From: Pocillopora damicornis
Taxonomy: Eukaryota
Assembly (NCBI RefSeq): GCF_003704095.1
Contig: NW_020846920.1
Location: 1-64,000 of the forward strand
Length of the DNA stretch: 64,000 bases
Direction: 5' to 3'
The notes beneath the pieces are model-generated. The model was not told where the DNA came from and did no database searches. It saw only the letters and a program-made list of their open reading frames with translations. The position numbers were made by a program, and so were the translations under genes. This document shows positions 1 through 64,000 of the stretch, one piece after another; positions within the stretch are counted from its first letter, which is position 1; each line of letters begins with the position of its first letter.

Positions 1-279
1 TATATGATTGAACCCACGATATTTTCAAAGACCCATTAAAAGACAATATTGTCAACGTTTACGTAGCCTTAACCATTCAATTTCATTGAGGTTTTAATTT
101 GCAACGGTTTCTTCGCATTTTCCTAAAATTTTTCTTACATTTGGACTTTTTTCCACCCTTACCGTGACTTCATGCATAATTTTCTTTACAATACGACTGC
201 TATTAAGGCATACTGATAAGAACTAAACTTGGGTGGTTAGAAACCCTTATCAGCCGATTACAGATAGCGGTTTTCGTTA

Positions 280-1703
280 ACCGATTTTCTGGGAGGTGTT
301 TTTTCATATTGTTATTACAGGCCTGATGATATCTCCCGTCACTTGCTGTTTAGAATTTTGTTGACGTCATGAGAATACGAGGGGGAAGGTAAAAGGGAAA
401 ACAAACCCCAAAGGCCTCGATATGCAATGGCCATAAAATTGTTTCTTTTCGCCTCCGTTCACCAGAACGTCAGTAAATTCTTGTCTTAGACAAAGCCCAG
501 ATCGTGAGCACACACTAACTTACGCCTCACGGCTTGATACCTTTTACGTGCACTCAAGGACCGCCTAATGCGAGAAAAATCACAATGGGGTGGTTCATAA
601 ATGTCAGGGTGTTATGACGGATATTGAAACCACTTCGAGAAAACAAGACTAGGAAACGCAAAACGCAAAAAAAGGAAATATTTGATAACGCCCTTCTGAA
701 AACGGTCGGTGTTTTGGAACAACGGTTAAAGGCTGGGAAATTGTGTCCTTTTCTCTCTCTCTTTACCAGAGCGGTGTTCATGTCTTTTGTAGACAAAAGC
801 GCAGTTAATGGACAAGTTTGGTACCGTTACTGTTAGGGAGTGGCACTACGAGAAGCAACTATCAGTGAGTGAATGTGTTCTTTGTACGGTTTTCAGCAGA
901 TGACAGATAGGGTATTGCTTTGACCGATTTTCTGCGTGGTGTTCTTTTGTCTAATTGTAATTACAGGCCTGATGAAATCTACTGTCACTTATTGCTTCAA
1001 ATCAGTTACGCAAAGCAGCGTACTCACCAGGGACTTGTTAAACCCCTATATTTTTTCGAGCGACAACCGCAATGTGTGTGCAGAATTTAAAGACAGTAGA
1101 GATCGATCATATTTTTCACGATCTAATGATTGCCATTAGCAGAATAATATAATAAAGAGGTTTTAATGTCATATTGTAATATGATAAAGAAATATTATGA
1201 AGTGACGTGATTTATTGGAAAATATCAAGATGTAATTTTTTGCATACTCGGATATATAGATCGATAGGAGTAATAAATTTAAAAACATCCCTATCGGAAA
1301 TACAGACGACATCATTTTCTTCTCTCTTTTACCTTCTGCATGTTCCTCTCTCCCTCTCTGTTCACAGGACCTTGTTTAAGTCGAGGGGGTGTATAAGTCC
1401 TGAGAGCCCCCCAGGATAAAAATTTGTTGGGTACCCCCCTTTGGTAGTTAAAAGCCCAGATTATGGACAAGGTTGCTGCCGCTACTGTTAGGGAGTGGCA
1501 CTGCGATAAGCAACTATCAGTGAGTGATGTTTGTAATTTTACTTTACAGATTGATATCTCTTGCGTGGACATACTAGGACCGCCCAAGGCGAGGAAAAAA
1601 AATGCAATGCATTGGTATTATTGTAAGGTGGTAATATCAACCACTTCGAAAAACAAGACTAGGAAAAAATTATGAAACGCTTTCTAACGCCGCTCTCAAA
1701 ACG
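280..1703 (+). repeat. Degenerate local duplications of exon-like units upstream of the transposase
   Basis: 280-355 resembles 923-1000, 558-705 resembles 1577-1703, and 793-871 resembles 1448-1527. Two 72-nt units (793-864, 1448-1519) are each flanked by TAG and GTGAGT and encode TKAQLMDKFGTVTVREWHYEKQLS and LKAQIMDKVAAATVREWHCDKQLS. Confidence 0.7.
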
Positions 1704-1939
1704 AAACCAAAGGGAAACAACTCAATACTCTTTCGGCAAAAGGCTAGTATAGGAAATCACACTCCTCATTGTAGGAAGTGGTTTCGGCCAAGTAAGATCG
1801 CTCCTAAACCGTCCTGAACCGTCATGAGACTGTTTCTTTATTCATCCTTTTGCAGTTTCCTGTCGTTACGGTTCAACACGATGAACACTTGGAATGTCTT
1901 GAGGTGTCTTTAACTGGCTTTTTTCTTATTACATGTGAA

Positions 1940-4815
1940 AAGCAGCGACAGTATTCAGCTTGGTCCACGTGCAGCGAATTACGTGAGTCAACTTGTTAAT
2001 GAGTTCAGAGCAAACCCGACTGGAAGTCAATTTGACAAGTGATTTGCCCTCCACGCAGAGGAGAGGACCCGGTCAATTTTTTTTACCCCAAAATATTCAT
2101 CTGGTGTCCAATAGGTCATTACGGATTGAAAATAAATTGTCCCCTTCACGGTAGCCCATTGACACCTGGATTCTTTACGGATGAAGTTGATAAAAAAAGT
2201 CCAAGGAATCCTCGCTTAGTCTACGATTTACGTGGAAACCTGTTACTCATTCAGAGAATGTATACTTGCCACTTCAAAGGATCGACACATCGGTACTTGT
2301 CAGCCAGCGAGCAAATACTTGCAAGCATTCCTCGGATCCACAGACAGAGTTTTTTTCCAGTAGTGTTGTATAGATCGGCATGTACAAAACAATTAGTAGA
2401 TTTGGTAGAGATGCAAATACTCCAGGGCGTAAGTTTCCTTAAAATCAGCGAGGGACTTGCCGCCTTAAACTATAAAGAATTCTGTGAGCGTTCAGAGTGT
2501 TCTTCCCTGGTCTCAAGCTCCTCTGGATCATCTGAGGATGAATTATATCAACAATTCTATAAGGATACCATGTAATCATTTCCCAGTAACGACTACTTAA
2601 TGTGTTTATTTCTATCGGATTTTCAAACTAAGCAATCACTGTATGAGAAGGAAATGAAGAAATGTGTATTAGGAAGCAGGATAATTTCATGCGACCACAC
2701 CTTCAGGGTTAGCAAGTTTATTGGAGCAAGGAGGACCACTGACAATAAATTTGTGAAACAATTTGAAAATCTTTTCATAGTTTTAAACGAAAACCACCAG
2801 ATTATTGGATGGCGGTTAATTACGTCGACATCTTTTGAGGAAATCCGCTCGTTACTACAGGAATTAAAACAGGAGATAGATGTAACCCGTGTTATCGTAG
2901 ATGACTGCTGTAAAGTAGGATCACTTTATCAGTCGGTATTTCCTGACGTGGAGGTCAAACTCGACTTATTCCACGCGGTACAACGAGTAACGAAAACAAT
3001 TTCCAAAGGGAACAGAATTGTCAAAAAAGTTTTCTAAAGAATTTGGGATGATATTCCGAGCCAGAGAAGATTCTAGTGAAGTCCGTAAAATGCCCACACC
3101 TCATCCGGAAGTCATGATAGAAAATTTAGAAAACTTTGTGAAAAGATGGCAAACGTTTCTGAATGAAGATAACATGGAACGAACTTTGACTGAAATCGAC
3201 CATTTACGTCGACGCATAAGGAAGGGTTGCTTGTCTGACTTAAATCCGGGCGAAGGCACAGAATCTAACGAAAGCCTTCATCACGTCTTGAACAGATCAC
3301 TGCTGTGTGGTGCTACCACAATAGGCCCAGAATTAGCAATTGCTGTTATCACTCCTTTATTCTAGAGCATTAACTGTAAGCAGAGAGGTACAAAACATTG
3401 CAGAAACTCGCGAATAGTCCCATTCATTCCCCTCATCAAGCATGGATCAGAAGACAGTGATTTAAATGAATACATGGCAGGTGCACATCTCGGGTCAGAT
3501 ATCCCAGAACAGGTACAGTTGGATTGTGTGTGGAACACTAATGGTGCTAATAACAACGCTGATACAGTAACCAACAGCATTTCTCAGGATGAGATAGTTG
3601 TCATTGGCGATGTACAGGACATGTGTAATGAAACTGTCACCAAATTACTATTAAAGAACATGACACAATTACGAAGTATCTTAGAAAACATCAATAAAGA
3701 CAGTCAAGACCGATGTTTCAATGCATACGATGTGCCACTCATGCAGCTCAGCAGTGTAAAACAAACTTTAATCACAGATGAAGACGTTTCACAAAACACT
3801 GATGTCAACCATCGTCAATTGCTTCTAAAACATCTCGCTTCCTTCAATTTACGTATAGACCCAGTCAGTGGAGATGGTGATTGTGCCTTCAGAAGCATCA
3901 TTGTGCAAGTTCAAAAAACCCAGGAGTGGAATGACGAGGAATCAGCTCTCCGTCTTCACTGCCTTAAACTGCGACTAGGAAAAAGTATCAATGAAGATGT
4001 GTTCCATCTCCGACAACTTTTCGTTGATAGCGTTCAAAGCAACGACTACTACCAAATGCTAACCGGAATTCCTATTTCTGACATGAATGCTGAAACAGAA
4101 AGATTTCGGGATCAGAATTCATTCTGTGGTGATGTAGGAGATTTGGTTATAAAAGTTTGTTCTGATCTTCTCCGAATACCCATTATTGTCGTCACTAGTC
4201 TCAATGGCACTCCATTTGTCCCCTTCATTCCTGATGACGCTGTCACTGACCGAGCCATCTACATAGGGTATACTGCTTTTGGTCCAGGACACTACGATGG
4301 GACGGCCGTAAATGAAGCCAACATTGGTAAGATTTTTGGCCTCTAGCAGAATTTTCAAAACTATCAAATTTTACAAGCCAATCAATAAGCGCTATTAGTC
4401 TACAACTTTTTTCCAACCCTCACCTTCCCCTTCCCTCTCCTCCAAGCTTATTTAATGGGTTACTGCCGTTTTACTTCCCCTTCCCCATGCAGCCTAATTT
4501 CACTTTTTTTTTGTTTTGTTTTTTCTGTTTCCAAGGACTAAACTCAAAAACTACCAATAAAGTATGCTCTTGTGGAAAGAACAATGCCAAGGATAGCGAA
4601 AAGGCGTCTTGTACAAAGGACGACAAGGGACACAGCCATTGTCCCTGCGTGATTTCGGGCATTTTTGTTCCCGCAATTGTAGATGCAAGAGGTGTGAAAA
4701 CTCAACCATGCAAGCTGCTTGCTCTTCTACAAGTGAAGTTGGATACACCATTGATGTTTCCTGCAAATGTGGCCACAACAAAGTAAAATACGATAATAAG
4801 TACATTTCCTGCCGA
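1940..4815 (+). mobile_element. Pseudogenised DNA transposon: DDE transposase (Mutator/KDZ-like) fused to an OTU cysteine protease and CXC-like Cys clusters
   Basis: ORFs 2039-2575, 2600-3037, 3018-3365 and 3474-4346 join into one protein across in-frame stops (2573-2575, 3363-3365) and frameshifts (~2035, ~3015). Transposase-type motifs: SCDHTF, VLNENHQ, IVDDCC, KLDLFHAVQR, GTESNESLH. OTU motifs: SGDGDCAFRSI and GPGHYDG. A phase-1 intron (4327-4535) leads to CSCGKN..C..CPC..C..C.C..CEN (frameshift ~4660) and a second CKCG unit, which runs into the gap at 4816. Superfamily assignment is uncertain. Confidence 0.7.
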
Positions 4816-5217
4816 NNNNNNNNNNNNNNNNNNNNNNNNNNNNNNNNNNNNNNNNNNNNNNNNNNNNNNNNNNNNNNNNNNNNNNNNNNNNNNNNNNNNN
4901 NNNNNNNNNNNNNNNNNNNNNNNNNNNNNNNNNNNNNNNNNNNNNNNNNNNNNNNNNNNNNNNNNNNNNNNNNNNNNNNNNNNNNNNNNNNNNNNNNNNN
5001 NNNNNNNNNNNNNNNNNNNNNNNNNNNNNNNNNNNNNNNNNNNNNNNNNNNNNNNNNNNNNNNNNNNNNNNNNNNNNNNNNNNNNNNNNNNNNNNNNNNN
5101 NNNNNNNNNNNNNNNNNNNNNNNNNNNNNNNNNNNNNNNNNNNNNNNNNNNNNNNNNNNNNNNNNNNNNNNNNNNNNNNNNNNNNNNNNNNNNNNNNNNN
5201 NNNNNNNNNNNNNNNNN
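4816..5217. other. Assembly gap (N run); further gaps at 6939-7038, 13532-13689, 13864-13963 and 47614-47713
   Basis: Runs of N in the sequence. Confidence 1.
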
Positions 5218-7065
5218 ATGAAAGACTGTTCAAAGTAACGATTGCAATGTTTCATGTTAAGGGCCGAGCAGTATTCTCGTCCCCACAGTTTCGACTGGAT
5301 CCTTTTGGTCAGTGTCGGTGATTGAGAGCTGTCTCTGACGAAAAGTCGAAGAGAGAAACTTGAAGCTCTGTTGTGTGTGACGTCACTCATTTCAGTCAAT
5401 TCCCCGTAATTCTTTATTGTGGGAAGAAGAGGTTGAAGAGGGTTTCTGAGTGATTTGAATTGGTCATTTAAGTAAAAGGAGTTATGAAAGAAGTGCAAAT
5501 TCACCTTTGACGTCAGTAAAATATATGACAGAAGTCACGCGTCAAGGTAATTTTAAAAACCTCATTTCACGAAATATTGGTAATAAAAACTAAAAATTTG
5601 AACTGGCTTTCTAGGATATAAAAACGTTTTGAATAAAAAGTTTGGAGTTTCTGTTTCTGTTTAGCTCTGTTTCTGACTGATGGAGTTCTGTTTAAGCTGA
5701 GACGTTTTATGGCTGTGAAAATAAAGCTTATTGTTGTTGTTGTTCTTGTATGTTGACAGACCAGTATATAATTCAGCCGACTTAGACTGAGTATCAGGCC
5801 TTCGCAACCTTATCTCTTCCCCCTTTCGCCCAGAACCGCCTAATACTCAAAATTAAAGCGGACATGGCACGATGAAGCTTTAGGTATGAAGAAGTACGTT
5901 AACTCGACCAAAGGTGAAGAAATGTAAGAATAAGAAATCACACCATACGAAAAGACGTTATCGAAGCCACCTTTAAATCACTTTTCCCTGTCTATATCAA
6001 AGCCTTTGATCCTTAGGTATATTATGGTAGAACTGTATCTATTGGTTGAGATTTGAGGCACTTTCGGGCTATAAAAGTTCAGCTATTCCACACTTGGTAG
6101 TATTGTTCGGCTAGAGTGGTGTACTATGTTGAAAGACAAGCCCTGTTGGTGGGTTCCCTAGTATTAACATGCGCAAAGATGTAGTTCAAGAGGGTCCAGT
6201 GGTGCCTAACCCTGACCCAAAAGAATGACATATCTTTGTTTCCCGCAACCAATTATGAAAGACCTTCCGAACAGCTCCTACAATACTCGTTCATGACATC
6301 ACCCATTATTATAACCAGTTAAAAAAGTAAGTTCCAGCAAACAAAATAAGTGAGTTCCTCCATATGTAGTGGGCGTCTCTCTTATACAATAGGAATATTG
6401 GCTTGCCCGCTCTATACCCACCTGATTGACTCATGTAGAGACTATTACGTGTTCAAACTGAAGGCGAGCTCTCCATTCAGCAAGTTTAATAGAGCGCTAC
6501 ACCTCTGTTAGCGATTGATGAAGTAGAGAAAGTCCAGCGCTGCGCTGCGACTGCCCTCTGAATTTTTGGCATTGCTTGTGTCTTGGGTTTCTTGTCATCT
6601 TATTACATTGCCTTCCGATCCAGCCCAGATCTAGTTTCCAGTCCTGTTTTTGGGTGCTTGGCCACTATATTTCGCGTTATACTACGCATTAAAAATGTTT
6701 TTACAAGCTTAATTACATCAATTCCGTCCAGTGAATGCCTTTAGTTGTAAAAAATGTCCAAGTTTGAAAAGACAATGGTGTCATCGGAAAACTGTTATAA
6801 GCCACCTTAAATCGACAATGATAACTAATATAAAAGAGAAGGCCCTTCAGGCGTTTTCTAGTATTCGGAAGCAGACACGACAGTTCTTAATAAACTTAAT
6901 CTTCATACCGCATCCCAAATTCTTGACACAATCATATTNNNNNNNNNNNNNNNNNNNNNNNNNNNNNNNNNNNNNNNNNNNNNNNNNNNNNNNNNNNNNN
7001 NNNNNNNNNNNNNNNNNNNNNNNNNNNNNNNNNNNNNNAAATATCGATAATGTCGGCCCATGTCC

Positions 7066-7180
7066 GTAGTCGGTTAATTTTTTTTCTGTCGGTAGTCGGT
7101 AATTTTTTTCTCGTTTTGTCGGTAGTCGGTAGTATTTTTCGCCCTTTGTCGCTAGTCGGTTAATCCCATTCACAACCTCA
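7066..7180. repeat. Short imperfect tandem array (gtcggtagtcggtaattttt), probably the subterminal region of a non-autonomous element
   Basis: About four copies of a ~25-30 bp unit next to a gap. Confidence 0.5.
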
Positions 7181-7696
7181 TATTTGTTTAGTTGTCGTTA
7201 CAAGCTTAAACTAGAACCCAGACCTCACGGTATGAAAGTCCCCATTATAGTATATTTTTATCTTATTAAATATAGAGTTATTATTAAAAGTTATCAAATG
7301 TAACTTTCGTAAAGCCTCCAGCAAACTTCTTAACTTTTTGCCGAAAACCTATAAATTGTTGAGTCTGCGCTCGGGTTGCCTTCGAATACTTTCCAGGCAA
7401 ACGAGGAACACGACGTTCCTTTTAGCCGGAATTCCATTCCATGGATTTCGCGAAGTAAATAGATGTTTTTATAATTTTTTAGGATCCTTGTTAAGAGATT
7501 TTTCTCAAGAACAACGAACGAGATATCTATAAATAAAGAAAATGCCCTTTTTTTCCTTTTATAACTAGCGTTACTTTGTAACGCTAAGGTAAACATTACG
7601 CGCTCCGATGATCCACGCATCCAAGCTATTTTTGAAGCCGGTTACGTATTGCGGACGTATATTATTCAGACAGATCTCGTGACTTGAGGATCCAAA

Positions 7697-10600
7697 ATGG
7701 CAGAATGTTGCAAGGTGGCTTTCAAGGTCTTCGCCATTTTTTTCGTGCTTTGCTCATTCCAGAAGCTATCATTGGCATCCTACAGACTGACACGTACAGC
7801 TTACGATGAGATTTTTAAAAAGTTAGGTGTCTCTCTTGAGTCACTTCCAAATATCTCTTTCACTTTGAACGTTTCCGAGGAATGCAAGGAAACTCTGACG
7901 AATCTGCCCTCAAAGCCTGACTTTACACAATGTGAGTATGGATAGCGTGTTAAGTTTATAAAAAAGCACAACCATTGTGTCATCTTGTTTGTGCACGGTG
8001 AACTGAAAAGTTAAATTAAGCTTTCACGAGTCGCTAAGTCAAAAATACCGCTTCCTGTCGCCGATGTCACGAAAACGTGAACAAAGGCCATATCAAACTT
8101 AGGATCTAAGATGCATCCTAACTTTCTTCACTCAAGAAGCTCTTTTCTCTAAAATGATTTTTTTTTTCGTGAAGACTTGTGTGGCGTTAAGATAGATGTA
8201 AGCACTCGGAGTTTGAAGCAGAATCATGAATTAAGAATCAAAGCGATTAGATTAGAAGGAATCGTGAATTTTCGTGTTTAAAACTTGGTACTCGTGAATT
8301 AATAGATATGTTAAAATGTAACATGAAATTTGGAAAAAAGTTGCTGACAAATCATGAAGCATTGCGCCAAAAAAAGACATGACTCATAAGTCTCGAGGTC
8401 AAACGAATACATGTTTACCCGGCATTTATAATCCTTTAGTGTTGATCGGCGATCGCCAAGCGATTGTTTCATTTCGTACGTCATTCTTGAGGCGACCAAT
8501 TAAGAATTTAGTGCCCTCCATTTCAGGGCTACTTAATGTAATCAGAAGCAGACGAAGGTATCACTAAAGAAATGGAAGGCAGGAAATTTGTCTCGGAATC
8601 TTCTTCTGTCATTTCATTCTCATTTTTGTTCCGGCGAAATACGCAACCAGTTGTTGCGTGACAATTATTCAATTTTACTTCAATGAAGACAATGTTGATC
8701 CGCTCATTAATTTATCGCGGTCTTGATTTTACGCCGATGCCTTTAAAATGCGTCAAACATTGTTTAATTTGTTAAATCATGATTGCATTTTGGTGTTAAA
8801 AAAACAAATGTTTTCAATGGCTACTCAGTAAGAAAGACATTGCTTGCGGGGACACATAAGAGGGGGTCACGCATTGTTGCTTTTGTGAGATGGTCTGTCA
8901 ATATGGCAAGTGCTGGAAACCAATCCATCATATCAAAGCGTCCTATGATGGAGTGGACCTTGGCAGACGAATATTATCACTTCGAAGGCTTTTCTTAGTT
9001 GTTTTTGTTGTATTACGTGACCAGAGAAACTGTGTAAAGGACACTGAACTCGAAACGTCACTTAAGGTCATCACGTCGAAAAGGATTACACAGATTGTAG
9101 TCGCAAATTTCGTTAAATCGACAAAACAAAACCAGACTAATCGATTCAAAACACGAAGCGAAGAAAAGCAAAGCCATCGAAGCGGTGAAAAAAAAACCAC
9201 TACGACTGAAATAGTCTTCAACCAACGTAGAAATAAACCTGAACTGACGAAAAATAATCAACCGAGACACAACACACAAATGCAAAATAAAACCAAACAT
9301 ATTGAACGAAGAAAGAACACAATATGAGACTAATTACAAGAACTACAAGAACGCCAAGACTAAAGCTTAGCAAAAACAAAAAACACGAACAAAGACAATG
9401 ATGTAATCCTGGCGCCTAATCAGAGAATGATACCAGTAAACAGAAGTGTAAATTGATTTTTTATTTCTTTAGACCTAGATGCCCTTGGTAAACCTCAAAG
9501 TGGATTTCTATTGGGAAATTTTGGTTGGTTAGGATCCTATAGTGAATGCACAAAGACCATCAGTGATGCACACTATTGCCTAGCTTACATCTCATTAAAT
9601 AAGGTGAAGTGTTTACAGATTGTTGATCCAAGATACTTAAGAGATGCAACTTCTGTTTGTTGTTTTTGTTGTTGTGACTGCTGAATTACACTTTCTCCCT
9701 ATGAACTGAAATAGCTAAATGGACGTACATCATCAAAACTCGGAAAGAAGAAAGAGTTGCAACCAACCAACCTCATCAGCGTTTTATTAGAATTCTTCTA
9801 TGGTACTAATTTTTCTGATTGTTTTTTTTCCCTTTTTCACGAAGACTGTGCCCATACATTGGGGTGTCTGTGCGCCAAAACAATGCAGTGAAGAGGATGT
9901 AACGAAAGCTCTACAAGAAATCTTTACAGGTAAACACATGTTCAGTGTCGTTTCCTTCGATGAAGGTCCGCGTATAGATTTTGACTGAGTTATGTTTAAA
10001 ACATGAAGTAGAGAGATAGCAAAATACCAACTACATCCACAGCTGTAATGCTGATGTGTGATCAGTGTCTAGGTTTTACCCGGGCCAAGTGGCCACCTAA
10101 GTGAACTTATCTCGGTTTACTTAGCATGAAGTAACTTGTGACTTGAGGTAGCACTACTCTCCCCTGGATGGGATGTTAGTCCGTCGCGCGGTTACCCTCC
10201 AGCATTTTAGCAGGCTTCCCTTACGATTCGCCGGTATCCTTTTTATACTCTTCGGGGGGAGGGGCACTGTGAGAATAACGGGTCTTGCCTAAGAACACAA
10301 CACATTGACCTGACCAGGTCCTGAACCGGAGTCCAGCGCACTAACCATTAGCCTTCTACATCTCTCACTTGATCAGTGTTTACATACTCTTCTTTACCCA
10401 GCAAGCGATAGCCAACTACAACTAAACAATGGTGAGGATTTGTACGATCTTAAGTGAAACCAGGTTCGACACGAGCTCGTTCTTAATTGTATGAACTGCC
10501 AAGAAGTGAAAAAGAATATAGAATATTTGTTTTTCAATTAGTCCTAGGAATTTGTTTTAATTTTTCCAAAATATTATTACTTCTTTGTTATTATTTAAAT

Positions 10601-13600
10601 CATCATCAGCTGTCCATATAACAGTGTATCGAAGTTGCACAGAGAACCTAAGTAAGTGTATTGATGCTGCTTGGAATGAAAAGATTAAGGCCTAAAGGGT
10701 AAATGACGTAGAAAACAAGATTAATTGAAGAAACACATACACTCTAACGACAAAATACTCCCCTTTTCAGGTGGCAATGAGTCGATCGTGAGCTTGGACC
10801 CTCAGCCAGTCAGTTTCATCGGAGATAAATCCCATAAGAAACCTGTTTTCTGTAATAAACCTTCGGAATACACAACGGGAGTAAAGTTAACGCTGTGAGT
10901 ACATATGCTGATTATGATACAAAGATATTCAGTGTAACACTATTAATGACTGCCGCTTTAAAGTGTGCCTTGTTCCCAAAGAGTCACATCTTTTCAGTTA
11001 AGATAATTTATAGCGTAATACTTGAGCCCTCCTCTGACGACTATAGCACTGCTATCAAATTTGTGCAATACTCCTGCAAATCTACCGAATGCAACATAAT
11101 TCCTTTTGCTAATTATGCTTACTGCCAACTAGTAATTTGATGTTGGGCCAGCGCGCGCGATACGTTAAAAACTATACTCACAAGGCCATAGAAAAATTTC
11201 CCAATAGTCTGAGCTTTTGTTCTACATTTAAATTTCTCAAAATCATCGCAGAGTTATACCCCAATTTTGAGTCCTTCCAAATGTATTAAATTTACAAATC
11301 CATGAGAGGTTTGATAACTTTCTTAGACTGCTGTAATATTGTCGAACCTTTTTTTTTTTTACACAAGACGAATTACTATTGATTTTCAATGATACAAGAA
11401 ACTCTAACTCATACCTGACTCTGAATTTGCACGATGTCCTGTAGGTAAGTATTTTTTTTATTCTCTTCATCCTCACAGGATTTTAATTGGCTTAGTCTTG
11501 CTTCTCTGTCTGGTTGGAACCAGCTTGGACATAGCTATTGGCTTTATGAAACCACACTCCACACCTGTCAACAAAAGTGATGGCTTCATGCCGGTCAGAG
11601 GGGCCTCCATGGCAACAGACCATGATACCTTCAGTGACAGCTCAAATCTAATCCACTCTTCCACAGTTTCCTCGAGTTCAAGGCCAATTTTGTCGAGCCT
11701 TCCTCAAGAACCCGCTAAGCCAAGTAGGTATTATGTAAATCAGTGTGCTGTAGTCGTTGAACTTTTATTGCGCTTATTCAACTGTGGATGTAGTGTATCA
11801 ATTCATCCTCTGAGAGTTCTAAATGCTACAGATATTTTTTTGAGAATTGTCTGATCTGCGGGTTGGGTTGCTTCCCATCTTGTTCAAAGTCGCCCACTCC
11901 CCCCCTCACCTTTTCGTCTCGTTGCCTAAAGAACCTTGGGATCATCGGAATTCTCTTTCCTCACCTCATGGAACCATTATGTTTGAGAGGCCAATGAAAT
12001 CGCGTATAACTACTTGTTTTCACACAAAGATCTTTTCCATTGAGAGCTGCGTTGTCTGATGCTAAATAGAAGGTTTCATAAGGCTACGAAGACCACACTT
12101 ACACGACAGTTCTGGACGTTTACAAAGGATTTGTAAGGCTTGAAAAAAAATAATCCGCCAACGAACCAGAATGGAAATCAAATATCGAAAGGATCCTCAA
12201 AGGTGAACCTCACTGATTGAACACGCCGTTGTGTCCAAACACTGAATAATGTTTCCGCGGAAGGAGAAGGAAAATTGTAGACATAAATTTTAGGAAATTC
12301 AGATGTTTTTCTTATCAGCGATTTGAAAATTTTCAGATTGACCGAGAAGAGTGTGGTCGCCTTCCGTTTGAATTTCTGTAGTGGGTTTGCAAAATGTGTT
12401 CACAGAGTGTATTTCCCCGACGAATTTACTGCGACAGTAGACCGTCTGAGAATCATACTAATGTTTATGCAGCACTAAGATATTTACAGTGCGTGTCGCT
12501 GAAATACTCAAGTCGAACCCCTTCAAACTGCAGCCTTTAAAATAGGACAAGTGGCACTCTCTATTACTTAACAAGATTTCTTTGATTTTTTTCCGTAGAT
12601 TTTGTGTCGCGATTCTTGTTATGTTTTTCATGGATCCAAAATACAAATCGTATCATGGATACCAATGTCCCTCCCAGTGCCATCACATCAATTAATGGTA
12701 TGAGAGTGCTAAGCATGTGGTGGGTCATCTTAGGACATCTCTTCTCCGTACAAATGATAACATCTATTAGTAAGTATTTGATTTTGCTTATATTTTGTCT
12801 TCTGTAAAGATACTAATTACACTGATAGTTTCTACATTGCTTTACTTTTCATTTAGCTACTAACGCTATCGGCACTATAATATTAAAGCTATTTGCACTT
12901 TAGTATCAACCCCACTTACAATTCTACTGCTACTACCACCGCTACTATTTAATTTTAACTCTGACTACACTGATACTGTTTGAACGCTAAGTTAGGTTGC
13001 ACTAAGTTACTACTAAATGCTACTGACACTACCATATTGGAGCCACAAACATTACAATACTAGCAACACACAATATCATCACTTCTCGCACAACTTACAT
13101 TACAAGTGTTGATTGCACTAAAATATCTCTGAAACGAATTTAAAAGTTGTTTTTCTCAATCATTATTTTGATCAGTTTTTTCTCTCATATTAATTCTTCA
13201 CCTGTTGTTCCTTTTTCTTTTTCATATCACTTGGTTTATGACGAATGTGGACAACTTGTCTCATCGAGATATTTACGAGCGTCTTGCAACTAACCATATC
13301 AATTTTCTTATTCTGATTTGCTGTAGGTAATTTGAAGTTATTTACGAACATTATTCATCGGTTCACATTCCAAGCGGTTGGCAATGCAACCTTTTCAGTG
13401 GATACTTTCTTTTTCCTCAGGTACGTTCTGCATCTTTTAGTCCTGAAACCATTTTCGAGGTCATCTTAAACCCTGAATAAAATCCAATGTAAACGCATTT
13501 TTGTAAGTTTGTCTCCATATTATGTGTAATTNNNNNNNNNNNNNNNNNNNNNNNNNNNNNNNNNNNNNNNNNNNNNNNNNNNNNNNNNNNNNNNNNNNNN

Positions 13601-16600
13601 NNNNNNNNNNNNNNNNNNNNNNNNNNNNNNNNNNNNNNNNNNNNNNNNNNNNNNNNNNNNNNNNNNNNNNNNNNNNNNNNNNNNNNNNNTGATCTCCACT
13701 TTTTGCGACAGATCAGTACTAGCTCTTTATCATGTAAACAACGGTGTTATACAAGGATTTCCAGCCTTGAGAAAAGCCGTAACAACACACGTGAAAAAAA
13801 ATACGATATTTTTTCACGTGTGTTTGATGTCGCCAATCAGCTGCTGACACGTCACTCGCTTTTNNNNNNNNNNNNNNNNNNNNNNNNNNNNNNNNNNNNN
13901 NNNNNNNNNNNNNNNNNNNNNNNNNNNNNNNNNNNNNNNNNNNNNNNNNNNNNNNNNNNNNNNAAGTTTATTTCATCAATTCTTTACAGGTTGACTCCAA
14001 CTTACATGTTCGTTTTGCTGTTTTTCGATAAAATGACGCCATTCTTGGGCGAGGGTCCGATGTGGTATACATTGCAGGCGGGCAACACTTGCGGCAGTTA
14101 CTGGTGGACTAATCTTCTCTACATCAACAACTTTTATCCCACTAAATTTTCAATTTCGGTATGACTTAAAACTAATGTTCAGGATAGTAGAGGTTGTGTA
14201 TGTTTAAATGGAGACCTTTTCTTATTATCAGCCTGGAAAAAGAACATGCCTGTTGAGGCTGAGGGACATTTGCAGAGGGAAGAATTTCGGAGTCCTGATA
14301 TCCAAACTCCACTCCCACGTTTTAAGACAGATAGGAAGTGTAGCCTTTTGTGGACTGTTTATTGACAGTTTTACGTGTATGGATCCTATCATTGTTTTCT
14401 TTACAGTGTATGGGCTGGTCCTGGTACTTAGCTAATGATATGCAGTTCTATATCATCTCTCCTGCTATCCTCTTCACGGCATACAGGTATTCAGGCTAAA
14501 AATCTCGCTTCTTTAGAAATGTTAGGTATCAACCTTGCACCATCCAGACAGAACATATATATTTCATTGTGGCCTGAATTTTCGCAAAAACTTAGTGTGC
14601 ACTATAGCTTCATGTGAGGAAAACTGTAAGCCTCATATTCGGTTTCAAGATGTGTTTAGACCAATCACTAGATAAAATTTTGATTTATTTTAGTCCGGAA
14701 TTGAGTATGGTAATGCTCCCAACTGCTGCTTTTGCGTGGCGCTTTAGCATTTCTGTGAGGTTCTAGTAATACACAGAATTAAACCTCTTTCGTGTTGAAA
14801 AATATAGTTCACTTTAAGGATAGTCAATGATTTCGTATAGTTTCTACTTTTGAAATATAAAGTCCTTTTATCATTTGTGGGATCGACTGACATGACCGCT
14901 GTATCAAGATGTAATGTTGGAAACGAAAGTACACAAATGGTACTTATATAACTGTCACTTCTTTTGTGCCAAGGACGCAAATGTATTATTGGCACAAAAA
15001 AAATTATTGCTGCTAAGATTTTCTCATAGGGAAATTCGTGCATTTTTCTTAACTTGCATCCTAGAGTATTTTTGTTGTTTCTAACTGTGACGTATTTTTG
15101 TGATTAGATTCCGCTTGCGGGGACTGCTTCTCATTGTTGCTGCGTTGATGGGGATCAGTTTTATCACAACAGCTATCTTATATGCACATTATCATCTTGC
15201 TGCGGTTCAGTTAAGTCCTGCAGCTACTGCTGAAGCGTAAGTCATTCTTACTTACCCTTATGTAAAATATGCAAAAGTAAATTGCAAATCCATATTGAGA
15301 GAAGAGGCAGCGTGCTGGTTACTGTGATGAACGCCGGATCGAAATATCAGGGTTTAAATCGTTGAGAAGGTTTTTGGGTGTGGCATTTTAATCTCACGGA
15401 AACTGTTTTCACCGAGCCCAGTTGTTCGAGGTAGTTGGTGCTAAATCAGAATTTAGAGATAAACTTGATTTTGATCTCTTTTCTATGAAACTGTGCATTA
15501 TTCTAGAATTTTGAGAGGTTTTCGAGGAAAAAGTGTACCCCCTGCATAAGCAGGAAAATTTTCGGAAAAGCTCTCAGAGCTAAATGAAAAATCTGTCCTT
15601 GCACCGAGCTAGCGAACTTGTGATTCGAACAAGCCAACCAAGGAATGTGAATCGCTGCCGAAAGACAGCCGAGAAACTTGTCACGTTAATTGTAAATCTT
15701 AAAACCTCTCCCTACTGGAACAAAGGGCCTACTCTGAACTTAGCATTGGAGATTAACAACACGCCACGATAGTTGTGTGAACTTGCAGGTTTATTGCTGG
15801 AGAACAGATAAAGCGCGTCTATCACAAGCCAAAACACGCGATTTAATCAAAGAGGCTGACCTTTACAGCAAAAGCCCTGATTATTAAATCGCTTATGTGT
15901 TTCTTGTTCATCATTTTGTTGTAGAGCGGCTGGTATTGATTCTTCGTCTCTCACATATGTCAAGCCCTACTGTCGAATTGCACCATATCTTGTTGGTATG
16001 GTGTTGGGTTACCTACTTGTTCACGCAAAGAATTGGAAGCTTCCCTCAAAGGTACTATGTTGTATTTTGATGCCTATCCTTTTCGTTGCTTGGTGTTTAT
16101 TGCCGTTCAATGTCGTGAATGATTCCGAGAGGTGCTCCCACGATTAGCTACAAGATTAACATTGTATTATTTGTTCCAATTACATTTATTTCAGATTGCT
16201 ATCATTATGAATTTTTAATGGGTTAAATTTATGGATTTTTAAGTAAATCAGTTTTTATTGTGTTGCCGAGGAGAAATATTTCTGAAGATTTATCAGTTGC
16301 CTTTAATTAACGCGATCATTAGAGATCTTGTTTTCTCTTGTAAGACCAACATGCGCTTGCTGAACATGGCTGGTTGGTGTGTGGCTATTGCCCTCGCTCT
16401 GTCGACGCTTTATGGCGAATACAAAGCTTTACGAAAAGACCATCCTGAACCTTTCTCTCGCGCCGAGAATATCACATACGGGACATTTTCCCGCTTTGCA
16501 TGGAGCTTGGCCTTAGCCTGGGTGATTTTTGCTTGTCAAAACGGATTTGGTGGTAAGTTTTTGTGTTATGCGAAATCTCAGCAGTTTTACGAGGTACATT

Positions 16601-17421
16601 ATGTGTTTTTGCATTTTGAGAATTAGGCGACTTTTGTAATCCATTTGTTTTTACTTGTCTTTGCTTGTCTGCTTTGAAGGTTTGGTGAATAAAATTTTGT
16701 CAGCTCGGTTCTGGATTCCATTAAGCCGTCTGACTTACTGTGCGTACCTTGTCCATATAATTGCTATTGTTGCACTCTATGGATCGTTCGAGACTGTGCA
16801 AGCATATTCTGATGTCCACATTGTAAGTTGTGTCGATTTTGTCTCGAGAAATTTATAGAAATTAAATAGAACAAAAACATAGTTTACTTTCATTAATCGC
16901 GTAAACGAGCCAGTTAGTATTAGTTGGAAACGAATCTGAGCTCATTAGTGTTATCGTTTTTTAATGGCTTGTGACAAGAATTCGAGAATGGTGTGGAAAT
17001 CTTTTCCCCTGCTTTCTTGTGAAAAAGTTGCACTCACGAGTGTGCGTTTTGACTCAACGACAATTTAGGACTGAAGAAGAACTAAGCCGAATTTTTAACT
17101 CGCGCCTTCTTCGAAGGGCGTGAGTTATTAGTGAATAGTGCGACAAACAAGAAAAATCGTCGACATTCAAACTTCTTGCCATTGCTTCAACTTCGTTACA
17201 GGAATAATCTATCGCAGCCTTCGACAAAACTTGCCTCGACAGCTCTCCTGACAGGCACATGATTATGCGTAGACCAATGTTTCTAACTGTTGTGTTACTT
17301 TACTTTGCAGTCCATCTCTTTTGTTGGAGTGGTCGGTATTTCATATGCAGCCGCTTTCGTGGTGTCAGTTTGCGTGGAATTTCCCATGATGCAGTTAGAG
17401 AAGCTTATTTTTGATCGTTGA
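7697..17421 (+). CDS. Nose resistant to fluoxetine 6 (NRF-6)/O-acyltransferase-like protein (NRF N-terminal domain plus acyltransferase-3 multi-pass domain)
   Basis: Exons: 7697-7931, 9473-9603, 9845-9929, 10402-10431, 10771-10894, 11479-11723, 12599-12769, 13327-13420, [one exon probably hidden in the gaps], 13990-14158, 14407-14486, 15108-15236, 15925-16051, 16345-16552, 16680-16822, 17311-17421. All introns are GT-AG and phase-consistent. Signal peptide, then the motifs LDALGKPQSGFLLGNFGWLGSYSEC, WGVCAPKQCS, INGMRVLSMWWVILGH, FSVDTFFFL, RLTPTY, WWTNLLYINNF, CMGWSWYLANDMQFY, YVKPYCRIAPYLVG, PLSRLTYCAYLVH and VEFPMMQLEK. Confidence 0.93.
10080..10355 (-). mobile_element. tRNA-derived SINE in an intron
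   Basis: The reverse strand begins ggctaatggttagtgcgctggactccggttcagg (tRNA-like A box and a degenerate B box), followed by a GC-richer body (ttgtgttcttaggcaagac...gggtaaccgcgcgacggactaacatcccatccaggggg). Confidence 0.65.
13784..13824. repeat. Perfect 16-bp inverted repeat (hairpin), probably a MITE centre
   Basis: aacacacgtgaaaaaa ... ttttttcacgtgtgtt, lying between two gaps. Confidence 0.6.
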
Positions 17422-18574
17422 TTTCTGAGGTCGTTTTCACTTGTCATATTGCGCCATACAATTAAATGCTAATTCTCGGTCTTATAGCCAGAAATTAACG
17501 AATCTCGAAATGCAGAAAAATGATAACAAACTGAACCGAAATCTTGTCATCAAACCTCATAACACAATCTTTTAAACTTTCTGAAACATCATCCTTGTTT
17601 CCTGAGAGGTCCTCAACATTAACTTCATGGTTCGCATGTTGTTAGAAAGCGTAGTAAATCAAGGCCACAACTCAACCTCACACATTTAGCAATTATCATC
17701 GTGCGATAGAGCTTTTATTATTTTCCTTCTCAGATAAATATCGTTGTATTTCCAAGTCAAGTGACCTTGCGTACGAAATTAAAAACAGAATTTCGAATTT
17801 TGAGGCCATTTACGATTAAAAGCGAGATTGAGCTGCTTGATGGTGGGGGCGTTTCGAAAGACGTCCATTCTAGAGACTAACTTTTGTTACCTTGCAAGTC
17901 TTGTTAACTTTTGTATTTAACGATTAAATCTTGCACTTATTTGTCAGTGGCTTCAAAATGTTAATTATAGTTAATCTTACCGCGACAGTTTTATGTGTTT
18001 ACCAAAACAAGTTACATGGCTATGCAGAGGGCCTAATACCCATGTCTTGTACTGTTAGCTTGGTACTTCATATCTAACTTTTGTAAGTAATAAAGCATAC
18101 GAGTAAGGGCTTAAGCCCCTTTTTAACCCCTGTAAACATTACTTGTAACATCGCATCTGAGGATATGAGTATTATGATGCATAATAAAGGGGACGTTTAC
18201 GTTTGGTGATATAAATCAGGGCCGTTTTTTTAGTGTTTCGTGTCTTTACTTCACATCAAATGATTTATCTTGGCTTGAATTGCTTAGTCCGTAAACCCTT
18301 CTTATTCGCATTTTTTTTCGCTTATGATTGTACGTTTGTTTGTTTTTATCTTCCACTTTTTCGAAACAGAGACGCTTTGAAGACCAAAAAACTTTCATGG
18401 TTGATCTGATTACCGTGGATTCGATTTTTGTGGAGTTCGTGCTTGATCAGCGTACCACACAGTTCCCTGATTATTTTGAACTTTTTAGCTGCATTGTAAA
18501 ACGCCAGCTCGTCTTGTACATTTTGATAAAAGTTTAACTTAATTTTGCCTTAGTGGGGCTTTCGTATGACCCTC

Positions 18575-21500
18575 TCACTCTTGATCAGAAGAAGGAACCT
18601 GGTGAACAGACCGTGGGATCTGCTGTGAATAAGTCTTCGACGAATCGTCGTTTGCTGGCGGGATCAATTCATGTTTCGTCAGCTCCGGTCCCTGGGTAGT
18701 TGGCACATCTCCGACGCGACCTACTCGGCGGCATCCGAATAACCGGCAATAGGCTTTCCTGTAGGAAGGATTCATGACTCCATAAATTATAGGGTTAATG
18801 GCGGAACTTGTAATACCAAATATGGTATACATGTAATAGGTTCCACGGGTTAGCTCCCATTCCGACCCAAGAAATGCATCGACAATGTCAATCACCAGTA
18901 CTGGTGTCCAGCACAGGACGAAACCTACCACAGTAGCAAATAAAATCTTGGTGACCCTGATATCTTCCAACGAAATTACTATTTGGCGGGTGTTTCCTTT
19001 CCGAAGATTGTTTGCAACGTTTTTCTCATGGGCTTTCAACGCTTTGAACACACTCAGGTAGCATACGATGAGAATTAACATTGAGATGGCAATAAAACCG
19101 TAAAAGGGTAGCACGAGCAAAGTGAACTTCGATTCCATGAAACAAAAGAACTTTCCAGGTTGGAATACGTAATCTTTACCAGCCGCAGTGTAAGTCAAAG
19201 GTGTGATAAAGGCAGATGCCCATCCACCGAGTATGATGAGGATTGCATTCCTTGGAGTGAAGATAACTCTGTACTGTGAGGTTTTGACAATATGAAAATA
19301 TCTGAGAAACAAAACCAAAAGGTATCAGTAGATGGACCCTTTTTGGGAAATGGTGTCAGTAAATATGAATCTGTTTCGGCAAATCACTTCTAATCAAGTG
19401 TGGTAGAGGTTTAGTCATTCATGTTATTTCTATCCAGATGAATATAGTGCAATTCTAAATTGTAATACTTATTGGACATTGTGTATTTCTGGTGGTATAT
19501 AGCATCCTCCAAAAATCAGCAGACATTTTAAATTTTAATTGCGTCAACTCCCTGATATTAGGCGCAATGTAAACTGCTCGAGTCAAGGAAAGGAGTTAAC
19601 AAGAAATCTCTGGTTTCGTCTCTAAACTGGAGGAGGAACCATAGATTGAATTTCAAGGAGTTACATGATAATTTAGCTTAGCAAACGCAGGCCGGTGCCT
19701 TCTTTCCAACCAATAGAACCCAGTGCTCGTGCTTTCCCGCTCTTTCATCGGCTCTGCGCCTTTCAACGCAAGGAATAAAAGGAAATTCTTTGAAGTAATT
19801 TTCTCTTAGAATCCCTATCCTGTCCACCCCGACTAGATGCAAAACTATTTTCAGTTAAACGTGACTTGCAATGAAAGCTTTTTTTGATGAGTTCGATTAA
19901 GTGTCCCCAAAATATTTAAGAAGAACCACAGTATCTACGCTACCGATTTTTCCGTCAGATTTGTGAGTTGTTATACATTTTAGTCAATTTTAAGACGGTC
20001 GGTTTCCCAACCTAATTTCAGCATAAACAACTCAAGTCAAATCAAATGTGACCGAAAAACTCCTTAAGAAAAAAAGCGGCATCTTAAAGTTATAGCCAAT
20101 TGTTTCAAATTCTGCTCATACAATTCGCTTAACTTACAAGTAACAATTCAATTAAGCTGGTAGCCTGAAACCAATTTGAAGTATTTACTTTTTGGTTAAA
20201 AAAAATTATTCATCTAATGAATTTTATTATTGCATTTCTTTAACAACGGAGATAAAACACTCAAATGGAATTGAATCTTCCAACATTTTACCATAGATCA
20301 TCATCATGACACTAAAATGTACGGATGAAATGAGAATGCAACTATTAATAATTCACCAGAAATTTATGCGTGTCGCATGTTATTCCAAAGTTTTTTTATT
20401 TATTTATTTTTATCTTGACTTGTGGAAACAAGTGCAAATAATAATTTTCCCGGTTTGGTACTCCGAAAAGAAAAAAATGGATCAGAATCAAAATATTAGA
20501 ATAAAGCGAATTGCAACTCTGTGAATAGGACTTCCGTGGTTTAAATAACCTCACTTTAAAGATAACGCCATTTTTTTGTTTAAAAAATGTCTTCTTGAAA
20601 GAGGAAAAAGTAATAATTGGGGTGAATCCAACTGTCAAGACAGGGTGTTCCGAATAAATGTAATGACACTGTATTTGCCAATAAAGTGTTTACAAAGGAA
20701 ACCAGTAATAAAAGAATCGTGCATGGAAGGTTTACCTTTTCCATTTAACAACCTTGGAAGTAGCAAATTGAATTTTTTTTTTCATCCATTCGCACACACG
20801 ACACTTTGACTCAACTGATCCTAACAGCGGGAAGGACTATTGTCAATGCCACATAGCACAAGGACCATCATTGTTAACGACATTCATTTTTTTCTTCTTT
20901 TTTAACCCTGCATCGGCACAGCTTAATGAGAGTTTTTCCTGAAAACGATTTGCAGATCCTACCTTGCGCTATATTTTTTTTCTAGTCTCGTTCAATAAAC
21001 TGAGAGGAAACAAATTATTTTGCTTCTGTGTAATAAAAGAGGGGGACGCAGAAGACAACGGTGAACAAAAAGGGAATAGTGAGGCGACGGGTTAAGTTGA
21101 CCTTATAGAGCGTTGATACTTACAAAATTAAGCCGAATGATAATCTAGGTTTATATGATCTACAAGGAACTGAGCTGCACGAGTCTGATTGGCCATCGAT
21201 TGTAGTGCGGAAACTAACATTAAATTTTAGGTTTGGTCTTTTGTCTAATAAGTAATTTTAAATGATGTTTCCTCTTGCTCAAGGGAGAAAACTTGAATTT
21301 ACCCTGATTGTAGCTTTGCTTTACAACACCGTTTCTCGTCCTCGTCATTATAATACATGTAGCGCAATTACAATTCCCCTGACCCATTCTATCAGCGAAT
21401 GGCGCTTGCGAGCCGTTTATAAACGAATGCCAAAATACGCCTGGAAAAAATATTCACTAGAGCTAAGATAAAAAAAGTCAAACAAATATTGAAAACAAAG

Positions 21501-21951
21501 GTTGGCACTCTTCATCAAAACAGATCTTTCTTTCCAAATCTCTACTTCATTTATCAAAAATTGAATTCATTGAATTAAAACTGAATTTATTCTCTTACCT
21601 GTTTATCGCAACTAGAGCAAGTGTTCCTAACGAAGCACAGGCGACCAACATGACGATGAAACCTTGAATCTGGCAGAGTAGGTCTCCAAATAACCAGTCG
21701 CCAGTCATAAGTACTGCTATTGAAAATGGCGCGCACAAATCCAACATTATGATATCAGATATCGCCAAGGAAACAACAAAATACGCGGGAATGTTCCGGA
21801 GACGATGATTTTTGTACAAGACCAGAAGAACTGCAAAGTTACCAACAGTGCCTACAGATACAATGAACGCGTACAGGAATGATTCTCCAGCAGTGGAGGA
21901 AATCGATCGGGACAACAGTTCTTCGTGTAAAGATGTGGTAGGAGCCGCCAT
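18575..21951 (-). CDS. Class A (rhodopsin-family) GPCR, melatonin-receptor-like
   Basis: Exon 1 21951-21599 (MAAPTT...GTVGN...SLAISD...C...AINR) and exon 2 19301-18575. The phase-2 intron restores the NRY motif. FVLCWTP (TM6) and SAINPIIYG (TM7) are present, with seven hydrophobic segments. There is no Lys at the opsin retinal-binding position. Confidence 0.92.
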
Positions 21952-24900
21952 GATTTCAGATTGCAAGTCAACTGATCACCACGCTTAAAGAGAAATAACT
22001 ACGATCCTCAATGAGATAACATTTAAAAAAAAACCTAACTGTCATTCACAAACAAACATGAAAAGAGAAAATTAACATATGACACATAAACCAATTCGTT
22101 TGCACTTAAGAAGTGTTTCCTTACAGGCAATGTTTCCCTAGGGGCAACGTCCTTCACATAATCTTTAAAAGCCCCAAAATAAAACCTCTCCAAAGCTTCA
22201 ATTAACACCCACCCATATTCCATATTCTTTCACAAACAGGTGTTTTGCTTGAAAATAAGATAAATATTAGATTAACAAATGACTTTTGTTGAATTATTTC
22301 GGAGACTGACGTCTCTTTATTCCTTACTGAATCCCTTTTTAATTTTCTGGAAAAATAGAAAATGTTCAGCTGCTTTTTCGAAAGCAAATTAGCGCTAACC
22401 ATGGTTAAATTTTAATCCAGGTTTTTTTTCTTTTTCCAAAGCCTCTTAGGGAACATTTTCTCTATTGTTTTTAGAACACCCAAGGGGCATATTGCAAGCA
22501 AAAAGATTTGAACTGAATTTTATTTTAAAGCTTTTAGACCTGAAATCAAATTCCACCCTAACCTTGGATTATCTTCACCCAGCTTTGAACAACCCGGGCC
22601 AGAAGGTGATATGCGCAAGAAAAGGCAGAATTTATAATTTTAATTATTAAATATTTTTGCGCTTAAACAAAATGCCGCGAACATTTCAATGAAAAACGAA
22701 GCTTAATCTGATATAAATTTTAAGTACATCCACCAAGTCTTAATTTTGTTCTAAGGGGGTTAGTTTCAAAAGAAACTGTAGCGCTGCGTCGGTGCGAGTA
22801 ATGCAAGAAGATTTTGTTTTATCAACTGCTAACGCTCGAAACGTCAGCTTTGGAAACTTTGTACATGACGGTGGCCAATATTTTTACCTTGTCAACTCAG
22901 ATGATGAAACCAAATTATCCTTAAAATTTTGCAGGCACCTTACCATATATAGACCGTTACGACTCACTATACGATCCGACTCAATCCCAGTTTCAGTTTG
23001 CAAATCAAGATTGGTTATTCAACATTAATCTGTCATTTTACATTGATTAATAAGTGACGAGATTATCTGATATCGGTTTTCAAAAAAAAAATCCATTACC
23101 TGTCGCTTCTCTTACCCAAAGCGTAAATTGAAACACATGATCTTATTTCTTAACTGGTCAAGTGAAAGGTGACATATTGGTCTCTTACAGTCAACAATTA
23201 AAATCATTGTGAAAACTTGACTGAACAAAAAAAATCAGGCCTTGAAAGAAGATTGTACTTACTCCCTCGAAAAGGAGTATGTCTTATCTCATACATTGTG
23301 TGTGAATTTAGTGGCGTACTTACTACTGTAAAGCGAAACTCTTTAAAACCCTTGACTACTTAACTCTCGTAATCCCAGTGTGACTTAACGAATAAAGATG
23401 ACACGGCTTAGGACCACTAATTGTCTCGTATGCAGTAGACAAGAAACAAAAGCGAGGATAGAACGAGAAATTACACATGCAAGATTTAATCATTTTCCAT
23501 TAAAAGAAGCCTATCTCTGCTATTAGGTGGAACGTTTGAAAGTGAAAAAATAGCCAATCATTTTGATATAATTTAAATAAGGGAAAAATATTGAAAGTTT
23601 ATCAAGATGCTAAAAACGTGGAGTGTTTTCGCTAATATTTCGGCAAAACCCGTGCCGTTACTAGACTAAAAGTTCTCACCATACGAAGAAGTCCATCCTT
23701 AATCAAAATTGACTGGTGAAATCAATTTGCTTTGAGCCGATCTTCGTGAGTTCGAGAAAGCCCTGAAAAATATGCCCATTACATTAAACGATCTGGTCAC
23801 TCATTTCACCTGAATTGAAGCTAAGAGTAAGATACAGTGAAAGTGGATCACTATATTGTATAGGTGATAATACACAAATCTACAGGTGAAAAGCGAAATT
23901 TTTCGGCACGTTAGAGCACTGACCCAAAGACTTTACCTTTCAGGTCCGTTGTTCAAAAACAGTCTTTTTTCTAAATACCACACAGGTAAATAAAGCTTTT
24001 TGTGCACGCTGATTGGCTCTTTCGGAAGTGATTCGCAAGTACCATACACCTCCGCGCAGCCGAAGAGACAAAATCGCGCCTAATTACAGGCAAACAATGA
24101 ACTGAAAATAAGCACCCAATCCTTGTTAAATACACTGTTTCTGCTAATTTGATTGTTAACCGGAACAAAAATGTCCCCCGTCATTTAAAGATCTTAAATA
24201 GGCGAACTTATCAAGCACGAATTCACTTTGTAAGATGACACTGTTGCAACACATGTAAGACTTAAAAGTGATATCGATTGGCGATAATTAAACCGCTTTC
24301 CACTTACTCTTTGAGCAAAAGTAGAGAAAAAAAAATCATTTGCAAAAGAAAGAAATAGAAATTTAGTCATAACAGGTCTACTCAGCAGGTGTTCAAATCG
24401 ATGGTTTACTCTCGCAAACAATATTTATCAGCTTTTTAGGCCGAGCCTTTGTTCTGCTCAGTTTGATAATTAAAATTTGTCATGGCAAATACAGCATGTG
24501 CTTGAAGCTTTTGCATGAGACAATATGCCCTTCCATGAAAGCTTAAAATTCAAACGCCAGTAATTAGAGAGTTACGATTAATCTCAGTGGAAAATGATTT
24601 CAGATGTCTTTTGAACTAATCAAGAAGGAATATGCCATAAAAATAAATGACTTATTTGCGAGGAAAACGCCTTAGCTTCGCCAATATATTCGTGATATTT
24701 GTTCTTAACACACACTTACAGGCAAATTTCCATCGAAATAAACGAATTATTTTACCAGCATAGCTCTTGCTTTCGTCGATTTATTCGTGATCGATATTTA
24801 TACTGAACACACAGATGCAAATTTTGAATTAGTACATATAAGAAATGAGATCATCGCTGAGGGAAATAATTCCAACTGTCAATCGATCGTTGGAAAATTA

Positions 24901-27214
24901 CAATAAATATAAAAGCCTTATTTAAAAGAAGAACCTTCGCTTCGTTATTTCATTCGCAGCAATGGTTCAAAACACTTACTGTAAGTAGCTTTTGGCGCGA
25001 AGTAAGAATCTGGAGAAATGAATTCGCCACTTAAACAGCATTTAACAACTATGGTGTATTAATGCAGAGTTCAGATTTGTAACACGAAGATATTTGCAGT
25101 TCTTTATAGCATCTGCAACTTATCAATCATACGAAGGTAAAACACACACATAAACATTGCACTCGACCTTTTCTGACGTAACGAGGGAAACGTAGACAAA
25201 AATACCTGTGGTTTCTTCAAATGTGAAAAGGTTTTCTGTTTGGTCGTCTAGAACCTTCGCAATCTCGTGGAGACTCGAAGCATCTGCTTTCCATTTTAGC
25301 ACCCTCCTGCCTTTAACTTATCCTAAAATTGCTGAGGTGATTAAACAGAAGCGTGCGATCTGATTGGCTGACGGAACGTCATATCTTGCTAATATCACTT
25401 CGCACAGGGTGATTTTAATAATGAGTGGAAGCACCTTTCTTTTGAAACACGCAAAACCGTCTAACGGTTGGCTTCGACCATTATCTTGCCATTTTTCGTC
25501 TCATACTGTGAGATTTCTCACTGACATGACGACCTCGTGATTCTAAATGTTTCCGAGGAAAACGTTTTGATAATCTCCAAGGCCCGTGAATTTCGTTGCT
25601 TGTTGAATTTTGTTATCAATACAATAACGTCCTTATTTGCTTTATAAATGACAGGAGACTATTAATTACGCTTCGATTTACTTATGTTGCGAAATAAAAG
25701 CACGTACAATGAGGTCATCTATTACCAAACCTATGAGAAAAGTGGGTAAATGCAGAAAGGGAAAAGAGATAGTTGTCAAGGATCTTATAGTTGCTAAATA
25801 GCCCTGTGTACTAACCGCAGTTCAAAGGCAAGAATTCTTCGCTCGCGCTTTTAGGCTAGAGGCTTAACAATGAGGCATCGTCTGTACTAGACCAAGTCTT
25901 CATGAACCCGAACACAGTTCACTTGATTCAGTAGCGAGAAAACGTGTTAGGTTACTGGGAGCCAATTGGTTAATCATTGGACATGATTAAAACACACCGT
26001 GTCTCGTTACACTCATAACCGTGAGACAGGCCAGCTATGGGAAGAAATTATTAGTCAATTTCTATACTAGGGAGGATGTTTTAAGTGGTTTGTTGCGACT
26101 TACAGAATAACTATTCTAAACCCTTTAAAATTAATGGCTTCTTAAGGTATAAAAGGCAACAGAACTTGAGGACAATCCGTAAAGGAACCAGGATGACTGA
26201 GGATACAGAATGGTTAACCATTGGTCACCGTAGTGGAAGAAAATATCTCCCATTTTCACTGACACTGAGGTGAATGAAATAATGTTTTAGTATATGCCAC
26301 ACTGAAACCAAAATATTAGTTTATTTCTGTAAATACACCGAAAAATGCTCGGAAACCAAACTCTTGACGGGCGAGTTTGTCTCTTCGGCTACTCAGTGGT
26401 GAATTATACACACTTCTGAAATCGCCAATCAGCGTGCACGAAAAGAACTATGGGGTATATACAAATAAAACTGGTTACAAACAGCGCACTTACGAGGTAA
26501 GGTCAAGTTTAAGTTCGAGCCAAGAGCTACACAAAGCGCTGGGATCAATCCAAGTCCCCGCTACATGCAGCGGCTGGGAGAATTGCCCCTCTTCCTGGAG
26601 TCGTGAGGCAAAAGACGAAGGTCCCACGGATTTGACACGCAACACTTTGTAAGAACAAAACAACAAAAATATGTTTTGGGCCCAGTCAAGAGTAATTTTA
26701 GCCCAAGAACATAAACTGTGTTACCATTACATCAGAGGATAAAATCCTCTCCAACAATTCTTATTACTTTGTTGAGCTTGAGAAAATAAAATACGGAAAA
26801 AAATAATCACCACAATGCCAATATACAGCATTACAACAATTTACCGCTCGTGTCTTGGACACTAAGCGGGACATAGTTGACTCTCTTTCCAGCATTCAAC
26901 TATATTCGATTCGCTCATGGGTCTTCAACATGATAATCTCTCAGTAGCAGACGCTGATATCTACTTTCGTTTGAGCTTTATTCTTGTAACTCATTACGAA
27001 ATAGTACAGGATCTAGATTAACATAAACCTTGACTGTTACGAACAAAATCGAGGAAAGGCAGCTTCGAGGGTAAACAACACCCGCTCGTTCGATGAAATT
27101 CTATTTATTCTTATTGTTTGACTGTTCAAGAGCAAACTAAAGGTAACCACTGGGGTTAACTGATTAAGATCCTCACATAAGATTTCGCATCAACCAGCAA
27201 CAGTGTTAGATCCT

Positions 27215-30200
27215 TTATGTTTTCCACACGTCAGCTCCACGTGTTTTCTTCACTGCCTTGAACCCTTTGCTAAACGGAAGTACCTGATGCTTTTTAATCG
27301 TTTGCAGTGCACCAGCGGTGTTCCCTATAGAGACAACAAAACGGTGTCATTCAGCCGCGCGCTCTTTTTAAGGTATTCCGAGGAGTTTGGGGCTGCTCTT
27401 TGAAACTCAAGAAGTGACAGCCGATCACAGTTACTACAATCAATTTGAACGGTTTTGTCACTTCTCTCAAGAGCTCTAATTTTATCGACGCAATAACGAT
27501 TCTCATCAGTCAATTAGCCATACGAAGATCGCAAGTTAGCGCAGCTCTTACTGACTTACCTGCATCAGTATATTACTTTAATTTAACAGAAGCGTAAGCC
27601 AGATGTAAAGGCTTTAAAATTTTATTTTTTTGCGACTTCCCGATGTGTTGTGCATCCTGATAAGGATGCAAGCGTATCTGAAAGAGCGCTGCGGTCGGCT
27701 TGAAAATATTGACAATAGAAAGTAAAGAAAACACACACTCACCGCTTTGAAGCTCTATGTACACGGCCAGTAAAACAACGCGTGCAGAGAAGTCTTTAGA
27801 ATAACCGAGAGAACAGGCCTACAGAAGAAACAAAGCTGTGGTGATCCTCGAGATTTTCAACTAAATAACAACGAAAGGACAAAAACTCAACCATTCTGCC
27901 TGAGGTTTAAGATGAACTTACGTTTTTGCCTGGGGAGAGGCGGGACGGGGGAAACTAAGGGACAAGGTGAGAGGTTCCCAGGTTCTCCTTACACTCAAGG
28001 CACAATGCCGAATACGACGTATCTAGACATCACAGCTCACGAAGACCAAGTTATTCCCTTTTTAGGTTTCTCTTTCGTATACAATACTAAGCATTTCCAT
28101 GAGCTTAAACAGTTGAGGCTGACTGCCATATATGACTTACTGAAAGGCTATAATGCTTCATCTCTTTGGCACAGACTTGCAGGTGAAACTAACTAGTTGC
28201 ACTCGACGCCTTTGAGTGTATTCATCTTTAATGCTTGGCTACCTTTTGTTAAGGGAACTCTTGGTAAAACTTTGTTTTATAGTTTGTATGAATTACCTGT
28301 TGTAAGCACTTCCGTGCCTTATCAAACTCGCTCCGTAAACTGTACACCCCGGCTAGATTAACAAGGAAAGAGGAACGGGCTTCATTTAATGTCTCTGGAA
28401 AAGTCATCTTCTCACAGGCTGTTGAATAAACAGACGAGGAAAGGTAAAATTATTTGAAGGCCTAAAATGAAAAAATGACGCCAAAGGAGTTTGAACAAAC
28501 TAAGCGAGCGCGCGCGAGCTAAAATATCCTAGCTAATAGTATCCTCGTTTAGCCCGCTTTCACTCCACGACCTCACTCTCAAAGTACCTTCATCCAACCA
28601 AAAATTTATATGGGTACTACTGGAATGTCAAGGAAACTAAACCATTCACTGAGTGGTAACCAGCAAATAGACTTGCATCTCAGTGAACTTAACAGTTGGG
28701 GCTAACTGCCATATATGACTTACTGAAGAAGACGCAATATTCCCCGTTGCTTCATCCCCCTATTAACCATCAGTGACAAGATATTAGGGCCTGGTTGTTC
28801 AAAGGGCGAGTAACACTATCTAACGCAGAAATGGCTGTCCAGTTACTGCCAAAATCGTGCTGCGCTATCTGTTAGATAGAGATTTATCTAATGGAGAACG
28901 TCATCCACCCCTCGAACATCCGGGGTCAGGCCGATAACTGATAGTAGTAATCGCAGGTGTTTATGGAAAGGGATTTTTCTTACCGCGAGGCTTGGTCGTT
29001 TCCTTTTCCTTATCAACATTCTCCCCTGATACAACTGCGAAAGAAAATGGAAATATGACGGCCGAAAAACATGGCAAACAACACAAATTTCAGTAAAATG
29101 AAACTGAATAACATAATAAAAAAATATTGAACACTCGGATCAATGTCAGTATCTAAGCAACTGCGCACGTACCCCTCCCCTAACCCAACAATAGTCAACT
29201 GATAACAAGTCAAGGTTAATGTTGGGTAAGGAGGGGGGGGGGGAATAGATCCGCAGTTGCTAATACACTCACATTGATCCCGAAACTCCTCCAAAGTACA
29301 ACCAAACTTTGTATATCAAGTGATGAGGCAAAATACCTTCCGCAGTAGTACTGGCCGGGATGATGTTAATGTTGTTGATATTATCAGGTGACAAATGCAT
29401 TATAGCTTCCGGTAAACGATTCAGTTTGATCAGAGCTTCAGCAGCGTACAAATGGCCGAGAAACCTTTAATAAGGGAGAAGACAATCAAACAAATAGCAT
29501 CTTTAATTAATGAAGATCTAGGTAAAAGGATAATAACTATGTTACATTTCCACTTACCTGAGTGCTCCTACAAGATTGGATTGTGAGAGAAGTTTCTGCG
29601 CATGTACTAAGGCCATCACATTGTCACCCAGTCCCAGCGCGACATAAGCACTGCACGCTAGAATGGAGCACCTGTAATGACACGAAACATTACCAATCAA
29701 CATCTGCAGAAAGCACCAAAGGAATTGAGCCATGTTGTTTATTAGCAAGGGACTTGGAACGAAAATTCAAACCAACTCGATCAAAAATTTAGCCCTTTTT
29801 TTTTTTTTGCAGCTGTCTAGTTTGGGTGCCGATTTTTTTTTCAACGCTTCGCCGACGTAGACTACCTTTTTCTCGAATCACATTCAAATTTAACAATCTG
29901 TATATTTCGCGTTTCAAATTAATCGAACCCAATCGATATCGGGCATTCGTATTCCGTCCACAACTTGTTAAAAACATGTATAATAAGAATTCTAAACACG
30001 TGACTCCATTAGCAACCGCTGTTCGGGAAATGAGCCAAAGCTCTGGAACGGTATTGGAGCCTACCCAAACAGGAATAACATAGATAAAGGAATACCTATA
30101 AGTTTATTTCGATCATCTTTTGCCAGTAATAAGAACATTCCCCGGAACATAACAATGTCTTACTCTTCTTTATATTTTACAGATCAATTCCCAAGCAAAA

Positions 30201-31408
30201 TATGCTCGAGTTAAAACTCCTGTTTTGGTGTCTAAACCCAATGACAGACACGGACTGCTTCATGCTGCTGCTAATGTGCACACTTACCTCAAGTGTGGAA
30301 GCTCACGAAGTTTTACCGGTGGCCCGGGGGGAGCTGGGATACTTGTCTCACTCTGAATTGAGGAGGACCGACTTAAGCCACCACTGTCACTGCAACATGA
30401 CACAATTATGTAAATACAAATATTTGAACTGATTCGCAAGGCAGTAAACATGACGGTAACAAAAACTGTTCCCAAAGTATCATGGCAGAGGTATTGGCAA
30501 AAGGACATATGTCTTTCAGTCTTGTCACGAACTTGGGACGATGTAAAATTAGAGTCCCCATGAAGAATCGAACCTCAGACCATTGAATTCTGCTCACCGA
30601 TGCTCCACCACTGAGCCACAGAGACCCTGCAGTGAGCTGATTCACCACTAAGTCTATATGTGACACAAGTCCTACATACCTTGAAGCGTCCGTTTCCTGG
30701 CCAAGTGAATCCTCCTCTTTTACTGCCTGATTCTCCTGCACACTCTCTGATTCATGGACTTGTGTCACCTCCCCACTTTTTAACAGCATCAGAGCATTTT
30801 GAAGACACAAAGACGCAAATGCTAGAGTACAGGCTGGCATTGCAGCAGACTGACCTCTGTTTTCTCTGTAAAGGAAATGCAACATGTAAGGCAATGTTTG
30901 TTTCTGCACCTTGCCTGACTTGTTTACATGCAGTTTTCACGAAGAATGAGGTCAAAGGAGGTGAATGATAGCTAAGTTGTTTCGACGCCCCAACCGTTAA
31001 GTGGCTCCTTTGACATCTACTGTTTTAAAATTCAAAAGAGAAAGAGCGTTCTTCTTTCCCAGTTTTCAAACTAGAAAAAAAAAAACTAAAATCTTCGTCA
31101 TAATTCTTGAAACATTCCCCCTTGTCAATTTTTGTAAAAGAAGAAATTGGAGGGCTCAAAAAATAGATTAACACTTATCTTTGAGAAGGGAGTGGAGTGT
31201 TTAAGTAAATTAGAATAGGGATGTGGACTAAAATAAACTAAACTGCTACTGTTTCACTTACTCAGTACCGCACTGTTTGTCAGTTTGAGGGGTAAGGACG
31301 ATCTTACGGTGAGGACCTGAACCCACAACATCCTGAACAACATCGCTCTTCTTGATGCACTGTTGTCTAAAGTCGTCCGACTGTGCAATGAGAAAAAAAT
31401 AAATCATA

Positions 31409-31455
<47 letters not shown>

Positions 31456-34400
31456 TATGTATATGTATATAGCACTGTTCCACCCTACGGGTCTTAAACT
31501 TAAATTAAAATTTATAAGGTCGAAAATGATGGTAAACTGTGTTCAATTAGTCATCATTATCCCATGGCACCTTGGAAAAAAGACTGAGGTTAACTTGTGT
31601 AAAAAAAAAAACCAAACAAACAAACAAACAACCAAAAAGATAAATACAGAAAGGGGTGCGATGCAAGGAAATTTCGAGCTCATTCTCTCTGGGACAAGTG
31701 CGTTCAGTTGCCTTTAAAACACTAACTTTAAGCCTCTAACCATTTTGTAAGCTCTGCCATGAGAACGCGACTAACTCCTGAAAGATAGCACCAGCGGCTA
31801 AATACAATTCCCTATCCAAAAAGCGGTTTAAAATTAAAATATTATTTCTTATCCAAATGACGGAGTAAATATAAGAAGTCTTGGGCTGGTGGTAACAAAA
31901 TATGTAACCTACCAACTGGAAGGCTACAATACAGCACTCAGCAAGTCGAAGCCACAGTCGAGGATTTGTGTGGTATATTTGTACAGCTTCAACCAGGCAA
32001 TCAAAAGCAACAACGGGTCGGCCAGAAAACAGCAGTTGAATTCCCAAATTATAAAGGATCTCGTGACGGCGGCTAACACCAAGGGTCACTAAGGTGCGGC
32101 TGGAGACAGGGGCATCTACAGAGGTAATAGTTTTATACGAACAATGTTCACGTACATTTCCTGCCTATTAACTACCCATCCTCTCCAGCGACCCCCCCAC
32201 CCCACCCCCCATACAGCAGCACCGATCATTCAGAAGAAATTGGCTTCTACGTTCCAATAAAAACATCGTTAAAATAGTATTCTTTACAAAAATACCAAAC
32301 TATGTATACGACTTTTTGACTGACAAAGAAAGGTGACTGAACTGTTTACACTACAACAGTATATTCGATTACCGTAAAAACCACTTCTCCCTGACTTATA
32401 ACAAGGAAATAAACACGGAAAAATAAACATACTTTTGTCAACAGGAGGAAGCACGGAAAGGGCTTTGTTATTTTCCTGTAAAGACTTTCTGAAGTAGAGT
32501 GCAGCCAAGTTGTACTTGTGCATTTGGAAGTGAATACATCCCAAGTTGTTGTAATACATTGTGCTCACTGACTGGCCTCGATCCGTCAGATCGTTCGGTT
32601 TAGGAGCACTATTGAGCAGCTTGATGGATTTCCGAAAATTCTGACGCAGGAATTCAAAGTTGCTTTTGAGGAAAAGTCCTTCAGGTGTCTACGGAAAGAA
32701 TGTTGTCATTGTGAACTCTATTAAATGCAGGAGGTTGTATATTTTGTTTAGTGCAAGGTACAATGTATGACTCTGACCCACCTAACCACCGAATCAGCCT
32801 GATCATACTCCTTCAAGCATTTTCGTACTCAATAGATTCGTCTACGAGCGTGACAGATTAATCATTGGCCGATACTGAGGAATATCGTTGTAATATTCCC
32901 CAAGAGACATTCTCCAATTATCAAAACTTTGGTTCGACACGATGATAGGCGATTCTGCATGGTCAAAGCGGCCAAGTAATAAGAGGGGTACCCCACCTAG
33001 TGCATAAATCGCAAGAAATGAAAAGTTGATTCACATTTGTGACAATCTTTCAGGCTCTATCATGCCGTTCTCCTTCCTTTGCAAGGCTGTTTTTGTAGAT
33101 GCGCAATGAGAACCGAAAGTGCTTACCATATTGTTCGCGTTAAGTACTGTCTTTATTTCGCGTTTGCAGGCTTTCATTGATTTTAGCAGGATATTCAGAC
33201 GAGCTTTATGCTGCAAGAAAAATCATAATTTAACTTTTGAGTGAATGAACAAGTGGAATCAGACATACTTTCAATCCTTCAGTCTGTGTGATACGTTTTG
33301 GTACCTGATGTATGTGTAGTTTTAGTGACTCGTCAACCTCCTTAATGGGTTGTGGTCCAGTTTGACTTCCAGGTCCAAGTTGAACTTGCAAACCACCTTG
33401 AATCATTTGAGACTTAAACAAAAATGAACAGCACATTGAGGATGATGTCTATGAATGTAATATTTTGCTAATTGTGACTAACAGCCAACTGTCTGCGCGT
33501 CGGAACATCCTACAATGCATAGAGAACCTTTATTTTGGTACGCAAACTTACCGACAGATCTCCCACAGATAACTGACTGTCAGTCATAGTCAGCCGACAG
33601 AGTTTTTAGTGAGTTGTTTTTCACAGTTACCGAATATAAGTACACTTTTAACGTAATGTCTAATCCTACGTTTTATTTAACAAAACAACAACGCAACATG
33701 ACTAAGAACAATTCAGTTTACTCGCAAAAATAGGAATACTGAAAATTGTGATCCAAAAAATGAAATGATTGTAGTGTATGGTTATGAATTCTATTCACTA
33801 TAGATCTCTTAATTCTTTTTTATTCTAGTTATAGAAAATTTTTCAAACATACCTGATGGCATCTAAGCAAATTTTGCACCCTACCATTTATCACCTCTGA
33901 CATAAAGTACAGAATTAAAGTAGAAATAGTACTTCTAAACTGTGCGACAACAACTACACGCACCCTATGATAAATGGGAGAGTATAACAGGGCGTCCGTG
34001 GGAGAGTATAACAGGGTAATTTAATATTATCAACTGAGTTGATAACGTAAGTTAGCCACCGTAAAGAATTTCAAAGCGTTTCGAGCATTAGCCCTTTGTC
34101 ATTTGCTCTGATGAAGGGCAAACACTCGAAACGTCGGCTTTGGAACTCTTTACGGTGGCCAATTTTCGTAATCAACTCAGTTGATAATACCAAACTAACC
34201 AACATACAACATACATGTATGACAGCTTTAGTTATCATTTACACAGGTTGTACCTCAACTGGTTTATTTGAACCAAACACCACAGCTTCCAACACTGACA
34301 GAACATTGTGAGCTTTATCAGCCTAATAAAATAATAAATATGAAAGAAAATTTTCGTTTAAAGAATTAACTATAATGTTATCACTTACTGCCGTAGATGA

Positions 34401-37400
34401 AAACATGTAAAATATTGAAATTTTTCAGATTCACTTAATTTGGAAATGAAATCTTAAGCCTTCTAGGGTTGTTTGTGCAACATCTACCATTCATCTCACT
34501 GTTTACCTCTTGTGGTACCTCTGCATATCTCCTTAGTTTTTTTTCTCGTGAATCTTACATTTGTCAGCCTTTCATACCCTTACATAAGTATTCATAATTT
34601 CCACACTGTTTTTTTTACATTTCCTATGTAGCTCTAACAGGGATAATTTGCTTGACAATCAGGAGCTTCTTAACCCTTTAACCTTTTAACTCCTGTTAGT
34701 GACCAAGACAGAATTTCTCCATACAATATTTATACAATATCATGTAAACAAGTGATGGGAATTAAGAAAAGTATCAGTTATAGGATTACTTATTGATCCG
34801 GTACCAAATTCTCCAAACAAACATAATGATACTTGATTGGCAGACAGTTAGGAGAATTACAAGTGAGATCTTGGGAGTTAAAGGATTAAACCGTACTAGT
34901 GACTTGCATCAAATTTCTCCTTACAATATCACCCCTGAATCACATGTTAAGATCATGAGAATAAAGGAAATGATCACCAACGAAAGAAGCTTTTGATTGG
35001 TAAACAAATTCTCCTTGTCAGCACCTAAGGAAATATATAAAGAGCTGTATAGAGAATATACATACTGATTTTAGGGTGTAAAGGGTTAAATTGATGATCA
35101 TTGTCTTTATTCTCATGACTTTTATATTTGATTCAATGGTGATTCTGTGAGAAAGAGTCAGAGGCAAATTACTCTTAGAGATTAAAGAACTGCAATGCTG
35201 AGGGAGTGGGCCTGGCAAACTTTGTCTTGGTGATAAAGTATTTTTTTTCTCTTTGGCTGTACATGTACAATGTTGGTTTGTATACAACTGTACATGTAAA
35301 GATATCATGACATATCTTAATGGAACAAGTATCACAAAATAGCTAAAAAATGATCTCTACCTCCCTTTCTCTTGAGAAAGGTAAGCTTTCAGTCATGAAA
35401 GAAAGCTACATGTAACAGATGAATCAAGCCCCTACCAGAAAACTAACCTTTAACAGCATGAGAACTACATTATTACAATCAAGACATATTACCTTGTAGA
35501 GTGTCAAGTAAATTTCACTGAGCAGGAAGCAAATTTTGTATCCAAGAGATTCCTCTGTGGAACAAGAAATACCAAAACACTGTAATGGAAACATCAGATT
35601 TTCCATGTAACCTGTTTACTAGCAAGATCTACAATGTACATGTAAATGCAAACACCCACAATGTTTCCCACACATTTCCTATAATTTTAGCTCCAACAGT
35701 TTGTTGTCAAACCAAACAATGTTCCAATTTGCTACTTGTATCTCTCTCTTCTCATCCCTTTTTGCTTGAGAAAGTATTGATCTTGTAAGAAGAAATTCCT
35801 TTTTGATCACTTCTGGGAGTGAAAAGATTAGTCAAAACAAAAAATTATGCTATGTTATCTAAGCATCAAATCCCAAAGGAACATATAACTTCTGAGTTAA
35901 TTCTATTACATGTTGACTTTTGCATAACATTTACTGATTTAAAATGCAATAATTGTAATTGCAATCAATATATTCACCAGTGAAATAGTTTAGATACAAA
36001 TTTTAAATACCTAGGGGTTCAACAATCTTAAACAGCCTCTCAAGAATTTGCAATGCTTTTGTGTACTGTCGTAACTGAAACAAGATAAATTCACAAATTA
36101 ATTGTTTACTCTCAATAAAGACAGAAAATATTCTGATCAACAGTTGGCTCATATATTCTTTCACCTTACATACAAAAATACTCTCTTTGTTTAAAGTTGG
36201 CTTACTTTGAATCCAAGCTTAAAAAAAGAAAGTTCAGTATTAGCTCTGCAGACTCACATGAAAGTAAATAACAGACTCGTTGTATAACAGGTGAGCTGTG
36301 TCAATGTCATCTAACTCTTCTCCAGTTTCACCACTCTCTTTCTCGATCTAGAAAATTAAAATCATTAACATATACAATAAATACAGCTGTAGAAAATTCA
36401 GCCTCCTTGACACCCCACCCCCTTTCCCCTGTTAGGATTTATTATTTTTGTAACATTTTTGTAATTACATCAATCAAGATGGCTGATATGATCTAAGCTT
36501 GGTTTCAATGATTATAAGAGTCTGAAGTAATATTTCTTGGCTATAAGATATGGTTTCAGATATTGCATGTACTTGTGGAAAATTATAAAGACATAAATAT
36601 AGTGGAAATTTGAACTCTTAAGGCTGGTTTTCATTTCAGAGTTGCAGTTGTAATCAGAATCAAAGAGCATACAATCTAGAGAAAATCAAACTGAAAAAAT
36701 TGGAAGAAAAATGTTGATGCCACTTATGACTTTGTCACTTAGCAACCAGTGAAAACTGGTATGTAGGAGTTGTAAGTCATTGAATAGCCTAAGAACTCCC
36801 AATGTGATTGGCTGAATCTGCCACTTCTGCTTGGGGCTTGGATATTCTGGTTTTCACTGGATCATAAGTGTTATAGTCATAAGCAGAATCAGAAGAAAAT
36901 GAAAATGATCTGATACTTCCAACTCCTATTCCATCCAGCTTATAAGCATGATTTTCAATTTTCACCAGATTGGAGGTTCTCTTACGACTCCAACTTGGAC
37001 TTAAACTCCATTGCCAGAGTAAAATCAGCCTTTAGTTACACATGTATTATATAATTATAATGCCAACAAATTAAGTACAAGTACTTTGCACAGTTTGAAA
37101 TAAACAAAAAAATAACCATAAACACCATAGATAACCCTTACATCTTGATCACTGGGGACTTCAAGAACTCATGCAATACTCACTTGTCTTCTTATCTGTA
37201 GTAAGTTACAGGCAAATTCCTCACTTCCTCTGCAGCTTGAGTGGTAAAATTGTGCCACTAGTTTGTTATGCTGAACCTTTGGATCATTTTTCCTTAACTC
37301 TGCAAGCTTGTTCAATGACATCAAACATCTGAAAACAAAAGCAAAACTTATTTCTTCATATGGCATAAAACAAGGATTGTGACATTAAAACATGCATACA

Positions 37401-37870
37401 ATTGCAGTCGACTTTGGATTCATAAATAGATTCTAACAGATGGTTGTATAGAATTAAGTCTTGAGTTACTTTGATGCCACATTAACTTCTTCCTCTGTTT
37501 CACAAGGTGATACAGGATAATTTTGAAGAAGGATTTAACAGTCTGTCAGAGGTCATGTAGGCCTTTTCTTTTCTCCATGCACCCCTTAAATTCCTGTGCA
37601 TCTGAAGAAAACTTTCAAAGGGGTCCTATATCTTGCCTTCCACACAGAATATATTGTCCATTTCCTCTTTAACATGAGCTTTGCATAAACCATTGAAACC
37701 AAGATTTATTTTCACCTCACCTTTTAATATATTTCATACCTGTCATATTGTTTACTTTCAAATTCAACATGAGCATTGTTTGCAAGTTCCCTCTCAGCAT
37801 CTGTCACACCAACTCTGGGAACAGGCTCCAGTAGACTGTCTATTGTGTTATCCAATGGCACCTCTGACAT
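27215..37870 (-). CDS. CNOT10: CCR4-NOT transcription complex subunit 10 (TPR protein)
   Basis: Coding exons (-): 37870-37740, 37328-37184, 36347-36258, 36074-36011, 35554-35493, 34322-34254, 33412-33305, 33210-33127, 32688-32433, 32115-31913, 31380-31262, 30865-30680, 30389-30288, 29671-29558, 29464-29337, 29025-28984, 28418-28297, 27818-27743, plus terminal exon 27324-27215. Motifs: [133 protein letters not shown]. An acceptor AG sits immediately before the ATG, so a non-coding 5' exon is likely (candidate donor near 38770). Confidence 0.95.
28788..28930. mobile_element. MITE-like element with imperfect terminal inverted repeats
   Basis: gggcctggttgttcaaa ... tcgaacatccggggtc. Related termini occur at ~22585-22600 and ~15415-15430. 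Confidence 0.5.
29137..29280. mobile_element. Palindromic MITE in a CNOT10 intron
   Basis: Termini ggatcaatgt...acattgatcc; inner arms agcaactgcg/cgcagttgct and ccctcccctaacccaaca/tgttgggtaagggaggg. Confidence 0.75.
30510..30670 (-). mobile_element. tRNA-derived SINE-like repeat in a CNOT10 intron
   Basis: The reverse strand reads gtggctcagtggtggagcatcgg (A box) ... gaggttcgattcttcatgggg (B box). It does not form a complete tRNA cloverleaf. Confidence 0.65.
31411..31470. repeat. (AT)n microsatellite
   Basis: About 19 perfect AT units followed by a degenerate tail. Confidence 0.95.
34005..34200. mobile_element. Palindromic Penelope-related non-autonomous repeat carrying a minimal hammerhead-ribozyme motif
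   Basis: Arms tattatcaactgagttgat...gccaccgtaaaga...gtttcgagcattagccctt and aagggcaaacactcgaaac...tctttacggtggcc...atcaactcagttgataata. Partial relatives lie at ~22750-22920 and ~46415-46590. Confidence 0.7.
34105..34138 (+). ncRNA. Minimal type I hammerhead ribozyme-like motif
   Basis: gct-CTGATGA-a-gggc-aaac-actc-GAAA-C-GTC-ggc: both catalytic core boxes, a short helix II with one mismatch, a GUC cleavage triplet and a 3-bp helix I. Confidence 0.5.
34670..35090. mobile_element. Adjacent piggyBac-like MITEs (TTAA-CCC...GGG-TTAA termini)
   Basis: ttaacccttta...gggagttaaaggattaa (~34670-34889), then a second unit ending agggtgtaaagggttaa (~35089). Further fragments run to ~35185 and occur at ~35650-35830. 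Confidence 0.65.
36620..37033. mobile_element. MITE with terminal inverted repeats
   Basis: aaggctggttttca ... gtaaaatcagcctt, with internal agtgaaaac/gttttcact sub-repeats. Confidence 0.6.
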
Positions 37871-40027
37871 CTTTTTTAAGAGAGTGATATAAAAAATTGT
37901 ATGAAATGCAGTGAGACTTGACATTTACAGAAATTGGGCAAGCATTATTACACTGCAATGTGGAGCCAGACAACATTATTTCATAGAAATTTCAAAGAAG
38001 CACATGAACAGTAACTGTGAGGTGAGTCAAAACTTTTACGATCAGCTTGGAAAGGTGATTCGTCCAAATCCAGGGGAAAAATTTGGAACAAAATTTGTCA
38101 GGCAAAATGAATTTGTGCAGTAAAATATGATTCCAATTATTGGATATCATTTAGCTTATTCAAATTCAAATTTAAGCGTTTGGTTACAAACAATTATTAG
38201 ACCTCAAAAGTCATGTCACCAAATCAAGAGGGAGATATTTGCAAAATACACTGTACTTCAAGTGACGTTACCATAGTTAGGCTAACCCAAGCGAATCAGC
38301 TGAAGAACTGATAATTTAGCCATACATCAACTTTTGCGTGAAAATGATATTTTCGAAGCTGACCCATGAGGTAATCGACAAGGAATCGGTAGAGGTAATC
38401 AATCGGACCAGAGATCAATTTCTTATCGCACGAACTATGTCGATAAAATTTTACTGAGCTCTACAGCTTATTAGACTTTAGCTCAGTCGGAAGATCTTCA
38501 TACAAATTTATAGCCTACCTTTATGACAGCAATCTCCGATCAATTTGAATCCAATAACTAAACAAGTACCCGTAGCTCAAACGTGTGGTGTCTAATGGTG
38601 ACTTAAGCGCCAGTAAAGGCTCAAGAGTTAAGAATCTTATAGGTCAGCGGCGCGTTAGAAAATGGTGGGATTGTTGTGTTAACAGGAATAGCATGCATAG
38701 CAAGCATGTACTCGTAAGATACATGCGGTTTTCCATACGAAATACTTTACAGGGTTTCGTCTAAACTTACCCTTTCACGTTTCAGCTCGAGGCGACTACC
38801 AGTGAGGTTTATATGAAATATGAAAAGTAATTCAATTTGAATTTTTTAAAATGGCATAAGTTTGCCATCGGAACAAAAGATACACAGTACTCGTCTCCCT
38901 GGCAAAAAAACCAACATTTGAGAAACTAAAACAGGCTCCCAAGACTTTAATAAAGGTCTCTTCCCATCTTCCCTTCCGAGTACCTACAGACTATCTCTCA
39001 CCACTACGATTATTATTACCATTTTTTTTTTTTTGTTTTTTTTTTGCAGCCTAGTCAAAGACATCTAAGAATATTGAAACTCCACTATTTTTAAAAACGG
39101 GAATCACATACAAACAAACACAATAACCAGCTTCACTTATCAAAATAAAAGAGAGTCGGATTATCTAACCGTACCGACTGTTCAAGTTGTCAGCTAAACC
39201 TATCGTGCGCACAAAAAGCAATTGGTAGCTTACGCGTAACAATGGTAGTGCACTAAGATCCCTTTTGAGTGCTTATTGACACGCCTACCCTCAGTATCTG
39301 GCCACTAATATCTTGAATCGAGGCCATCATCAAGTTAAATGCAATCTCTTCAAATTACATTTTGAAAATTCTGTTCCTTCCCCATTATAATACTTGTAGC
39401 CTAAGGGATATGAAATATTCAACAGTTGTAAAGATATCTTAAAATGTTCTTGTGTACATTAAAAATTATGGCCATGAAGTCGTCCACTCAAATATTCCTA
39501 GACAGTATTCTTTAATAATAAAAAGGCGTAAGGGCTTTTATTCAAAATGATTTTAATGTTTTTTGCTTTTCTTTCATTCAGGAAGGTGAAGAAAAATTAG
39601 GAAACCAGCCCGACAGTAATACCATCTCGTACGCAAGCTCGCTCTGAATAATTTAACATCATGGGGATATTCCAAGATTTACTCATTGTTTAAGATATAG
39701 ACATCGTAATCGTCGAAGCAAAGAAAATGATCCCACGCATTTAGCTCTTCACAAAATGTCTATTTCACCAATACCCTACGATCACTTTTCTGTTGCTAAT
39801 TTTGCATACATTTTTTTTTCATAATTTAAGTTAAGTTTAATTTCAAGCTGGCGGTCAGCACTTGCCATCAATTTCTCTTTGAATTAAATATATATTCTTG
39901 ATTTAAGATCTGTAGTAGTTAAAAGTCATAATAGTTGCTAAAGGAAAACAATTCAAATGCATGACTCTGTCTCTACTAAAGAATATACGTGTACACCGAA
40001 TGCAACACTGGTCAACGCTGTTTCGAA

Positions 40028-51347: not shown

Positions 51348-54300
51348 CGTTTAGTGTAACGTTATCAGCGGGGACGTCTTTTGCAACAACTTTTAACCAG
51401 TTATACTCGGAATGTTACTAAAGAGAAGAAGGCACCAGATAAACAAAAGTAATTCCGGTGAATATGGTGAAAATTATGGAAAAAATTCCCGCGATCTTTA
51501 TACAGGTAGATTGGGTGCTTCACTCACGCACGTTGGAATAAAAAGTGAAGGGCAAAGGTGATTCACTTGCTTCTTTGATTTTTTCGAGCACGTCACAATT
51601 ACCATAGCAATGTCAACAAACACCAGCTGCTCATTATCCTCATTATTTCCTTTTTTATCACTTGGCCATGTTTTGGTATAAGAAAATAAAGTAGATGAAA
51701 ACATTATCTAAAATTATTGTCCTTCACAATCACCGTTCTTGCACTATGTTTTCGTCTGCGGTTGTGGAGAAACAACAAATTGATTTTTCGGGTCAACACA
51801 CCTCATCGAATACCTCATGGATCAAGTCAAAAGCAGAATTTTATTTAATTTGTCGATCACACGCTATTTTTCCCTTCGAGAAAGTATGAATACATTAATA
51901 ACATCACAACTCGTATTTGTAGGAATAAGCACAGTTAAATTGAAATTGTTTTGAGGATCCTTTCCCTTCGAGAGGCGAATGTCATTACCTTCGCCTATTA
52001 TGCAGAAAACATTGTCTTTAAAATGATCGGCAAATATTAAAGGATTTGAAAGGGATGTTGTGTTTTCGAACCAAGCTGGTATATTTATGGCCACTGGGCA
52101 AAACATAGTCCAGAATTTTAAGCAGCCGTGATGGCCTCAAGCCTAGAAGTTTGAAACTGTTGTTACCGGTATGTTCCAATTGAGCAGTTTTACGAGACGT
52201 ATTTTCACTCAGTTATTCCAATTTTGCAAGACTCCGTTTATATGTCCGGCCGAATCTTCTAGTCTGTCAATTATTCAGAAAGATGTCTAACTGGAAAGAC
52301 TGACTATTAATAGAGCTAAATTACAGCTTATTTTTCGCTTCTCTTTCGAATCTTTTCATTCATCTTTGATTGGTTATTTAGTATCAACATTGGTTGTGAT
52401 GCCTCAGGCTGGGTCGATTAGGCAAAGCCAGATACAATATTAATGCATATCAAATCTGATGGCCAAAGTTTCATTACTTCGCCGAGTAAATGGAAAAAAG
52501 CTATGTAAATTTTATTTTTTAAAAAAGACAGACTGGCCAACATCGTGACAGTTCTGCTAAGAATCAACTAAGTGCAACATCTTTGTAATTATGTGCGTAA
52601 ATTACCTCTTTGTAATTACGTGCGTAAAAAAATAAACGCACTCGATTGTTTTTAGTTCGGCTGAACTCACGCAATAAAAACTCACGGAAACTTGTATTAT
52701 CTATCAATTCTAAATCAATCAACGCACAGTTTAAACCTTATTTTAAACAAGAGATAGAAGTTTACAGAAAAAAGTTCTTGTTATTTAACTGCTGTTTACT
52801 GGCACCCTGCTATTTCTTATTGACGAAGTTGATGGATCATGCCACGAGTTCAAATCCGCGCGAGGGGTTCATCAATGTAATGTTTATTATTCGCTGTAAA
52901 GCCCCTTTTAATCTTTGTACAATTAACTGTGCAATAAAATCTTAAAGTCCAAGAGAACGCTAACGTCACACTTGAGTCTCGTTTATGGGCAGTCTCTTTT
53001 TTTAATTAGCCATGGACCAGTGGCCTGAAACTGTAAGTCGTTTATCTCCGAAAGCCTAGTCATAAAATCGCTCCAAGATTCCCGTGATCATAATTGTTTC
53101 TTGTAATTTCTGTTATGCTGACAAAATTGTACTCAGCCTTATCATATTGTGTCGGCCAAGAGACACGAAATAGTTGACTTCAATGCAGAGTATTTTCCTG
53201 TTACGTAGAACAGAAAAGCTGACCTTGCCGGGCAGTTGTGCTCTAAATCACGTGCACGATAGGATGTGTTTGGATATGACGCCGAAAAAGAAAACGCTAA
53301 AACAAACTGTTTGCAATTTATCAATAACTGTATGTATTCAGTGAATGCTACTACGATGCATATATAGCAGATATATTCAATTCGATTATAAAAGAAAAGA
53401 ATCAAAAGCTTACGCAACATAAAATAAGGCTGTGATAAATATTCATTCGAACTCGATTTTACATATACAGCTTAACGAAAAACGTAAAGCCTTAGGAACT
53501 CAAGGAAGTGCAAAGAGTTTTCTTTGTTCAGTTGCAGCGTGATATCATGATGAAACCCACGAGTAACACTGTGTTTGTGTGGGAGATGGGGGTCAAGAAC
53601 TAACTCCTTTACGGTCGATTTGTTTTGTCATTGATGCAATCACTGAGTAGGCGTTAGAGACTCTTTACGGCCACGAAATACATTTTACTTACAATCAATT
53701 CACCCTCATTTTCACAAACTGATTGAGCCAAGTTGCATTTATCTAAAAAAAGTTAATGTTTTCCGAAAACCAGTCCCACACAATTTACATCAGTGAAAAT
53801 AAGTGTTAAGAGGAAATTTCACTTCACTGACTTTGACAAGGTTAAAATGCAAATCAACCGGCACTTTTTTTTTAAAGATCTAATGGTGTAACAACTCAGT
53901 GTTGGAGTTTTTGTTTCAACGTGTTCCATTTCAATAGATATATGTTTCTAAAGTTCTTCAGTTTTTAAAAGACCGAATAATGTATTCAGCTTGAGTAAAA
54001 AAAAAAAAAATAGCGACCTATAAATCATTTTTAATTAACTTTGTCACTGATTGATGATGCGAGGCCAGAAACCAAGCTTGAAGTCAAGAACCAACGTGCG
54101 CTCGACTGTTTCGTGTACATGGAACACAAAAAATACTTGAGCTTTTGCTACTCTTTTTACTACTTAGTAAGAGTACAAACAAACATCAAAACTAACTGAC
54201 AATTCATACTTTTCGACGGTTAATGACCGAGACTCCTCAAAAAACTCATTGCTGATATTGTGAGGTCGGAAAAAGCTTGTTTTTGAGAGGCAACCTGTTT

Positions 54301-54961
54301 GCTTGTTTTTGTTCAATTAATTTGACGGTTTTGATTACGAAATGTGAAAACGCATCCTTCTTATGAGTCAGCGAAATTGTGCTCAACGCTGAATGCATCA
54401 GTGCACTCAGCTAAGACGAAACTTTTCATCACGGAGTCAAACCACCAGGGTCAGGAAGGACAGGAAAGAAAAAAAATTTCTTCCATAGGTTTTATCGTCC
54501 AAATTAATCAATGAGATAACCTATCTAAAAGGAAAAAAAATCAGGAAAAATGTCATGTCGCATTTCGTCATGATACGCTTGTGTGACGCTACCCACTCTC
54601 ACTGCATCACGTTCTGTCTATTTTAATTTGGGGGAGAAATAGTGAAATCATGAATAATTTTCCGCGGGGCACCCTTAAATTCGCTGTACGTGAATGAAAT
54701 CCTACACTATGCAAACAGGTACCAAAAATGCGTTTGCAAGCATGCCCTGTGCTCGAGAGGACACTGAAATATCCACTGTTGCCACAAAGCCTTAATTGAA
54801 GACATGCGGGACTCACTTTCAAATCTCAGTTCTTTAGAAGAGTTTTTGCAATAATGAAAACTTGTATTAGACTTCTCATGGACCATAGCCTGTAAGTTAC
54901 ATTTAACAACTTCACTCTAAATCCACTAATGTTAAAATCCATGTTCTTCCAAATCATATAA

Positions 54962-56898
54962 TCAATCGATTGCTACAATTTTAAACAAAACATAACCATC
55001 GCCGTAAGGACATCCTCCAGACACCGCCGTCCAGTTAGCATCAGGCGGGATAAAAGACCCGCCTCCTCCGGCATGAAGATCAAGGTTCTTACTCTTGCCA
55101 TCGACTTGCACCCCACCACCAGAGTATCCACCCCCTCCTCCACAATTTCCCCCGCCACCGAATCCTCCTGTGCACTTGTTTATTATGCTGTATCCACCCC
55201 TTCCTCCTGTTTGAAAAGATTTGCCTCCATCTTTCTGGTCACATGGTTTGTTACAACTGGACGCCCTATAGCAGCGCCCATCCGTGAGAAGACCTCCACC
55301 ACCTCCAACACCACCTAAGTCTGCATCATTCCCCGACATGCAGACCTTCCCTCCCTTTCCTTTTCCCCCAGGATTGACGCTACCACTCAACCCGGCCTGA
55401 CCAGGATCACCATCTACCAAGTCAGCTGCGCCACCCCCGCCAGACACAGCCAATGGACTGCCATTGCCTGCCAAAACAACAAAAGTTCCTCCTCCGCCAC
55501 CTCCACCCCGTTTGCCTCGCTGCCCTACTAAAATTGTCAGCTGTATTCCCTGTTGAAGATGGACCGTCCCATTTAGTTTTGCTCCTTTACCACCGATGGT
55601 ATTAAATCCCTCGTGATTCCCACCTGTAGCTCCGCATAACTCGAGGTAATACGTGGCCGACAAAGGAATGTCCCATGATTGCAAACCGTCTTTCACTAAA
55701 ATCCCCTCCAGTGATGTACCCTGGTACAGCGCGTTATTTACTGGCCCAGACTTACCCGTTGCACCCAGTGTAGTGAAATGATATTCGATATCTAACAACA
55801 CAACAAGGAAAACCTTTGCTCAGATAGGAAACGAAAAGTTCTGTCTATACACTTTAGACGTGCAAAAAATGAAAACTTCATTCCACCTTTTACATGCATT
55901 AATTTATTTGACTATGAAATAAAAAAGCATTAAGCATATGGCGCATATCGGTACACGCACACCGTGAATACTCTGATAATATCAAATGAAATAAACTTTC
56001 ATGTCGCGATACATTGGGCTTTATAATAATGTTACCTACCTATCTTCTTTTCGCACCTGTCCCCAAACCACGGAAGTTTGCATTTGCACCGACATTTTTG
56101 TTTGTCGTTGTTGTAATTGCAGAGGCCTCCATTGAGACAGACCATCTGGTCGCATTCGTCCTGAATCAATGGTAAAATCGTCGGAAAAATAAATGAAGGT
56201 AAACAAAGCTACTAGACTTCACATAGAGTCGCATCTGTAACAATGTACTAACTCGGAGCTTATATCTACTTACAATAGCTCAGTATTACATTTCAAAGCT
56301 CCTCAGAAATTTAGTAATGGTCATGATTGACATTTGGAAGCAAAAGGTTCTCGTTTTTTATAAGTGAGATATGGAAATAAACAAAATCAGAAAAATATTT
56401 CGAGAGGAATGAGATATGGAAATGGGGCACACAGGAAAAACAGTTTAAGAGACGAATATCATCTAAAAATTAATTAACCAACAGAAACTGAAATCTCAAG
56501 ATATTACAGTAAACATGTAAAAGAAGAACTTTGTCACCCACCATAACGTTGATACTACTTTGAAACACTGGAGAGTAGGCAGAATATGTAAATCCTTCCG
56601 CGTACATCAATTCATCGCCGGAAATTAAGGAATCAACGTGGTCATTTAACTCACACAAGAGCTTATTCTCCGCTGAGGAAATTCCAAAGTTCGTGGACAC
56701 GCATCTGGTCTCCATCAAGCACGAATGAGCGCAAGACAATGATGTAGAACCGTTTAGAGTCCTAATCTGGTGGCCATTAAGCCTGTGATCCAAAACTGTT
56801 TTAATAGCACCCTGCATGTAACGTTGTTCGAAGCTGCAAGAAATTCCAAAAATATGAAGTGCAGTAACAAGAACCCACAGAAAAACAGGTGAATTCAT
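54962..56898 (-). CDS. Secreted PAN/Apple-EGF-ALK/LTK-like glycine-rich-domain protein (paralogue A)
   Basis: Exons 56898-~56542 (signal peptide; LDHRLNGH...SCAHSCLMETRCVSTNF...CELN), 56160-56040 (EGF: CDQMVCLNGGLC...CKCKLPWFGDRC) and 55791-54962 (FTTLGATG..GP...GLQSWDIP...GGKGA...ILVGQRG...GGGGGTFV...GGFGGGG...GGGGYSGGG...GGGGSF...GDGYV-stop). Confidence 0.88.
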
Positions 56899-57922
56899 CT
56901 CGAAGACCACTCAATATCATATAACTAAGAGAAAACTCATTATAGTTAAGACTGATCGTTTCTCTTAAGGCACAAGGTGTTGTAATGGCCACTTGCGTAG
57001 ATTGTCTATGAAATCAGTTGCTTTTTGAGCAAACACTGATAATTATGCTTTCCACTGACATTAAAACTTCTCTTCGATACAATAATGGAAGTGCCAGATA
57101 CAGTAAACAATAAAAGGGATGCTTAAAAGCTGTGGTCGAACAAAACACATTAACGTTTGCTTTAAGTAACTGGTGACGTGTCATTAGGTCAGACTAAAAT
57201 AACTGTTTCAAACTCTGGTCACCAACTCTGTATCCCGTCTGTTTTTACAATCGCCGATTTCAGTAGTAATAATGGTAATAATAACAATCATGATTAAAAT
57301 AATAACTTATTATTATTATTGAGTAGTAATTTTAGCGTTTTTTTCTTAATTTTTCAATTTCCACTGTTAAATTAATACTCCTGTTAAAAAAAATTCCCTA
57401 ATCTTTTAAATCCATTGTTTTACTTTTATCGCAATTTTTGGGAGTTAATTTATCAATTCAGAATAAAAGAATTACGATGATAGCTCAAAAAACTGGAAAA
57501 TAAAAAATAAAGATACTAATAATAGTTACGACAATAATAATAAATAAGGATTATAATAATGCCGGAAAAACACTGCGCACCCAAAGATGTCATTAGAGAT
57601 GCACCTTTTAGCAATGCACATGTCCAAAAGTCAATTTAAAAAGTAAGATCGTGTCAACATTTAAATTACAATTTAATAAAAAAATTGCACCATTTCAAGA
57701 AAACTTATTTAGTTTCATTTATATTTTAATAAATCAAAATCGTCTGCCGATTATCTGACAGTTGCCAAGGAGAAGTATCAACAAGATCAAAACGTTCCGA
57801 TAGAACGTCGAAATTCTGTCTTCCATTTACCTTAAAGTATAATGATACATTGAAACAAAGTAAACATTATTAAGTTCAAGTCAAGGATAAAGTGTTTCAC
57901 CGAGGAGAATTCAGCAGGATGT

Positions 57923-60889
57923 ATGCAAGATCCCTGGGTTAAATTTGCAAAGCACTCTTCAATCATGTTCGTCAAAGCTATTATGGCCTTGGTATCATAT
58001 TTCATTGTCTTCGGATATTTGCTTCACTTGCCACAATGTTCAGCCTGGAAAAGAGGACAGAACAATTTATCCTTTAATGGTGCTCTCTTCTGCCGTCAAA
58101 ACTTTGCACTGAAAACGGACATTTTAAGAAAAGTGAAAACTTTCGGGGAGATTCAATGTGCGTTTGTTTGTTTGTCTGAAAACGACTGTGTCGCACAAAC
58201 GTACTGCGACGATTCGCCAAGGAGAAAAAATCCCAAAGGAACATGCTATTTACATAAAAACGGCGTTAAGAACGAAGAGAACAGTGCCCGTCTCGTAAAA
58301 AGTAAGAGATGCACCTTTCAGCAATACATGGATTTAGACGTAAGTCAAAAAATATTTAGTTTTCTGTTGACGAAAATATAGATAAATTCTCTTCTAAATG
58401 TTTCATATCTTCTGGTAGCGATGAAGATGTACTAACAACCACATCAAATTAGGTATCTTTGATGAGAAACTTTACAATTCAAAGGATTTCACAATTTTTT
58501 TATTCAGGATCTTAGTATTAATTAAGTGTCTTAGAATTTACTTTTAGTCGGAAAAAAGCATTCTGAGCGCAGGGCTCAAATCAAAATATGTTTGCTAACT
58601 TAGAATTCATTGCATTTATTCAAAGTGATGAACTTTGTCTCCTCAATGTTCATTTTCATAACCGCAAAAAAACCGAAAGCAACTAAGTAAGGAAAACCTT
58701 CGCGTTTAATTGTGCCCTGCCATGCTTTAGTGAAATTTTATCGCAAGGAAAAATTATATAAAGGGAGGTAAATGACAGGCAAGGCAGTGTCTAGCAGTAT
58801 TGATTTATGTACAAGATTACAATCGGATCTTAGACAAACATTGTGTTTTTAGCGCTTAAATTGCATGCAAATATTGGCTTTAATCATCATAGGTGCCTAA
58901 CACATGTTTTCAACCGCAAAAAAAAAAAACAATCGTCAGCTTATCTGAGGCTATGAATGAAAACAAGTAAATGAATTGTTGCCATCGAGAGCGTAATTTA
59001 TCTTACTTCTTCGAGTCGTATATAAGGCCTTGAACGAGCATTGATTGCATGAAGGATCGGATTCCAGGGAATGTGAAAAAAAAGAAAAGGGTAGATTCTC
59101 TGAGGCGGGGTGTTGTAGTTTGCAGTAAACACTTTGTTTCTACTAGTAGTTGTAACAAGACATCAAAGAAATCAGAAGGTTACAAAATTAAGATCAAATA
59201 TTGCTACACAACGGAAATATAAACGGCCAAACATACAAACAAGGTTATGACGTGCATAAAAACACAGAGTAAAGTAGATTAGTCAGGCAAAGATCCATAC
59301 TAAAAAAATATCGAGCGGGCTGTAAAACATACTAGACTGGCCCAATATGAAATAACTTTATGGGTTTACTGCTGATACTGCCTTTAATCAAAAGCAACTG
59401 TTCGAGATTAGGGTGTTATGAATCTTGCAGGAGGTCTCGTGCTCAAGAAAATGTCAAAATGGTATGAAGTGTCAGTACGACTATGATACCAGAAAATGCC
59501 AACGCAGATGTGAGCCGCCCTACACAGGAATTGATTGCAACCAGCTTCAAGGTAGAATCCTCAGCGCATTACATTAAGCATTTCAAGAGCTGCAACACTT
59601 TTTCTTAACGCAAAATTGTGTAAATCAAGAAACCAGTAGCTTCGAACAATACCAGGTTCACCTCATCCTCATCAAAAAGTAGTTGCAAGCTGTACCTATG
59701 GGATGAAAAATAATTTGATTTATGTCCTAATGGGATTTGCTTTGGGGAGGCAGCAGTTGTGGAGGCGCTCGCCCATCACAGCTGGGGTCTGGGTTCGATT
59801 CCCGAAGTTGTGGGTTGAGTGTGATGAGTGTTCTCATCCGCGCTCCACTTAGTTTATTCACAAAAACCAAAACTCAACATTTTAAAAAAAAATAAAGGGT
59901 CGCAGACGAAGAACCATTAGGCATCTCTATAATGATGCCCTTTATAACTAAAACTTTGTCTCTCCAATTCACTCGTCGTCCAAATGGGATCGAGATAAAG
60001 GGAATCCAATTTATTGTGCACTACAACAGGAAGTGAGATTTACTTTGGTTTTATTCCAGCCATATCCTTTCGTTTCACCACTCTTGGTGCACAAGGTAAC
60101 TCTGGGCCAATATCGACTGCTGAATATGTGAACACGTCACTACAGGGAACGGTAACACTCGACAAAGGGGTCCAGATCTGGAGAGTGCCATTCACTGCTC
60201 TTTATAGGCTCAAAGTCGCTGGGGCTTCAGGAGGGAAGGCGTCATCCTCAGGGGGAAAGGGTGCAATCGTAGCAGGAGTGTTGCTGCTAACGAAGGGAAC
60301 TGTGCTGCACCTTTTGATTGGTCAGAAAGGACTTCCAGGAAGTTCTGGTGCAGGAGGAGGTGGGGGAACTTTCGTAGTTTTTAACAAAAACACGCTTTTG
60401 GTAGCAGCAGGTGGCGGTGGCGGTGGAGGTGGTCATATTACCTCAGAAGACGGAGATGATGGTCAAGCGATCAAAGCTGGCAGCGTTTATGGTGGTGTAA
60501 ATGGTTTGGGTGGATCAGTGTGCGCTAGAGAGGACAACAATGCAGGGGGAGGAGCTGGATTTAAGGAAAATGGCAAATGTAGTCGCAATGTGTCATGTTC
60601 CTTAACTCCTCATCCATGCAACGAGTCCGGGTTGGCCTATGTAAATGGTGGTCTGGGTGGCAATGGGAATGGTGTTGGAGGATTCGGCGGGGGTGGGGCG
60701 GCATACAAAGATTTTGGAGGAGGCGGAGGGGGTTATTCAGGAGGGGGAGTGCATGCCACGTCTTTGGGTTCACGGGCAGGAGGGGGTGGATCTTACTGGG
60801 CCGTAGGGCGGTTGAAGTCAAGCAATGACACCAACTCTGGCGACGGATACGTATTGATAGATTTCAATAACAGTTTAAGAAAAAAATGA
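57923..60889 (+). CDS. Secreted PAN/Apple-EGF-ALK/LTK-like glycine-rich-domain protein (paralogue B)
   Basis: Exons 57923 (or ATG 57965)-58339, 59431-59551 (EGF-like) and 60060-60889 (FTTLGAQGNSGP...GVQIWRVP...GASGG...LLIGQKG...GGGGGTFV...VAAGGGGG...GGFGGGG...GGYSGGG...GGGGSY...GDGYV). Intron phases (0, 1) match paralogue A. Confidence 0.9.
59745..59845 (+). mobile_element. Truncated tRNA-derived SINE
   Basis: ...gcgctcgcccatcacagctggggtctgggttcgattcccg (B box) followed by tgtgggttgagtgtg. Confidence 0.55.
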
Positions 60890-61957
60890 TTGATTCGTTG
60901 ATCTCTCTTCTTTAAAGTCTTTGTATTCCAGTGCTATATGTTGCCAACGCGTTAGTGGAAATATTTGTGTCAGGGCGCTATTTCAGGATTGATAGATCTG
61001 AAAGAGAGCTCTACCAGCCGCACAGTGTATGGGCACGATGAATTTTATGGGGCAAGCAGTCGGTCCATCTACAACTTATGGCGCGAATCTCCAGTTCAGA
61101 AGACAGGTGGAACTTTAGGTGGTAATACCACAAAAACAAATGTTGCAGATCGATGCTCGCTGGCCAATTGCAAGATGGCGTTTATGCACTAATAACAGAG
61201 TTGAAAACTACGTTCTTCAAATCAAAAGGATATTTTATAATTTTTTTGTTTGTGCAGATGAGCAGAAGAGGGCATATTAACTGTAGCGAACCAAAAGGAA
61301 ACTATGTGACCGATATAAATGAGCTCTGTTATCGCAGACCAAGTAGCTGGAGGGGGGGGGGGGGGGGGGGGCATACTCTCATACCTTTTATTGGTCTGCA
61401 TAAGCTCAATAATAGAGTTGAATAAGAAGACAAGTTGCAAGGGAAAGTGAAGACCAGCCGACATTTTTGATGTAATGGATTTCTTATCACGCTCCTTGAT
61501 GCGTTAAAACAATTAGTTGACTCAGTCTTATGTTGCACAATAAAATTACCCACTCCAAAATCGCTGGAAAAATGTAGCGCAAACACTCATCTTTATCACA
61601 AAAGCAACAGATCTTAGAGTAACTTTATTTTCTCTGCATGAACAAAAATGTAACGAACAAAAAACGTCAATTATATACGGAGAGAACCCAAAACTAAACA
61701 AATGGGATCTCAGAAGGAACAGATCTTGAAATAATTTCAATTTGTTTACATTTACAAGAAAAAACCTATCAAATCTGTCAATTCGATAAGGAGAAAACTC
61801 AACATATACGGAAAACTTCCGCCAAGATGTCTTGCATTTAGAATAAGTTTAATATATCACATAAACATAAATGTGCAACGAATAAAGTATTACTTAAAAT
61901 GAAAAATTTACGCTTGAAGTATTGAATAAATATAGGAACACAGTTTAGATCGAGAAG

Positions 61958-64000
61958 ATGGCTGAGAGAGCTGCGTTGATTCATGTGTTCACATCCACAT
62001 GTGCTTTAGTTGTTCTAGGAGAATCGCTACAATCATTGCACTGGAAACGTCTGAGTGATAGCTCATACTTTGATGGAGCAGTTTTACTCCGGCGTGACTT
62101 TGCATTTAAAAGGGACATCTTAAGAACAGTGAAAACATCGGGGGAAGTTCACTGTGGCCTCGCCTGTTTGTCTGAAAGTGACTGCATCGCACAAACGTAC
62201 TGCCGCGAGCCGTGGCAGAAACTCAAGGGAACATGCTATCTGCATCGAAGAGGAATCAAAGACGGGCTGGCTGAAGATGCCTTCGTGAAAAGCGATGGAT
62301 GTACTTACCAACAATACATAGATTTTCACGTAAGTACATTTTGCATTATATTTGTAATAAAGTAATTTTTAGTATTCATTTAAAAAAAAAGGAAAAACAA
62401 AAAAAACAAGGAGCAAGTAATGCGGAATTATTTTCAATTTAAACTATTCATTTACCGTTTCCATTTGTCTCCAACAAATGACGAATTCTCAATGATTCTC
62501 TGGACATTGATTATTTACAGTGGAAATAATTAACAGTTTGGGCAAAACAAACACGCTGTAAGGATCAGTGAATCGGCCCATCGGAATAAACGTTCACCCG
62601 ACCAAAAACCAAAGAGGATTTGATAATCAATTCAAGTCGAATTTTGAAAGCAATTCAAGGCCCAAATTTCAGAGTAAAGTACAAATGCAGTAAGAATTAC
62701 TGAATTGGCTGGCGTATCGGATAAACGTCTATCTAACTAAAAACGGGGGAAGATGTGATAATCAAGTCGAATTTGAAGTCGTTAAAGAAGAATTTAAGGC
62801 ATAACTTTTCCATTGCGGTATTTATTTTGTTTCTTAAATCATTAATTGTGGTCAAGAGACCGAACGATAAAAGAAATGAAATTTTTGATTTCCAAGGAAG
62901 CTCTCATCGTAAATATATTTCTGAAAACTGCCATAAAACTTAAAGAAAACAACTTGCTGAAAGAAGTACTGAAATACCAATTTTCTGAGCAATGACGAGA
63001 GAGGAGAAATAAAACAGCTCCGTTGATTAAATCACAGAGACTAATGAGAACACTTCCACGAGGTTGTGGACGGTGTTTAAAAAATAAAAACGATTTGTAA
63101 CGTGTGTAACCTTTCCTGTCAGACGCCTTGCTCAAGCAAATGTCAAAATGGTCAGACATGTAGCTATGACCATGATAACAGACGATATGCTTGCCTCTGT
63201 GAGAAGCCATACACTGGAATGTACTGTGAAAAGTCTAAAGGTAACATTTTAACAACCTGGGATGAGATCAGTCTTGCAGAGTTGTCACAGGTCCACCTTC
63301 GTCTGCTCCATTTTCAGATTGGGTTTAAAGAAAGCTTCCTGAATATTTTTACTCTTTCAATTTAGTAACAAAGTGAGGTAAAGCGAATTATGTTCTTAAA
63401 GAGCAGCAACGTTTCTTTAATTCTCGCCCAATAAAAACTTCAGCCTCAAAGAACATTGTCATTCGACATAGCAAAGTGATTATTAGTTCCTACATTCCCT
63501 CACAAATGCTTTGTTTTCTTTCTGTAGCTGAAAAGAAATTTGTCAATTTTCATAAGCACGAGACCTTTCCCCTTGTTTTCTGCAAGATTTCAGTGATGGT
63601 GTACACAACACTGTATAGTAGAAAACTCGAAGGCTTTTATTTGGGAGTAGTGGTGGTAATAGCACTATTTAAGCTTGAGATGATAACGCTGTCACAGTTT
63701 TTTTTAAAAAAAATCCAATTTATTAAGTTATCTTTTAATATCGATTATTAATCCATTAATGCATTGTTCCTTTGACTTCCTTGTTGTTTCAGCAATGGCC
63801 TTTTATTTCACTTTCCTTGGTGCTCGAGGCAACACTGGGCCGATATCAACAGCTGGATACAAACGCACGCCTCTAGAAGGGACAGTAACACTCAACAAAG
63901 GAATACAGATCTGGACGGTTCCATTTACCGCGCGGTATAGTTTCACTGTGGCTGGGGCATCAGGAGGGATGGGATATCAACCAGGAGGGAATGGTGCAAT
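61958..64000 (+). CDS. PAN/Apple-EGF-ALK/LTK-like glycine-rich-domain protein (paralogue C), 3' end beyond the window
   Basis: Exons 61958-62329 (clearly similar to B: FAFKRDILRTVKT.GEVHC..ACLSESDCIAQTYC), 63123-63240 (EGF) and 63793->64000 (FYFTFLGARGNTGP...GIQIWTVPFTARY...AGASGG). Confidence 0.88.

Follow-up and report, generated by a model that had tools for sequence, protein, structure and literature searches.

Three neighbouring, expressed genes of the coral Pocillopora damicornis encode proteins, predicted to be secreted, that carry the ligand-binding module of the ALK/LTK receptors, which is also found at phage tail-fibre tips, but that possess neither a detectable membrane anchor nor a kinase. 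They belong to a large, misnamed anthozoan family on which no paper was found. The genes were studied in a window of 64,000 nucleotides (positions 1 to 64,000 of contig NW_020846920.1, assembly GCF_003704095.1), of which gene A lies on the minus strand and genes B and C lie on the plus strand. Each gene has three coding exons, which contain a signal peptide plus PAN/apple domain, an EGF-like domain, and a TNF-like/glycine-rich (TG) module of around 275 aa, respectively (Table 1). All six introns are GT-AG introns in phases 0 and 1, and the predicted products have lengths of 435 (A), 441 (B) and 433 aa (C). The stop codon follows the closing GDGYV strand by 8 residues in A, 11 in B and 5 in C.

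Table 1. Location of the three genes and adjacent features; positions are those of the window and, beyond 64,000, of the contig
Feature	Position	Strand	Content	Support
Gene A, exon 1	56542-56898	-	119 codons; signal peptide plus PAN/apple	ORF with ATG at 56898; hydrophobic 19-mer windows above 1.6 only at residues 1-6; PAN_1 E 0.004, 17.3 bits (below cut-off); donor GTGGGT, phase 0
Gene A, exon 2	56040-56160	-	EGF-like domain	Open reading frame; Pfam EGF E 0.0014, 19.3 bits (just below the 21.5 cut-off); joint 55791/56040 CT..AC on the plus strand, i.e., GT..AG on the gene strand, in one RNA run (X1)
Gene A, exon 3	54965-55791, stop 54962-54964	-	TG module and stop codon	PF12810 25.1 bits (above the 24.5 cut-off); phrog_22713 71 bits; 46% identical to the B exon; no hydrophobic window above 1.6
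Intergenic region	56899-57964		Shared head-to-head spacer between the start codons of A and B	RNA contigs cover the whole spacer
Gene B, exon 1	57965-58339	+	125 codons (alternative in-frame upstream ATG at 57923); signal peptide plus PAN/apple	Orthologues align from their residue 1 at 57965; hydrophobic N-terminus; PAN_4 E 8e-4 (below cut-off); joint 58339/59431 GT..AG in three RNA runs; a poly(A) contig starts at 57815
Gene B, exon 2	59431-59551	+	Six-cysteine EGF-like segment with atypical C4-C5 spacing	No Pfam hit; 52% identity to the EGF exons of orthologues; joint 59551/60060 GT..AG in three RNA runs
Gene B, exon 3	60060-60886, stop 60887-60889	+	TG module and stop codon	PF12810 31.0 bits (above cut-off); phrog_22713 93 bits; PDB ALK, LTK and SCD-2 at E 5e-12 to 3e-8
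Gene B, 3' untranslated region	60890-61199 (at least)	+		A contig from a poly(A) RNA run covers 60772-61199 and beyond without a joint
Gene C, exon 1	61958-62329	+	124 codons; signal peptide plus PAN/apple	Identical to residues 1-124 of database model P0128; PAN_4 E 9e-5 and PAN_1 E 1.5e-3 (both below cut-off); 53% identical to B exon 1
Gene C, exon 2	63123-63240	+	EGF-like domain, canonical six-cysteine spacing	Pfam EGF 22.8 bits (above the 21.5 cut-off); matches P0128
Gene C, exon 3	63793-64601 (window ends at 64000), stop 64602-64604	+	TG module	ORF; genome search hit at 63777-64598, 66% identical to B; matches P0128; AATAAA at 64729

The arrangement described by the sequence-only reading, i.e., three paralogues sharing one three-exon plan and the same intron phases, is real, and all the described elements are present at the stated coordinates. 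Both introns of B are supported by spliced contigs in three RNA runs from three studies, whereas support for A is less even: intron 2 is found in one run, and intron 1 only in a 58-nt contig with 28-30 nt on each side, which is weak. Furthermore, a second, non-canonical joint (56198 to about 56620) appears in gene A in two runs. Genes A and B are transcribed divergently, and RNA contigs join the spacer between them to spliced B exons, which may mean overlapping 5' ends or merged contigs. Concerning gene C, a public database gene model on the same 127,758-bp contig (P0128, 433 aa) matches our exon model exactly. Chance is excluded, as the paralogues share 46-66% identity over 275 aa and orthologues in another coral genus are 82-86% identical.

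Homology of the TG exon to ALK/LTK is supported by sequence, profile and predicted fold. In addition to the Pfam matches of A and B, a profile built from the family scores 109 bits (E 2.7e-30) against human ALK, aligned to the last strand, and 84 bits against LTK. The AlphaFold model of the exon of B reaches a pLDDT of 94.2 and a pTM of 0.93, and the top 20 Foldseek hits are all ALK/LTK TG domains (TM 0.68-0.75). The module is, however, not specific to these receptors. Phage tail-fibre and giant-virus proteins carry it as well and score at least as well against the coral exons as ALK does: pairwise, B scores 91 bits against a phage protein and 44 bits against ALK, and by profile score ALK falls inside the viral range of 49-143 bits. 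In 25 viral loci, 28 of 41 TG modules reach the exact C-terminus of their protein, as in the coral proteins, and in the two phage contigs examined the TG gene follows tail-fibre genes.

Although the PAN exons of the three genes remain below the Pfam cut-offs, 11 of 20 family members hit PAN_1 (best E 1.3e-18), four cysteines are invariant, and the model of P0005, a 68%-identical orthologue, hits the HGF N domain, plasminogen, factor XI apple domains, MIC4 and the galactose lectin SML-2. Hydrophobic segments lie only at the N-terminus or in strands that are beta in the model, and no transmembrane segment was found; signal peptide and secretion rest on hydropathy only.

The family is larger and older than assumed by the sequence-only reading. 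The genome holds at least 52-61 TG exons, many of them beside PAN exons and arranged in tandem clusters, and the trio represents the EGF-bearing branch of a PAN-(EGF)-TG family present across Hexacorallia, with orthologues in stony corals and sea anemones. About 20 orthologues in 10 or more anthozoan species are 393-441 aa long and end at the same place. Within the TG module the glycines are invariant, whereas the loops between the motifs vary in sequence and length.

The interpretation given by the sequence-only reading is supported, including the order of signal peptide, PAN, EGF and glycine-rich domain, the lack of transmembrane helix and kinase, the homology to ALK/LTK, and the order of EGF and glycine-rich domain, which is reversed relative to ALK (cf. 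PDB 7nx4). Also its expectation that automated annotation would mislabel these proteins holds, as RefSeq names the orthologues "ALK tyrosine kinase receptor-like", "leukocyte tyrosine kinase receptor-like", "glycine-rich cell wall structural protein", "loricrin-like" and "keratin, type I cytoskeletal 9". Three qualifications are needed: the term "locally expanded" understates the size of the family; "built on the ALK/LTK domain" is a naming convention and not a statement of origin; and the functions it proposed (ligand decoys or carriers, or lectin-like recognition molecules of mucus, immunity or symbiosis) remain inference, with the evidence leaning towards recognition and away from the decoy.

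What the analysis itself establishes are three intact, transcribed paralogous genes, each encoding a protein of around 435 aa, predicted to be secreted, with a predicted cleavable signal peptide, a PAN/apple domain, an EGF-like spacer and, at the very C-terminus, a TNF-like beta-sandwich fused to a polyglycine-II helix lattice in the predicted fold, the module being homologous both to that of ALK/LTK and to the receptor-binding tip of phage tail fibres. We regard architecture and secretion as highly probable. The function, in contrast, is only inferred, by analogy and without binding, localisation or cell-type data for any member: the proteins would act outside the cell as soluble recognition or adhesion molecules, in which the invariant glycine lattice would be a rigid scaffold, whereas the variable loops, together with the PAN domain (a protein- and glycan-binding fold), would bind targets such as surface glycans or proteins of microbes, symbionts or prey, or components of mucus or matrix. 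In this view, they cannot signal by themselves. The size and tandem arrangement of the family, its variable loops and the viral modules favour this reading, as does cyanophage Pam3 gp24, in which the same TNF-like plus glycine-rich pair is described as the host-recognising part with a variable distal tip (PMC9608196). However, phage fibres are trimers held by an N-terminal helical bundle that the coral proteins lack, such that the analogy may not carry over, and the B/C clade is well conserved between coral genera (82-86% identity), which is not what fast-evolving immune receptors usually show. The recognition function is tentative, although the explanation as a whole appears somewhat more likely than not.

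Among the alternatives, a role as structural extracellular material, in which the glycine-rich, disulfide-linked proteins would build mucus, extracellular matrix, the cnidocyst wall or the skeletal organic matrix rather than recognise specific targets, survives best, but is unlikely. The family is glycine-rich and large, PAN and EGF are common in matrix proteins, and transcripts are present in adult colony RNA from several studies. The glycine runs are, however, predicted to fold into a compact globular lattice and not a fibrous repeat, and no mention of the family was found in the coral papers searched, mostly without their supplementary proteome tables. Even less likely are soluble decoys or carriers, which would sequester or present a cytokine-like ligand bound by the TG module as ALK/LTK bind ALKAL. 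The homology extends across the whole ligand-binding module of ALK, and soluble ectodomain-like binding proteins are a common regulatory device. On the other hand, no ALKAL (PF15129) match was found in the genome, which is a weak negative, and no tyrosine-kinase exon lies within 280 kb of any TG hit (only 130 of 1021 kinase candidates were scored), such that no partner TG-kinase receptor was seen. Moreover, more than 50 divergent paralogues are hard to reconcile with buffering one hormone, and the N-terminal PAN domain has no counterpart in ALK.

That the genes are fragments of true ALK-like receptor genes, with transmembrane and kinase exons further downstream or missed by the assembly, is very unlikely, although the RefSeq names suggest a receptor and the genome is fragmented into 4393 contigs. 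In-frame stops follow the last strand closely in all three genes, a poly(A) contig runs unspliced through the stop codon of B, gene C starts 1 kb after the end of B, a WD40 gene on the other strand follows C, no kinase-like ORF lies within 15 kb after A, and the orthologues end at the same place. Recent horizontal acquisition from a virus or bacterium, or contaminating viral DNA, to which the higher scores against phrog_22713 (71-93 bits) than against Pfam's ALK model (25-31 bits) and the pairwise scores of B might point, is excluded for recent transfer and otherwise the least likely, as the genes possess spliceosomal introns, animal PAN and EGF exons and spliced transcripts, orthologues exist in chromosome-scale anthozoan assemblies, all 23 cnidarian TG modules form one side of a branch against 39 viral modules (SH-aLRT 96), and by profile score ALK (109 bits) itself falls inside the viral range.

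Among known systems, PAN/apple-domain binding proteins (HGF N domain, plasminogen, factor XI, Toxoplasma MIC4, Sarcocystis lectin SML-2) share the fold of the N-terminal domain of the orthologue model (Foldseek probability 0.9-1.0), but none of them combines PAN with a TG module. The glycine-rich domain of C. elegans SCD-2 (invertebrate ALK, PDB 7lir), also an invertebrate TG module, is the best single-sequence PDB match to exon 3 of B (E 5e-12, 49 bits); SCD-2 is, however, a receptor kinase, its structural match is weaker (TM 0.59), and its polyglycine helices are fewer and shorter (bioRxiv 10.1101/2023.11.25.568672). The TG module of human ALK and LTK (PDB 7nwz, 7n00, 7nx1, 7lrz) exhibits the same fold as the coral model and homologous sequence over the whole module (Foldseek E 1e-16, 26-29% identity), with the same motif series from the FTTxGA start to the closing G-D/H-G-x-V strand. 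Yet ALK/LTK continue into an EGF-like domain, a transmembrane helix and a kinase, whereas in the coral proteins the EGF precedes the module, the protein ends 5-11 residues after it, and the N-terminus is a PAN domain instead of heparin-binding/MAM/LDLa domains.

Concerning phages, the Gp38 adhesins of T-even-like phages (Salmonella phage S16, PDB 6F45) share the concept of a polyglycine-II lattice as a stable platform for variable, target-recognising loops at a fibre tip; Gp38 has no TNF-like domain and did not appear among the fold hits; the similarity is one of concept, without homology shown. In phage tail-fibre proteins with TNF-like plus glycine-rich domains, i.e., Pam3 gp24 (PDB 7ypx, 7yfw) and PHROG family 22713, the same two-part module sits at the extreme C-terminus, phrog_22713 scores 71-107 bits against the coral and anemone proteins, and uncultured-phage proteins score 91 bits pairwise. 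The part of Pam3 that recognises the host receptor was already noted to resemble the ALK ectodomain (PMC9608196), although the Foldseek match to Pam3 itself is weak (probability 0.4-0.5). The phage proteins are virion parts, trimerised by an N-terminal helical domain and encoded next to tail-fibre genes, whereas the coral proteins have a signal peptide, PAN and EGF instead and form their own clade.

The genes A, B and C in the last 9 kb of the window share one plan of three coding exons (see the table below), and the arrangement of three paralogues described in the sequence-only reading was confirmed. Open reading frames and splice sites yield products of 435 (A), 441 (B) and 433 codons (C), and all six introns are GT..AG, in phases 0 and 1. 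Exon 3 of gene C ends 601 bases beyond the window end. The exons were searched one at a time, whereas a gene model already present in public databases (P0128, 433 aa), which is identical to our model of gene C, and the natural orthologue P0005 served as full-length proteins. For intron 1 of gene A, a donor at CCA|GTGTTT was initially considered but was rejected in favor of 56542|GTGGGT, as indicated by the RNA joint. Elsewhere in the window, three consecutive ORFs look like a mobile-element remnant, with matches to DUF6729 (E 1e-8), weakly to a DDE ISL3-type transposase (E 0.003, below the cut-off) and to an OTU-like cysteine protease (26.2 bits, above the cut-off); a 247-aa ORF represents the C-terminal two thirds of a rhodopsin-family GPCR (7tm_1, E 5e-24); and a Thr/Gly/Ala-rich, mucin-like open frame is interrupted by an N stretch.

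Coordinates of the three genes and of further features observed in the window, in other contigs of the same genome and in viral contigs
Feature	Location	Position	Strand
Gene A, exon 1	window	56542-56898	minus
Gene A, exon 2	window	56040-56160	minus
Gene A, exon 3	window	54965-55791	minus
Gene A, stop	window	54962-54964	minus
Gene B, exon 1	window	57965-58339	plus
Gene B, exon 2	window	59431-59551	plus
Gene B, exon 3	window	60060-60886	plus
Gene B, stop	window	60887-60889	plus
Gene C, exon 1	window	61958-62329	plus
Gene C, exon 2	window	63123-63240	plus
Gene C, exon 3	window, continuing on the contig	63793-64601	plus
Gene C, stop	contig, beyond the window	64602-64604	plus
Mobile-element remnant	window	2039-4346	plus
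GPCR ORF	window	18575-19318	minus
Mucin-like open frame	window	47312-47761	minus
Non-canonical joint in gene A	window	56198 to about 56620	minus
A-B spacer covered by RNA contigs that continue into B	window	56621-58339	
Skip from inside B exon 3 into the 3' UTR	window	60359 to 60917	
Cysteine-rich exon	genome contig C3936	17391-17762	minus
PAN-TG paralogue in one open frame	genome contig C483	185694-186713	plus
Protein with three TG modules	giant-virus MAG contig L027	3308-7132	
FG-GAP, discoidin and TG protein	IMG/VR contig L040	188-4441	

Concerning expression, ten runs on record as RNA, originating from three studies, contain 29-41% of the sampled words of 57800-63790, and eight further runs, which are only guessed to be RNA, contain up to 55%. 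Contigs from four runs were compared with 55200-61199; as these are assembled contigs and not reads, they inform on splicing rather than on transcript ends or levels. Both B introns are spliced exactly as predicted in three runs (58339/59431 and 59551/60060), and intron 2 of A is spliced in one run (55791/56040), whereas intron 1 of A appears only in a 58-nt contig, which is weak support. Contigs from two runs furthermore join exon 1 of gene A to a point 38 nt upstream of the exon-2 acceptor through a non-canonical joint, and one of them also retains intron 2; this could be an allele difference, an assembly artefact or an unspliced isoform. A contig from a poly(A) library runs from 60772 through the B stop to beyond 61199 without a joint, which represents a 3' UTR and not a splice into further exons. 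One contig, from a single run and not seen in the others, skips 557 bases from inside B exon 3 into the 3' UTR with GT..AA ends and is probably an assembly artefact. The whole 1-kb spacer between the divergent start codons of A and B is likewise covered by contigs, which continue into spliced B exons, suggesting overlapping divergent transcription or a long B 5' UTR antisense to A exon 1.

The TNF-like plus glycine-rich (TG) exon passes the 24.5-bit gathering cut-off of the Pfam family PF12810 (ALK_LTK_GRD) in A (25.1 bits) and B (31.0 bits), and 19 of 20 orthologues and paralogues match this profile at E 0.01 or better. The full-length gene C product, however, reaches only 16.8 bits, such that routine automatic annotation would miss the domain. 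The B exon matches chains of ALK, LTK and C. elegans SCD-2 in the PDB at E 5e-12 to 3e-8, and a profile of 40 family members matches human ALK at 109 bits (E 2.7e-30), aligned from the first strand to the last. An AlphaFold model of the B exon has a pLDDT of 94.2 and a pTM of 0.93; its 20 best Foldseek hits are all ALK/LTK TG domains (E about 1e-16, TM 0.68-0.75), whereas the next hits, phage tail parts followed by TNF-family members, are weak.

The N-terminal exons of the three window genes score 17-23 bits against the Pfam PAN_1 and PAN_4 profiles, below the respective cut-offs of 21.4 and 27. However, 11 of 20 aligned relatives hit PAN_1 at E 0.01 or better (best E 1.3e-18), four cysteines are invariant across all 20, and the model of orthologue P0005 (68% identical to B in the TG part) hits the HGF N domain, plasminogen, factor XI apple domains, Toxoplasma MIC4 and the galactose lectin SML-2 at probability 0.9-1.0, on which basis the assignment to the PAN/apple domain is accepted here. 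The middle exon is EGF-like with a six-cysteine pattern: gene C lies above the Pfam EGF cut-off of 21.5 bits (22.8 bits) and gene A just below it (19.3 bits), whereas gene B gives no hit because its C4-C5 spacing is three residues instead of one, although it aligns to the others. A hydropathy scan, on which the prediction of a signal sequence and of secretion alone rests, shows only an N-terminal hydrophobic segment, plus strands of the TNF-like part that are beta in the model. There is no C-terminal hydrophobic tail, so a transmembrane helix or GPI signal is unlikely.

Splicing from the TG exon into transmembrane or kinase exons would have contradicted the proposed architecture, but no evidence of it was found. 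In-frame stop codons fall 5-11 residues after the closing GDGYV strand, gene C begins 1 kb after B ends, a WD40 gene on the opposite strand follows C, and the 15 kb after A hold no kinase-like ORF. A genome-wide PF07714 scan placed no kinase exon on this contig or within 280 kb of any GRD hit, but as only 130 of 1021 candidates were scored, this is supportive rather than conclusive. About 20 full-length relatives from corals and sea anemones are 393-441 aa long and end at the same position.

The genome assembly (234 Mb in 4393 contigs) contains 61 exon hits to the B TG exon and 52 to PF12810, in tandem clusters on several contigs, and at least ten of these have a PAN exon just upstream on the same strand, in a scan that scored only part of its candidates. 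In one paralogue (contig C483), PAN and the TG module lie in a single 381-aa open frame with no intron between them, unlike in the window genes. Contig C3936, which also has weak PF12810 hits, carries a cysteine-rich exon that resembles a uromodulin-type D8C domain by eye; of the 60 kb examined of this contig, 15.5 kb (26%) is N. The closest relatives are Pocillopora verrucosa and Stylophora pistillata proteins, and named relatives come only from anthozoans, i.e., Stylophora, Pocillopora, Oculina, Desmophyllum, Montipora, Acropora, Nematostella, Exaiptasia and Actinia; orthologues include XP_022786679 and XP_022786739/40 in Stylophora, XP_032232687 in Nematostella and XP_020916710 in Exaiptasia. 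They are named "ALK tyrosine kinase receptor-like", "leukocyte tyrosine kinase receptor-like", "glycine-rich cell wall structural protein", "loricrin-like" and "keratin, type I cytoskeletal 9", such that the mislabelling predicted in the sequence-only reading proved correct. Two architectures exist: SP-PAN-EGF-TG, found in this trio with relatives in Oculina, Desmophyllum, Montipora, Acropora and Nematostella, and the more common SP-PAN-TG. In a tree, B and C each pair with their own Stylophora orthologue, and their duplication therefore predates that split; together with robust and complex corals they form a clade with 99% support, whereas A groups loosely with an Oculina and a Nematostella protein that also carry EGF.

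Beyond ALK, the ESM Atlas pointed to PF12810 proteins of about 275 aa labelled as bacterial or phage. Metagenome proteins of 284-292 aa, considered in this context, turned out to be GRD-exon ORFs of other cnidarians and not phage proteins. A scan of IMG/VR with the family alignment returned 25 viral loci, whose ORFs carry complete TG modules with the same motif series and include proteins of 300-350 aa, fibre-like proteins of 1200-2800 aa and a giant-virus MAG protein of 1275 aa (L027), in which a DUF4347 domain is followed by three tandem TG modules. Of 41 modules, 28 reach the exact C-terminus of the ORF, and in the two phage contigs examined the TG gene directly follows tail-fibre genes. 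Three phage contigs (L023, L029, L030) each carry three separate TG-module genes of about 335-355 aa, all ending at the module, which is a phage-side expansion of the same domain. A 1418-aa protein (L040) combines seven FG-GAP repeats, an F5/8 type C (discoidin) domain and a C-terminal TG module, another adhesion-type context for the module.

The analysis itself thus establishes, with secretion predicted from hydropathy, that the products are secreted, kinase-less three-domain proteins and that the genes are expressed in adult colonies, and the interpretation in the sequence-only reading is in this respect supported; any binding function, in contrast, is inferred. In both known settings the TG module is a binding device, for a helical cytokine in ALK/LTK and for a host surface receptor in phage fibres. 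In the coral family the glycines of the lattice are invariant, while the loops between them vary in sequence and length, and the partner PAN fold binds proteins and glycans elsewhere. The copy number, tandem clusters and C-terminal placement resemble the phage usage more than a hormone system. No TG-kinase receptor was detected in the partly scored kinase scan, and PF15129 (ALKAL) gave no match in the genome, though in a search without a positive control for a gene that would be small and split by introns. We therefore tentatively favor a role as extracellular recognition or adhesion proteins, although the good conservation of B and C between genera argues against very fast arms-race evolution for this particular branch. 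A structural role in mucus, matrix or capsule appears doubtful, and a function as decoy of an endogenous ligand still less likely. It remains possible, but is considered unlikely, that anthozoans keep a germline-encoded repertoire of 50 or more secreted TG-domain proteins working as diversified soluble recognition molecules for microbes, algal symbionts or prey; these would be the animal counterpart of phage tail-fibre tips, and the ligand-binding module of the ALK/LTK receptors would then descend from such free recognition proteins, rather than the reverse. Recent viral transfer or contamination is excluded, as all 23 cnidarian modules form one side of a branch against 39 viral ones (SH-aLRT 96), in a tree that contained no ALK sequences and hence does not bear on the deeper history; the nearest viral module is the first one of the giant-virus protein.

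The domain, its fold and its phage relatives are known, the structural link between phage TG domains and ALK is already published, and the gene models exist in RefSeq, but under wrong names. In the literature searched, including the ALK evolution paper, an ALK review, the Stylophora cell atlas supplements and a Pocillopora spatial-expression paper, we found no description or test of kinase-less PAN-(EGF)-TG proteins in cnidarians, and the main evolutionary study of ALK/LTK does not mention cnidarians. While the TG module is known functionally only as the cytokine-binding part of two oncogenic receptor kinases and as a phage host-recognition tip, it is found here in a third setting, fused to PAN and EGF in secreted animal proteins and expanded to dozens of copies in a reef coral. 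If these proteins bind microbes or symbionts, they would be a new class of cnidarian recognition molecule, relevant to coral immunity, symbiosis and disease; if they bind endogenous ligands, they would point to ALK-like signalling chemistry before bilaterians. In either case they give the ALK field natural, soluble, well-folding TG domains to compare with the receptor, and they show that names such as "ALK receptor-like", "loricrin-like" and "keratin" are wrong for these genes, which matters for every coral transcriptome study that reports them.

Compared with the ALK/LTK receptor tyrosine kinases, which are activated by ALKAL/Augmentor in vertebrates or Jeb/HEN-1 in invertebrates, the coral proteins possess the extracellular TG module, but the EGF-like exon precedes this module, whereas in ALK, according to its described domain order and the title of PDB 7nx4, a membrane-proximal EGF-like domain follows it. 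Neither a transmembrane helix, as far as the hydropathy scan shows, nor an intracellular tyrosine kinase domain was found. In pairwise comparisons, the B exon scores 44, 49 and 37 bits against ALK, SCD-2 and LTK, respectively, but 91, 82 and 70 bits against viral proteins, while the viral protein L038 scores 49 bits against ALK. Pfam PF12810 reaches 25-31 bits against the coral exons, whereas the phage family phrog_22713 reaches 71-107 bits against coral and anemone proteins, with 93 bits for B and 71 bits each for A and C. With the coral family profile, viral modules score 49-143 bits; human ALK falls inside this range, so the coral family is roughly equidistant from both. With the phage tail-fibre TG proteins (phrog_22713; Pam3 gp24-like) the coral proteins share the TG module at the C-terminal end, but instead of an N-terminal helical or fibre shaft for trimerisation and baseplate docking they carry a signal peptide plus PAN and EGF, their genes have introns and lie in an animal chromosome rather than in a viral genome context, and the cnidarian modules form a separate clade.
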